Part shown: positions 1 through 49,760 of the stretch, piece by piece | How the letters are laid out: every line of letters starts with the position of its first letter | Numbering within the stretch: position 1 is the stretch's first letter | Source: Alphaproteobacteria bacterium | GTDB taxonomy: Bacteria > Pseudomonadota > Alphaproteobacteria > SMXQ01 | Length of the DNA: 49,760 nt | Assembly: GCA_029863585.1 (NCBI GenBank) | Contig: JAOTVC010000003.1 | Location: forward strand, 1 to 49,760 | Direction of reading: 5' to 3' | Program-made: the position numbers and the translations under genes | Notes under the pieces: generated by a model | Seen by the model: only the letters and a program-made list of their open reading frames with translations | What the model was told of the DNA's origin: nothing | Database searches by the model: none

Positions 1-954
1 TACGGCGAGGCGGCGGACCTCGCCCGCACCGAGGAGCACGGCACCATGGCCGGCGCCCGCCCCGACTGCGTTTCCCAGAAGGCCAAGGGGCGCCAGCGCA
101 AGGAGATGGGAACGCTCGGCTCGGGCAATCACTACCTGGAGGTGCAAAAGGTCGATCGCGTGTTCGACGAGGAAGCGGCCCGGGCCTTCAACATTGCCGA
201 GGGCGACGCCGTCGTCTCCATCCATTGCGGATCCCGCGGCCTGGGCCACCAGATCGGCACCGAGTTCCTGCGCGAGATGGTCGTGGCCGCACCCGCATTC
301 GGCATCGAGTTGCCCGACCGTGAGCTCGCCTGCGCGCCCATCCGATCGGAACTCGGCAGCCGCTACCTCGGAGCCATGCGGGCCGGGATCAATTGCGCCT
401 TGGCCAACCGCCAGATCATCACCCACATCACCCGGGAAACCTTCGCTAGGCGCCTGCCCAAGGCACGGCTGGAACTGCTCTACGACGTCTCGCACAACAC
501 CTGCAAGGTCGAACGCCACGGCACCGACGGCGCGGAGAAGGAGCTCTTCGTCCACCGCAAGGGCGCGACCCGGGCGCTGGGCCCGGGGCACCCCGATCTC
601 CCCGACGGCCTCAAGGCGGCGGGTCAGCCGGTGCTGATCGGCGGCTCCATGGGCACCGCATCCTACATCCTGGCGGGAACCGCGGAGAGCGAAGCCCGCG
701 CCTTCTGTTCCTCCTGCCACGGCGCCGGACGCGCCATGAGCCGCCATGCCGCGACCAAACGCTGGCGGGGACGCAAGCTGGTGGACGAGCTTGCCGCCCG
801 CGGGGTGCTCATTCGCAGTCCTTCCATGCGCGGGGTCGCAGAGGAAGCCCCCGGCGCCTACAAGGACGTCGGCGCGGTGGTCGAAGCGGCGGACCGGGCC
901 GGCCTCTCGCGCCTGGTGGCCCGGCTGGCGCCGATGATCTGCATCAAGGGCTGA
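1..954 (+). CDS. rtcB: RNA ligase RtcB, archaeal/eukaryote-like subtype (5' end outside window)
   Basis: Frame is open from base 1. Motifs GTLGSGNHYLE, HCGSRGLGHQI, YDVSHN, HRKGATRA and SSCHGAGR; C-terminal IKG. Confidence 0.95.
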   Translation, partial: YGEAADLARTEEHGTMAGARPDCVSQKAKGRQRKEMGTLGSGNHYLEVQKVDRVFDEEAARAFNIAEGDAVVSIHCGSRGLGHQIGTEFLREMVVAAPAFGIELPDRELACAPIRSELGSRYLGAMRAGINCALANRQIITHITRETFARRLPKARLELLYDVSHNTCKVERHGTDGAEKELFVHRKGATRALGPGHPDLPDGLKAAGQPVLIGGSMGTASYILAGTAESEARAFCSSCHGAGRAMSRHAATKRWRGRKLVDELAARGVLIRSPSMRGVAEEAPGAYKDVGAVVEAADRAGLSRLVARLAPMICIKG

Positions 955-958
955 GGCG

Positions 959-1708
959 ATGGCCGGTCCCGGCCGGGTGCGCATCGGCCTATCGGGGTGG
1001 AATTATCCGGCCTGGAAGGAAAGTTTTTACGCCGGCATCAAGCGCAAGGACTGGCTCTCCCACGCGGCAACGCGCTTCGAGACGATCGAGATCAACGCCA
1101 CGTTTTACCGCGAGCAGAAGCCCGTGACCCTGGAACGCTGGCGCGATACGACGCCGCCCGGCTTCGTGTTCGCCATCAAGGGCCACCGCTTTGTGACCCA
1201 CACCCTGCGCCTGTCGGATGCCGGGGCCGCGGTGAGCCGCCAACGGGACAACGCCCGCCCGCTGAGGCCCAAGCTGGCGGCGGTGCTGTGGCAGCTGCCC
1301 CCGGGGCTTAAGGCGGATCCCGGCCGCCTCTCCGATTTCCTCGACGCGCTCGGCACTTGGCCCGAGGCCCGCCATGCCATCGAGTTCCGCCATGAAAGCT
1401 GGTTCGCCCCTGCCACCCAGCGCCTGCTGGAAGACGCCGGCGTCGCCAACTGCATCTCCGATGCGGCCCGCTGGCCGCGCTGGGACGCGGTGACGGCGCC
1501 GCTGGTCTATCTGCGCCTGCACGGACGGCCCGAAACTTACGTCTCGGCCTATGGCCGCGCCGGGCTCAAGCCCTGGCGGGAGAGGATCGCGGGCTGGCGC
1601 GGCCAAGGCCGCGATGTACTCTGCTATTTCGACAACGACAGCGAAGGCGCCGCATTCGAGGATGCGGCCCTGCTCACCGGGCTCTGCACCGAGGGCGCGA
1701 CGTGTTAA
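959..1708 (+). CDS. DUF72 (YecE-like) TIM-barrel protein
   Basis: Motifs IGLSGWNY, EINATFY, LWQLPP, AIEFRH, YLRLHG and YFDND; starts 4 bp after rtcB. Confidence 0.92.
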   Translation: MAGPGRVRIGLSGWNYPAWKESFYAGIKRKDWLSHAATRFETIEINATFYREQKPVTLERWRDTTPPGFVFAIKGHRFVTHTLRLSDAGAAVSRQRDNARPLRPKLAAVLWQLPPGLKADPGRLSDFLDALGTWPEARHAIEFRHESWFAPATQRLLEDAGVANCISDAARWPRWDAVTAPLVYLRLHGRPETYVSAYGRAGLKPWRERIAGWRGQGRDVLCYFDNDSEGAAFEDAALLTGLCTEGATC

Positions 1709-1730
1709 GGCTTCGCCTCCCCGCCTCCGG

Positions 1731-2063
1731 TCAGCCGAACGGGCGGATCTTGCGCCCTTCGTCGAGCCGGGCGCAGCGCCCGTTCTCGTGAAGCTCCTTG
1801 GCCTTGCGGCTGGCGACGCTCTTCAGGGTGGTGAACCACATGGTCTTGAACGTCCGGCGGTCATCGGGCCGGTCGTCGACCACGGTGCACAGGCCCGTCG
1901 AGTTCCATTTAACCACGTAATAGGTGGGCGAATATTCCGGTGCCGAGGCGGCCCAAACGACGCCGCCGATGGTCACGACGCCCAGGCCGGCGGCGATGGA
2001 ATAGCGATAGTCCAAGACCTTCCGCCGGGCCTGTCCCGCGATCTCTGGCCAATTCAGCTGCAT
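1731..2063 (-). CDS. Small exported or membrane-anchored hypothetical protein
   Basis: 110-aa ORF filling the intergenic gap, with a hydrophobic segment (IAAGLGVVTIGGVVWAA), YYVVK..CTVVDDRP and a second Cys. Confidence 0.7.
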   Translation of the reverse strand: MQLNWPEIAGQARRKVLDYRYSIAAGLGVVTIGGVVWAASAPEYSPTYYVVKWNSTGLCTVVDDRPDDRRTFKTMWFTTLKSVASRKAKELHENGRCARLDEGRKIRPFG

Positions 2064-2260
2064 GTGAAACCCCTACGCGTGATGGCTGCTAATCCCCGGC
2101 GCGCATTATAGGGAGATCGCCTTTCGGTGCCGCTTCAATCGTCTGCAATTTGTCTTAAAACCCCGTAAGGGGCCGGGCACCCCGGAATCCGGGCCTCGGC
2201 GCAAGATCCGGCGGCCAAACGCATTGTGTCTGGGTAAAGAACCTTTTAAAAAGTCTGCCC

Positions 2261-2956
2261 ATGACCATGACGCTGACAGGCCGCACCGCGGAACAAGAGG
2301 CCGCCGCAAAGGACACCGCCAGGATCCTTCTCGACATCGGAGCCGTGAATTTCCGGCCCGAGGAGCCCTATATCCTCACCTCCGGCCGGGCCAGCCCGGT
2401 CTATATCGACTGCCGCCGGCTGATCTCCTACCCGGAGGAGCGGGACCGCATCATCGGCTACGCGGCCCGGGCGATCGCGGAGGCGGGATCGGAAAAGGCG
2501 GTCGACGCGGTGGCCGGGGGCGAGACCGCCGGCATCCCCTATGCCGCATGGATTTCGCATCAGATGGGCCTGCCCATGCTGTATGTGCGCAAGCAACCCA
2601 AGGGGTTCGCGCGCATGGCACAGATCGAGGGCGACATGGCGGAAGGGTCCCACGTCCTCCTGGTCGAGGACATGGCCACCGACGGCGGTTCCAAGATCAA
2701 TTTCATCAACGCCATCCGCAAGGCCGGCGGCAGCGTCGATCGCGTCTTCGTGGTGTTCTATTACGGCATCTTCCCGGAAGCGCTGGAGGCGCTGGAGGAT
2801 CTCGGCGTGAAGCTGGTGTGGCTCGCGGTCTGGGCCGACATCATCGACGCCGCCGAAGAGACCGGCGCCTATCCGCCGGAAAAGATCGCCGCCGTCCGCG
2901 CCTATCTCGACGATCCCCACGGCTGGTCCGCGAGCCACGGCGGCAAGGGCGACTGA
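2261..2956 (+). CDS. pyrE: Orotate phosphoribosyltransferase
   Basis: Motifs LTSGRASPVYIDCR and YVRKQPKGF; PRPP motif LLVEDMATDGGS. Confidence 0.95.
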   Translation: MTMTLTGRTAEQEAAAKDTARILLDIGAVNFRPEEPYILTSGRASPVYIDCRRLISYPEERDRIIGYAARAIAEAGSEKAVDAVAGGETAGIPYAAWISHQMGLPMLYVRKQPKGFARMAQIEGDMAEGSHVLLVEDMATDGGSKINFINAIRKAGGSVDRVFVVFYYGIFPEALEALEDLGVKLVWLAVWADIIDAAEETGAYPPEKIAAVRAYLDDPHGWSASHGGKGD

Positions 2957-2989
2957 TCGGGCCCGGGTCTGGGGGCGCGGCGGCGAGCG

Positions 2990-4681
2990 ATGGCGATGAG
3001 ATTCCCGACCTTGACCCGTTTGGCCCTGATCCTGGGGACGGCACTGGGCCTCGGCCTCGCCGGCTGCGACGACAAGACCCAGAGCCGCGATACCCTGGTC
3101 ATCGGCATGACCCAGTATCCGGCGACGCTCAACCCCAACATCGAATCGATGCTGGCCAAGACCTACGTCCTGGCCATGACGCGCCGGCCCTTCACCCATC
3201 ACGATCCCGGCTGGCAACTGATCTGCGCCCTGTGCGAGACCCTGCCGACCCTGGAGAACGGCCTGGCGGTGCCCGAATCCCTGCCCAATGGAAAGAAGGG
3301 GATCGCCGTCACCTACACCATCAAGCAGGGCGCCAAATGGGGCGACGGCACGCCGGTCACCACCAAGGACGTCGAGTTTACCTATGAGGTCGGCAAGCAC
3401 CCGGCGAGCGGCGTCGCCGATGGCGAGCTCTACCGCCGCATCCTCAAGATCGACGTCAAGGACGCGCGCACCTTCACCCTGCATCTCGACCGGCTGACTT
3501 TCGATTACAACTCCATCAACACCTTCCAGGTGCTGCCCGCCCATATCGAGCGCGCCAATTTCAAGGACCCCAAGGAATACCGCCAACGCACCGCCTACGA
3601 CACCGACACCACCAATCCCGGGCTCTATTTCGGCCCCTACCGCATCACCAAGAAGGAGACCGGCTCGCGCATCATCCTGGAGCCCAACCCGACCTGGTGG
3701 GGCAAGAAGCCGTATTTCAAGAAGATCGTCGTCCAAATCATCGAGAAGACCGCGGCGCTCGAGGCCAACCTGCTGTCGGGCTCGATCGGCTACATCGCCG
3801 GCGAACTGGGGCTGCTGGTCGACCAGGGGCTGGCCTTCGAGAAACGCCACGGCAAGAATTTCGATATCGAATTCAAGCCCAGCCTGGTCTACGAGCATAT
3901 CGACCTCAATCTGGAAAACCCGTTTCTGAAGGACCGGCGGGTGCGCCGGGCGCTGATCCTGGCGCTGGACCGCGACGAGCTGTCCAAGAAGCTGTTCGAA
4001 GGACGCCAGCCGGTCGCCGATTCCTTCGTCCATCCCCTCGACTGGGTGCATTCCAAGGACACGCCGCGCTACGCCTTCGATCCCAAGAAAGCGGCGGACC
4101 TGCTGGATGCGGCAGGCTGGGCCAAGCGCGACGGGGAAGGCTTCCGCGTCAACGGCGACGGCAAGCGGCTGACCTTCGAGCTGATGACCACCGCCGGCAG
4201 CCGCACGAGGGAGCTCGTCCAGCAGATCCTGCAAAGCCAATGGCGCAAGGCGGGCATCGACATCCGGATCCGCAACGAACCCGCCCGGGTCTATTTCGGC
4301 GAGACCGTCACCAAGCGTAAGTTCAAGGCCATGGCCATGTTCGCCTGGCTGTCGGCGCCGGAAAGCGTGCCGCGCCTGACCCTGCATTCAGATCAGATCA
4401 CCACGGCGGCGAACAACTGGTCGGGCCAGAATTACACCAGCTACAAGAACCCGGAGGTCGACAAGCTGCTCGATGCCATCGAGGTCGAGCTCGACCGCGA
4501 CAAGCGGGCCCGGCTGTGGGCGCGGCTGCAGAAGATCTACGCCGAGGACCTGCCGGTGTTGCCCCTTTACTTCCGCGCCGACCCGTTCATCATCCCGAAA
4601 TGGCTGAAAGGCATCAAACCCACCGGCCACCAGGACCCGACGACGCTTTGGGTCGAGCACTGGCACGCCGCCACCCCCTGA
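2990..4681 (+). CDS. Peptide/nickel ABC transporter substrate-binding lipoprotein (family 5)
   Basis: Lipobox LAGC; motifs KWGDGTPVT, GPY, DRRVRRAL and EDLPVLPLY. Confidence 0.93.
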   Translation: MAMRFPTLTRLALILGTALGLGLAGCDDKTQSRDTLVIGMTQYPATLNPNIESMLAKTYVLAMTRRPFTHHDPGWQLICALCETLPTLENGLAVPESLPNGKKGIAVTYTIKQGAKWGDGTPVTTKDVEFTYEVGKHPASGVADGELYRRILKIDVKDARTFTLHLDRLTFDYNSINTFQVLPAHIERANFKDPKEYRQRTAYDTDTTNPGLYFGPYRITKKETGSRIILEPNPTWWGKKPYFKKIVVQIIEKTAALEANLLSGSIGYIAGELGLLVDQGLAFEKRHGKNFDIEFKPSLVYEHIDLNLENPFLKDRRVRRALILALDRDELSKKLFEGRQPVADSFVHPLDWVHSKDTPRYAFDPKKAADLLDAAGWAKRDGEGFRVNGDGKRLTFELMTTAGSRTRELVQQILQSQWRKAGIDIRIRNEPARVYFGETVTKRKFKAMAMFAWLSAPESVPRLTLHSDQITTAANNWSGQNYTSYKNPEVDKLLDAIEVELDRDKRARLWARLQKIYAEDLPVLPLYFRADPFIIPKWLKGIKPTGHQDPTTLWVEHWHAATP

Positions 4682-4724
4682 GCCGGGGCGCGGGGCCGCT
4701 GCCGTCGCGCCGCGGCAAGCGGTC

Positions 4725-5728
4725 ATGAGCGCAGACGCGCTTGCGCCCATGGGCGACGGCAAACCGGTGCTCGACGTCCGCGACCTCGCCGTCACCTTCC
4801 CCAGCGAAGACGGGCCGCTCCACGCGGTTGCCGGGATCAGCTACCGCATCGAGGCGGGCCGCACCCTCGGCGTGGTCGGCGAATCGGGCTGCGGCAAGTC
4901 GATGACGGCGCTCGCCATCCTGGGGCTGGTGCCGCCGCCGGGACGGATCAGCGGCGGCACGGTGCGCGTCGGCGACCTGGAGGTGACGGCGCTGGCCGAG
5001 GATCAGCTTGCCGCGATCCGGGGCGAGCGCGTCTCCATGGTGTTCCAGGAACCGATGACGGCGCTCAACCCGGTGATGACCGTGGGCGAACAGATCGCCG
5101 AGGCCTGGACCCTGCACCGCGAGGGCAGCGCGGCGGAGGCGCGCGCGGCGGCGCTTCACATGATCGAACGGGTGCGCATCCCCGATCCCCGGCGGCGCTT
5201 TGACGACTATCCCCACCACATGTCGGGCGGCATGCGCCAGCGGGCGATGATCGCCATGGCACTGGCATGCGAACCCGATCTGCTGATCGCCGACGAGCCG
5301 ACCACGGCGCTCGACGTCACCATCCAGGCCCAGATCATCGAGCTGATGATGGAGATGCAGGCCGAGCTCGGCATGGCGATCCAGTTCATCAGCCATAACC
5401 TGGGGGTGGTGTCGGAGATCGCCGACGACGTCGCGGTGATGTATGCCGGGCGCATCGTGGAAATGGGCACCGCCGCCCAGATCTTCGCCGCCCCGCGCCA
5501 TCCCTATACCAGCGCCCTGATGGAGACCATCCCGCGCTTGGGCGCCCGGGTGGGCCGCCTGCCGGCGATTCCCGGCGCCGTGCCGGACCTCCGCGCTCTC
5601 CCATTGGGCTGCCCGTTTTCCGACCGCTGCCCCTTGGCCGACACCGGATGCCGCGCCGCCCTGCCGCCGCTTGCCGATCAGGGCGGCGGCCATCTCGCCG
5701 CCTGCTTCAAGGCGGGTGAGAGCGCGCC

Positions 5729-5732
<4 letters not shown>
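4725..5732 (+). CDS. Oligopeptide/dipeptide ABC transporter ATP-binding subunit (OppD/DppD-like)
   Basis: Walker [27 protein letters not shown] and C-terminal GCPFSDRC. Confidence 0.95.
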
Positions 5733-6771
<1,039 letters not shown>

Positions 6772-6775
<4 letters not shown>

Positions 6776-7746
6776 GCCGCTACGTCGCCGGCCGGCTGGT
6801 GGAATCGCTGGTGGTGCTGGTCATCATGTCGTTCGTGATCTACGCCCTGATCGGACTGATGCCGGGCGATCCCATCGACCTGATGATCAAGTCGGACCCC
6901 AGGCTGACGCCCGAGGACGCCGCCCGTCTGCGCGCCGTTTACGGCTTGGACAAGCCCTTGACCGAACGCTACCTGAGCTGGGCGGCGGCGGCGCTTTCCG
7001 GCGATTTCGGCAATTCGCGGCTCTATGCGCGCCCGGTGCTGGACGTGATGCCGGGGTTCCTGCTGAACACTCTCAACCTGATGGGCATCTCCTTCGTGAT
7101 CTCCGTCGCCATCGCCGTGCCGGTCGGCATCTATGCCGCCCTGCGCCAGCAGACGGCGGCGGATTACGTCATCAACCTGGCCTGCTTCGCCGGCATCTCG
7201 GTGCCGATCTTCTGGCTGGCCCTGATGCTGATCATCGTCTTCGCGGTGCTGATCCCGGTGCTGCCGGCCTCGGGTGTCTCGTCCATCGGCGGCGGCGACA
7301 TCCTGGACCGGGCGCGTCACCTGGTGCTGCCGGTGATCACCCTCACGGTCTTTTCGGTCGGCTCCTACACCCGCTTCATGCGCGCCGCCACCATCGAAGT
7401 CATGCGCCAGGATTACATCCGCACCGCCTTCGCCAAGGGCGCCGACAGGCAGCGCGTGGTGGTTCATCACGCGCTGCGCAACGCCATGCTGCCGGTGGTG
7501 ACCATCGTGGCGCTGTCTTTCGGGACCCTGTTCTCCGGCGCGCTGATCACCGAAACCATGTTCGCCTATCCCGGCATGGGCAAGCTGATCTTCGATTCGG
7601 TCATGGGCAACGACTTCAACATGGCCCTGGTGACGCTGCTGTTCGCGACATTGGTGACGCTGCTCGCCAATCTCGGCGCCGATCTCGCCTATGCCTGGCT
7701 CGATCCCCGAATCTCCTACGGCGGCGGCGGGGGACGCGGGCGATGA
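6772..7746 (+). CDS. Peptide ABC transporter permease (OppB/DppB-like)
   Basis: Multiple TM segments; motifs MPGDP, DYIRTAFAKG..HALRNA and TETMFAYPGMG. Confidence 0.95.
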
Positions 7747-8681
7747 GCGCGCTGCACGAGACCGCCCGCCCGGCCGCGCGCGGCCCGCGCACCGTCTGGG
7801 GGCTGCTGTTGCGGCGCCTGCTGGGCCACCAGCTGGCGGTGGGCTCGGCGGCCTTCCTGGTGATCCTGGGCTGCCTCGCGATCCTGACACCGGTCATAGA
7901 GGCGGGCCTGGGGGTCGAGGCCAACGCCGTGGACCTGACCCAGCGGTTTGCCGGCCCCACCGCCGGCCATTGGCTCGGCACCGACGAACTCGGTCGCGAC
8001 CTGCTCGCCCGGCTCCTATACGGCGGCCAGGTCTCGCTGTTCGTCGGCATCGTCGCGGCGCTGGCCTCCGCCGTGATCGGCACCCTGATCGGCCTGCCGG
8101 CGGGCTATTACGGCGGCCGGCTCGATGCCGTCCTGATGCGGTTGACCGACGGGGTCATCGCCCTGCCCCTGCTGCCGCTTCTGATCGTGCTGGCGGCGCT
8201 CGACCTCAACAAGCTGGGCCTGCCCGAGGCACTGGTCAATGACCCCAATGTCAGCCTCTACCGGATGATCGTGATCATTTCCCTGGTGGGCTGGACCACG
8301 GTGGCCCGCCTGGTGCGGGGCGCTGCCCTCAGTCTGCGTGAACGGGAATACGTGCTGGCCGCGACCGCGGCGGGGGCCGGGGGCATGCGCATCATGGCGG
8401 TGCACATCCTGCCCAACGTGGTCTCGCCCATCATCGTCGCCACCACGCTCTCGGTCGGCAACGTGATCCTTCTGGAATCGGTCCTAAGCTTCCTCGGCCT
8501 CGGCATCCAGCCACCGATCGCGAGTTGGGGCAACATGCTGACCGGCGCCCAGGAGCTGATCTGGAGCGCACCGGTTCTGGCCTTCTATCCCGGCATGCTG
8601 ATTTTCGTGACGGTGATCGCCTTCAACTTCCTCGGCGACGGGCTGCAGGACGCCCTGGACCCCCGCGCCATCGAGGGCTGA
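7743..8681 (+). CDS. Peptide ABC transporter permease (OppC/DppC-like)
   Basis: Start moved to ATG 7743 (ATGA overlap) within the 6546..8681 ORF. Motifs HWLGTDELGRD, REYVLAA, HILPN and LSFLGLG. Confidence 0.95.
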   Translation: MSALHETARPAARGPRTVWGLLLRRLLGHQLAVGSAAFLVILGCLAILTPVIEAGLGVEANAVDLTQRFAGPTAGHWLGTDELGRDLLARLLYGGQVSLFVGIVAALASAVIGTLIGLPAGYYGGRLDAVLMRLTDGVIALPLLPLLIVLAALDLNKLGLPEALVNDPNVSLYRMIVIISLVGWTTVARLVRGAALSLREREYVLAATAAGAGGMRIMAVHILPNVVSPIIVATTLSVGNVILLESVLSFLGLGIQPPIASWGNMLTGAQELIWSAPVLAFYPGMLIFVTVIAFNFLGDGLQDALDPRAIEG

Positions 8682-8792
8682 CGGGCCGCCCCGGAGCGGT
8701 CTGGGGGGCATTGAACCGCTTGACCAGGACGGCGTCGGCGACGGCGGCCATGGCCAAAAGCGCGGTCGAATGAGATTCGGCATTCTGACCCG

Positions 8793-8820
8793 ATGACCGC
8801 CTTTGACCCGAGGCGGACAT
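8793..8820 (+). repeat. 28-bp palindromic site, copy 1: ATGACCGCCTT|TGACCC|GAGGCGGACAT
   Basis: Outer 10-bp arms are inverted repeats with one mismatch; 26/28 identical to the copy at 10767. Confidence 0.9.
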
Positions 8821-8856
8821 TGGGATCCCGATGAAATGTGGACCTTATCGCCCCTT

Positions 8857-9606
8857 TTATCGAGGGTTCCGAGTCAACGGCACGAATCGAACGGCGATGA
8901 CCTTACGGCGCACCATTCGCCCGCTGCGATCCTTCTCAAGAACGATGAGAGACTGATGGCCCAGAGCATCTTCCAGGGGCATGACCAAGCGCCCACCCGG
9001 CTTCAGCTGGGCAATCAGGGGCGGCGGGACCTCCTTAGGCGCGGCGGTCACCACAATGCCATCGAAGGGGGCGTGCTGCGGCCATCCCTTATAGCCATCC
9101 CCCGCCCGGACGGTCACATTGGCGTAGCCGAGACGCGCCAGGTCGGCAGCGGCGCGGCGGGCCAGCCCCTCGACGATCTCGATGGTGTAGACATGGCCCA
9201 CGAGAAGCGACAAGACCGCCGCCTGATAGCCCGACCCGGTTCCCACCTCAAGCACCACGTCCTTTGGACCCGGTTGGAGAAGCTCGGTCATCAAGGCGAC
9301 GATGTAGGGCTGGGATATGGTCTGCCCATGGCCGATGGGCAGCGGACGGTCGGCATACGCGGAAGACCGAAGACGCTCCGGGACTAGCATGTGGCGGGGC
9401 ACCGACGCCATCGAGGCCAGCACCCGCGGAGAAATCCGCCCACCGGGGGCGCCGGACCCGGGCTGGATGGCATGGGCGCGCACGGTCTCAACCATTCGTG
9501 CCCGTTCCTTGGCGAAATCCGGCGCCTCGCTGGCGCCACAGGAAACGGTGAATGGCGCGACGGCCCATACAATGCACTTCAGAACCCGTCGCGAAAAGCT
9601 CCTCAT
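8857..9606 (-). CDS. pcm: Protein-L-isoaspartate O-methyltransferase
   Basis: Motifs VPRH, AYADRPLPIGHGQTISQP, VLEVGTGSGYQ, APFDGIVVTAA and VRFVPL. ATG 9606 is preferred over the 9774 ORF start; the start is uncertain. Confidence 0.93.
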   Translation of the reverse strand: MRSFSRRVLKCIVWAVAPFTVSCGASEAPDFAKERARMVETVRAHAIQPGSGAPGGRISPRVLASMASVPRHMLVPERLRSSAYADRPLPIGHGQTISQPYIVALMTELLQPGPKDVVLEVGTGSGYQAAVLSLLVGHVYTIEIVEGLARRAAADLARLGYANVTVRAGDGYKGWPQHAPFDGIVVTAAPKEVPPPLIAQLKPGGRLVMPLEDALGHQSLIVLEKDRSGRMVRRKVIAVRFVPLTRNPR

Positions 9607-9731
9607 GGCCGCACCTATGTAAATCGCTTTCCATTCACTGCATGCAAACAGCCTGCCCCGAACGGCTGGTCTAGTTCGCATGTTAGTCGAGGGGGAACTT
9701 GGGGAAAGGCCAAATTCGGCTGACGCCTCCA

Positions 9732-9759
9732 ATATTCTCTTGTCCGCAAACGCGGACGT
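9732..9759 (+). repeat. Degenerate 28-bp site, copy 2: ATATTCTCTTGTCCGCAAACGCGGACGT
   Basis: Retains the right arm GCGGACGT and contains the hairpin GTCCGC-AAAC-GCGGAC. Left arm and spacer are divergent. Lies between two cargo units. Confidence 0.45.
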
Positions 9760-9826
9760 TAGAGGCCGCATCATGGGACCCTCTCAGAACCATGGATACC
9801 CAATTGCGATGGCAGGACCCAGATTA

Positions 9827-9867
9827 ATATTGACAATTAATTTGTCAATATGACATGTTAGTTGTCG
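9827..9867. promoter_or_regulatory. Tandem TGACA-N7-TGTC[AG] operators overlapping a TTGACA hexamer upstream of the MarR gene
   Basis: Perfect 10-bp inverted repeat ATATTGACAA-N5-TTGTCAATAT (9827-9851). A second copy, TGACA-TGTTAGT-TGTCG (9851-9867), starts 20 bp after the first TGACA. Confidence 0.75.
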
Positions 9868-9891
9868 ATAACAACAGGCGTGGGATGGTCT

Positions 9892-10371
9892 ATGAAATCT
9901 CAGCAGATCGAAGCCTTTTATCCGCTTTCAAGATCGGTGCGGTCGCTGTTCCACAAATTAGCGGCAGCGGCGGAGGCGCTCCATGAAGGAAGCGGCATTT
10001 CGACAGGAATGCGCGCTGTTCTTGAAAACGTCGTTGAGCGTGGGCCCATGACGGTGCCCGAAATGGCCCGCATGCGACCGGTTTCCCGGCAGCACATCCA
10101 GGCCCTTGTGAACGACCTCTTGGCTTTAGGCCTGGTCGGCTATCAGGACAACCCAGCCCACCGGAGATCGAAGCTCGTCAGGGCAACCGAAAAAGGGCAG
10201 GAAGCGTTTTCGGCTCTCAAGAGACGGGAATTCTCAGCCCTAAATCGTCTCGCGAGCGAAATTTCGCCTGCGGCTTTGCAGCAGGCGGACCGCGTACTTA
10301 CGGAACTGATCAGCGCATTCGATAGCGCTCAATGGCACGCCATCACCAAAGAGTTTTCCCCCAAGAGTTAA
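9892..10371 (+). CDS. MarR-family transcriptional regulator
   Basis: wHTH GPMTVPEMARMRPVSRQHIQALVNDL and wing DNPAHRRSKLVRATEKG. Confidence 0.9.
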   Translation: MKSQQIEAFYPLSRSVRSLFHKLAAAAEALHEGSGISTGMRAVLENVVERGPMTVPEMARMRPVSRQHIQALVNDLLALGLVGYQDNPAHRRSKLVRATEKGQEAFSALKRREFSALNRLASEISPAALQQADRVLTELISAFDSAQWHAITKEFSPKS

Positions 10372-10382
10372 GGAGAAGCACC

Positions 10383-10649
10383 ATGGAAAACGAACGTCAA
10401 AATCCCCTGCGCCTGCAGGGCTCTCGCTTTCGGCACTATGCCCTTGAAGGCGCAAAAATCATTGGAATTACGATCGGTCTTGCGTTTCTGGTTTTGGCCT
10501 CTTGGAACATGTTTGCGCCTGACATGTTCGGCCTGGAGCCCATTCGGATGAAGCAAGCGCTTGGCCTCGTGATCTTTACCGGCGTCTTCGCCGGGCTTCT
10601 ACGGTTTGGACACCGCTCGCGGTCTAACAGGGCCTCTCAAGGGGGCTAG
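10383..10649 (+). CDS. Small two-TM membrane protein
   Basis: AAGGAG RBS before ATG 10383; two hydrophobic helices; follows marR and precedes a terminator. Confidence 0.75.
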   Translation: MENERQNPLRLQGSRFRHYALEGAKIIGITIGLAFLVLASWNMFAPDMFGLEPIRMKQALGLVIFTGVFAGLLRFGHRSRSNRASQGG

Positions 10650-10679
10650 CGCCGCTGCCTGACAGTGGATACCGAATGC

Positions 10680-10722
10680 AAGCCCCGTGTCGCAACGAGA
10701 TCGGCACGGGGTTTCGTTTTTT
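10680..10722 (+). terminator. Rho-independent terminator of the marR unit
   Basis: Stem AAGCCCCGTGTCG / CGGCACGGGGTTT followed by CGTTTTTT. Confidence 0.75.
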
Positions 10723-10766
10723 CGGCCATGTAGGTCAATCCGGAGCCATCCCGGTCCGTCAACCTG

Positions 10767-10794
10767 ATGACCGCTTGTGACCCGAGGCGGACAT
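10767..10794 (+). repeat. 28-bp palindromic site, copy 3: ATGACCGCTTG|TGACCC|GAGGCGGACAT
   Basis: 26/28 identical to copy 1; the inverted repeat extends outward (CTG...CAG, 10764-10797). Confidence 0.9.
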
Positions 10795-10908
10795 CAGACA
10801 TCCTTGGCAAAGGATGCCTGCGATTCCGCGATCCATCCTATTTGCCAAGTGGCAACGTAATCATCATTCCTGTTTCTGATGCTGGTACTGGCAAGCAATT
10901 TACATGTT

Positions 10909-11793
10909 CTAGCATCGGGCAATTATGTGGGAATTGTTGCCGCCGCCGCCCTCGACGATTTCAATGTCATTGAAACCGGTAACGCGCAATTGCTCCGTGA
11001 TCTCTTCAACCCGCCATGGATGACCGCCACGTCGGAATATCTCGAGGTCTGAGAGCGATTGGCTAAGCGAGTCAGAGCGAGACGGGATTCCCCCAAAGAA
11101 GAGGAACCCGCCCGGCCTTAGCGCGCGGTTGAGGCGTGGCAGGGCGGAATCGACCACCTGTCGAGGCAGAAAGCTGCTGGGCAGCCAAATAACATCGAAA
11201 GCCTCCTTGTCATCGATGTCGCTAACGTCTTGGCACCGCAGCGTGATCCTGTCCTGCAAACCCTCAGCGGAAATGTTGGTTTCCGCGAGTTCCAGGGAGG
11301 GCTTCCAGATATCAAGACCAACGATCCGCATGTCGGGCCATAGCTTGGCAGCCTCGATTGCCAGCCATCCCACCCCAGTCCCGACATCGAGAAAGTCGCA
11401 GTCGGTTAGGGCGGCATCCAACGCCGGTCTCTGGCGCGCAAGGTTAGCGAAATTTCGAGCGACAGAGCGTGATGCACGCCCCCGCTGCTGCAGAACCGCC
11501 GGGTCCGTATATCCCCAGCCCGGCGCCCGGTTGGGCTCACTCAAGAATTCAAGTGCATCCTGAAGCGCTGAGGTTAAATGGCCAATGACAGTAGCGACGT
11601 GGCCCGGTTCCAACCCATCCAACAGGCCAGGTTCGAGGTTTTTCAGAACGGCATTCATCGCATCTCGGACCTGCGGATCACCCTCTTGTTCCGTTTGACG
11701 CAAGCGTAGTTCAGCGCCCAACGCTCCCATTAATTGCGTGACATTTACAAATTCACGTGTCTTAGCGAGCAGATCTGGATAGCCCATGACCAT
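10909..11793 (-). CDS. Class I SAM-dependent methyltransferase
   Basis: Motifs FLDVGTGVG, IVGLDI, FDVIWLP and ALRPGG; GAGGGG RBS upstream. Confidence 0.88.
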   Translation of the reverse strand: MVMGYPDLLAKTREFVNVTQLMGALGAELRLRQTEQEGDPQVRDAMNAVLKNLEPGLLDGLEPGHVATVIGHLTSALQDALEFLSEPNRAPGWGYTDPAVLQQRGRASRSVARNFANLARQRPALDAALTDCDFLDVGTGVGWLAIEAAKLWPDMRIVGLDIWKPSLELAETNISAEGLQDRITLRCQDVSDIDDKEAFDVIWLPSSFLPRQVVDSALPRLNRALRPGGFLFFGGIPSRSDSLSQSLSDLEIFRRGGHPWRVEEITEQLRVTGFNDIEIVEGGGGNNSHIIARC

Positions 11794-11924
11794 ACCCCTC
11801 CCATTCGCTGTGAATATCTGTCATCCTCCTAATCAGGGAGGGGATTGAAATAATGTGGGGTGGCGCGCGCCCACCACTGGAATGGTAAAGGCTCGCAGGC
11901 CATTTAGAAATTTTCAAGCCGGTT

Positions 11925-11952
11925 ATATCCGCCAATGGCCAACAGTGGGCAT
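11925..11952 (+). repeat. 28-bp site, copy 4: ATATCCGCCAA|TGGCCA|ACAGTGGGCAT
   Basis: Same length and 11-6-11 register as copies 1 and 3, with substitutions in both arms. Confidence 0.65.
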
Positions 11953-12158
11953 TGGGTTGGCGCGCAAGCATCCGCCAGAACCACCTTGCCTGCCCCGCAC
12001 GTTGAATTCGGAATCCACCTGTCAGCTCGCATGCGGAAATTCATCCCGCAATCGTCCGAGATTCTCTAAGCTCCAGATGCCGAGACAATGTTCAATAAGG
12101 GATTTCGAAATTGGGACGAAACCTCAGCACTGAGAGGCAGAAACTTCAAAGTGGGAAA

Positions 12159-12186
12159 AGCCATGTTGCGGCCGACAAGCGGACTG
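12159..12186 (+). repeat. Degenerate site, copy 5 (right half CGGCCG-ACAA-GCGGACT)
   Basis: Spacer-like CGGCCG and right arm AAGCGGACT are present; the left arm is not recognisable. Confidence 0.4.
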
Positions 12187-12313
12187 GCCGTGCCGGTGGT
12201 TCTGGATTGGGCGGCGGCGGGTGTGTGACGGCGGCAGATCGGCTGATGCCAAGATTTCTCCCCATCTGCGGATTTATTTACCGATTAAACTATTGACTTT
12301 ACTTCAGTTCTCC

Positions 12314-12343
12314 ATCCAAATATTATTTGGATAGTAATACTAT
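12314..12343. promoter_or_regulatory. Two adjacent inverted repeats upstream of the 129-aa ORF
   Basis: ATCCAAATA-T-TATTTGGAT (12314-12332) and ATAGTA-A-TACTAT (12331-12343), in an AT-rich tract with TTGACT at 12293. Confidence 0.5.
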
Positions 12344-12388
12344 TGCGGAAGCCAGGTTCCCGACACTAAAAGCAAAGAGGAGATTCCC

Positions 12389-12778
12389 ATGCCGTTCGAT
12401 GAATCCCTTGAGGTGAGATCGGTTGCCAGTATCCGCGCAGCCGTTGCCGACGCTCTCCGTAAATGTGGAAACAAAGAATTCCAAACGATCGAACGAATCG
12501 AGGACTACAGTTGCAACAACGACGTTGCCAACCTTCAGACCGCAGGCACCGTTTTTGCAGCTATCGCCGATGCTCTCGAGGACACGGGCGTGTTCGGAGA
12601 CTATTCCACCGTCGGTGAAGTCATCAAGAAGCTCATCGGCCAGGACCAGCAGAACAAGACCAAATGGATCGCACACCACATCGGCTGTTCCTGTTTGGGG
12701 CTTGCGACCGGCGAGACCGTTGCCGAAAAGATCCTGACACTCGACCTGGCCGGAAGACCTCGCTACGTTCCTGGCTAA
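12389..12778 (+). CDS. Hypothetical protein (129 aa) with HHIGCSC motif
   Basis: GAGGAG RBS, AT-rich upstream region, downstream terminator and globular-protein composition. Confidence 0.8.
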   Translation: MPFDESLEVRSVASIRAAVADALRKCGNKEFQTIERIEDYSCNNDVANLQTAGTVFAAIADALEDTGVFGDYSTVGEVIKKLIGQDQQNKTKWIAHHIGCSCLGLATGETVAEKILTLDLAGRPRYVPG

Positions 12779-12798
12779 TCATGAGCACGCCTCTTAGG

Positions 12799-12840
12799 GC
12801 CCGCCTCTCAACACCTTGTTGGAGGGCGGGCTTAATTTTT
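12799..12840 (+). terminator. Rho-independent terminator
   Basis: 15-bp imperfect stem GCCCGCCTCTCAACA-CCT-TGTTGGAGGGCGGGC followed by TTAATTTTT. Confidence 0.7.
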
Positions 12841-13066
12841 CTCAGTATTTGTAGGAGAGTCCTCCCTTCTCCGTCTTCACGAGCAATAAGTTGTTCGTGG
12901 TTGGTCAGGGGTCTTTGAGAGCACCGATGTGGCTCATCGGCTGTCATCTCAAACAATGAGCAGTGCAAAGTGATTGGAAATCCGGTCAATCCTTTGATGT
13001 CGCCTTTGGCTCCAATCACATAGAGGATTAATGCCGGGGCAAGCCGTCGTTGGGCGGGTTAATCCG

Positions 13067-13093
13067 ACGGCCGGCCTGACCCGAAGCGGACTA
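13067..13093 (+). repeat. Site copy 6: ACGGCCGGCC|TGACCC|GAAGCGGACTA
   Basis: Spacer TGACCC and right arm GAAGCGGAC match copies 1 and 3; the left arm is divergent and 1 nt short. Confidence 0.75.
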
Positions 13094-13124
13094 AACCTCA
13101 CGCGCTGGCCTCTCGCGTGCCACG

Positions 13125-14237
13125 CTAGCGCGTCAGGGCCTTGACGAAGTCTCGCGCCTCGCGCTGTTGGACGTGGAATTCTTCGGTCTGACCGCTTTCG
13201 TATTCGTCGAGCTTGTCGAAATCGATCTTGTGGGCCGGATCAGCCATCGGCACTCCCTGCATCCGGCTGTTAAGTCCGACCAAGGGCATGATCATCTCCT
13301 GGGTCTTCCTCGAGAGTAGCCAGTTGACGAAGACGATGGTGGCGTTGGGGTGGGGTCGAGGGTTCAGGACCTGGATGCCGCAGACTCCCGGGCTCCATCG
13401 CTTCAGGCCGGTGACCTCCCCGATGTTGAGCGTGACGCCGCGCTGTCGATATAGGCGAATGAAGGAGCCCGGAATGCCAATCGAGACCGGATACCTGCCA
13501 CTGACGAACCAGTCCATCAACTGGCGCTCGTTTCTGGTAATGACCGGTTTCTGCTCCTCGATCAGAGCGCGGATGAATGGCTTGCCGTAACGCGTGTCCT
13601 TCAACAGCATCGCCATGGTGATCGAGGCCGACCCTTCAGAAGGCTCCGCCATGGAGATCTTACCCTTCCATTTGGGGTCCAGCATCTCCTTGAGTTCGAA
13701 TTCTTCCTGCTTGATGAAGTCCCTGTTGAAGTAAGCGAAGGTGCTTTCGTAGATGCAAAAGGTCGGGAAGAACTTTTTGCCCCTATCAAGGAACATGTGC
13801 TGAAAGCCGCCATGCCAATTCTTTTCGTCGGTGACCTCGGGCAGCATCAACATTGGTCTCACCTCGGCAATGCCCCCTTGAGAGGAAAGCTGCCAGGCCG
13901 CTGCGGTGGCGCCGCCCACGCGAACGTCCCAGAGGTGCTTGCTGACCTCGCGCTCCTTCAGCACCTTGGGCCAGAAATCGCGACCGGCGAACGGCGTCAC
14001 GGATATCTTGACGTCAGGATAATCCTTTTGGAACCGGGCCAAGACATCACGCCAGGTCCGACCCGTGGGGCCCGCGACCACCAGCCTGCCCTCGTTTCTG
14101 GCAGCGGACACGATCCCGTCCCACTTGGCCTTTCCGGCCCAGTCGGCCGCGGTCGCCGCCAGGGCGCCTGCGCAGAGGATGAACGCACCGAGCCCAGCGG
14201 TCGGAAGGAAACGGCTCGGAGATCGGTGGGATGTCAT
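13125..14237 (-). CDS. Orphan ABC transporter substrate-binding protein (iron/polyamine/2-aminoethylphosphonate-like class)
   Basis: Signal peptide ending ATA-AD; motifs ARNEGRLVV, LDPKWKGKI and PHPNATIVFVNWLLS. Confidence 0.88.
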   Translation of the reverse strand: MTSHRSPSRFLPTAGLGAFILCAGALAATAADWAGKAKWDGIVSAARNEGRLVVAGPTGRTWRDVLARFQKDYPDVKISVTPFAGRDFWPKVLKEREVSKHLWDVRVGGATAAAWQLSSQGGIAEVRPMLMLPEVTDEKNWHGGFQHMFLDRGKKFFPTFCIYESTFAYFNRDFIKQEEFELKEMLDPKWKGKISMAEPSEGSASITMAMLLKDTRYGKPFIRALIEEQKPVITRNERQLMDWFVSGRYPVSIGIPGSFIRLYRQRGVTLNIGEVTGLKRWSPGVCGIQVLNPRPHPNATIVFVNWLLSRKTQEMIMPLVGLNSRMQGVPMADPAHKIDFDKLDEYESGQTEEFHVQQREARDFVKALTR

Positions 14238-14419
14238 GATCAGCCTCGTCTACTAGAAAAGCGGCGATACGCCGGGCAGCCATTGCGGATGTCTCGGCGA
14301 TGCCGGCCCTCAATCCACCCCATATCGAGTCAGGAAAAGGATGGCAATTCTATAGGCGCCCCACATAGGCAAATGGGCATCGCCCCAAGCCGTCAAGCGA
14401 CGCCTTCGGAAGCCGCCAA

Positions 14420-14448
14420 ATGTCCGTTTCTTGGCCAGTCGCGGACAT
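14420..14448 (+). repeat. Site copy 7: ATGTCCGTTTCT|TGGCCA|GTCGCGGACAT
   Basis: Perfect outer arms AATGTCCG/CGGACATT (14419-14449); spacer identical to copy 4; marks the right edge of the lower-GC block. Confidence 0.85.
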
Positions 14449-14504
14449 TAGGTCAACGGTAGAACCATACCTCCGCCCCTGTTTGCCCGGGGGGCGACGG
14501 TCTC

Positions 14505-14559
14505 ATGGATGCCCCGGAGTCAAGCCCACGCGTACCTTCCCACGACCCCGGGGCATGAC
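14505..14559. repeat. REP-like palindrome (GGATGCCCCGG-AGTCAAGCCC...CCGGGGCATGAC)
   Basis: 9-bp inverted repeat ATGCCCCGG (14509-14517) / CCGGGGCAT (14548-14556). Resembles the common alphaproteobacterial GGATGCCCGGGTCAAGCCCGGGCATGAC repeat (recalled, not searched). Confidence 0.6.
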
Positions 14560-14615
14560 CGAATTCTCGTCGCCATGACCCGCCGAATTCGGCCGGGGTT
14601 GATTCGCAGACCGGA

Positions 14616-15452
14616 TCAGCGCGACATGTAGACCGGCACCGTCATCTTTTCCAGGATGCGCCGTGTGGTGCCGCCGAAGACCAGCTCACGCAAACGGAAG
14701 CTACCGTAGGAGCCGATCACCATCATGTCGGCGTTGAAATCGCCGCACTGCTTGATCAGTTCGTCGCCGACCGTGCCGCGGTCGGCGGTCACCTCCACCA
14801 CCTCGCCCCTGACGCCGTGGCGCGCGAGGTGGGTGGCGATATTGGCACCCGGCATCTCGCCATGGGCCATGATGCCCCGTTCGGCGTTGATGACCATGAT
14901 TCGGACCTCGTCCGCCGCCTGGAGCAGCGGCAGCGCGTCGTTGGCGGCCCGGGCCGCCGCGCGGCTTGCGTTCCAGGCCAGCAGGATTCGCTTGCCGACG
15001 GTGTCGGGCGCGCCGGAATAGGGAACGGCGATGGCCGGGCGGCCCGCATCCAGCACCACGTGATCGGGCAGTTCCGGGGCGGCGCCCGCATCCAGGCGCC
15101 CCGGCATGCGCTGGCCCACCACGGTAAGATCGGCATAGCGCGCGTTGACGACCAGCATTTCCGGCACCGCGCCTTCGACCTGGCGCCATTCGGCGGCGAT
15201 GCCGGCGCGCCCAATCTTTTCGTCGAACTGCCGCTTGGCTTCTTCCGCCGATTCCCGCATGAACTTGTCATGGGCCTCGATCAGTTCGGGGCCCAGGTCC
15301 GCCTCGGTGTATTGGTGAATGGGCGCCACCGCCACCACGTAGACCGCGGCGAGATGGGCGTCGTTGGCCTGGGCCAAGCGGATCGCGTAATCCAGGCGGT
15401 CCGGGGTCGCCGGCGACGAGTCGATGTGAACCAGAATATCTTTCAAAGCCAT
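14616..15452 (-). CDS. Universal stress protein (tandem Usp domains)
   Basis: Motifs KDILVHID, ARYADLTVVGQ, ILLAWNASRAAARA and MVIGSYGSFRLRELVFGGTT. Confidence 0.93.
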   Translation of the reverse strand: MALKDILVHIDSSPATPDRLDYAIRLAQANDAHLAAVYVVAVAPIHQYTEADLGPELIEAHDKFMRESAEEAKRQFDEKIGRAGIAAEWRQVEGAVPEMLVVNARYADLTVVGQRMPGRLDAGAAPELPDHVVLDAGRPAIAVPYSGAPDTVGKRILLAWNASRAAARAANDALPLLQAADEVRIMVINAERGIMAHGEMPGANIATHLARHGVRGEVVEVTADRGTVGDELIKQCGDFNADMMVIGSYGSFRLRELVFGGTTRRILEKMTVPVYMSR

Positions 15453-15661
15453 GACGCCTGCCCTCTTATTTATCCTTTTTTATCCATTCTCCGCCCATCT
15501 TGGCGTTTTTCCCGGGTTCTTGTCCGTCTGCCGCATAAGGATCTCATTTTGCCGGGAAGCATAAGCACAAGCGCGGGGCCAACGCCAGCACCACTTGACC
15601 CCCGCCCTTGTGAGGCACGGCGATTTCCTCTAACAAGGCGCAAGTCGAGAAAAGGTAGAAA

Positions 15662-17095
15662 ATGTCCACATCCAGCACCGTTCCTGCAGTTTGGCCCGTG
15701 ATCATGGCCGGGGGAACGGGAACCCGCCTCTGGCCGGCCTCCCGCGAACTGTTTCCCAAGCAGTTCATGGCGCTGGCGGGCGAGTCCACGATGCTGGCGG
15801 AAACCGCGGCCCGGCTATCGGGCCCCCTGTTCGCAGACCCCGTGGTGCTGTGCAACGACGAGCACCGGTTCATCGCCGCCGAGCAGTTGCGCGCCGCGGG
15901 GATCAGTGCCGACGCCATCATCCTGGAACCCGTCGGCCGCAACACCGCCCCGGCGGCGGCCGTCGCGGCCTTCCACCTGGTCGGGCGGGACCCGGAGGCG
16001 GTGATGCTGCTGGCGCCCGCCGATCATGTGATCGCCGACGCGGACGGTTTCCGCACCGGCATCGAAACCGCCCTGCCCGCGGCCCGCAACGGCAGTCTCC
16101 TGACCTTCGGCATCACCCCCAGCCGGCCCGAGACCGGCTACGGCTATATCGAGCGCGGCGGCCCGGCAGACACCCCCGGCGTGTTCGGCCTCACCCGGTT
16201 CACGGAAAAGCCCGATGCCGCGACGGCGAAGACCTATATCGCCTCCGGCGCCCATCTCTGGAACTCCGGCATCTTCCTGATGCGCGCGGCCACCTATCTC
16301 GCGGAACTGGAGCGCCTGCATCCGGATATCCTGGCCGCGGCGCGCGAAGCTCTCGCCGGCGCGGACAACGACCTCGATTTCCTGCGCCTCGACGGCGAGG
16401 CGTTCGGCAGATCGCCCAACATCTCCATCGACTACGCGGTGATGGAGCCGACCGACAAGGGCGCCGTAGTTCCGCTCGACGTGGGGTGGTCCGACGTGGG
16501 GTCCTGGGATGCGCTGTGGGAGATCACGGACAAGGACAACGCAGGCAACGTCATCCGCGGCGATGTCCTGGCCGAGGGCGTGCGTGATTCCTACCTGCGT
16601 TCCGATGCCGGGCTGCTGGCCGTGGTGGGCCTCGACGACGTCGTCGTGGTGGCCACCGACAATGCCGTCCTGGTGGCCGGCAAGAAAGCCTCTCAGGATG
16701 TCCGCAAGATCGTGGACCGGCTGCGCAAGGACGGCCGGCCGGAAACCGTGACCCACACCACGACCTACCGCCCGTGGGGCAGTTTCCAGAACGTCGATGT
16801 CGGCGAGCGCTATCAGGTCAAGCGAATCACCGTGAAGCCGGGCGGCCGCCTCAGCCTGCAGAAACACGCCCGGCGGGCGGAGCACTGGGTGGTGGTCTCG
16901 GGCACCGCCACGGTGACCCGCGGCGAAGACATCATGGAGCTCAAGGCCAACCAATCGACCTACATCCCGATCGGCATGGCCCACCGGCTGGAAAACAAGG
17001 GCGCGGAAACGCTGCACCTGGTGGAAGTGCAGTCGGGCGACTATCTGGGCGAGGACGACATCGTGCGCCTGGAAGACATCTATGGCCGGTCCTGA
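15662..17095 (+). CDS. manC: Mannose-1-phosphate guanylyltransferase / mannose-6-phosphate isomerase
   Basis: Motifs PVIMAGGTGTRLWP, PKQF, EPVGRNTAPA, FTEKP and WSDVGSW; C-terminal cupin RPWG..LSLQKH. Confidence 0.95.
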   Translation: MSTSSTVPAVWPVIMAGGTGTRLWPASRELFPKQFMALAGESTMLAETAARLSGPLFADPVVLCNDEHRFIAAEQLRAAGISADAIILEPVGRNTAPAAAVAAFHLVGRDPEAVMLLAPADHVIADADGFRTGIETALPAARNGSLLTFGITPSRPETGYGYIERGGPADTPGVFGLTRFTEKPDAATAKTYIASGAHLWNSGIFLMRAATYLAELERLHPDILAAAREALAGADNDLDFLRLDGEAFGRSPNISIDYAVMEPTDKGAVVPLDVGWSDVGSWDALWEITDKDNAGNVIRGDVLAEGVRDSYLRSDAGLLAVVGLDDVVVVATDNAVLVAGKKASQDVRKIVDRLRKDGRPETVTHTTTYRPWGSFQNVDVGERYQVKRITVKPGGRLSLQKHARRAEHWVVVSGTATVTRGEDIMELKANQSTYIPIGMAHRLENKGAETLHLVEVQSGDYLGEDDIVRLEDIYGRS

Positions 17096-18494
17096 CGAGG
17101 GCCCCCGCCCCAGAGTCGAACCCGGCGGCGGCAACAGCCTCGGCGTCCGCGATCGCGCCAGCCTGATCCACCCCTATACCGATCTCCGCGCCCATGAACA
17201 GGCCGGTCCGCTGGTGATCACCGGCGGCGACGGCGTCACCGTGACCGACGATGCGGGCAACCGCTATATCGACGCTATGGCCGGACTGTGGTGCGCCAGC
17301 CTCGGTTTTTCCGAGCCCCGCCTCGCCGCCGCCGCCAAGCGCCAGATGGAGACCCTCGGCTTCTATCACCTGTTCTCCGGCAAGTCCCATGCCCCCGCGA
17401 TCGAGCTTGCCGAACGCCTACTGGCCATGGTGCCGGCACCTTTCGCCCGGGTGTTTTTCGCCAATTCCGGCTCGGAAGTCGTCGATACCGCGATCAAGCT
17501 CGCCTGGTACGCCAACAACGCCCTCGGCCGCCCCGCGAAGAAAAAGATCATCTCCCGCCGCAGGGCCTATCACGGGGTCACCATCGCCGCCGCGTCGCTG
17601 ACCCACCTGCCGGTCAACCAGACCGGATTCGACCTGCCGCTGGCGCCGATGCTGGCAACCGATTGCCCACATTTCTATCGCGAGGGCCAGCCGGGCGAGA
17701 GCGAGGCGGACTTCACCCATCGCCTTGCCGCCAGTCTCGACCGCTTGATCACCGAACAGGGGCCCGAGACCATCGCCGCCTTCATCGCCGAGCCGGTGAT
17801 GGGCGCGGGCGGTGTGATCGTGCCGCCCGCCGGCTATTTCCAGGCGATCCAGCCGGTGCTTGCGAAGCATGACGTGTGGCTGATCGCCGATGAGGTGATC
17901 TGCGGCTTCGGGCGCACCGGCAACATGTTCGGCTGCGAGACCTTCGGCATCGAACCCGACATGATGGTGCTGGCCAAGGCGCTGTCGGCGGGGCACGCGC
18001 CGATCTCCGCCCTTCTGGTGAGCCGGGAAATCTATGAGGCCCTGGCCGACAAGAGCGCCGAGGTCGGCAGCTTCGGCCACGGCTTCACCTATTCCGCCCA
18101 TCCGCTGTCCGCCGCGGTGGCGCTGGAGACGCTGAAGATCTACGCCGAACGCGACATCCTGGCCCAGGTGCGCGAGACCGCGCCGCTGCTGCAGAAGGGC
18201 CTGGGCGCGCTCGCCGGCCATCCCCTGGTCGGCGAGGTTCGCGGCATCGGCCTGATCGGCGCCGTCGAACTGGTCGCCGACAAGGAGACCCGCCGGCCCT
18301 TCGACCCGCCCGGGCGGATCGGCCCGGCCGTGGTCCGCGCCGCCCAGGACGAGGGCCTGATCACCCGGGCCTTGGGCGACGCCATCGCCTTCTCGCCGCC
18401 GCTGATCATCTCGCCGGCGGAAATCGACGCCGTTCTCGAGCGATTCGGCCGGGCCCTGGACAGGGTCGCGGCGGAGCTTGCGTCGGGACGATGA
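17082..18494 (+). CDS. Class III (omega-type) PLP aminotransferase
   Basis: Motifs YIDAMAGLW, NSGSE, YHG, FIAEPVMGAGG, IADEVICGFGRTG, AKAL and HGFTY. Confidence 0.93.
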   Translation: MAGPDEGPRPRVEPGGGNSLGVRDRASLIHPYTDLRAHEQAGPLVITGGDGVTVTDDAGNRYIDAMAGLWCASLGFSEPRLAAAAKRQMETLGFYHLFSGKSHAPAIELAERLLAMVPAPFARVFFANSGSEVVDTAIKLAWYANNALGRPAKKKIISRRRAYHGVTIAAASLTHLPVNQTGFDLPLAPMLATDCPHFYREGQPGESEADFTHRLAASLDRLITEQGPETIAAFIAEPVMGAGGVIVPPAGYFQAIQPVLAKHDVWLIADEVICGFGRTGNMFGCETFGIEPDMMVLAKALSAGHAPISALLVSREIYEALADKSAEVGSFGHGFTYSAHPLSAAVALETLKIYAERDILAQVRETAPLLQKGLGALAGHPLVGEVRGIGLIGAVELVADKETRRPFDPPGRIGPAVVRAAQDEGLITRALGDAIAFSPPLIISPAEIDAVLERFGRALDRVAAELASGR

Positions 18495-18647
18495 AATCTT
18501 ATGTATTCAAGGGCTTGCAGGCCGTGTTAGGAAAATATTAGGCATGTCACACAAAGATGTGATGGGAATGCCAATGCCTAGCCGTCATCCCAGCCGTTAT
18601 GTTAATGTGCCGCACGTGACGGGGGGCCGAACCCCGTGGGAGAGCCG

Positions 18648-19868
18648 ATGGACTACGAAAAATACTTCACGGATGCGCTCCGCAAGCTGAAAACCGAGGG
18701 CAATTACCGGATTTTCGCCGATCTCGAGCGCAAGGCCGGTGCCTTTCCCCGGGCCGTCCGCCACGTCGACGGTGCGACCAAGGACGCCGTGGTGTGGTGT
18801 TCCAACGATTACCTCGGGATGGGACAGCACCCCGACGTGATCGACGCCATGACCAAGGCGCTGAAAGACTCCGGCGCCGGGGCGGGTGGAACCCGCAATA
18901 TTTCAGGCACCAATCACAACCACGTCCTGCTGGAAGCGGAACTTGCCGACCTTCACGGCAAGGAAGCGGCCCTGATCTTCACCTCGGGCTATATCTCCAA
19001 CGACGCGACCCTGTCGACCGTGGCCGGCCTGCTGCCCGGCTGCATCATCTATTCCGACGCCCTCAATCACGCGTCGATGATCCAGGGCATCCGCCATTCC
19101 GGAGCTCAGAAGCGCATTTTCCGCCACAACGACGTCGACCACCTGGCGCAGTTGCTGGCCCGGGACGACCCGGATACGCCCAAGCTGATCGCCTTCGAAT
19201 CGGTCTATTCCATGGACGGCGACATCGCCCCCATTGCCGAGATCTGCGCCGCCGCGGACCAGGCCGGCGCCATGACCTATCTCGATGAGGTTCACGCCGT
19301 CGGCATGTACGGCCCCCGGGGCGGCGGCATCGCCGACCGCGAGGGGATCATGGACCGCCTCACCATCATCGAAGGAACGCTGGCCAAGGCGTTCGGGGTG
19401 ATGGGCGGCTATATCGCGTCGAGCGCCGCCCTGATCGACGCAGTGCGCAGTTTCGCGCCGGGCTTCATTTTCACCACCGCCCTGCCACCCGCCGTGGCCG
19501 CAGGCGCGTTGGTGAGCGTGCGGCATCTCAAGAATTCCAATGCCGAGCGCGCGCTGCACCAGGAACGGGCGGCGACGCTGAAGCGCCTGCTGCGCGAGGC
19601 CGGCCTGCCGGTGATGGACTCGGACAGCCATATCGTGCCGGTGCTGGTGGGCGACGCGCGACTGTGCAAGCTCGCCTCCGACGAATTGATCGACCGCTTC
19701 GGCATCTACATCCAGCCGATCAACTACCCGACCGTGCCGCGCGGCACCGAACGCCTGCGCATCACGCCGACGCCGTACCATGACGACGGCCTGATGGCCG
19801 AACTGGTCGACGCGCTGAGGGATGTCTGGGAGCGGCTGGAAATTCAAGCCCAACCGTCGGCCGCCTGA
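18648..19868 (+). CDS. hemA: 5-aminolevulinate synthase
   Basis: Motifs [45 protein letters not shown] and INYPTV. Confidence 0.96.
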
Positions 19869-19893
19869 CGCCGAACCGGGGAGACGCTGCGCC

Positions 19894-20460
19894 ATGTATC
19901 CCGACCATTCCCTGATGCCCAAGGAGGCCGTGCACCTGGCGGCGCTCGGCATTCTCGCGGAAGGCGCCAGGACCTACGCCGATCTCGCCGCGGACGTGCG
20001 CGACTTCACCAGCCACGTGATGGGACCCAATCTCGACATCATGGGCACGTCGATCCAGCTGCTCTCCTTCGAGGGGCTGATCGCCGCCGAGGCGGCGGGC
20101 CAACCAGGCCGGGTCTTGCCGCCGGACACGCTCCTGACCATCACCGAGGCGGGCCGGGCGGAGCTCGAGACACTGCTGCTGGCGTCCGTGCGCACGCCGT
20201 TCAACGACCTCAACAAGCTGGTGGTGGCGCTCAAGATGCGGCTCCTGCACCTGCTGGACGACGATCAGCGCCGCACCCAGGTTGAGGTCATCACCACGGC
20301 ACTGCGGGGCGAGCTCGCGCGGCTCGCCAGCCTGCGCGCAAAGCGCGCGGCGGAATCTGCGGGCGGCGATGCGCTGGTGCGCTGGCTCGATCATGACCTC
20401 GCCCAGATCGAGGACAGCATCCGCTGGTTCGCCACCTTGGCGCCCGGGGCCTCCGAATAG
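19894..20460 (+). CDS. Conserved hypothetical protein, PadR-like winged helix
   Basis: GGAG RBS before ATG 19894; motifs LAALGILAEG..YADL and LTITEAGRAEL; helical C-terminus. Confidence 0.75.
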   Translation: MYPDHSLMPKEAVHLAALGILAEGARTYADLAADVRDFTSHVMGPNLDIMGTSIQLLSFEGLIAAEAAGQPGRVLPPDTLLTITEAGRAELETLLLASVRTPFNDLNKLVVALKMRLLHLLDDDQRRTQVEVITTALRGELARLASLRAKRAAESAGGDALVRWLDHDLAQIEDSIRWFATLAPGASE

Positions 20461-20493
20461 GGCCGAGGCGTCGATGACCCATCGGCGGCACCC

Positions 20494-21273
20494 ATGACCG
20501 ACATTGCGAAGACGCTTTTGGCGCGCGGGCGCCGGACCTGGGCCTGGACCGCCGGGCTCGCCCGGCTGGCGGCGATACTGACGCTGGCCGCCCTGGCCGC
20601 CAATCCCGCCGGTGCGCAGGCCCAGGAAAAGGTCGATCTGGAGTTGATCCTCATGGTCGACGGATCGGGCAGCATCGACGACGACGAGTTCATCCTGCAG
20701 CGCCTCGGCTACGCCAAGGCCTTCCGCAATCCCCGGGTCGCCGCCGCGATCCGCAACGGGCCGCTCCGCAAGATCGCGGTCTCCTACGTGGAATGGACCG
20801 GGCCCTTTTTGCAGGTGCCGATCATCAACTGGACGGTGCTGCACGATAAAGCCTCTGTCGAGGCGTTCGCCACGCAATTGGAGGTGGGCCCGCGGGAGCT
20901 GTTCTCGGGCGGCACCGCGGTCGGCAACGCCATCCTGTACGGCGCCCAGTCCATCGATGCCAACAAGTTCAAGGGCACCCGGCGGGTGATCGACGTCTCC
21001 GGCGACGGCCCCACCAACCGGGGCATGCCCGCCGCCATTGCCCGCGACCAGGTGGTGGCCCGGGGCTTCACGGTCAACGGCCTGCCGATCCTCAACAACT
21101 ATCCGCAGCTCGACGTCTTTTTCCTGGATAACGTGATCGGCGGCCCCGGCGCGTTCTCCATCCCCGCCAAGACCTTCAAGGATTTCAACGCCGCGATCCT
21201 GACCAAGCTGATCCGCGAGATCGCCGGCCGCGACGTCCCCGCCGGCCGGCAGGCCGCGGCCCGGCATCCTTAG
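20494..21273 (+). CDS. DUF1194 (vWA-like) exported protein
   Basis: Signal peptide; motifs VDLELILMVDGSGSID, RRVIDVSGDG, VNGLPI and VIGGPGAF. Confidence 0.9.
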   Translation: MTDIAKTLLARGRRTWAWTAGLARLAAILTLAALAANPAGAQAQEKVDLELILMVDGSGSIDDDEFILQRLGYAKAFRNPRVAAAIRNGPLRKIAVSYVEWTGPFLQVPIINWTVLHDKASVEAFATQLEVGPRELFSGGTAVGNAILYGAQSIDANKFKGTRRVIDVSGDGPTNRGMPAAIARDQVVARGFTVNGLPILNNYPQLDVFFLDNVIGGPGAFSIPAKTFKDFNAAILTKLIREIAGRDVPAGRQAAARHP

Positions 21274-21295
21274 GGATCGTGCCGCGCGTCACGCG

Positions 21296-22054
21296 TCAAT
21301 AGACGTGCTGGGCGCCGGTGACGAAGATTTCCGTTCCCGACACGTAGCCCGACTGGGCGCTGCACAGGAAATAGATGACCGAGGCCACCTCTTCCGGTTC
21401 GCCGAGGCGTCCCAGGGGAATGCGGGGAATCAGGGCATCGGTTTCAGGCGACAGCATGTCGGTAGCGATTTCGCCGGGGGCGATGGCGTTGACGCGGACG
21501 CCCAGCGCCCCGAATTCCGCCGCCATTTCCCGGGTCAAGGCGCTGAGCGCCGCCTTGGAGACACTGTAGGCGGATCCGGCGAAGGGGTGGATCGCGTGGC
21601 CGGCGACCGAGGTGATGTTGACCACGGTGCCCTGGCCCCGGTGCAGCGCCGCGGCGAAACCGCGGCTCAGGCGCAAGGGGGCGAACAGGTTGAGCTCGAA
21701 GACGTCGCGCCAGGCGTCGATATCCCCGTTGAGGCAGCCGAGCCGTTCCTTGTAGGGCGTCTTGGGTGAGACGCCGGCATTGTTGACGAGCGCGTGAAGC
21801 GGCGCATCGCCCATCAGGTCCTGGGCCTCGGCGATGAAGCGGTCCTGCTCGTCCGGGCGCGCCAAATCGACCGTGACATGCCCGGCCCAGTTGGGATCGC
21901 GCTGACAGGCTTCGGGCACCTCATCGCGGGAACAGGTGATGACCTGCCAGCCTTCGTCGGAGAAGCGCTTGACCGTCGCATGGCCGATGCCGCGGCTGGC
22001 GCCCGTCAGCACCACGGTCTTGGGGATACCGCTATCTTGGTCCGCTTGGGTCAT
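21296..22054 (-). CDS. Short-chain dehydrogenase/reductase, FixR-like
   Basis: Motifs TGASRGIG, LHALVNNAGVSPK, HPFAGSAYSVSK and NAIAPGEI. Closely recalls Bradyrhizobium FixR (from memory). Confidence 0.9.
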   Translation of the reverse strand: MTQADQDSGIPKTVVLTGASRGIGHATVKRFSDEGWQVITCSRDEVPEACQRDPNWAGHVTVDLARPDEQDRFIAEAQDLMGDAPLHALVNNAGVSPKTPYKERLGCLNGDIDAWRDVFELNLFAPLRLSRGFAAALHRGQGTVVNITSVAGHAIHPFAGSAYSVSKAALSALTREMAAEFGALGVRVNAIAPGEIATDMLSPETDALIPRIPLGRLGEPEEVASVIYFLCSAQSGYVSGTEIFVTGAQHVY

Positions 22055-22106
22055 GGCCGGAGGTTAGAGGCTTTCCCCGGGCCGGGCCAGCCCCGCGATG
22101 GCGCCT

Positions 22107-22466
22107 TCAGGTGACCGAAACAATCTTGAAGGGATGGATCTCGCCGTCATGGCCGGTGAGGGAGACGTACTCCCCCTCCTTGAAGGCATGGGATTCGAAC
22201 CGGAAGAAGGGTTCGTCGTCTTCCTCGCCGGGCGCGTAGGAAAACGCCCAGGTGCGGTGGCGGGTGTGGATCAGATAGCCCTCCTCCGCGTCCTCATCGC
22301 CCCAGAAGCGCTTGACGGTGCAGGCCTTCTTGTCGTCGCGCCAGGCCTCGGCGTCGATATGGGCTTCGGCATCCAGCGGCACGCGGAACACATAGCCGTG
22401 TTCCGCGCTGCCTTCGGGAAATTCAGGGGTACGGGCCAGCTCCAGGCGAATGGTCTTGAAAGCCAC
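22107..22466 (-). CDS. Conserved alphaproteobacterial hypothetical protein
   Basis: GTG start with purine-rich RBS; sequence IRLELARTPEFPEGS..GY..VPLD, VKRFW and HAFKEGEYVS. Confidence 0.8.
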   Translation of the reverse strand: MAFKTIRLELARTPEFPEGSAEHGYVFRVPLDAEAHIDAEAWRDDKKACTVKRFWGDEDAEEGYLIHTRHRTWAFSYAPGEEDDEPFFRFESHAFKEGEYVSLTGHDGEIHPFKIVSVT

Positions 22467-22501
22467 GGTGTTCCTTCCTCCGTTTTCAGGGATGTCCGGC
22501 C

Positions 22502-23371
22502 TCAATGGGCCAACAACACCGGGATGTTGGCTTCGTGCAGCACGTGGTCGGTAACGCCGCCCAGGATCATCTCGCGCATCCGGCTATGGGTGTAGGCGCC
22601 CATCACCAGAAGGTCCGCCTTGGCCCGTGACGCCGCACCGGTCAGGGCCTTGCCGACATCGCCGCCGCGGCTCTTCACCGCGCTGGCCTTGGCGCGGATG
22701 CCGTGCCAGCGCAGGTAGGCGACTAGATCATCGAGGTTGTGACCCGTGCCGCCCTCCTCCACCACGGAGATCGCGGTGACGGTCTTGGCGCGCATGAGGA
22801 AGGGCATGGCGGAAGCCACCGCCTTCGAAGCCTCGATACTGCCGTTCCAGGCGATGGCGACGGACGAGCCCAGGCTGCGGGGCTTGGTCGCGGGCACCAG
22901 CAATACGGGACGGCCGGTGCCCATCAGGGCGCTTTCCGCGATGCTGGAGGCGACCACGTCGCTGGAATCCCGAGGACGGCGTACAACGGTCAGGTCGCTG
23001 ATCCGGCCGAGCGATTCGACCCAATAATCGGACAGGCCGGTCTCTTCACGGAAGGATACCGACGATTCGCGCTTGGCCGCCGGCCGCGGCGCGGTCTTGA
23101 TCTTGGCCTTGCCCACAGCGGTGTCGAAAGCCTTGCGGGTCCGGGCGGCCATGGCATCGGCGCGCTTGGCGGCCGCCTCCAAGACCTCTTCCACGAGGGC
23201 CGGGGATACGGTTTCGCCGACGAAATCGGATATGGAATCGGTGGGATCGGCCCGCAGGTGCAGAACCTCGACATGGGCATTGAACGCTTTGGCGAGGCTG
23301 AACGCCGTTCCCAGCGTCGCCGCGGCGCCGGCCGCGTCGGACAAAGGCACGAGAATGGTTCTAATTGGCAT
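22502..23371 (-). CDS. Universal stress protein (tandem Usp domains)
   Basis: Motifs IRTILVP, GRPVLLVP, AIAWNGSIEA and DLLVMGAYTHSRMREMILGGVT; GGAGG RBS before ATG 23371. Confidence 0.93.
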   Translation of the reverse strand: MPIRTILVPLSDAAGAAATLGTAFSLAKAFNAHVEVLHLRADPTDSISDFVGETVSPALVEEVLEAAAKRADAMAARTRKAFDTAVGKAKIKTAPRPAAKRESSVSFREETGLSDYWVESLGRISDLTVVRRPRDSSDVVASSIAESALMGTGRPVLLVPATKPRSLGSSVAIAWNGSIEASKAVASAMPFLMRAKTVTAISVVEEGGTGHNLDDLVAYLRWHGIRAKASAVKSRGGDVGKALTGAASRAKADLLVMGAYTHSRMREMILGGVTDHVLHEANIPVLLAH

Positions 23372-23426
23372 GGTACCCCCTCCTCCCCCAGGACGAAGCC
23401 GACCCATTCAGCCCCCTAGATCCCAG

Positions 23427-23444
23427 AATGAAAGTTATTTCATT
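23427..23444. promoter_or_regulatory. Candidate operator upstream of usp
   Basis: Perfect inverted repeat AATGAAA-GTTA-TTTCATT in an AT-rich intergenic tract about 55 bp upstream of the usp start. Confidence 0.5.
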
Positions 23445-23481
23445 AAAATATATGGGGTTTTGGCCACGGGCAGCAAGGCCC

Positions 23482-24483
23482 CTAGACCTCTTTCTCCCCA
23501 TCTTCGCCGATGAAGATTGCCTTGTGCTCGTCGATGCCCTCGGGATCCTGATGGATGATCACGCCGCCGCCGGGAAACGCGGCCCGGACCTTGGCCTCCA
23601 CTTCATCGGAAATTTCGTGGGCCCTGAGCAGGGAAATGTCCTTCGGCAGATCCAGGTGAAACTGGATGAACGCCCTGGGGCCCGACTGGCGGGTCCTGAG
23701 ATCGTGGATGTCGCAGACCTCGGGATGGGAGAGCGCGATGTCGACGATGCGCGCCCGGTCGTCTTGGCCGAGCTCCTTGTCCATCAGGGAATCGAGGGAG
23801 GTACGGACGATTCGCCAGACGTTCCAGAAAAGGTAGCCGGCGATGGCGAGGGCGATCAGCGGATCGGCGATCCCAAGACCCATGGTGGAGCTCAGGAACA
23901 GCGAAAGGATGACGCCGCCATGGATCAGAATATCGCCCTTGTAATGCAGCGAATCCGCGTTAATGGCGACAGAATTGGTGCGTTTCACCACATAGCTCTG
24001 AAACGCCACCAGGGCCAGCGTCAGGGCGATCGAAAACACCATGATGCCGATCCCCAAGGCTTGGTTGGAGATGGCCTTGGGCCCGACGAACCGGCCCACG
24101 ACCTCGACCACCAGATAGAGCGACGAGCCGGCGATGAAGGCCGCCTGGGCCAGGGCGGCCAGCGGCTCGGCCTTGCCGTGGCCGAAACGGTGCTTGGTGT
24201 CGGCCGGGCGGAGCGCCCGGCGTACGGCCACCAGGTTGACCAGGGAGGCGGCGACGTCCATCAAGGAATCCATCAGCGCCGACAACACGCTGACCGACGA
24301 GGTCATGAACCAGCCGACGGCCTTGGCGCCGACCAGGAGCGCCGCCACGCTGACCGATGCGGCGGTCGCGATCTTCAGCAGACGCACGACGTGCGGCGAT
24401 ATCTGATCGTGCATCGCGGTGGGTGCGGGCCCGGCCCCCGCCGCGCCCGGCCGATCCGCGACCCCGTCACGGGGCGGCACCAT
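23482..24483 (-). CDS. fieF: Cation diffusion facilitator (FieF/YiiP-like)
   Basis: Motifs DSLMD, HRFGHGKAE, ADSLHYKGD, HDLRTRQSG and IIHQDP. Start uncertain (24414, 24483 or 24525). Confidence 0.9.
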   Translation of the reverse strand: MVPPRDGVADRPGAAGAGPAPTAMHDQISPHVVRLLKIATAASVSVAALLVGAKAVGWFMTSSVSVLSALMDSLMDVAASLVNLVAVRRALRPADTKHRFGHGKAEPLAALAQAAFIAGSSLYLVVEVVGRFVGPKAISNQALGIGIMVFSIALTLALVAFQSYVVKRTNSVAINADSLHYKGDILIHGGVILSLFLSSTMGLGIADPLIALAIAGYLFWNVWRIVRTSLDSLMDKELGQDDRARIVDIALSHPEVCDIHDLRTRQSGPRAFIQFHLDLPKDISLLRAHEISDEVEAKVRAAFPGGGVIIHQDPEGIDEHKAIFIGEDGEKEV

Positions 24484-24497
24484 GTTAGCCGGGGAAC

Positions 24498-25100
24498 TCA
24501 AGGATAAAGCCTCGTCACGTGCCATTCCCGGCTGGCCCGCTGGAAGACGATCCGCTCATGCAGGCGGTAGGGCCGGTCGAGCCAAAATTCGAGCTTCTCC
24601 GCCCGCACCAGGTAGCCCGACCAATGGGGCGGCCGCGGCACCGGCCCGCCCTTGAATTTGAGCTCGAAATGGGCCAAGCGCTTCTCCAGTTCGAAACGTT
24701 CGTGCAGGACTTCGGACTGCAAGGACGCCCAGGCGGCGACCTGGCTGTCGCGGGGGCGGCTCGCGAAATAGGCATCGGCGGCCGCGTCATCGACGGTCTC
24801 GACGGTCCCGTCGATGCGCACCTGGCGCTTCAGGCTCTTCCAATGGAAGACCAGGGAGGCCCGGGGATTGGCTCCGATCTCATGCCCCTTGCGGCTACCG
24901 AAATTGGTGTAGAAGACGAACCCGTCCGCCTCCCGCCCCTTGAGCAACACCATGCGCACCGACGGCACGCCGTCGGCATCGGCGGTAGCGCAAGCCATGG
25001 CATTGGCATCCCGTTCGGACGCCCAGGCTTCACGATACCACGTGTCGAACTGGACCAGCGGATCCGATGTTTCAAGCTGAGCGGTGCCTTCGTCCAGCAT
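24498..25100 (-). CDS. pdxH: Pyridoxamine 5'-phosphate oxidase
   Basis: Motifs RMVLLK, FYTN..SRKG, RQVRIDG, YFASRPR, PPHWSGY, EFW..RLHER and RLYP. Confidence 0.95.
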   Translation of the reverse strand: MLDEGTAQLETSDPLVQFDTWYREAWASERDANAMACATADADGVPSVRMVLLKGREADGFVFYTNFGSRKGHEIGANPRASLVFHWKSLKRQVRIDGTVETVDDAAADAYFASRPRDSQVAAWASLQSEVLHERFELEKRLAHFELKFKGGPVPRPPHWSGYLVRAEKLEFWLDRPYRLHERIVFQRASREWHVTRLYP

Positions 25101-25364
25101 CAAGCGCGCGTCGAACTCCTGAGGTCATGGGCCGGCCTCTCCCGCCGGGACCAAGGGATGATTTTACAGTGTAGAACACACCCGCGCCAAAATGAACCAT
25201 TTGCCCGACCGTGAGGGGCGCGCTGCGCCGCCGGCGTCGGCGGCAGGCCCTAATCCCTTCGCGCAAAAGGGGCATTGTTTGAGTTGGGACGCCTTTCGTG
25301 TAGGATGCCGCGGCACGCAATTCCTGCCGGGGCGTTCGTCCCCAACATCACCATTGAGGGAGAA

Positions 25365-26177
25365 ATGGGCCGAAGCAATGGACTCCTGACGGGCAAGAAG
25401 GGACTGGTCATGGGTGTCGCCAATGACCATTCCATCGCTTGGGGCATCGCCGCCGAAGCGGCTGCCGACGGCGCGGAACTCGCCTTCACCTATCAAGGGG
25501 ACGCCCTGAAAAAGCGTGTCGAGCCGCTGGCGCAACGGGCGGGGTCCAGCATGGTTCTGCCGTGCGACGTGACCGACACGGAGTCCATGGACGCGGTATT
25601 CGACCATATTGGGGAAACCTGGGGCGGCCTCGATTTCCTGGTCCATGCCATTGCCTTCTCGGACAAGAGCGAACTGACCGGCGGCTACCTCAACACCAGC
25701 CCCGGCAACTTCGCCCGCACCATGGACATCTCCTGCTATTCCTTCACCGCGCTGGCGGCCCGGGCCGCGCCGCTGATGGGCGACGGCGGCTCGCTGCTGA
25801 CCCTGAGCTACCTGGGAGCCGAGCGCATCATTCCCCACTACAACGTCATGGGCATCGCCAAGGCGGCCCTGGAAGCCAGCGTCCGGGCATTGGCGGTCGA
25901 TCTCGGGGCCAACGGGGTGCGGGTCAACGCCATTTCCGCCGGGCCCATCAAGACGCTGGCGGCGTCCGGCATCGGCGACTTCCGTTACATCCTCAAATGG
26001 AACGAGTTGAATTCGCCGCTCCGGCGCACCGTCACCATCGAGGACGTTGGCAAGGCCGCGCTGTTCCTGCTGTCGGACCTGGGCAGCGGCGTCACCGGGG
26101 AAATCCTGCACGTCGATGCGGGCTACCACATCGTGGGTATGAAGAACCCCGATGCCCCCGATATCTCCACCGTCTGA
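25365..26177 (+). CDS. fabI: Enoyl-ACP reductase
   Basis: Motifs [32 protein letters not shown] and [11 protein letters not shown]. Confidence 0.95.
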
Positions 26178-26197
26178 AATCCGCGCCGGGTGATCCC

Positions 26198-27268
26198 ATG
26201 TCCATGAACACCTTCGGGCACCTGTTCCGGGTCACCACCTGGGGCGAAAGCCACGGACCGGCCATCGGCTGCGTGGTGGACGGTTGCCCGCCCGGCATCG
26301 AGCTGGATGCCGAAGACCTGCAGGGCTGGCTCGACAAGCGCCGCCCGGGCCAAAGCCGTTTCACGACCCAGCGCAAAGAATCCGACACCGTGCGGATCCT
26401 GTCGGGCACCTTCGAAGGCAAGACCACCGGGACGCCGATCAGCCTGTTCATCGAGAACGAGGACGTGCGGTCCAAGGATTACGACGACATCAAGGACAAA
26501 TTTCGCCCGGGCCATGGGGATTACACCTATTGGCGTAAATACGGCATCCGCGATTACCGCGGCGGCGGCCGGTCGTCGGCCCGGGAGACCGCCATGCGGG
26601 TTGCCGCGGGCGGCGTGGCCCGCAAGGTGCTGGGGGCCGGCGTGGTGATCCGCGCGGCGCTGATCCAGATGGGGCCCAACACGATCAACCCGGACAATTG
26701 GGACTGGGAGGAGGTCGACCGCAACCCCTTCTTCTGCCCGGATGCCCAGGCCGCCAAGGAATGGGAGGGGTATCTCGATTCTGTGCGCAAGGCGGGCTCG
26801 TCCTGCGGCGCCATCATCGAAGTGGTGGCCGAGGGCGTCCCCGTGGGCCTCGGCGCACCGGTCTACGGCAAGCTCGATTCCGATCTTGCCGCCGCCATGA
26901 TGGGCATCAATGCCGTCAAGGGGGTGGAGATCGGCGCCGGCATGGGTGCCGCGGCGCTGTCCGGCGAAGAAAACGCCGATGAAATGCGCATGCGCGGCAA
27001 CGACGTCTCGTTTCTCTCCAACGCGGCGGGCGGGGTGCTGGCGGGCATCGCGACGGGCCAGGATCTCGTCGTCCGCTTCGCCGTCAAGCCCACCAGTTCC
27101 ATCCTGACGCCCCGGCGCACCGTCACTCTTCAAGGCGAGGATACCGAGATTTCGACCAAGGGCCGTCACGACCCCTGCGTCGGCATCCGCGGCGTACCGG
27201 TGGGCGAGGCGATGATGGCCTGCGTGCTGGCCGACCACCTGCTGCGCCACCGCGCCCAGTGCGGATGA
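26198..27268 (+). CDS. aroC: Chorismate synthase
   Basis: Motifs [31 protein letters not shown] and GRHDPC; start at ATG 26198. Confidence 0.96.
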
Positions 27269-27273
27269 ACGCG

Positions 27274-28444
27274 CTACCTACAGAACGCCGCCACCAGCTC
27301 GAGATGCCGGGTCCAGACAAACTGGTCGACCAGGGTCACCGGGCCCGGGGCGAATCCCCCATCCGCTAGAATCTTCCCGTCCCGGGCGAAGCTCGCCGGA
27401 TCGCAACTGACCATCACGACCGTGGAAACGCTTGAGCCCGCCAGTGCCTCGGCCTGGGCGCGGGCACCGGCGCGCGGCGGATCAAGGACCACGGCATCGA
27501 AGGCCGCGAGCTCGGGACCCCACAGCGGGCGGCGGGCCAGGTTGCGCGCCTCGGCCGTCACCGCGGCGCCGCGCCCCGAAGCGCGGGCGGCGGCATTGAG
27601 GGCCTCGATCAGCGCTTCATCCCCGTCGTAACCCACAACCCGCCATTGGCGGGCAAGCGGAAAGGTGAAGGTGCCGGCGCCGCAATAGAGATCGGCGACG
27701 CGGCCGCCGCGCGGCACCCCGGACACCGCCTCCAGCACTTGCGCCACCAATGCCGCCTCCCCCGCGGCGGAAGCCTGCAAGAAGGCAAGCGGCGGCAAGG
27801 CGACGGCGGCGTCCCCGAAGCGGGCCGTGACCGGGCTGAACTGCACAATCACCTCGGGCGCGCGTGGCGCCTCTCCGCCGGCCCCGCGACGCCGGGCCCG
27901 CGGGTTCCGCCCCCGTCCTGCGGGAGCCGGGCGCTCGGCCTGGTAGGACAGGCGGGCGATGCCGGCGTCTCGCGCGAAGGCGGTCAGCGCCTCGCGGATC
28001 GGGAGGTCGAGGGCAGCGGGGGCACGGATCAAGAGATCGAGCGCGCCCCCCACCACCTGCGCCTCGGCCTCGGCCGCCTGGCCCGGCGCCAGGGTCTCTT
28101 CGAAGAAGGCCCGCAGTTCCCCGGTGAGGGCGAACAGCGCGGGCTCCAGCACGCGGCAAACCGTCATGTCGACGACGTCGTGGCTGCCCCGCGCCCGGAA
28201 CCCAAGCACCAGGCCCCGGTCGGTGCGGCTTGCAAAGAACCGGGCCCGGCGGCGGGAGGCGGGCGGCACCCCGACCAGATCGGCGATCTCGGCCCCGAGG
28301 CCGGCGCGCCGCAATGCCGCTTCCGCGAATCCCCGTTTCCAGGCGCGGTAGTCGGCGGGCGCCTTGTCCTGGGCGGCACAGCCGCCGCAGCTGCCGAAAT
28401 GGGGACAGAGGGTTTCGGCCGCCGGGGCCGGGGCCCGGCCGTGC

Positions 28445-28464
<20 letters not shown>
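27274..28464 (-). CDS. rlmD: 23S rRNA (uracil-C5)-methyltransferase, RlmD/TrmA family
   Basis: Fe-S motif CPHFGSCGGC; motifs FLQ, DLYCGAG, LDPPRAG and VSCDP. Confidence 0.88.
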
Positions 28465-29208
<744 letters not shown>

Positions 29209-29212
<4 letters not shown>

Positions 29213-30123
29213 GCGGTCCGCGCCACCGCGTAGTCGGCGACCTCGATCAGGAGCCGCGCGGCGGGACCGAATGGCTCGATATGCGCCGCCGCCTGCCGCG
29301 CGAGCAGTTGCGCCTGGTCCCGAGCGCCCGCCGCACCCAAGATGCCGACGAAGGTCGCCTTGCCCCGGGCGGCATCCTTGCCGACGGCCTTGCCGACCTG
29401 CTCCGCCTCTCCCACGGCATCGAGAAGATCGTCGGCGATCTGGAAAGCAAGGCCCAGGTCATGGGCATAGGCGCCGAGGGCGCGCAGCTCCTTGGCGTCG
29501 GCCCGGCCCAGGATTCCCCCGGCGACGCAGCAGAATTCGATCAGGGCGCCGGTTTTGAGCCGCTCCAGCCGGGCGACTTCCCCGATATTGAGATCAAGGC
29601 CTTCCGCCGCCAAATCGATCATCTGACCGCCCACCATGCCCCGCGGCCCCGCGGCATGGGCGAGGCGGACCACCAGCTCCGCCCGCACCGCGGCATCGGG
29701 ATGGGTGCGGATGTCGGCGAGCACCTCGAAAGCAAGCGGCACCATGGCGTCGCCGGCCAACACCGCCGTGGATTCGCCGTATTTGACATGGCAGGACGGT
29801 TTTCCCCGGCGCATCGGATCGTCGTCCATGCACGGCAGGTCGTCGTGGATCAGGGAATAGCTGTGTACCAGTTCCACCGCAGCGCCGACCCGGATGGAGA
29901 CGGCGTCGGGCACCTCGAACAGGCGCGCGGTGGCCACCACCAGGAACGGACGCAACCGTTTGCCGCCCTCCAGGGTCGCATAACGCATCGCTTCAAAGAG
30001 GGTGGCTTCGGGCCCTTCGCCTTCCGGTTCAGGGAGCATTTGCGACAGGGCGCGATCCACCTCACCGGCCACCTGGGCCAGGGCGTCACTCAGTTCCTGG
30101 GGCGCACTCTCTTGCTGGGTCAC
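29209..30123 (-). CDS. ispA: Farnesyl diphosphate synthase (polyprenyl synthetase)
   Basis: Motifs GGKRLRP, SLIHDDLPCMDDD..RRG, KTGAL and FQIADDLLD. Confidence 0.95.
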
Positions 30124-30144
30124 GGTGACGCTCGGCCCGCCCGG

Positions 30145-30405
30145 CTAGCCGATATCCGCGGGCTCCGTTCCCTCGGCCCCTTCCGGCCCGAGGGAGATTT
30201 TCTCCACCTTCGACTTAGCCTCGGTCAGCTTCCTCTCGCAATGGGCCTTGAGCTTGGCGCCGCGTTCATAGGCGCCGATCGCCTGGTCGAGCTTGATCGT
30301 GCCGTCTTCGAGCTGCCGCACGATTCCCTCGAGCTCCTCGAGCGCATCCTCGAAGCTCAGCTTGGCGATGTCTTCATCACTCTTGGCTTGTGCCGCTTTC
30401 GCCAT
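30145..30405 (-). CDS. xseB: Exodeoxyribonuclease VII small subunit
   Basis: Sequence LSFEDALEELEGIVRQLE..YERG..C..L. Confidence 0.95.
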   Translation of the reverse strand: MAKAAQAKSDEDIAKLSFEDALEELEGIVRQLEDGTIKLDQAIGAYERGAKLKAHCERKLTEAKSKVEKISLGPEGAEGTEPADIG

Positions 30406-30526
30406 GGCGTGTGTGCCGCCCTCCTGTTGCCGCCGGGGCCGCGCCCGATCCTGCCGGCGCCCGATCAGGCCAGTCTAGGTGCCGAGCCTCCCTTCGGCAA
30501 GCCGCCCGGAAACCGCGCACCGGGAG

Positions 30527-31126
30527 TCACGGCCGCAGCGCCCCAGTCAAGAGAACCCGGCGGGCCATCATCTGCATCGCTTCGATATAACGCTTTTGGG
30601 ACCAACCGCATTCCTGCGTGAGCTGTTCCCAATTTCGCACCGACAATTGAGTCCACAAGATATCCGTCGCCTGTTGCGGAGAAAATTCGGGCGTCAGCAT
30701 CCCATCCGCATTCAACGCCTGAACCGCTGCCTCGCAGCCCTGGCGCACGGCCCCCATCCGGTCGGCCCACGCCGCGGCCGCGGCCGCATCCGTATCCTTC
30801 ATGGCAAGAAGCGCCTTCGCGATGCCGTGGATTTCAGGAATGTAATTGCCCCAGGCCTCGATAAACGCCTCGAGACGCGCCGCGCCCGTCGCCGCACGTC
30901 GGCTGGCAGCAAGGCGCGCATCGACGTCCAGCACCTCATCGATATACCGCGTCACGGCGATCAAGAGCTCCGCGCGTTTCGGAAAATGCAGATAGACGGC
31001 CTGCCGGCTGATCCCGGCGTCCTTGGCGATGTCGGCCATGCGGACGCCCTGACCGCTATCCCCTTCCAGCAGCTTCCATGCCGAACGGAGAATGCGTGTG
31101 CGGGTCTGAATATTTGCACTTGACAT
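30527..31126 (-). CDS. TetR/AcrR-family regulator
   Basis: N-terminal HTH RILRSA..MADIAKDAGISRQAVYLHF; start at ATG 31126 or 31129. Confidence 0.92.
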   Translation of the reverse strand: MSSANIQTRTRILRSAWKLLEGDSGQGVRMADIAKDAGISRQAVYLHFPKRAELLIAVTRYIDEVLDVDARLAASRRAATGAARLEAFIEAWGNYIPEIHGIAKALLAMKDTDAAAAAAWADRMGAVRQGCEAAVQALNADGMLTPEFSPQQATDILWTQLSVRNWEQLTQECGWSQKRYIEAMQMMARRVLLTGALRP

Positions 31127-31175
31127 CATGTAAAGTCCCACATAATTTACGCCCCGTCAATTGACACCATGTCAA
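31120..31175. promoter_or_regulatory. Three TTGACA-N3-TGTCAA-type operators between divergent tetR and the oxidoreductase gene
   Basis: TTGACA-CCA-TGTCAA (31161-31175, perfect), TTGACA-TCA-TGTAAA (31120-31134) and TTTACG-CCC-CGTCAA (31146-31160). Confidence 0.75.
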
Positions 31176-31191
31176 GTGAATGGAGGCAGAG

Positions 31192-31776
31192 ATGACAAAG
31201 CGCGTTTTCATTTGGGTCGCCCATCCAAGATCCGGGTCCCTCTGCGAAGGGATCGCCGATGCCTACCAGGCCGGCGCCGGTCGCGCCGGTGCGGACATCC
31301 GCCGGCTGAATCTGAGTGAAATGGCTTTCGCCCCGGAATTCGACGGCTATGGAGACGATATGCCGCCGCTCGAACCCGATCTCAGGGCCTGGCAGGACGG
31401 CATCGCCTGGGCCGACCATCTGCTCTTCGTCCATCCCTATTGGTGGGGGGCCATGCCCACCAGGGCCAAGGCCGTTCTCGACCGTGCCCTCATCCCGGGA
31501 TTCGGGTTCACGTACCACCGCAAGGGGGTGGCTTGGGACAAGCTGCTGAGTGGCAGGACGGCCGATGCGATCATCACGTCGGACACGCCGCCGCTGCTCG
31601 ATACCCTGCTCTACAGGAAGCCCGCCCGCCGGGTGATCAGGAACCAGGTCCTGGGATTCTGCGGCATCAAGGCCAAGCGTGTGGTCCAGTTTGGGCCGGT
31701 GAAGACGGCCCCCGCGAAACGGATCGCGAATTGGCTGGACCGGGCGGAGCGCATGGGCCTCACGGCGGCGGCCTAG
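31192..31776 (+). CDS. Flavodoxin-fold NAD(P)H-dependent oxidoreductase (quinone reductase family)
   Basis: Motifs AHPRSGS, WADHLLFVHPYWWGAMP, DRALIPGF and LLSGRTA; GGAGG RBS before ATG 31192. Confidence 0.92.
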   Translation: MTKRVFIWVAHPRSGSLCEGIADAYQAGAGRAGADIRRLNLSEMAFAPEFDGYGDDMPPLEPDLRAWQDGIAWADHLLFVHPYWWGAMPTRAKAVLDRALIPGFGFTYHRKGVAWDKLLSGRTADAIITSDTPPLLDTLLYRKPARRVIRNQVLGFCGIKAKRVVQFGPVKTAPAKRIANWLDRAERMGLTAAA

Positions 31777-31832
31777 GCAGGCCGTCCCCGGATCGAAACG
31801 AGAGTTTCGCAATAAAGATAATGGAGAAATCG

Positions 31833-32327
31833 ATGACGCACCAACTGATGGGATTTCTCGCCTCATCGGCAGTCGTGGCAAGCGGACTGGTGGCCGGCGT
31901 GTTCCTGGCATTTTCCGATTTGGTAATGAACTCCCTCGCGAAAGCCACCCGGCCAGGGGGGATCGAGGCCATGCAGGTGATCAACCGGCAAGTCTACCGC
32001 TCCGTCTTCCTTGTCCTGCTGATGGGCATGGCACCCTTCTCGGCCCTGCTGACCGCCCTTGCCTACGTCCACGCGCCTGGCCCCGCCGTTGCCTGGCTCG
32101 CTATCGGCAGCGGCCTTTACGGCCTTGGCGTTGTCGTCATCACCGTCCTTTGCAACGTGCCGATGAACTTGCGACTCGATTCGATGGACCCGAACGCGGT
32201 GGCGAGCGAAGGATATTGGAGGAAGTACGTGTCAAGGTGGACCCGGTGGAATCATGTTCGGGTCTGTGCGGCGGCCGGCGCCACCGTCTGCTTCCTCGCC
32301 GGTTGCCTGGCGCTCGTCCAGGGCTGA
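31833..32327 (+). CDS. DUF1772 / anthrone-oxygenase-like membrane protein
   Basis: Motifs GLVAGVFLAFS..VM, AMQVIN, NVPMN..L and WTRWNHVR. Confidence 0.9.
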   Translation: MTHQLMGFLASSAVVASGLVAGVFLAFSDLVMNSLAKATRPGGIEAMQVINRQVYRSVFLVLLMGMAPFSALLTALAYVHAPGPAVAWLAIGSGLYGLGVVVITVLCNVPMNLRLDSMDPNAVASEGYWRKYVSRWTRWNHVRVCAAAGATVCFLAGCLALVQG

Positions 32328-32360
32328 CCTCAGGATTTCCTTGGCACACGCGCTACGTCA

Positions 32361-32412
32361 AAGGCGCGGCCAAGGCCGCGACAGGCCTCAAGGCGCGGCC
32401 AAGGCCGCGACA
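32361..32412. repeat. Exact 23-bp direct repeat duplicating the 3' end of the HDAC-family gene
   Basis: AAGGCGCGGCCAAGGCCGCGACA at 32361-32383 and 32390-32412. Confidence 0.9.
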
Positions 32413-33329
32413 TGGGCCACCGCCGAAGCGGCGAGCGCCCGGAGATCGTAGCCGCCCTCCAGGGTCGACACGATTCGTCCGCCGCAATGGGTTTCGGCAA
32501 GGCCCCGGATCTCTTGGGTGATCCAGGTATAATCCGCCTCGGTCAGGTAGAGCTGCGCCAAGGGATCGGCGGCGTGGGCATCGAAGCCGGCGGAGACCAG
32601 GATCAGCTCCGGCCCGAACCGGTCCAGCGCCGGCAACAGCCGATCCTTCCAGGCGGCGCGGAACTCCGCGCTTGCTGCCCCCGCAGCCAGGGGGGCGTTG
32701 AGGATGTGCGCGTTGTCGTCGGCGCCCGAACCGGTTCCGGGGTAGAAGGGAAACTGGTGCGAGGACGCAAAGAACAGGTCCGGGTCGGCGCGAAAGGCGG
32801 CCTCGGTGCCGTTGCCGTGGTGAACGTCGAAATCGACCACGGCGACGCGCGTCAGCCCATGCGCCCGGCGCGCATGCAACGCGCCGATGGCGACATTGTT
32901 GAATAGACAGAACCCCATGGCGCGGCCGGGCTCCGCGTGGTGGCCGGGCGGGCGTACGGCACAGAAGGCACGCGCGGCGGTGCCGCCGATCACCGCGTCC
33001 ACCGCCGCCATCAGGGCGCCGACGGCCCGCAGCGCCGCCTCGCCGGACTTCGGGTTCATCCCGGTATCCGGATCGAGATAGGCATAGCCCCCTTGCGGCA
33101 CGGCATCGAAGACGCGCTCGACGAGCCTGGCATCGTGAACCAAGGTAAGGTCGTCGGCCCGCGCCGCGGCGGCCTCCGCCCAGGCGATCTCCGCCGCCCC
33201 CGGCCCGCCGGCCTCGACCCAGCGCTTCAGGCCATCGACCACGGCCTTGAGCCGCGCCGGCGATTCCGGGTGCCCGGTCCCCGGATCATGTTCTCCGCAA
33301 AGCGGATGGGTAAAAATCGTCACGGTCAC
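32388..33329 (-). CDS. Histone deacetylase family (AcuC/AphA-like) amidohydrolase
   Basis: Motifs HPESPARL, RPPGHHA, GFCLFNN, DFDVHHGNGT, SAGFDAH and LEGGY. Confidence 0.95.
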   Translation of the reverse strand: MTVTIFTHPLCGEHDPGTGHPESPARLKAVVDGLKRWVEAGGPGAAEIAWAEAAAARADDLTLVHDARLVERVFDAVPQGGYAYLDPDTGMNPKSGEAALRAVGALMAAVDAVIGGTAARAFCAVRPPGHHAEPGRAMGFCLFNNVAIGALHARRAHGLTRVAVVDFDVHHGNGTEAAFRADPDLFFASSHQFPFYPGTGSGADDNAHILNAPLAAGAASAEFRAAWKDRLLPALDRFGPELILVSAGFDAHAADPLAQLYLTEADYTWITQEIRGLAETHCGGRIVSTLEGGYDLRALAASAVAHVAALAAP

Positions 33330-33658
33330 GGCATGGCCACCTCAAACCCTAGAAATTCAAAGCTTCCGGCCACATTTGGCCCCATATTCAGCGGCCAGCG
33401 CAACCGGGCAGCCGGTTTCGGCGGGGGAAGGAGGAAAAATATTGTTTCCCATAGAGTTAACATGCCAGCGACGGCGTCGTGCATTGCAATTGACTTAACT
33501 TAAAATGTACCGCAAATAGATTTCAGAGGCAGCGTCCATCCGACGGGGATTCGGGTCACCGTCCGTGATAAGGAATAACCCGGTCTCCGCGCGGACGCGT
33601 GGTCAACCGGGAAGCGGCGCCCAGGAAGTGCTGCCCGGGAGGCAACGAGGAACGGATT

Positions 33659-34891
33659 TTGAAGAAACGGATATTATTGTTCGCGGTTTTGGCCGCGGCG
33701 GCGCTGGCGGTTGGGGTGACGTATGGCCCCGGCCTGGTTGCGCCCCAAGGAGCCCAGGCCCAAGACGCCGGCAGCGCGGCCACCAGCGGTGACGCCGACA
33801 CGCCGGCTGCCAAGAGTGGCGGCGCAAAGAAGAAGAAAAAGAAGAAGCGCCGCCGCAGGCGGCAGACCTTGGTCCAGGTGGACAAGGTACGGGTCGAGCC
33901 ATTGCGCCAGACCATGCCGGTGATCGGCCGCATCGTGTCGGTGCGTTCCGGCGTAGTGGCCACGCGCATCGATGCCCCGGTGGCCGACGTCAGAGTGGAC
34001 GTGGGCGATCGAGTGAAGAAAGGCGATATCCTCGCCAACCTGGTCAACGACCGGTTCAAATGGGACCGAGCGGAAAAGGCAGCGGAAGTCAATCAGGCCA
34101 ACGCCAAGATTTCCACCGCCAAGGCCCGGCTCGCCCTGGCCCGGCAGGAGCTGAAACGCATCTCCGACCTCCGGACATCGGCGGCGTACTCGAAGGCCAG
34201 ATTCCAGGACAAGGAGCTTGAGGTCACGCGCTATGTCGCGGAATTGGGCGAGGCCCGGGCTGCCCTGGTCCGCGCCCAGGCCAGCCTGAAGATGGCGGAA
34301 ACCGATTTGCGCTACACCGCGATCCGCGCCCCCTATGACGGCGCGATCACCCAGCGCCACACCGAGGCCGGCGCCTTCGTCAAGGAAGGCCAGCCGATCG
34401 TTACCATGGTGTCGCACAAGGATATCGAAATCGAGGCCGATGTTCCGTCGCGGCGGATTGGCGGATTGGCGCCCGGCTCCAAGGTCACTTTCGAATTGAC
34501 GCGCGGGACAAAGATCCCCGCGCATGTCCGCGCCGTGGTGCCGGAAGAAAACCTTCGCACCCGCACCCGGCTGGTCCGCTTCAAGCCGGATTTCAAGACA
34601 CAGCCGGAGGCGCTTGCGGCCAACCAGTCGGCGACGGTCTACCTGCCCATCGGCAAGGCCCGCAACGTGTTGTCCGTCCACAAGGACGCGCTGGTCAGTT
34701 CCCGAGGCCAGCCTACGGTGTTCGTGATCGAGGACGAGCGCGCCCAGGCACGCCAGATCAAGATCGGCGAGGGCGTCGGCGGACGCTTCGAAGTGCTGTC
34801 CGGCATCAAGGAGGGAGACCTGGTCGTGATTCGCGGCAATGAAACCCTCAAGGATGGGCGCCGGGTGCGCATCGATGGAGTCACCAATTGA
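33659..34891 (+). CDS. RND efflux periplasmic adaptor (membrane fusion protein)
   Basis: Probable TTG start after GAGGA; N-terminal hydrophobic anchor; VDVGDRVKKGD; coiled coil; IRAPYDG. Confidence 0.92.
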   Translation: MKKRILLFAVLAAAALAVGVTYGPGLVAPQGAQAQDAGSAATSGDADTPAAKSGGAKKKKKKKRRRRRQTLVQVDKVRVEPLRQTMPVIGRIVSVRSGVVATRIDAPVADVRVDVGDRVKKGDILANLVNDRFKWDRAEKAAEVNQANAKISTAKARLALARQELKRISDLRTSAAYSKARFQDKELEVTRYVAELGEARAALVRAQASLKMAETDLRYTAIRAPYDGAITQRHTEAGAFVKEGQPIVTMVSHKDIEIEADVPSRRIGGLAPGSKVTFELTRGTKIPAHVRAVVPEENLRTRTRLVRFKPDFKTQPEALAANQSATVYLPIGKARNVLSVHKDALVSSRGQPTVFVIEDERAQARQIKIGEGVGGRFEVLSGIKEGDLVVIRGNETLKDGRRVRIDGVTN

Positions 34892-37800
34892 ACAAGCTGA
34901 TCGAGCTTTCCCTCAAGCGCCCGATGGCGGTCATGGCCGGGGTGCTAATGATCGTCGCGTTCGGCTTGATGGCCCTGCAGACCATCCCCATCCAATTGGT
35001 GCCCGATGTGCAACGGCCGGTGATCGACATCCGCACCAACTGGCGCGGCGAAGCGCCGGTCGACGTCGAGCGCGAGGTGACCAACCGGCTGGAGGAACAA
35101 ATTGCAGGTATCGAGGGCGTGACCGAACTCTCCAGCCGCTCGCAGTTCGGTCAGTCGCGGATTCGCCTCGAGTTTGAGGTCGGCTACAACCTCGACAAGG
35201 GCATGCTGCTGATCAACAACCGGCTGTCCGGCGTCGACGATCTGCCTCCCGAGGCCGAGGAACCGAGGCTCGATTCCCGCGGGTCCGAGGACATCCCCAT
35301 CGCCTATTTCGTGCTGCGGCGCAAACCGGGCAATACCAGGGACATGGAGACCTATGGCGACCTGATCGAGGACATCATCATCGATCGCATCGAACGCGTC
35401 TCGGGCGTGTCGGGCGCCGATTTCCGGGGCGGTTCCAAGCGCGAACTGCGCATTGAGGTCGATCCCGAAAAGCTCGCCTTTTACCGTTTGACGGTTCCCG
35501 ACGTGCTGCGCCGGATGCGGGACGCCAGCGCATCGATTTCCGCCGGCGAGGTCGAGGAGGGCAAGCGCCGCTATCTTGTCCGCACCGAAGGTGAAATCCG
35601 CACCGTCGAACAGGCCAAATCCGTGGTCCTGATCCGGCAGCAAGATAACACCTCGGGCCGGGTCGGCCGTGTCACGGTGGGCGATGTCGCCGATGTGGTC
35701 TACGGCTACAAGGATCCCAACAGCCATCGCCGCTACCTTGGCGAGGATGTCATCACCTTGCAGGCCTTCCGGGAATCGGGCAGCAACGTGGTCAAGACCA
35801 TGGCCGCCATTCGCAAGGCGATCGACGAGTTGAACAAATATGAGCTGGCCCAGGAAAATCTTTTCCTCACCTGGGTTTACGACGAAACCGTCTACATCGA
35901 TTCGGCGATCGGCCTGGTCCAGCAGAACATCTGGTTCGGCGGCGCCCTGGCGGCGCTGATCCTGATCCTGTTTCTACGCTCCTGGCGCCCCACCCTGATA
36001 ATCAGTCTGGCAATACCGGTGTCGGTGATCGGCGCCTTCGTCGCCATGGCGGCCCTGGGCAGATCGATCAACGTCATATCCCTGGCCGGCATCGCCTTCG
36101 CCGTCGGCATGGTGGTCGACGCCGCCATCGTCGTGCTTGAAAACATCTATCGCCATCGGGAGATGGGCAAGCCACCGATGGAAGCGGCCATGGCAGGGGC
36201 CAAACAGGTGTGGCCGGCGGTGTTCGCCTCGGCGCTGACTACCGTGGTCGTTTTCGCTCCGATCCTCGCGCTCAAGCTGGAGGTCGGACAGCTTTTCCGC
36301 GATATCGCCGTCGCCCTGTCGGTCGCCGTCACCCTGTCTCTGATCGTCTCGGTGACGGTGATCCCGGCCTTGTCGAGGAAGCTTTTGACCACCGTCGGCG
36401 ACGAGGGATACAAACGCTTTTCGATCCCTGGAATCGACCATTTCGGCCGCTGGTTCGCAGCCGGGGTCATGGGCGTGACCCGGTTGGTCGTCCGTTCGAA
36501 GATCGCGGCGCTGGCCGTTGTTTGCGCGGTCGTCGGCGGCACCACCCTGTTCACCATCTTCTCCATGCCGCCCCTGGACTTCCTGCCCGACGGCAACCGC
36601 AACTTCGTCTGGGGCCGCATCACACCACCGCCGGGCTACAACCTCGCAACCATGACCCGAGTGGCCAACGACATCGAGGCGGCCGTCAAGCCCTATTGGG
36701 CCAGCCTGCACGGCAGGGAATCAAGGCCCGGCCAGCCGCCCAAGATCGATCACTTCTTCATCACCTCCCGCACTGATCAGGCATTCGTAGGCGCCAGTTC
36801 CACCGACCCGGCCCGGGCCGCCGAATTGGAGGACGTGATAGAGGAGCCCGTACTCAAAGAGCCGGGCACGCGCGGCTCCGTGGAGCAATCTTCGATCTTC
36901 TCGCGCGGCATCGGCGGATCGCGATCGATCCGTTTCGATATCTCCGGACCCGACCTCGAAGCCAATATCGAAGTCGCGCGGCGCGCCGACGACCTCCTCC
37001 GCGATGTCCTTCCCAGGTCGGAAGGACACCGCGTGCGGCCGCGTCCCGGGCTGGAATTCGGCGCCCCCGAAATCCGGATCATTCCGGATCAATTGCGCCT
37101 GTCTGATGCCGGTCTGACCGCGCGCGACCTCGCCCAGACCATCGATGCCTTCAACGACGGCATCCGAATCACCGAAATCACCGTCGGCGGCAAGCGCATC
37201 GACCTGTCGCTCACCGGGCCCGACAAGCTCGTTAAGGAGACTCAAGGCATCAGCAACCTGCCGGTGGTCACGCCCGACGGGCGCATCATTCCCGCCTCTT
37301 CCCTGGCGGAGATCCAAGTGACCGCAGGGCCGACCCAGGTCTGGCACCTGGAACGTGCCCGCTATGTCATGCTTCAGATTCGTCCGTCCAAGCTGGTGCC
37401 CCTTGAAACCACCATCCAACGGATCCAGGAAAAGGTGCTGGATCCGCTGCGCAAGGAGGGCCTGCCCCCGGGGGTCAAGATCCGGCTTTCCGGCGCGGCG
37501 GACAACCTGACCCAGACCTGGCATCATCTGCAGTTCGATCTGCTGATCGCCGTGGTCATCGTGTTCCTGGTGATGGCGGTGATCCTGGAAAGCTTCATCT
37601 ATCCCTTGATCATCATGCTTTCGGTTCCCCTGGCAACGGCGGGCGGCATGCTCGGCCTGTGGATCCTGAACACCGCCGTCCTGCCGGACACAGACCGCCA
37701 GCCGCTCGACATGCTGACCATCCTGGGCTTCATCATCCTGATCGGTACGGTGGTCAACAACGCCATCCTGCTGGTGACCTATACGGTGGAGAATGTCCGG

Positions 37801-38103
37801 CACAACGGCATGACGCCCGAGGAGGCGATCCTGGATTCGACCAGGACCCGCCTGCGGCCAATCTTCATGTCCACCCTGACCACGGTCTTCGGCATGCTGC
37901 CCCTGGTCGTGGCCCCGGGTGCGGGATCGGAGCTTTACCGCGGCCTGGGATCGGTGGTGGTGGGAGGTCTCGCCCTGTCGGCGGTCCTGACCCTGTTGAT
38001 CATTCCTCCGCTCCTTTCGTTGTTGACCTGGAAGCTGCGCTTGGAAATGGGAACTGGCGAGGCCACGCCCGCAGCGGACGTGGCGACCGCCCCGGCCGAA
38101 TAA
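34888..38103 (+). CDS. RND efflux transporter permease (AcrB/AcrD/AcrF family)
   Basis: 1071 aa; motifs GMVVDAAIVVLENI, GTVVNNAILL and RLRPIFMSTLTT. Confidence 0.95.
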   Translation: MNKLIELSLKRPMAVMAGVLMIVAFGLMALQTIPIQLVPDVQRPVIDIRTNWRGEAPVDVEREVTNRLEEQIAGIEGVTELSSRSQFGQSRIRLEFEVGYNLDKGMLLINNRLSGVDDLPPEAEEPRLDSRGSEDIPIAYFVLRRKPGNTRDMETYGDLIEDIIIDRIERVSGVSGADFRGGSKRELRIEVDPEKLAFYRLTVPDVLRRMRDASASISAGEVEEGKRRYLVRTEGEIRTVEQAKSVVLIRQQDNTSGRVGRVTVGDVADVVYGYKDPNSHRRYLGEDVITLQAFRESGSNVVKTMAAIRKAIDELNKYELAQENLFLTWVYDETVYIDSAIGLVQQNIWFGGALAALILILFLRSWRPTLIISLAIPVSVIGAFVAMAALGRSINVISLAGIAFAVGMVVDAAIVVLENIYRHREMGKPPMEAAMAGAKQVWPAVFASALTTVVVFAPILALKLEVGQLFRDIAVALSVAVTLSLIVSVTVIPALSRKLLTTVGDEGYKRFSIPGIDHFGRWFAAGVMGVTRLVVRSKIAALAVVCAVVGGTTLFTIFSMPPLDFLPDGNRNFVWGRITPPPGYNLATMTRVANDIEAAVKPYWASLHGRESRPGQPPKIDHFFITSRTDQAFVGASSTDPARAAELEDVIEEPVLKEPGTRGSVEQSSIFSRGIGGSRSIRFDISGPDLEANIEVARRADDLLRDVLPRSEGHRVRPRPGLEFGAPEIRIIPDQLRLSDAGLTARDLAQTIDAFNDGIRITEITVGGKRIDLSLTGPDKLVKETQGISNLPVVTPDGRIIPASSLAEIQVTAGPTQVWHLERARYVMLQIRPSKLVPLETTIQRIQEKVLDPLRKEGLPPGVKIRLSGAADNLTQTWHHLQFDLLIAVVIVFLVMAVILESFIYPLIIMLSVPLATAGGMLGLWILNTAVLPDTDRQPLDMLTILGFIILIGTVVNNAILLVTYTVENVRHNGMTPEEAILDSTRTRLRPIFMSTLTTVFGMLPLVVAPGAGSELYRGLGSVVVGGLALSAVLTLLIIPPLLSLLTWKLRLEMGTGEATPAADVATAPAE

Positions 38104-38169
38104 CGGAAGAGGCAAAGATTCGCCCGCGGCGCGGTTGCGCATGGATGGAGTTAGGCTAGACTGCCGCCC

Positions 38170-38958
38170 ATGCCCAAGAGCACATCCAATGGCGTGGATA
38201 TCTGGTATGAGGTGACCGGCGACGGGCCGGCCCTGGTGTTGGTCCACGCCAATCCGTTCGACCACGACCTGTGGCTTTATCAGGCGGCGCATTTCTCCAC
38301 CTGGTTCACTGTGGTGACGGTAGACATTCGCGGCTACGGCCGATCCGCCAAGATCACGACGCCGTATACCGAAAAGGACATGTGCGACGATGTGTTGGGG
38401 GTAATGGGCGACCTCGGCATCGAAAAAGCGGTGCTGGGCGGCTGCTCCGTGGGGTCGGGCATCGCCATCCACCTCGGCCTCGATCACCCCGATAGCTTTT
38501 CCGCCCTCATCCTGGTGGGCGGCAATTCCGGGGTTTCGGATCGCTACATGCAGCGGGTCGAGGGCTACACCCGGGATCTGGCGGATTACCACATCAAGCA
38601 CCTCAAGCTTCTGGTCGCCGAAGACTTCCCGGAAACCAAGCTCGGTGCCTATCTCTTGAACCTGTGGGTGGAACGCGAACCGCGGCTGAAGGGCGAGGCC
38701 ATTGCCCAGGTGTTCCATGCCGGCAACGGCACCGACACCACCGACCGGCTGGGCACCATGAAGCCGCCGGTCCTGGTCATCAATGGGGAGTTTGACCATT
38801 CCCTGCCCGCGGGCCGGAAGACCGCCGAACGGGTGCCCGACGGTACCCACAAGGTGCTCCCCGGGACCGGACATGCCTGCTGCATCGAGGACCCGGCGGG
38901 TTTCGATGCGCTGATGAAGGAGTTCCTCACGGCGCGCGGCCTGCTGCCGCAGATTTGA
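38170..38958 (+). CDS. Alpha/beta-fold hydrolase
   Basis: Motifs DIRGYGRS, nucleophile elbow GCSVG, INGEFD and GTGH. Confidence 0.9.
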   Translation: MPKSTSNGVDIWYEVTGDGPALVLVHANPFDHDLWLYQAAHFSTWFTVVTVDIRGYGRSAKITTPYTEKDMCDDVLGVMGDLGIEKAVLGGCSVGSGIAIHLGLDHPDSFSALILVGGNSGVSDRYMQRVEGYTRDLADYHIKHLKLLVAEDFPETKLGAYLLNLWVEREPRLKGEAIAQVFHAGNGTDTTDRLGTMKPPVLVINGEFDHSLPAGRKTAERVPDGTHKVLPGTGHACCIEDPAGFDALMKEFLTARGLLPQI

Positions 38959-38980
38959 AAGCCCGAGACCCGGATGCGGA

Positions 38981-39011
38981 GATGCCGGCGCCCGGGAGGG
39001 ACGCCGGCATC
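38981..39011. terminator. GC-rich hairpin between convergent genes
   Basis: 10-bp perfect stem GATGCCGGCG / CGCCGGCATC; no clear U-tract. Confidence 0.5.
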
Positions 39012-39051
39012 GATCAAGCAGCGGGACGCAGAAATGCCGCGCCCTTCCGGA

Positions 39052-39573
39052 TTATTCGAAGAATTCGCCTTCCTTGAACTTGAGTTCCATCTGGTTGTTG
39101 TCGGGATGGTCGCCCGGCATTTCACCGCCTTCGATATTGAGGCGTTCGTCCCGTTGCTCGCCGTCGCCGGCAATGCAGCCGATCCGCAGCAGGACCAGGG
39201 GCTCCTCTGAAGTGGCGTGGAATTTGTAATAGCATCCCGCGGGCAGCAAGATACCGGCATTCTTGCCGACATCGGTCTGTTCATCGTTGGGTCCGTAAAA
39301 CCGGGCAGAGCCCTGCAGGATGACGAACATGTGGTCTTCGTTGGTGTGGGCGTGGAGCCCGTTTTCGCCGCCGGAGGCATAGACCTTCAGCACGGTCCAC
39401 ATGTTATCGGTCTTGCACACCGGCAGATTGGTGCGCCCGCTCTCCAACATCTGGGCGCGGAGCTTGAAGACGATCGGCTTGGTGGCGGTGCCGGTCAATT
39501 CCGGAAAGGTGCCCTTGAGCTTGAACTCGCCCATTTTATCGGTGGTTTCGGGGATGATCTCGGCGACGGACAT
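39052..39573 (-). CDS. Cupin-domain protein
   Basis: Metal motif GGENGLHAHTNEDH..ILQG and LLPAGCYY; GGAGG RBS before ATG 39573. Confidence 0.85.
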   Translation of the reverse strand: MSVAEIIPETTDKMGEFKLKGTFPELTGTATKPIVFKLRAQMLESGRTNLPVCKTDNMWTVLKVYASGGENGLHAHTNEDHMFVILQGSARFYGPNDEQTDVGKNAGILLPAGCYYKFHATSEEPLVLLRIGCIAGDGEQRDERLNIEGGEMPGDHPDNNQMELKFKEGEFFE

Positions 39574-39688
39574 GGCGTTTTCCTCCATAGATTTCCATGA
39601 CTTGGAGTTGTTATAGCACAGCGCCCCGGCGCCACCACTTTTCCTCGAAAGCCGGCTCGAGAGACCTGGAACCGGGACGTCTGAAGCC

Positions 39689-40942
39689 CTATTCCGCCCC
39701 TTGGGCGGCGGCGCGAGCCGGGGCCGAGTCCAGGAAGGGGACGTCGGGCACCCGCCATTCGGTCAGCGGCCGGCCGGCCACCAGGGCATTGACCTCCCTG
39801 AGCCAGAGGCGGCGCATGAGGATCGTCCGGTGCTCGCTGGGGCCGATGTTCTCCTTGCTGCGGTCCTTCAGCGATCCCTGGCCCACCTGGGTGACGTAAT
39901 CCTCGATGGTGAAGCTCGTGTAGGCGGTCATGTCGTCGGGCAAATCCTCGAGGGCCATGTCGCCGGCTAGGATCTTTTCGGCGAGGTCCCAGCGGTCCTC
40001 CGCCTCCTCTTCCTGGGTGGCGCGGGCGGCGGCATAACGCTCCGCCTCCGCCCCTTCGACCGGCGCCACGGTGACGTCGAACGCCGCATGGGAGGTGTCG
40101 TTCAGGGGCACGACCCAGGCCGCCTTGGTCTCCCACAGGCCACTGTTTTCGAACCCCGGGGCGCGGCTGCGCTGGAAGAACAGCCTCGTGTTGGGCATGA
40201 ACCAATGGGTATGGCGGGCCGGGCCGAGGGCTCGCTGGGCATCGGCCCTCGCCCCGGAAACGGTCCCCAGTGAGCTCGTCATGTCTTCCTGTTCGCCCTT
40301 CACCGTGCGAATGCCGCGCCAGCCGTAAGGCGTTTCTTCGACCTCTTCATGGCGAACCACCAGGATATCCTTGCGGTTCTTTCGGAGTGCCGTCGCCCGG
40401 TGCACCCAGGCGCGGTGGCCGTGGTCGTTGTCGAACTTGTTCCAGAAGGTACAGGGCAGCACTTCGGGCGGATCGGTGGTGACGACGCCCGGGCGGTCGA
40501 GGTCGGGATAGCGGCGAAAGGGCGGCGGCTCGCCATCGCCCAGATAGGCGAAGATCAGGCCGAGATACTCCCGGGTCGGATGGGACGCCATCTTGATCTT
40601 TTCGGAAAAGGGGCGGTCTTCGTTGGGCTGTTCAAGGCAATCGCCCGTGCAGCCGAATTTCCAGCCGTGATAGCGGCACCGCAAATCATCCCCTTCCACC
40701 CAGCCGAGGCTGAGCGGCGTGCCGCGATGGGGGCAGCGGTAGGCGACGACATGGGCGGCGCCGTCTTCGCCGCGATAGATGGTGAACTTTTCCCCCAGCA
40801 CCTCGAGCGGGCGGGCACGCCCCGGGGGCAAATCCCTGGCCCGCATCACCGGGTGCCAAAACAGCCTGAGATACCTACCCGCCGGCGTGCCGGGGCCGAC
40901 CGGCTCCAACTCCGCAAGCTCCAATGCCCGTGATCCGGCCAT
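39689..40942 (-). CDS. Rieske non-heme iron oxygenase (phthalate 4,5-dioxygenase / aryl O-demethylase-like alpha-only type)
   Basis: N-terminal GPGTPAGRYLR..W; Rieske motif CPH-x16-CRYHG; DxxHxxxxH (DHGHRAWVH); EDYVTQVGQG. Confidence 0.9.
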   Translation of the reverse strand: MAGSRALELAELEPVGPGTPAGRYLRLFWHPVMRARDLPPGRARPLEVLGEKFTIYRGEDGAAHVVAYRCPHRGTPLSLGWVEGDDLRCRYHGWKFGCTGDCLEQPNEDRPFSEKIKMASHPTREYLGLIFAYLGDGEPPPFRRYPDLDRPGVVTTDPPEVLPCTFWNKFDNDHGHRAWVHRATALRKNRKDILVVRHEEVEETPYGWRGIRTVKGEQEDMTSSLGTVSGARADAQRALGPARHTHWFMPNTRLFFQRSRAPGFENSGLWETKAAWVVPLNDTSHAAFDVTVAPVEGAEAERYAAARATQEEEAEDRWDLAEKILAGDMALEDLPDDMTAYTSFTIEDYVTQVGQGSLKDRSKENIGPSEHRTILMRRLWLREVNALVAGRPLTEWRVPDVPFLDSAPARAAAQGAE

Positions 40943-41035
40943 TGCATGCCTCCCTCAAGACTTTGCGTAAGCCTAAGCAACGCGGACCGAAGCGGCAAGC
41001 GGCTTGGACCAAGGCGGCCCGAGCGGGCAATGGGA

Positions 41036-42025
41036 TCAACGTTCGACCACCGCGTCCATCCGCTCCATCAGGTCGAGCACGTCGGCAAGCTCGGCGGTCT
41101 GCTCGCCCCCGTCCATCAGGTATTCGAAGACCTCGGCGATGTCGTAAACGCCGAACCCGCCGGCGACCGCCTCGTTATAAGCCCCGCCCATGGCATCCAG
41201 CAACGGATAACGGCCGCCAAGCGCTTGCGCCAGCTTGTTCAGCCGGTCGATCTGGCGCACCCGGTTGGCCATCCCCCGGTTGGGCGCCTCGCCGCGGTCC
41301 TGGCGCGCCTTGGTGTCCCGGCGCTTGTCGCTGTCGTAATCTTGATAGTCGCGCTCCACCATCAAGGCGCCCCGGCTTTCCAGCATGACCGAGGTGGCGT
41401 TGGAGCCCTTGATCGCCTCGAACATGGCGGCACGGTCGAGGCCGGCACGGGTGGCGAGCTCGAATGCTTCCGCCGCGGCCAGGGTGTGAACCGCCACCAG
41501 ATAGAGCGCCACGAACTTGGCGAGCCGACCGGCGCCGAACGGCCCGACCCAAGTGACTTTGTCGGTGAAATCGCGCAGCACCGGCGCCCAACGCTCGAAC
41601 GCGTCGCGGTCGCCGCCGGCGAACACGGCGGCGTTGCGGGCGGCGATATAGACCGGATTGCCGCTGATGGTGCAGTCCACCAGGGTCACCCCGGCGGCGG
41701 CGGCGGCTTCCTTCTCGGCCAGCTTCTCCTTCAGAGAGACCGTCGACATCTCGAACACGTCGAGGCCCCGGCGCCCCGCCGCGAGGATGCCGTCCGCCCC
41801 GGAAATGACCTCGTGCAGAGCCTGCCGATTGGGAATGGAGGTCAGCACGACATCGGCCCGCGCCGCGACGTCCCGGGGCGAGGTCCCGGCGGTGCCGCCG
41901 GCCGCGATGAACTTCTCCATCATGGTGCGGCGATAGCCGATCACCGTGTGTCCGGCATCCAGCAGATTCTTGGCGATGGCAAATCCCAGATTGCCGATGC
42001 CGATCAGGCCGACGGTGGCGGTCAT
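41036..42025 (-). CDS. NAD(P)-dependent beta-hydroxyacid dehydrogenase family protein
   Basis: Motifs VGLIGIGNLG, EMSTVS, VDCTISG and GAGRLAK. Confidence 0.87.
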   Translation of the reverse strand: MTATVGLIGIGNLGFAIAKNLLDAGHTVIGYRRTMMEKFIAAGGTAGTSPRDVAARADVVLTSIPNRQALHEVISGADGILAAGRRGLDVFEMSTVSLKEKLAEKEAAAAAGVTLVDCTISGNPVYIAARNAAVFAGGDRDAFERWAPVLRDFTDKVTWVGPFGAGRLAKFVALYLVAVHTLAAAEAFELATRAGLDRAAMFEAIKGSNATSVMLESRGALMVERDYQDYDSDKRRDTKARQDRGEAPNRGMANRVRQIDRLNKLAQALGGRYPLLDAMGGAYNEAVAGGFGVYDIAEVFEYLMDGGEQTAELADVLDLMERMDAVVER

Positions 42026-42091
42026 GCGAACACCCTTTCCCGTGTTGCGCCCGGCCGGTTGACCTGCCCGGGGGCGGCCCCAAAACCGGGA

Positions 42092-42119
42092 CGCCCGGCC
42101 CCCATTCGGGGACCGGGCG
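42092..42119 (-). terminator. Intergenic hairpin after the hydratase/lyase gene
   Basis: Stem CGCCCGG-C-CCCC / GGGG-A-CCGGGCG, with a short T run a few bases downstream on the minus strand. Confidence 0.4.
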
Positions 42120-42154
42120 GCCAGCGGATCTGCGCGCGGTCGCCCGCGCCGGGC

Positions 42155-43048
42155 TTAGAGATCCTTGCTGCGATCGTACTCGCCGAGGCCCGGACGATAG
42201 GTCTTGTCGTCCAGGAACTGGGCCATGCCCTTCTGGCGGCCGTTCTCGGGATCCTGGTATTTCAGGGCATCGGACTTGGCGTTGAGGTAATCGGCCGCCT
42301 GGTCGACGCTCATTTCCTTGACGGCGCGGATGCCTTCCTTCGTATAGCGCACCGCCGTCGGGTTCTTCTTCATCATCTTCTTGGCGAGCTTGGTGGTTTC
42401 GGCCTTCAAACGGGCCTTGGGCACCGACTTGTTGATGAAGCGCATCGCCGCGGCTTCCTTGCCGGTGAAGGTATCGCCGGTGATGGCGTAATACATCGCG
42501 TCGCGGTAGCTCATGGTGTTGACCACGTTCCAGCTGACGATGCCGCCCGGCAGGATGCCCCAGTTGATCTCCGACAGGCCGAAGATGGCGTCATCGGCCG
42601 CGATGGCGAGGTCGCAGGCGGAAACCTGGGTGAAGGCGCCGCCGAAGCAGAAACCGTTGACCATGGCGATGGTGAGCTTCGGGAACTTGGACAGCGTGGT
42701 CCAGCGCCAATGGTGGGAGGCATTCTTGGACTTGTGGCGGAGCACCGGGTCGCCGGTGGTGCCGCGGAAATACAGGCGGATGTCCTGGCCCGCGCTGAAC
42801 GCCTTGCCGGCCCCGGTGATCACCACCACGTCGACGGAATCGTCGATGGCAAGCTCCTCCAGCGCATCGTTCATGTCGAGATGCAGCTGTGGGCTCATGG
42901 CGTTGCGCTTTTCGGGCCGGTTCATGATGACCCAGGCAATGCGGTCCTTCTTCTCGACCAGGACGGTTTCGAACTTCTTGACGACCGCCTTGCTGGACTT
43001 GGCAGCCTTGGCGGCGGGTTTTTTCTTGGTAGCGGCGCGTGTGGCCAT
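42155..43048 (-). CDS. p-Hydroxycinnamoyl-CoA hydratase/lyase (crotonase family)
   Basis: Motifs RPEKRNAMSP, AMVNGFCFGGAF, LSEINWGILPGG, YYAITG and C-terminal FLDDKTYRPGL, typical of the HCHL/Ech subfamily. Confidence 0.88.
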   Translation of the reverse strand: MATRAATKKKPAAKAAKSSKAVVKKFETVLVEKKDRIAWVIMNRPEKRNAMSPQLHLDMNDALEELAIDDSVDVVVITGAGKAFSAGQDIRLYFRGTTGDPVLRHKSKNASHHWRWTTLSKFPKLTIAMVNGFCFGGAFTQVSACDLAIAADDAIFGLSEINWGILPGGIVSWNVVNTMSYRDAMYYAITGDTFTGKEAAAMRFINKSVPKARLKAETTKLAKKMMKKNPTAVRYTKEGIRAVKEMSVDQAADYLNAKSDALKYQDPENGRQKGMAQFLDDKTYRPGLGEYDRSKDL

Positions 43049-43142
43049 GATTCACGTCTCCCTTCTCTCGCGTTGTTTCAGAGCGTGTTAAGGATGCCGG
43101 GACCGGCGATCCGTTGAGTTGGACAATAGCACCCCGCGGGGT

Positions 43143-44297
43143 TCAGCCATAGGTCCTCAGGATATTCCGGGCAATCACCATTTTCATCACCTCGCTTGCG
43201 CCTTCGGTGATGCGGTTGCTTCGGGCTTGGCGCCAGAACCGCTCGATCGGCAGGTCAGTGGTCAGCGCGATGCCGCCGTGAACCTGCATGCACCGGTCGG
43301 CAACGCGGAACGCCATTTCATCGGCGTAGTACTTGCTGATATAGCCTTCGTTGCGGAAATCCTCACCCGAATCGGCCTTGGACGCCGCGTGATAGACCAT
43401 CAGCCTGGCGGCATGCAACTCGACGAATGAATCGGCGATCATCCATTGGATCGCCTGACGGTCGGCCAACGGCCGGCCGAAGGTCACCCGCTGCTTGGCA
43501 TAGGACGTCATCAACTCGATGCAGCGCTCGGCGACGCCCAGCGCCCGCGCGCCGTGGCGCAGGCGGCCCGCGCCAAGCCAGCGCTGGCCGAGACGGAAGC
43601 CGCCGCCTTCCTCGCCCACCATATGGCTGGCCGGGACCCGCACATTATCGAACACGATCTCCCACGGCTTGTCGCCCATCATGGTCTCGTATTGGGCGCC
43701 GAGGCTGAGGCCGGGGGTATCCATGTCGACGATGAAACACGATATCCCGCCATGGGAGCCCTTCTCCCGGTCGGTCGCCGCCATCAGCTGAATAAAATCC
43801 GCTTCACCCGCACCGGTGATGAACCGCTTGGTCCCGTTGATGACGTAATCGTCCCCGTCACGCACCGCCGTGGTCCGCATGGAACCGGGATCGGAACCGG
43901 CATCGGGCTCGGTCTGGCCGAAGCAGGCATGCTTCTCGCCGCGGATCACGGGATAGAGGTAGCGCTCCTTCATGTCGTCGGAAAGCTCGTACAGGATCGC
44001 GCGCACGCTGGGCCCGGTGAAATAGCCGCCGCGGGACGGCAGGGCCGTGGTCCGGGCCATCTGCTCGGTCACCACGACGGTGGCCAGCACGCCCATGCCC
44101 TGGCCGCCGAATTCCTCCGGCACGTCCATCAGCCACAGGCCGAGCTTCTTGGCGTCGGCATCGAACTTCTCCCTGAATTCCGGCTTCAGCTTGACCCCCT
44201 CGCAGGTTTGAAGCTCGATGGGAATCATCTCGGCATCGACGTAACGGCGCAGCGTTTCCTTGAGGAGTTGCAGCTCCTCCGGCAGTTCGAAACTCAT
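43143..44297 (-). CDS. Acyl-CoA dehydrogenase
   Basis: Motifs TEPDAGSD, INGTKRFIT, RVTFGRPL, QVHGG and RITEGASE. Confidence 0.95.
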   Translation of the reverse strand: MSFELPEELQLLKETLRRYVDAEMIPIELQTCEGVKLKPEFREKFDADAKKLGLWLMDVPEEFGGQGMGVLATVVVTEQMARTTALPSRGGYFTGPSVRAILYELSDDMKERYLYPVIRGEKHACFGQTEPDAGSDPGSMRTTAVRDGDDYVINGTKRFITGAGEADFIQLMAATDREKGSHGGISCFIVDMDTPGLSLGAQYETMMGDKPWEIVFDNVRVPASHMVGEEGGGFRLGQRWLGAGRLRHGARALGVAERCIELMTSYAKQRVTFGRPLADRQAIQWMIADSFVELHAARLMVYHAASKADSGEDFRNEGYISKYYADEMAFRVADRCMQVHGGIALTTDLPIERFWRQARSNRITEGASEVMKMVIARNILRTYG

Positions 44298-44339
44298 CGT
44301 GGTACTCCCCTTCCCAAGTGCTTCTTATTATAACTCGAC

Positions 44340-46409
44340 TCAGCCGCGGCGCACCGGCCGCACGTCGACGGCGGCGACACCTGCGCCGGCCTCCCGGACG
44401 ATGAGCGGATTGACCTCGAGATCGCTCAGGATATGGCGGTGATCCAGGTAGATGCGGCCGAGGCCCACCACCGCCTTGATCAGCGCGTCAACATCCGCCG
44501 CCGCCGCGCCCCGGAACCCATGCAGGAGCGCCCGGCCCTTGAGCTCGCCCAGCATGCCCGCGACGTCGTCCTCGTCCACCGGCAGGAGGCGCATGGTGGC
44601 GTCGCGCATCAGCTCCACCATGATCCCGCCGGTGCCGACCAGGATGGCCGGACCGTAGAGCGGGTCTTCGCGGCAGCCGACGATCATCTCCACACCTTGC
44701 ACCATTTCCTGAACGAGATAGCCGGTGATCTCCGCGCGGGCATCGGCGGCGCGGATGCGCCGTGCGAGCGTCTCGGCCCCCTCCTTGACGGTCTCCACGC
44801 TATCAAGGCCGAGCAGCACGCCGCCCACCTCGGTCTTGTGGGAAAACGCCGGCGCCACGATCTTGAGAACCACCGGAAACCCGATCTCCGCCGCCGCCCT
44901 GGCCGCGGCCCCGGCATCCTTGGCCAGCGCGCTCATCGGCGGCGTGACGCCACTGGCGGCAAGCAGTCCATCGAAGGCGGCGCCTGAAACGTTGGCCTCC
45001 GTGCCCGTGGGCTCCGGCGGGGCGGGGATCGCGCGTCCCGCGCGGGCGCCGTAGAAGGCCAGGGCGTTCATCGCACGAAGCATTTCGGGCAGGCCCTGAA
45101 GGTAGGGAATGCCGATGGCGTCTTGATACTTGATGCCGTCCTCGCCCAGGCTGTAGCGCATGCGGCCGAAGCCGATCACCGGCATGTCGGTATAGCTCAA
45201 CAACTCCTTGAGCGGCGCGCCGGCCGCGATATTGGCGCGGCCCGAGGAGATCTGTCCCGCCACCGCCAGCATGTCGGTCGCCGGATCGTCGATCGCCGCC
45301 TTGCAGAGGTCGGCCAGCACGTCGTTGCCGGCGGCAATGCCGGCATCGAGCGGGTTCTTCGGGTTCATTTCCTTCGGGATCAGCGGCCTCATCCGTTCCA
45401 ACGTGTCGGCCGCGTAATCCGGCATCTCGGCCCCTTCGGCCTCGGCATAGTCGTAGAGCAGGTCCACCGTGCCGCCGGACGTGGTGACAACGCCGATGCC
45501 CCGCCCCTTGGGCAGCCGGCCCTGGCTGAAGGCCAGCACGGTTTCGGTCATGTCGTCGAGGTTTTGGCAGTGGACGATGCCGTAGCGTTCGCACAGCGCC
45601 GTGAACGCGGCCCAGTCGCCGCCGATGGCCCCGGTATGGGATTGCGCCGCCTCGCGGGAACGCTGGGTCCGCCCGGTCTTGACGGCGATGATGGGCTTAG
45701 CAGCGGCGAGCGCCCGGGCACAAGCTTCCTTGAATACTTCAGGACGGCGGATGCCCTCGATGAACAGGACAATGGTCCGGGTCTCGGGATCGTCGACGAA
45801 GAAGTTGATGTAATCCGCCAGGTCGAGGCCGATCTCATTGCCCGAAGACATGGCGTAGGAAAAGCGTAAACCGCGGGACTGCGCCGTCTGCACCCAGAAC
45901 TGCATGGTCCCGCCCGATTGGAACACCGCCGCCACGTCGCCGGGACCGGGCCGGCAGATGGCACCGTTGGGATAGGCGAAAACCTTTTCCCTGAAAGCGA
46001 TGCCGCCCATGCAGTTGGGCCCGGCAAGGGCGATGCCCGCCTCCTCGCACAGCGCCCTGAGCTTCTCGCCCCGGCCGATGATTTCCGGATCCGACCCTTC
46101 GCCCAGGTGGCCGGCATAGACGGTCGCCGCCTTCAGGCCGTTTTTCGCGCCGTCCTCCATCACCCCCTGGACCGCCCCCGCCGGCACGATCACCAAGGCC
46201 AGGTCGGCCGGTTTCGGAAGCGATCCGAAATCGTGATAGCAGGGTACGCCGTAGACCTCATCCCGGCGCGGGTTGATGGGGTAGACGTTCCCCGCGAATC
46301 CGTATTTCTTGAGGCTTTCGAAGATGCTCTGGGGCCACTTGGCCCGGTCCGAGGCCCCGACGATGGCGATGGTTGATGCGGAAAAAATCTGCTTAGGCGA
46401 ACGGAACAC
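44340..46409 (-). CDS. NDP-forming acyl-CoA synthetase (acetate-CoA ligase family)
   Basis: Motifs IAIVGAS, GPNCMG, QSGG, SHTGA, NPLD, ATP-grasp HKTEVGGV and LEVNP; GTG start at 46409 with GGGGAG RBS. Confidence 0.92.
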   Translation of the reverse strand: MFRSPKQIFSASTIAIVGASDRAKWPQSIFESLKKYGFAGNVYPINPRRDEVYGVPCYHDFGSLPKPADLALVIVPAGAVQGVMEDGAKNGLKAATVYAGHLGEGSDPEIIGRGEKLRALCEEAGIALAGPNCMGGIAFREKVFAYPNGAICRPGPGDVAAVFQSGGTMQFWVQTAQSRGLRFSYAMSSGNEIGLDLADYINFFVDDPETRTIVLFIEGIRRPEVFKEACARALAAAKPIIAVKTGRTQRSREAAQSHTGAIGGDWAAFTALCERYGIVHCQNLDDMTETVLAFSQGRLPKGRGIGVVTTSGGTVDLLYDYAEAEGAEMPDYAADTLERMRPLIPKEMNPKNPLDAGIAAGNDVLADLCKAAIDDPATDMLAVAGQISSGRANIAAGAPLKELLSYTDMPVIGFGRMRYSLGEDGIKYQDAIGIPYLQGLPEMLRAMNALAFYGARAGRAIPAPPEPTGTEANVSGAAFDGLLAASGVTPPMSALAKDAGAAARAAAEIGFPVVLKIVAPAFSHKTEVGGVLLGLDSVETVKEGAETLARRIRAADARAEITGYLVQEMVQGVEMIVGCREDPLYGPAILVGTGGIMVELMRDATMRLLPVDEDDVAGMLGELKGRALLHGFRGAAAADVDALIKAVVGLGRIYLDHRHILSDLEVNPLIVREAGAGVAAVDVRPVRRG

Positions 46410-46551
46410 GGGACTCCCCCTATATTGTCGTGTTCCGGCGATATTCGTTTCTTCGGCAGGCCCTGTCAACCGAGCCCCGGGCCGGGCTTGCCCAGGTCTC
46501 ACGCCCTAGGATAGTCTTCTGAGAGAACACGAAACTTTGGAGGAATGTGCG

Positions 46552-46902
46552 ATGCGCGGACCGCACGACGTGGGCGGACTGGAAGAGGGCCCGATCGATA
46601 CCTCGGTTCATACGCCGACCCTTTGGGAAAAGCAGATCGACGCGCTGCACAACCTGATCGCCGACGACAAGCGCAAGATCGTCCCTAGGGGGCAGAACCG
46701 CCGCTATGTCGAGGCGCTGGGCGAAGACGTCTACAACACGCTCAACTACTACGAGCGCTGGACCGCCACCATGAGCCAGCAACTCCTGGAAAAGGGCGTG
46801 CTGACCCGCGACGAGATCGACGCCAAGGTGCGCGAGATCCGCGACCGGCTGGAAGCCACCGGCGAGCTGGAGCTGCGCGCGGGCGAGGCGGACAAGATCT
46901 GA
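46552..46902 (+). CDS. Nitrile hydratase beta N-terminal-half protein (thiocyanate hydrolase ScnB-like)
   Basis: Motifs MRGPHDVGG, WEKQIDAL, RRYVEAL..Y..LNYYERW and LLEKGV; GGAGG RBS. Confidence 0.85.
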   Translation: MRGPHDVGGLEEGPIDTSVHTPTLWEKQIDALHNLIADDKRKIVPRGQNRRYVEALGEDVYNTLNYYERWTATMSQQLLEKGVLTRDEIDAKVREIRDRLEATGELELRAGEADKI

Positions 46903-47198
46903 TGGCCAAGGACCTGCAACCGGGCGATCCCGTGCGCGTGCGCGAGGATTATCCGCCGGGCCATATCCGCACACCGGTGTTCATCCGCGGCAAGCGCGGC
47001 GTCGTCACCCAGGTTTTCGGAGCGTTCGAGAACCCGGAGATCACCGCCTACGAACTCACGGGGCCGAAAAAGATGCTGTATGCGGTGCGCTTCCGCCAGG
47101 TCGACATCTGGCCGGACTACACCGGCCCCACCCAGGACACCGTAGACATCGACATCTACGAACATTGGCTGGAAAAAGCCGAAGGAAGGGCATCATGA
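46902..47198 (+). CDS. Nitrile hydratase beta C-terminal SH3-like-half protein (ScnA-like)
   Basis: Motifs GDPVRV, GHIRTPVFIRGKRG, LYAVRF..W and DIYEHWLE; TGATG coupling to the upstream gene. Confidence 0.88.
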   Translation: MAKDLQPGDPVRVREDYPPGHIRTPVFIRGKRGVVTQVFGAFENPEITAYELTGPKKMLYAVRFRQVDIWPDYTGPTQDTVDIDIYEHWLEKAEGRAS

Positions 47199-47857
47199 GC
47201 GAAACACAGCACGGCGCCGCCGAACATGATCATGGGCACGATCACGGCGATCACGGCCATGCCCCGCCCCAGCCCGACGACAAGGTGCACAGCTACTACC
47301 AGATCCTGGGCCAGGCGCTGAAGGAGTTGCTGATCGAAAAGGGCATCGTCACCGCCGACGAGGTGCGCGAAGCCATCGAAAAGCGCGATTCCATCACCCC
47401 CGCCCGCGGGGCGCGCATTGTCGCCCGGGCCTGGACCGATCCCATCTACAAGGCGCTACTGATGCGCGACGCCAACCAGGCCGCCGCCGACATGGGCGCC
47501 CCCACCCCAAACACCCATCTGGTGGCGGTTGAAAACACCGACGCCGTGCACAACGTCATCGTCTGCACGCTCTGCAGTTGCTATCCGCGCGAACTCCTGG
47601 GCCTGCCGCCGAGCTGGTACAAGAGCCGGCAGTACCGCGCCCGCATCGTGCGCGAGCCCCGCGCCGTGTTGCGGGAGTTCGGCACCGACCTGTCGGATGA
47701 GGTGGAGATACGGGTCCACGATTCCACCGCCGACATCCGCTACCTTGTGGTGCCGCTGCAGCCAAAGGGCACCGAAGCCATGAGCGCCGATGAGCTTGAA
47801 TCGCTAATCACCCGGGATTCCATGATCGGCGTCGCCGAGGTGAAAGCCCCAACCTGA
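47195..47857 (+). CDS. Cobalt-type nitrile hydratase alpha subunit (ScnC-like)
   Basis: Metal site VCTLCSCY (Co-type signature); motifs GARIVARAW, PPSWYKS, VREPR and RVHDST. Confidence 0.93.
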   Translation: MSETQHGAAEHDHGHDHGDHGHAPPQPDDKVHSYYQILGQALKELLIEKGIVTADEVREAIEKRDSITPARGARIVARAWTDPIYKALLMRDANQAAADMGAPTPNTHLVAVENTDAVHNVIVCTLCSCYPRELLGLPPSWYKSRQYRARIVREPRAVLREFGTDLSDEVEIRVHDSTADIRYLVVPLQPKGTEAMSADELESLITRDSMIGVAEVKAPT

Positions 47858-48651
47858 TGGCGGGTCCCACGCCCGTGCGGGGCGCGGCACCGTTTCCCGT
47901 CTGGGGCTCGGCGCGCGAGACCTTCGCCTTGGTCTGGCGCCACCGCTTCTGGCTGCTGATGCGCGCGCTGCCGTCCACCATCCTGGTGGGCGTCACCTTC
48001 ATCGTCACCTTTCCCCGGATTGGCGTCTATGCGCTCTGGGAGATAGCCCTCTTTCTCATCAGCGCATTGGGGATCGCCAATATGATGGTGTCCTGCCACC
48101 GGCTGATCGTGCTGGGCGATCCGTGTCGCCGGTTCTCTGATTTCCTGCCCCGCATCAACGATCTCACCTATTTCGGCGTATGGCTTCTGCTGACCATCGC
48201 CAAATGGATCCTGGATGCGATTGGCGCATTTTTGGGGTCACTGGTCGAATTGGCCGGGCATGTCTTCAGCCTCGGCGTGAACATCCTGTTCCTGATTGCC
48301 CTCGTCCGCCTGATCGCGCTGTTCCCGCTGACCGCGATCCAGGGCAAGACCCCTTTCCACACCGCGTGGAAGCTGAGCACCGGGCATGTGGAACGGCTCA
48401 TCGGATTCTGTGTCATCGTCGGGACGGTATTGGGTCTCGCAACCGCGGCGGCGGGTGCGGCAATCTTCTATTCCCAGAAATGGCTGGCCGAGAACCTGGC
48501 GCAGGAAGTCATGCCGAAAATCGCGGCGGATCTGGCCGCGACCCTGCCCTTCTTCTTGGGCGCGCTGTTCCTGATGATCGTGCTGGAAAGCGTGGCCGTG
48601 GCCCAGTCGCTCGCCTATCGCCGCCTCTCAGGCCAGGAGCCGGAGATCTAG
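47857..48651 (+). CDS. Multi-pass membrane hypothetical protein
   Basis: About six hydrophobic segments; TGATG coupling to the alpha-subunit gene. Confidence 0.75.
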   Translation: MAGPTPVRGAAPFPVWGSARETFALVWRHRFWLLMRALPSTILVGVTFIVTFPRIGVYALWEIALFLISALGIANMMVSCHRLIVLGDPCRRFSDFLPRINDLTYFGVWLLLTIAKWILDAIGAFLGSLVELAGHVFSLGVNILFLIALVRLIALFPLTAIQGKTPFHTAWKLSTGHVERLIGFCVIVGTVLGLATAAAGAAIFYSQKWLAENLAQEVMPKIAADLAATLPFFLGALFLMIVLESVAVAQSLAYRRLSGQEPEI

Positions 48652-49574
48652 GGGATTCTGCGCCAACGTGTCCCTTCATGGCCGAAGTCGAAGACGTCGG
48701 GGTGGAGGAACTCGGCAACGATCTCCGCACTTTCGACCAGCCGGGGCCCGGGCCGGTTGAAGAACGCGTTGCCGTCGGCGATCGCGACCCGCCCGGAGCG
48801 CACCGCCTTGAGATCCGCCCAGCCGGGAAGCGCCTCGAGGGTGTGCATCTCACCGGCGACACGTTCAAGCTCGAAGCCGCAGGGCGCGATTAGGATGGCT
48901 TCCGGATCGGCGGCGGCAACGTCTTTCCAGTCCACCCAGGGCGACGGCTTTCCCCTTTCGGCGAACAGCGATTCGCCTCCCGCCAGATCGATCAACTCGG
49001 GCATCCAGTTGCCGCCCGCCATCGGCGGGTCCATCCATTCGACAAACATCAGCCGCGGCTTCCACCCCGCTTCGACCGACCGGCCGGCGATGGTCTCGAG
49101 CCGCTCGCGCATTTGCGCGGCCAGCACGGCGGCTTGGGCCTCGCGCCCCAGCGCGGTGCCCAGGCGGGTGAGATCGTCATAGACGCCGGCGAGGGTCTCG
49201 GCCTTGAGGCTGACGAGCCGCGGCTCGTTGACCGAGCCGTTCCAGCGTCCGAGCGCGGCGACGACATCGTCCTCCGACACCGCGCAGACCTCGCACTGGG
49301 CCTGGGTGACCACCACATCGGGGGCCAGCGCCTCAAGCCCCGCTGCATCCACCCGGTAGACCGAAAGCGCATCGGCCAGCGCAGCTTCCATGCCGGCGTG
49401 GATTTCAGCGCTGCTGCCCGTTGCATCGAGCCTGGCTTCGGTCAACACGGGCAGCGCCGCAACCTCGGGCGGGAAATCGCATTCATGGGACCGCCCGACC
49501 AGTTCACCGGCGGCGCCGAGGGCGGCCACCAGTTCCGTCGCCGAAGGAAGCAGGGATACGATGCGCTGGGTCAT
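48648..49574 (-). CDS. BtuF-like (cobalamin/Fe-siderophore class) binding protein
   Basis: Motifs RIVSLLPSATE, VGRSHECDFP, TQAQCEVCAV, EWMDPP and FNRPGPRL; no signal peptide seen. Confidence 0.88.
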   Translation of the reverse strand: MTQRIVSLLPSATELVAALGAAGELVGRSHECDFPPEVAALPVLTEARLDATGSSAEIHAGMEAALADALSVYRVDAAGLEALAPDVVVTQAQCEVCAVSEDDVVAALGRWNGSVNEPRLVSLKAETLAGVYDDLTRLGTALGREAQAAVLAAQMRERLETIAGRSVEAGWKPRLMFVEWMDPPMAGGNWMPELIDLAGGESLFAERGKPSPWVDWKDVAAADPEAILIAPCGFELERVAGEMHTLEALPGWADLKAVRSGRVAIADGNAFFNRPGPRLVESAEIVAEFLHPDVFDFGHEGTRWRRIP

Positions 49575-49678
49575 AGGGCAGTCTACGGTGCCCCCGGCGC
49601 GGGATGCAACGGCGCCCGGCATCCGCTATCCTCAGGCCGAAGCCCGGCCTGCATTAGGCTCACCGGGGGGAGGACGCC

Positions 49679-49760
49679 ATGGGGCAAATCGAAAGAGCCT
49701 TGCGCGAGCGGCTGGAAATGGCCGGCTGTTACCCCGTGGGCCGGGATGAGGCCGGGCGGG
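49679..49760 (+). CDS. Probable 5' part of a small gene running off the window
   Basis: GGAGG RBS, then ATG and an open frame MGQIERALRERLEMAGCYPVGRDEAGR; too short to assign. Confidence 0.4.
   Translation, partial: MGQIERALRERLEMAGCYPVGRDEAGR

Follow-up and report, generated by a model that had tools for sequence, protein, structure and literature searches.

Acinetobacter plasmids carry modules that are bounded by oppositely oriented 28-bp pdif (Xer) sites, contain no recombinase of their own and occur, one and the same module, in different surroundings. The elements that depend on large serine recombinases include SCC-type composite cassette arrays and Tn4451-type mobilisable transposons. 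BIMEs of E. coli are mosaics of alternating palindromes with fixed linkers, and REP families are lineage-specific. The locus described here lies in a window of 49,760 nucleotides, the whole stretch of DNA analysed, from an alphaproteobacterial genome (G000). Like integron arrays and CALINs (clusters of attC sites with no integrase), it and related loci showed small, mostly single-gene units of unrelated functions with a repeated imperfect palindrome between them, foreign composition, content that varied among close relatives, and very long arrays possible without an adjacent integrase. Features shared with pdif modules were 28-bp sites, boundaries of opposite orientation, no internal recombinase and the same module in varied surroundings. 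REPs and BIMEs were resembled in the multi-copy extragenic palindromes, type mosaics, alternating orientation and fixed linkers, and large-serine-recombinase elements in the enzyme-less cassettes movable in trans, the sites built as imperfect inverted repeats with a short centre, and the diverse phage-type large serine recombinases found beside hairpins in 6–8 viral contigs. The sites are real and belong to one family. They delimit inserts of low-GC DNA, and in congeners these boundaries are either empty or enclose other cargo. We consider it probable that the palindromes are module-boundary recombination sites used in trans, with an integron- or pdif-like architecture that belongs to neither system.

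The oppC–usp block and its palindromic sites

A lower-GC foreign block of 5.9 kb (52–60% GC vs. 65–70% in the surroundings) was found between an oppC-like gene and usp, both of which are core genes (Table 1). The gap between these genes was 18–40 bp, with no block, in three congeners (G001, G003, and G004) and 5–70 bp in at least nine genomes from other genera. Since oppC and usp nearly abut in relatives, the whole 5.9-kb block is an insertion. In G002, the closest congener, usp was adjoined by a hairpin that has diverged and by an unrelated stretch of 1.8 kb. The original prediction described the block as an array of cassettes added one by one. Breakpoints between relatives did fall at sites, and the sequence comparisons support inserted DNA built of separate modules with junctions at the palindromes, but not addition one at a time. 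The outer sites had also been placed at the edges of the low-GC block; GC was indeed low inside them, but the insertion ends (~8682 and ~14615, from comparison with relatives) lay 111 and 167 nt outside the outermost sites.

Each site was scored by alignment to a 37-nt consensus of the ends, which covers flank and hairpin; the null distribution came from 6000 genome windows of 60 nt taken at random (99% quantile 10, 99.9% quantile 13). Three of the seven proposed sites were strong (10767, 8793, and 14420, with scores of 27, 23, and 21), and two were degenerate yet above chance (13067 and 11925, with 16 and 14). The remaining two, 9732 and 12159, scored 11 and 9 and were at chance level by sequence, so that five of the "up to seven" related sites stood. 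A score of 11 is within chance for a 5.9-kb region; site 9732 starts 6 nt past the end (9726) of the pcm-module homology to G002. Site 12159 was without support from a homology break, as homology to G001 (12037–12819) continues across it. Position weight matrix (PWM) scores were 32, 33, and 24.5 bits for Ends A1, A2, and B1, with three arm mismatches in A1 and B2 and two in A2. End A2 showed 91% identity to the copy at 8788–8820 (repeat family D7), and End A3, with a degenerate left arm, was read from the sequence. A single orientation, as predicted, was found for the A-type sites (8793, 10767, and 13067), which are direct repeats, but not for the B-type sites (11925 and 14420), which are inverted relative to A because their flanks sit on the opposite side. 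The sites were intergenic, as predicted. No match with five or fewer mismatches was found in the window beyond 8793–14448, in agreement with the earlier observation that it held no other full copy; the only further such match in the window, at 13870 inside the solute-binding protein gene, was at chance level.

Table 1. Features of the inserted block (positions within the window).
Feature	Position	Strand	Description
Inserted block	8682–14615	.	oppC-like stop codon (8679–8681) to usp stop codon (14616, minus strand)
End A1	8778–8820	+	Degenerate GTTAAC-type flank 8778–8792, A-type hairpin 8793–8820, loop TTGACCCG
pcm (protein-L-isoaspartate O-methyltransferase)	8857–9610	-	Pfam PCMT, E = 6.5e-60
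Possible decayed junction site	9732–9759	+	Contains short palindrome GTCCGC-AAAC-GCGGAC
marR-family gene and small membrane ORF (10332–10649)	9862–10722	+	Pfam MarR_2, E = 5.5e-8
End A2	10752–10794	+	Flank CGGTCCGTCAACCTG, A-type hairpin 10767–10794, loop GTGACCCG
Class I SAM-dependent methyltransferase	10909–11793	-	Pfam Methyltransf_25, E = 2.5e-15
End B1	11925–11967	+	B-type hairpin 11925–11952, loop ATGGCCAA, degenerate right-hand flank TGGGTTGGC
129-aa orphan ORF with own terminator	12389–12830	+	Pfam: no family
End A3	13055–13093	+	Flank GGTTAATCCG, decayed A-type hairpin, loop TGACCCG, right arm AAGCGGACTA
Orphan extracellular solute-binding protein	13125–14237	-	Pfam SBP_bac_8 and SBP_bac_1, weak matches
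End B2	14420–14463	+	B-type hairpin 14420–14448, 9-nt loop CTTGGCCAG, right-hand flank TAGGTCAAC

Pfam agreed with the gene content read earlier (pcm, marR, methyltransferase, solute-binding protein, and usp) and gave no family for the small membrane ORF or the 129-aa ORF. The pcm start near 9610 is an estimate, the open frame extending to 9774. Cargo was present on both strands with promoter-like and terminator-like elements, as had been noted, including a terminator-like hairpin with a T-run at ~10686–10722 after the small membrane ORF (read from sequence). The pcm module (8789–9726) showed 87% identity to a stretch of G002 (C434) where both neighbours differ, and this homology begins at 8789, in End A1, and ends at 9726. 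The orphan region showed 82% identity to G002 (C332) over 12209–12827 and 74% identity to G001 (C165) over 12037–12819, in both cases in different surroundings. The solute-binding protein gene had a paralogue elsewhere in this genome (C118, 77% identity). The pcm module occurs by itself in G002, its homology ending at the sites, but no recognisable site was seen adjoining pcm in G001, G003, and G004, or either congener copy of the orphan gene (G001 and G002).

The site family within and beyond the genome

The family consensus was ATGTCCGCTT-N8-AAGCGGACAT, a 28-bp inverted repeat with two 10-bp arms and an 8-nt asymmetric centre. Centres in the genus were of type A (TGACCC) or type B (TAGCCA or TGGCCA), and both types bear a 15-nt GTTAAC-containing flank on the outer side. 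The sites proved not to be private to the array: about 60 copies were found in this genome, nearly all intergenic, clustered and adjoining low-GC DNA, and further members are present in many other bacteria. With four or fewer arm mismatches, 63 sites were found genome-wide, compared with 5 and 4 in two shuffles, and 72 sites reached 16 bits, a threshold at which the reversed-matrix control gave none. Only 1 of the 59 sites of at least 20 bits lay in long high-GC3 ORFs, which make up 75% of the genome, and 34 of the 59 had a neighbour within 5 kb (6.2 expected under random placement). The whole-genome profile scan thus agreed with the original prediction that the sites cluster beside low-GC DNA rather than being spread evenly. 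The sites also showed polarity, as GC was lower opposite the GTTAAC flank than on the flank side at 24 of 27 oriented sites (mean GC 54.6% vs. 62.6%; p = 8.5e-5). In maps of C26 and 11 regions on other contigs, low-GC genes were bracketed by one end of each type (A and B) and lay between genes with a GC3 of 0.85–0.9; these inserts were of one or a few genes, in units of 0.8–4.7 kb. The cargo was varied, and no mobility genes were found among 30 cargo ORFs scanned.

The same arms were found in at least 119 stretches. The 80 stretches read by title and site, with a GC of 38–65%, included members of the Alpha-, Beta-, and Gammaproteobacteria as well as one MAG of the Verrucomicrobia, and the hosts include many soil and sediment bacteria. 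Among the matches listed, the densest contained 15 sites in 8 kb, palindrome arrays of up to 74 kb occurred in several Proteobacteria classes, and the longest (74 kb, G042) contained three-hairpin composites at 45–46-nt spacing. In G045 and G042, ORFs were co-oriented and each was followed by a composite imperfect palindrome of 63–119 nt. Start-to-start distances between hairpins were 35 and 60–71 nt in the genus and 45 and 91 nt elsewhere. This distribution suggests that the palindrome family points to a widespread gene-shuffling system across bacteria.

Variation between the two arms was compared in 293 distinct sites, a set gathered with a palindromic matrix and therefore biased; the odds ratio was 1.07 (p = 0.86) for positions 6 vs. 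23 and 2.1 (p = 0.014) for positions 10 vs. 19. Such independent half-site variation would fit recognition of the half-sites by a protein in duplex form, not as a strand folded on itself, and points to a dimeric protein on double-stranded DNA as the likely reader of the site.

Empty sites and exchanged cargo at other loci

Empty sites were found in congeners at all four comparable loci, the window locus included. The C373 locus was empty in G003, G004, and G001, the C255 locus in G001, and the C26 locus (59589–63005) in G004; a fifth locus (C30) was left out of the comparison as its flanks lie on separate contigs in relatives. At C373, C255, and C26, homology to G002 reached through the hairpins and stopped there, and the cargo differed between matching hairpins. 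Inserted DNA reached 40–170 nt past the outermost hairpins at the window, C373, and C255 loci, so that the first insertion at a locus was not exactly hairpin-ended. No circles or alternative joints were found in the public contigs of four runs, although contigs cannot reveal rare forms. The genus genomes are fragmented MAGs of 170–580 contigs, and absence of a gene from them is therefore weak evidence.

Alternative explanations and the search for a recombinase

If the repeats were a selfish or structural family of REP/BIME-like extragenic palindromes, spreading alone and accumulating in variable intergenic DNA, they would mark accessory genes and might promote rearrangement, yet would not be the site of movement. 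This explanation, which we consider unlikely, would account for short, multi-copy, intergenic palindromes, for mosaics of two or three types with alternating orientation and fixed-length linkers, for copies with only one recognisable partner nearby or none, and for the many contigs that end at the repeat. It does not agree with the absence of a Y1 (RAYT) transposase from all five genus genomes (RAYT was found in one of five other hairpin-rich genomes, away from hairpins), nor with an arm sequence kept across bacterial classes and 38–65% GC, the polarity to low-GC cargo at 24 of 27 sites or the halt of interspecies homology at sites. Besides, the arms vary independently and show no trace of being selected to fold into a hairpin; a single-strand HUH enzyme would need such folding, and this counts against one. 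The A and B ends are mutual inverted repeats over ~43 nt, beyond which conservation drops sharply, and they enclose passenger genes without an enzyme, as would be expected for non-autonomous transposons (mobile insertion cassettes) whose terminal inverted repeats (GTTAAC flank plus hairpin) are served by a DDE transposase encoded elsewhere. Transposons of this kind are, however, quite improbable: alignment of filled with empty sites at two loci revealed no target-site duplication, and the insert there extended 40–85 nt past the repeats, no transposase was among the 30 cargo ORFs, and the DNA from a B end to the next A end (marR, orphan gene) was also inserted and low in GC. In other lineages, moreover, the flank was different or absent with the hairpin kept, and the sites within an array were direct repeats between co-oriented ORFs.

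Host XerC and XerD acting on 28-bp dif-like sites, as in pdif modules, would suit a site readable as 11-6-11 and oppositely oriented sites bounding modules without their own recombinase, and XerC and XerD were present as the only recombinases common to all these hosts. We nevertheless regard this as very unlikely. The dif of this genome (C288:10336) agreed with either arm of the hairpin at no more than 5 of 11 positions, and not at all at the inner arm bases, where Xer sites are best conserved; identical arms fit a homodimer, unlike the XerC–XerD pair. Unlike pdif, the sites are also chromosomal, spread over several bacterial classes and partly combined into two- or three-hairpin composites at fixed spacing. 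Least probable, and already disfavoured, is a true integron-type system, in which an integron integrase would act on attC-like sites folded from single strands. The small-cassette layout, with the co-oriented ORFs of G045 and G042 and the palindrome after each of them, would be in line with it, and the GTTAAC flank of the genus is roughly like the attC core motifs. This genome contained no integron integrase, all four of its tyrosine recombinases falling far below the TIGR02249 cut-off; IntI was found in one of five other hairpin-rich genomes, on contigs without nearby hairpins, and neither end of the 74-kb array had an integrase. The sites, one to three 28–29-bp palindromes with identical arms and no R/L-box structure, showed no pairing covariation between arms and are not attC sites. 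Unlike integrons, there were also many small arrays per genome, scattered among core genes, and the window cargo ran in both directions with its own expression signals.

Under the favoured explanation of boundary sites used in trans, block 8682–14615 would consist of mobile gene modules arrayed in tandem between two core genes. Each 28-bp palindrome may serve as a double-stranded binding and crossover site; the recombinase, a dimeric site-specific enzyme, would be encoded elsewhere or no longer resident, and by recombining like sites it would insert, delete or exchange the DNA lying between them. We infer that the sites themselves are the recombination points. No recombinase was found inside or adjoining the arrays examined, and action in trans is therefore the simplest reading. 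Nor was any enzyme of this genome linked to the sites: the tyrosine recombinases it encodes, XerC, XerD, and a pair of P4-type integrases, lie without exception on other contigs, and its one serine recombinase adjoins a tRNA gene, an arrangement shared with G001 and G002. A tyrosine recombinase or HUH nuclease had been suggested as a gene to look for with such arrays; no integron integrase, RAYT or transposase accompanied the palindrome.

A phage-type large serine recombinase is a possible though doubtful candidate for the enzyme, and its link to the sites is weak. Unlike known elements of this class, the family has no single chromosomal attachment site, and the homologue of the genus itself lies at a tRNA gene. 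In a reciprocal test of nine viral loci encoding relatives of a hairpin-adjacent recombinase, hairpins were found only at the query's own locus, and two of the other loci abut tRNA genes. Homologues were present in five of nine other genomes searched (eight of the nine hairpin-bearing), two as end-of-contig fragments only, and lay near hairpins in one of the three genomes with readable surroundings. Large serine recombinases with 29–90% mutual identity were encoded in 8 of 45 hairpin-carrying viral contigs, in six of these with the gene at most 540 nt from a hairpin; in three viral contigs the hairpin lay 23–160 nt past the recombinase stop codon. In G045, a frameshifted large serine recombinase homologue was found 1.2 kb from the start of an array.

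Genes and sites of the block beside usp

The block between the oppC-like permease gene and usp had been predicted to carry up to seven palindromic sites (hairpins) of about 28 bp in one shared orientation, separating gene cassettes. The genes named there were all found in place, as listed in the table below. Sites were scored by alignment to the 37-nt end consensus of the family, which comprises a GTTAAC-containing flank plus the hairpin, and compared with 6000 random windows (99% quantile, 10; 99.9% quantile, 13). Judged by their sequence, five of the seven proposed sites are genuine; site 9732 is backed by its position only, and site 12159 lacks support. The shared orientation holds for the three sites with a type A centre and fails for the type B sites, which are inverted relative to A. 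The best two palindromes, at 8793 and 10767, showed 91% identity over 33 nt.

Genes and proposed sites of the block, in left-to-right order, with scores against the end consensus
Feature	Position	Strand	Centre type	Score	Remark
oppC-like permease gene	end at 8681				
Site	8793		A	23	
pcm		minus			after oppC-like permease gene
Site	9732			11	doubtful; backed by position only
marR-family gene and small membrane ORF		plus			
Site	10767		A	27	
SAM methyltransferase gene		minus			
Site	11925		B	14	
Site	12159			9	without support
129-aa orphan ORF		plus			without family
Site	13067		A	16	
Solute-binding protein (SBP) gene		minus			
Site	14420		B	21	
usp		minus			

The GC content was 52–60% over approximately 9500–14400 compared with 65–70% in the surroundings, and the plus-strand marR and orphan genes have promoter-like and terminator-like elements of their own. 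An Rfam search across the whole window gave no family at threshold.

Comparison of the locus among relatives bore out the predicted gain of DNA. The block is absent from three genomes of the same genus (G001, G003, and G004), where 18–40 bp separate the oppC stop from the usp stop. In the family's other genera, at least nine genomes likewise have the two genes adjacent, with gaps of 5–70 bp. The whole of 8682–14615 is therefore an insertion. Beside usp, the closest relative, G002 (89–91% identity), carries unrelated DNA (1.8 kb) and a hairpin that has diverged. The pcm module (8789–9726) was also found in G002 (contig C434; 87% identity) with different neighbors on both sides; the homology begins 4 nt before the A hairpin and ends 6 nt before 9732. 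No recognizable hairpin was found beside pcm in G001, G003, and G004 or beside the orphan gene of G001 and of G002. In a stretch from G004 (L019; C110, approximately 12900–13100 in contig coordinates) the pcm homolog is followed by a possible tRNA gene, judged by eye, and then by AT-rich DNA, an arrangement suggestive of another type of integrated element, one without hairpins.

Counting against a simple picture, as do these genes without a hairpin and the lack of a target duplication, inserted DNA extends 40–170 nt past the outermost hairpins. The sequences between the core genes and the outermost ends of the block, 8682–8792 (111 nt) and 14464–14615 (152 nt), are also absent from the relatives. 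By eye, hairpin-like remnants were seen in them (TGGCCAAAAGCGCGGTCGAAT near 8755 and ATGACCCGCCGAATTCGGCCGGGGTTGAT near 14566), and these remnants outside the recognized ends may be older, decayed ends.

Circles, a search for which had been suggested, and alternative joints did not appear: over 7800–15500, contigs of four public runs contained no joint between hairpins, and rare excision is not visible in such contigs. The only loose contig ends, at 10761 and 10794, are accounted for by repeat copies elsewhere. One run from an estuary metagenome covered only approximately 8770–10280 of the block, i.e., the pcm-marR part (depth about 2, 90–99% identity), together with one 69-base piece near 13940; this may point to a relative whose array is shorter or different.

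The site family in the source genome and its congeners

A matrix scan of the source genome assembly (G000; 4.09 Mb, 383 contigs) detected 72 sites of at least 16 bits; no site reached this threshold in the reversed-matrix control. When loops of 7–10 nt were allowed, 63 sites with at most four arm mismatches were found, compared with five and four in two shuffles. The family core is ATGTCCGCTT-N8-AAGCGGACAT, and alignment of the flanks showed 14–15 additional conserved bases on one side only (GGGCTTGTTAACCYG); the GTTAAC motif is limited to the flank of this genus. Read from the flank side, the centers are xTGACCCx (A) and xTAGCCAx or xTGGCCAx (B). In thirteen mapped regions, A and B ends with their flanks outward surround 0.8–4.7 kb of low-GC DNA, and the genes outside have a GC3 of 0.85–0.9. 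The clustering near low-GC genes that had been anticipated was confirmed: a neighbor within 5 kb was present for 34 of 59 sites (6.2 expected at random), and in 24 of 27 oriented sites the low-GC genes lie opposite the flank (mean GC 54.6% vs. 62.6%). Long high-GC3 ORFs make up 75% of the genome, yet hold only one of the 59 sites. A palindromic "empty landing pad" (GGGCTTGTTAACAAGCCC), searched for in G000 with up to three mismatches, gave a single irrelevant match.

Three other loci of G000 were compared with congeners; a fourth, on contig C30, was left out, its flanks being on separate contigs in the relatives. The C373 locus has an empty site in G003, G004, and G001, and in G002 the homology crosses the hairpins and then ends there, with other DNA in between. 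The C255 locus is empty in G001, and in G002 the same ends enclose other cargo. A module with tad genes (C26:59589–63005) is empty in G004 and has different content in G002 and G001. No target duplication was seen between filled and empty sites at C373 and C255. These empty sites, replaced cargoes, and breakpoints at the sites uphold the central part of the original prediction, namely modular addition of unrelated cargo at a repeated site through an enzyme whose gene lies elsewhere. In the "empty" C373 counterpart of G001 (L044; C23, approximately 10812–10896), about six copies of a 13-nt tandem unit (CCAGGCCTCTGAA-like) lie between two convergent genes.

Seven G000 contigs end within a few to approximately 280 bases of a hairpin (C6:8, C23:14, C208:9, C42:284, C144:89, C7:27618, and C362:8111), where the assembly seems to be interrupted by the repeat or by strain-level cargo differences behind it. 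Because many G000 contigs end at it, the repeat may contribute to contig breaks in metagenome-assembled genomes (MAGs) of this kind. The 28-mer is also a simple sequence handle for flexible genome regions in metagenomes.

Covariation between the arms was analyzed in 293 distinct sites collected with a palindromic matrix. At positions 6/23 the commonest arm changes were independent (C-G 168, T-G 55, C-A 37, T-A 13; odds ratio 1.07, p = 0.86), and positions 10/19 showed a weak link (odds ratio 2.1, p = 0.014). Such independent changes, in a set biased by the palindromic matrix, fit a protein dimer on two duplex half-sites; they do not accord with selection for hairpin formation in RNA or single-stranded DNA.

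Spread beyond the genus and cargo

With a strict 37-nt pattern (flank plus hairpin), each of the five genomes of the genus yielded 18–31 matches and each of 20 others in the same family yielded 0–3, whereas 16 genomes from other families had none. The hairpin alone was detected in at least 119 stretches among contigs of one genome per species. By title, the carriers include Pseudolabrys, Xanthobacteraceae, Hyphomicrobiales, Rhizobium, Agrobacterium vitis, Sphingomonas, Lysobacter, Pseudoxanthomonas, Rhodanobacter, Pseudomonas, Coxiellaceae and other low-GC Gammaproteobacteria, as well as one betaproteobacterium and one Udaeobacter MAG; among them are abundant soil and sediment bacteria, e.g., Pseudolabrys and other Xanthobacteraceae, Hyphomicrobiales, Sphingomonas, Lysobacter, and Coxiellaceae. 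Outside the genus the A-type center TGACCC recurs with partner centers TGGCAC, GGGCCA, GGCCGA, and the 9-nt GGGGGTA. Flanks vary by lineage, and hairpins form composites with start-to-start spacings of 45–46 and 91 nt. Three hairpin-rich genomes contain 155, 162, and 68 sites.

The longest array, of approximately 74 kb, was found in a betaproteobacterial MAG (G042:C3:8734–82795; stretches L182 and L183). It consists of small cassettes with a GC content of 0.55–0.58 compared with 0.65–0.71 in the core, separated by three-hairpin composites with the centers TGGCAC, GGGGGTA (9-nt loop), and TGACCC at 45–46-nt spacing. Its neighbors are a Liv-type ABC transporter and a RidA-like gene at one end and an isochorismatase-family gene at the opposite end; a recombinase gene was found at neither. 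In this genome and in the hairpin-rich G045, the ORFs of the arrays are mostly co-directional, with a composite site 9–40 nt past each stop codon, so that these arrays look far more integron-like than the window. A query of a plasmid collection with the three-hairpin composite gave a single weak match.

Thirty cargo ORFs from G000 arrays on other contigs included Nfu, HflK/C, TadE/G, GGDEF, PEMT-like, CBS, BON, and sensor kinase proteins and orphans; in a Pfam search none was a transposase or recombinase. Clustering of the ORFs neighboring hairpins in the 119 stretches listed showed recurrent ABC_sub_bind proteins, PAS kinases, ABC ATPases, AMP-binding proteins, and LysR regulators, and no recombinase among the recurrent families. 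The most recurrent cargo was orphan solute-binding genes of the ABC_sub_bind family (PF04392), present in 17 of the 119 listed stretches (L054–L172). Several such genes share one G045 array (L181, 10832–17635).

Relation to known systems and candidate enzymes

Unlike integrons, for which an adjacent IntI is expected, the sites have no such gene beside them. All four tyrosine recombinases of G000 (XerD, XerC, and two of P4 type) fell below the integron integrase cut-off (TIGR02249) and none is on an array contig; among five other hairpin-rich genomes (G041–G045) IntI was found only in G042, with no hairpins nearby. Integron attC sites act as a single-strand fold with R and L boxes kept by compensation, whereas the arms of the hairpin change independently (positions 6/23) or with only a weak link (positions 10/19). 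Integron cassettes are promoterless and point in one direction, whereas the window cargo lies on both strands with its own expression signals; the single direction does occur in the G045 and G042 arrays. Modules bounded by opposite-orientation sites and lacking a recombinase are shared with pdif/Xer modules, and resemblance to the host dif is not: the single canonical dif of G000 (C288:10336–10363) shares 5 of 11 positions with each hairpin arm by our own count and is unlike the hairpin. A transposon with terminal inverted repeats or a mobile insertion cassette would differ in having a target duplication, absent at C373 and C255, and a transposase, absent from the 30 cargo ORFs of G000 by Pfam. 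In architecture, the nearest known systems are integron or CALIN arrays and Xer-type dif modules.

Another explanation is that the hairpin is a REP/BIME-like repeat that merely accumulates in flexible regions. The family does form mosaics of multi-copy extragenic palindromes, as REP/BIME elements do; the cognate Y1 (HUH) transposase of these is not shared, with PF01797 present in none of the five genus genomes (G000–G004, 90–100% complete) and in one of the five other hairpin-rich genomes. We consider this explanation improbable, and by the tests run the site is neither an attC nor a REP/RAYT element. The tyrosine recombinase or HUH nuclease that had been expected to co-occur with the arrays was not found associated with them.

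We tentatively propose, at somewhat under even chances for the proposal as a whole, a previously unrecognized, integron-independent cassette system in which a conserved 28-bp duplex palindrome would be the universal site where single-gene modules dock and are exchanged. The docking site would be the palindrome alone or a two- or three-hairpin composite at fixed spacing, and we infer that the palindrome itself is the crossover point. Docking would take place across Alpha-, Beta-, and Gammaproteobacteria and beyond, producing mini-arrays at scattered positions as well as "super-arrays" that reach 74 kb. The recombinase would act in trans, would possibly be a phage-borne large serine recombinase, and would mostly not be kept by the carrier genomes. 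Provided that the palindromes really are exchange sites, single-gene shuffling would have a second large natural system beside integrons, differing from integrons in site type. Such a system would help to account for the multiplication and movement of orphan solute-binding proteins, sensor kinases, and comparable accessory genes, and would point to a compact, highly conserved protein-DNA recognition pair worth finding. Keyword and sequence-string searches of the literature gave no published description of the palindrome or of such arrays; hairpin strings matched only unrelated primers, and two 15-mers had zero occurrences.

Among bacterial enzymes, the sole large serine recombinase of G000 (569 aa; C152:13532–15241) shows 71% identity over the catalytic domain to a gene adjacent to an array in G045, where a frameshifted homolog lies 1.2 kb from the array start. 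In all three of G000, G001 (C119), and G002 (C2), a tRNA gene lies approximately 200 nt from the recombinase gene, and the G000 contig ends 360 bp upstream of the latter. The recombinase gene probably belongs to an integrative element at a tRNA gene and, with no hairpin nearby in these three genomes, was rejected as the site enzyme. No large serine recombinase was found at the G000 arrays examined. The outer six arm bases (TGTCYG) are those of the Tn3 res site I half-site given in PMC4499144; because no small resolvase was found associated with the sites, this match is treated as a lead at the level of coincidence.

Hairpins were also found in 45 viral records, eight of which encode large serine recombinases (29–62% mutual identity, except two pairs at 90%). 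A recombinase lies within 540 nt of a hairpin in six of the 45, and in three (L209, L217, and L226) a C-type hairpin lies 23–160 nt past the recombinase stop codon. Two IMG/VR contigs, L217 (247–6403) and L209 (98–6837), contain units of approximately 6 kb in which a large serine recombinase gene is accompanied by a terminase-like one (Terminase_6C domain), bordered on both sides by hairpin pairs or triplets in inverted arrangement. Such a unit may represent either an autonomous family member or a small phage-like element that an array has captured. In a reciprocal test, hairpins were present at only one of nine viral loci retrieved with the L209 recombinase, that of L209 itself; two relatives of this recombinase, one of them 81% identical, adjoin tRNA genes. 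An isolated-phage collection queried with the recombinase gave only distant serine integrases (29–48% identity). Following the failed reciprocal test the serine recombinase is therefore treated as a lead only, a rather doubtful candidate for the site enzyme.

Of four ORFs scanned around the hairpins of one further viral contig (L191), none had a Pfam family. This contig is one of ten closely similar ones (L191, L195, L199, L200, L202, L211, L213, L229, L234, and L235) that each carry two hairpins, with the centers CTGGCCGG and CTGACCGA, exactly 1513 bp apart.

Follow-up and report, generated by a model that had tools for sequence, protein, structure and literature searches.

Palindromic repeats with two center types at the joints of accessory-gene modules in an alphaproteobacterial genome

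The stretch of alphaproteobacterial DNA analyzed here (49,760 nucleotides, hereafter the window) raises the question of what kind of element a short palindrome can be when it carries the arm-and-core layout of a tyrosine recombinase site and recurs between single accessory genes. A preliminary description of this DNA proposed that positions 8793 to 8820 form an exact 28-bp palindrome with 11-bp arms around a 6-bp core, and that this palindrome is neither a dif nor an attC site and belongs to a different recombinase. The letters found there match those that had been quoted, and the third copy quoted was located at 11925-11952. Its core counts also hold for the window, where TGACCC occurs in three copies (beginning at 8804, 10778, and 13077) and TGGCCA in two (11936 and 14431). 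When the focal 28-mer was searched with up to three mismatches, two matches were obtained in the window (8793 and 10767), and none of 100 shuffles gave any match.

Table 1. Hairpin sites, boxes, and cargo genes of the accessory island in the window
Feature	Position	Strand	Evidence and remarks
Whole 5.9-kb island	8682..14615	.	From the peptide-permease stop codon to the universal-stress-protein stop codon
Possible half-hairpin relic	8751..8767	.	TGGCCA and a stretch resembling the right arm; 25 nt to the left of the focal site; low confidence
Left flank of focal site	8784..8789		Decayed box TCTGAC, then CCG
Focal site, type A	8793..8820	+	Arms ATGACCGCCTT / GAGGCGGACAT; core TGACCC 8804-8809
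Protein-L-isoaspartate O-methyltransferase (PCMT)	8857..9774	-	Pfam PF01135, E 6.5e-60; 3' end toward the focal site
Decayed short hairpin	9740..9759	-	GTCCGC-AAAC-GCGGAC, then TAG; 5' side of the PCMT module; read from the sequence
MarR-family regulator	9862..10371	+	Pfam PF12802; cargo between two sites
Small membrane ORF	10332..10649	+	ORF call; same interval as the MarR regulator
Site 2, type A	10758..10794	+	Box GTCAAC 10758-10763, CTG, hairpin 10767-10794, core TGACCC 10778-10783; E 2.3e-11
SAM-dependent methyltransferase	10909..11793	-	Pfam PF13649 and others
Site 3, type B	11925..11961	-	Hairpin 11925-11952, core TGGCCA 11936-11941, TGG, box GTTGGC 11956-11961; E 0.083
Cargo ORF, 129 aa	12389..12778	+	No Pfam family
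Site 4, decayed type A	13058..13091	+	Box GTTAAT 13058-13063, CCG, hairpin from about 13067, core TGACCC 13077-13082, right arm GAAGCGGAC; E 3.1
Extracellular solute-binding protein	13125..14237	-	Pfam PF13416
Site 5, type B	14420..14457	-	Hairpin 14420-14448, core TGGCCA within TTGGCCA, TAG, box GTCAAC 14452-14457; E 0.13

The sites and the genes between them lie in an island (Table 1), and the GC content is 0.55-0.57 over 10-14 kb of the window. Read from left to right, the order is A(+), relic(-), A(+), B(-), A(+), B(-), with one or two genes in each interval. Some copies depart from the 28-bp unit: the arms of site 3 are decayed, the left arm of site 4 is one base short, and the hairpin of site 5, at 29 bp, is one base longer. 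The possible half-hairpin to the left of the focal site, which was missed by nhmmer, would if real once have made an inverted doublet with the focal site, although we place low confidence in this suggestion.

To describe the family as a whole, the source genome (G000; 4.09 Mb in 383 contigs) was searched with an nhmmer profile made from the copies in the genome. This yielded 89 non-overlapping candidates, of which 71 have E<0.5 (the looser set) and 43 have E<1e-3 (strong sites). The preliminary description had named a lack of fixed spacing between arms and core, in advance, as an outcome that would speak against its layout. The spacing is fixed, with an indel-free alignment to the 28-bp model in 42 of the 43 strong sites and in 64 of the 71 sites at E<0.5. 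The full unit is longer than 28 bp, however, and reads (GGGCTT)GTTAAC-CYG, followed by the palindrome and a weak NRG. Among the strong sites, a GTTAAC-like box is found on one side in 37 cases, on both sides in 2, and on neither side in 4, which include the focal site. Two-box sites are thus rare in this genome (2/43), and several occur in relatives.

The arms are inverted, 10-11 bp long, and read ATGWCCGCTT, and they surround a center of 6-8 nt. Read from the box side, the center is either TGACCC (type A) or one of TAGCCA and TGGCCA (type B). In a collection of 71 distinct hairpins from the source genome and related genomes, TGACCC is present in 28 and TAGCCA in 23, and the remainder are close variants. 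The remark that the right arm is better kept than the left is borne out by the 40 full-length sites of the source genome (the subset at nhmmer E<0.01), with 35 departures from the consensus on the right and 57 on the left. Twelve of the latter are due to one recurring change, an A at position 4, which results in an A-A mismatch.

These units are repeated, extragenic, and fixed in geometry. As many as 39 of the 43 strong sites lie outside ORFs of at least 100 aa, though such ORFs, called by length only, span 89% of the source genome. Sites are found between divergent as well as convergent genes, and the gene end that faces a site shows no bias genome-wide (9 versus 10 for A sites, 4 versus 5 for B sites). 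A rule by which A sites follow genes and B sites precede them fits three modules of the window and fails by these same counts in the genome. The 120-nt flanks on the box-free side show no matches among one another.

The preliminary description left room for recognition of the site as a single-stranded hairpin, for which covariation between the arms would speak, whereas fixed bases would speak for binding to the duplex. Counted across the ten pairs of the stem, changes in the 71 distinct hairpins are one-sided in 105 cases and compensated in 4, where shuffling of partners gives a mean of 2.9 (permutation p 0.33). Folding as single-stranded DNA is strong in the focal copy only (-7.8 kcal/mol, z -5.7), the expected hairpin at 11925-11952 is not formed in DNA folding, and decayed copies are common. 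Because covariation is lacking, base-by-base recognition is favored over a hairpin recognized by structure only, according to the criterion just given. The same covariation pattern is also what young, neutrally decaying copies would show.

Within the genus, the boxed motif is present in all five genomes, with 31, 24, 37, 23, and 34 matches. Beyond it, four of 36 other genomes from the family and class have one to four matches each, and a backwards-read pattern used as a control gave no matches in either 41 or 301 genomes. The bare hairpin, with one mismatch allowed, reaches further: it is carried by 9 of 301 sampled genomes of the class, which represent eight genera, and has the identical two centers. 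The hairpins of other families come without the GTTAAC box. Most loci examined there are inverted doublets, predominantly A+B, whose two hairpins are separated by about 17 nt and which lie between ordinary metabolic genes, in agreement with the arrangement of BIME/REPIN doublets. In arrays, a type-B hairpin, cargo, and a type-A hairpin follow one another, with about 17 nt before the next type-B hairpin. In one such genome (G115), the "cargo" between doublets consists of ordinary metabolic genes with no GC contrast.

In a public species collection, 39 of 67 exact matches fall in nine uncultured Alphaproteobacteria or Rhodospirillales bins, and the other 28 are single matches in unrelated taxa, where we estimate that about 17 would be expected by chance. 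A 46-nt site had no blastn match in a plasmid collection, and a literal literature search with the arm 10-mer gave, among the matches listed, unrelated primers only.

The cargo between the sites is made up of single accessory genes, including methyltransferases, binding proteins, GGDEF and cyclase proteins, Flp-pilus genes, hydrolases, and many ORFs that belong to no family. In flanks of 600 bp, mean GC is 0.546 on the box-free side and 0.623 on the box side, compared to 0.648 for the genome. The box-free flank falls below the 10th GC percentile of the genome in 31 of 36 measurable cases and the box-side flank in 12 of 42.

Three loci were compared with four relatives (G001 to G004), namely the island of the window (8682-14615), positions 25288-26725 of contig C373, and positions 5436-6791 of contig C255. 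All three are occupied in the source genome and are represented in relatives by bare spacers of 18-84 bp that hold no site; this applies to all three loci in G001 and G004 and to two in G003, in which the third is unmatched. At the window island, the flanking stop codons are 18-40 bp apart in G001, G003, and G004, and no site is present. The C373 locus is empty in the same three relatives. The C255 locus is empty in G001, and a bigger stretch is absent from G004.

The fourth and closest relative, G002, has its own contents at these places. At the C373 locus it retains the flanks, boxes, and hairpins with different cargo, and homology ends at the inner foot of each hairpin. At the C255 locus both sites are likewise retained around different cargo, and the right-hand homology starts at the center. 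For these two loci, homology between the source genome and G002 ends at the inner foot or the center of a hairpin at four of four boundaries, a crossover resolution that is "at the hairpin" at best, because the similarity of the arms and the divergence of the empty loci allow no finer placement. At the window locus, where one side only is visible, the stress-protein gene of G002 is adjoined by other genes and a decayed hairpin.

These comparisons demonstrate that the sites mark the joints of low-GC accessory modules that are missing or replaced in relatives. Individual modules also have counterparts elsewhere. An 87% identical copy of the PCMT module resides at another place in G002, with its own type-A site and another box-side flank, and homology to G002 stops about 15 nt before the decayed short hairpin on the 5' side of this module. 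In G002, the 129-aa ORF has a homologue in a small insert that adjoins a tRNA gene and lacks hairpin sites. In the assembled contigs of two further sediment runs, the island is present in the same order and no joint across the cargo is seen, which is uninformative on excision.

Among the 31 neighboring pairs in the source genome that are no more than 6 kb apart, 12 have their boxes outward, 14 are in tandem, and 5 have their boxes inward. Pairs with boxes outward enclose cargo, and each of the 11 that can be typed consists of one A and one B (TGACCC with TAGCCA). The tandem pairs are A-A in nine cases, B-B in two, and untyped in three. Three of the five boxes-inward pairs are tight doublets 15-38 nt apart, two of which are A+B and one of which has an untyped partner. 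Most sites of this genome are single rather than in doublets. In G004, an array of the form B-B-B has a spacing of about 1 kb.

The sites are themselves landing places for other elements. A miniature element of 150-250 bp with inverted ends GAGGCTGTTGAA is situated in the hairpin center at four places, with both ends present, and two further single GAGGCTGTTGAA ends adjoin hairpin halves. Its apparent target duplication corresponds to the middle four bases of the hairpin center. On contig C30, a truncated IS110-type gene adjoins a two-box site.

We favor, with a probability of about 0.5, the explanation that these repeats are REP/BIME-type palindromic units without a RAYT that serve as joints for recombination and insertion and have no dedicated enzyme linked to them. 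If so, a trans-acting protein would read the arms and centers base by base, and the repeats would serve as portable joints for DNA insertion, loss, or swapping. Exchange at the joints would proceed via recombination between like units and via mobile elements that target the unit, not via a recombinase gene linked to the arrays. The sites resemble REP/BIME units in several habits: they lie outside genes, can form inverted doublets of two types, are targeted in the loop by an insertion element, and have no transposase next to them.

REP, BIME, and REPIN elements are treated in Di Nocera et al. 2013 (PMC3733652), Nunvar et al. 2010 (PMC2817692), and Ton-Hoang et al. 2012 (PMC3333891). According to the first of these, the prevailing REP families of Alphaproteobacteria are those that lack a dedicated transposase, and these are the nearest counterpart of our repeats. 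Transposase-less REPs form head-to-head dimers, some of which are composed of two different units (PMC3733652). Like REP elements, and the transposase-less "CGTC" families in particular, our repeats are short extragenic palindromes in tens of copies, and no transposase adjoins them, as is reported for the CGTC families (PMC3733652). The 4 nt that precede the stem in our sites are CCTG, CCCG, or CCTC, and CCTC is listed as a variant of CGTC (PMC3733652). As in published accounts of REP/BIME units, two unit types are found as inverted doublets with short spacers beside single units, stems start with A-T, an insertion element targets the loop, and spurious ORFs arise. REPs are known targets of insertion sequences (PMC1525189).

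The match is not complete. Compared by description, our units have a stem of 10-11 bp and a center of 6-8 nt, whereas 8-9 bp and 4-5 nt are given for the CGTC REPs (PMC3733652). By the same kind of comparison, catalogued REPs differ in that our units show no clear unpaired GTAG/CGTC tag, no CCA tail, and no RAYT. Neither GTCCGC nor GCGGAC appears in four text supplements of PMC3733652, and the units may yet be identical with a catalogued family. Unlike ordinary REPs, the units described here bound low-GC cargo that differs between sister genomes, and both these variable module joints and the strict A+B pairing around cargo go beyond ordinary REP behavior.

Further points count against the REP interpretation that we favor. 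The RAYT is the defining partner of classical REPs and REPINs and is missing here, the GTAG/CGTC tag is not evident, most sites in the source genome are single, and there is no bias for gene ends. The composition of the enclosing pairs (A+B in 11/11) and the arrays of like sites about 1 kb apart would be expected from site-specific recombination or from distinct transposon ends. Moreover, general recombination over 28-47 bp of imperfect homology should be rare, and arms and centers that are nearly identical across families need a protein that reads sequence, of which none was found.

A precedent for a repeat that plays two such parts exists in Neisseria, where the short inverted repeat dRS3 is at once REP-like and a site of recombination or integration, and is found with intergenic mosaic elements. 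So-called minimal mobile elements are gene slots between conserved genes that hold strain-specific cargo. In these systems, the combination of a REP-like joint with variable gene slots is the same as here. However, the sequence of dRS3 is different, and no natural-transformation signal or Piv-type integrase is tied to our sites. The CGTC-1 elements in Neisseria correspond to dRS3 (PMC3733652).

It is possible, though we consider it doubtful, that the palindromes are instead the sites of a dedicated site-specific recombinase that binds both arms, exchanges strands over the 6-bp center, and tells A from B. If exchange between A and B were barred, a module flanked by A and B would be stable and would be swapped by paired A-with-A and B-with-B events, and a circle with a single site would integrate at a like site to generate tandem arrays. 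Such a system would resemble recombinase-mediated cassette exchange as practiced in the laboratory, or the dif modules of Acinetobacter.

Several observations are in keeping with such an enzyme. The 11-6-11 geometry is almost invariant, bases are fixed without covariation, and two discrete asymmetric centers are retained across families. That all 11 typable enclosing pairs are A+B would have a chance of about 3e-4 by our own arithmetic if half of random pairs were mixed. The tandem A-A and B-B pairs of the source genome and the B-B-B array of G004 have the predicted composition, one and the same slot is filled differently in G000 and G002, with homology lost at the hairpins, and two-box sites could be empty docking sites. 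Nevertheless, no candidate enzyme emerged from the tyrosine, serine, IS91, IS110-type, and 211-aa classes or from 225 ORFs in or beside the arrays, the arms are unlike the dif site of the host, and orientation across the genome is mixed (17 alternating and 14 tandem among the 31 neighboring pairs).

The part of the preliminary description that set these sites apart from the two familiar classes stands. Contig C288 holds a canonical dif-like site, to which the hairpin arms bear no resemblance. The attC cassette arrays consist of single unrelated accessory genes split by related palindromic sites, as do the arrays described here. The GTT and AAC triplets of the outer attC boxes are both contained within GTTAAC, and the rare two-box sites here are ordered box, spacer, arm, arm, spacer, box. 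In contrast to attC, it is sequence and not structure that is kept here, orientations are mixed, and the direction of the cargo is not fixed. Boxes flank both sides of the hairpin in 2 of 43 sites only, the unit measures 28-46 bp, and an integron integrase was rejected as partner, as the best TIGR02249 score was 80 bits against a cut-off of 265, with those matches being the two Xer genes.

The XerCD dif and pdif sites share the arrangement of 11-bp arms around a 6-bp center that the indel-free 28-bp model recovers here. In Acinetobacter, pdif sites and dif modules are described as 28-bp sites of 11-6-11 layout, as here (PMC6449649, PMC13141974, PMC7399989). Acinetobacter dif sites are asymmetric, so that their like sides face inward or outward, and single accessory genes are located between them, which is also true of our arrays. 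The Acinetobacter arrays are made up of C and D modules, and their orientations alternate as they do in the window (+,-,+,-,+,-) (PMC13141974). The Acinetobacter pdif sites are also targeted by a family of insertion sequences (PMC10132070), a likeness to the miniature element found here. There are clear differences from these systems as they have been described. Arms that are unrelated to the host dif leave use by XerCD unsupported, our sites have two center types rather than one and are chromosomal rather than plasmid-borne, and the strict alternation of the dif modules is not kept (17 alternating versus 14 tandem pairs).

The proposal of a different recombinase did not find its enzyme, and no recombinase class tracks the sites. 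All five genus assemblies are fragmented metagenome bins, and contamination of the source genome is 7%; gene absence is therefore weak evidence, and repeated genes may be missing. The tyrosine recombinases number four in the source genome (XerC, XerD, and two P4-like island integrases) and three in G002; besides XerC and XerD, these two genomes hold only one or two island-type integrases, and the two non-Xer integrases of the source genome were set aside as partners. Of the five genus genomes, two contain serine recombinases and one contains the IS91 Y2 class. IS110-type genes have four matches in the source genome, of which at least the copy on C30 is truncated, and are present in 2 of 5 other hairpin-bearing genomes. 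A search for the RAYT/Y1 transposase family (PF01797) gave no match in the five genus genomes and a match in one of six other hairpin-bearing genomes. Pfam scans of the 225 ORFs revealed no intact recombinase or transposase, only fragments of mobile-element genes, and no integrase was found inside or adjoining the arrays scanned.

Two copies of a tyrosine recombinase of invertase size (211 aa) adjoin hairpins in G001; the gene ends abruptly at a hairpin doublet in G115 and is near a half hairpin in G113. Overall it does not co-occur with the hairpin. This gene is carried by 12 of the 301 sampled genomes, and only 1 of the 12 is among the nine that bear hairpins; in other lineages it has no adjoining hairpin. 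We read the 211-aa recombinase as one more accessory gene that landed next to hairpins.

An improbable alternative is that A and B are two unlike ends of non-autonomous, hairpin-ended transposable cargo units that are moved by an enzyme encoded elsewhere. Movement would occur as Y1 transposases move IS200/IS605, and doublets would be the joints of neighboring units. This would accommodate enclosing pairs that are always A+B with the tag outward, a hairpin at each end with no target duplication in flank comparisons, and the B, cargo, A, 17-nt spacer, B arrays of other families. The distribution of the Y1 family given above does not agree with it, nor do the many single sites and same-type tandems or the metabolic "cargo" of G115, which shows no GC contrast. 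In addition, the ends and outer flanks stay in place between G000 and G002 while the cargo differs, which movement of whole units would not give. Among specific element types, IS200/IS605-type hairpin ends were rejected on the basis of no PF01797 in the genus and no transposase among the 225 ORFs around the sites. Likewise, a transposon or MITE with terminal inverted repeats was rejected because there is no target duplication at the unit ends compared and the ends are fixed while cargo differs between G000 and G002.

Finally, it is very improbable that the palindromes are merely binding sites of a host DNA- or RNA-binding factor (a nucleoid protein or regulator) or transcript-level signals with no role in recombination, whose link to islands would arise through travel with imported DNA, since fixed bases without covariation, extragenic position, and placement between ordinary genes in other families would suit such a role, but the spread is patchy (9/301 sampled genomes), homology breaks at the sites at three loci, there is no bias for gene starts or gene ends, Rfam gives no match at E up to 1 over 8500-14700, no T run follows the hairpin, and decayed copies are common.

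Regardless of which explanation applies, the 28-bp unit marks places where accessory genes enter, exit, or are replaced, and its two center types pair as unlike partners around cargo. One rather unlikely possibility is that some Alphaproteobacteria run a gene-cassette system of their own, in which chromosomal slots with the same arms and different 6-bp centers would be served by a recombinase, perhaps encoded away from the arrays, that swaps or stacks cassettes between like centers only. To our knowledge, integrons are reported to be missing from this class. If the cassette system were real, it would be a natural counterpart of engineered cassette exchange. The unit makes testable the question of how small accessory-gene slots are organized in bacteria that have no integrons, and it offers a precise DNA bait for a protein that reads it.

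If the sites are only REP-like repeats, they add a well-defined family of transposase-less palindromes from uncultured Rhodospirillales, and they provide a warning to annotators about spurious ORFs and about contigs that break at repeats. For ten of the 43 strong sites, a contig end is no more than 400 nt away; zones this close to an end make up 7.5% of the genome. The remark in the preliminary description that palindromes of this kind produce spurious short ORFs holds in the window, where ATG...CAT arms open ORFs at 10767 (+, 68 aa), 8820 (-, 65 aa), and 14420 (+, 52 aa).

A miniature inverted-repeat element of 150-250 bp with the ends GAGGCTGTTGAAGAACTC sits, in all copies seen in the source genome (G000), in the centre of a hairpin of the 28-bp repeat family. 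The target duplicated by this element is apparently the middle four bases of the hairpin centre. No full-length parent of the element was found.

A 211-aa tyrosine recombinase, which is invertase-sized and comprises the catalytic domain only, adjoins hairpin sites in G001, a relative in the same genus, where the two copies of the gene are 88% alike. A remnant retaining only the final 48 codons begins directly after a hairpin doublet in G115, a hairpin-bearing alphaproteobacterial genome outside the genus.

Coordinates of miniature elements and tyrosine recombinase genes
Feature	Locus	Genome	Contig	Position
Miniature element copy		G000	C96	3836-4059
Miniature element copy		G000	C333	6554-6702
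Miniature element copy		G000	C21	14236-14383
Miniature element copy		G000	C37	8137-8284
Miniature element, single end only		G000	C3	323
Miniature element, single end only		G000	C361	12657
211-aa tyrosine recombinase	L159	G001	C208	937-1569
211-aa tyrosine recombinase	L158	G001	C114	2591-3223 (local)
211-aa tyrosine recombinase, remnant	L165	G115	C22	1431-1647 (local)

On contig C30 of G000, an 80-nt stretch outside the box (the one-sided GTTAAC-like extension of a site) occurs in two copies of 95% identity (7790-7855 and 10965-11030), 3.1 kb apart. Next to the second copy lie a site boxed on both sides and an IS110-type transposase gene that is truncated.

Within the window, some 40 nt ahead of site 2, the small membrane ORF terminates in a GC-rich stem with a T run after it (10683-10715). 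This looks like an intrinsic terminator, and thus transcription of the module formed by this ORF and a MarR-family regulator need not use the site 2 palindrome.

A homologue of the window ORF at 12389-12778 is carried in G002, another relative in the genus, by an insert of about 850 bp next to a tRNA gene (L019, C332:5380-6290). This insert is flanked on both edges by some 45 bp from the 3′ end of the tRNA, present as a direct repeat, and no integrase gene was seen when the stretch was read by eye. Separately, the first 30 bases of G000 contig C288, at the extreme contig start, contain on the minus strand a dif-like sequence of canonical form (CGCATAA, 6 nt, TTATGG), which is probably the true dif of the chromosome.

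Other repeats were also observed. Two exact 23-nt direct repeats (AAGGCGCGGCCAAGGCCGCGACA), each including a short palindrome, lie 29 nt apart at window positions 32361-32412, and a third copy, 83% alike, is present at 1594-1616. In G001, the empty intergenic spacer following the endonuclease III gene (L040, C23, about 10812-10896) is taken up by approximately six tandem copies of the 12-nt unit GGCCTCTGAACC.
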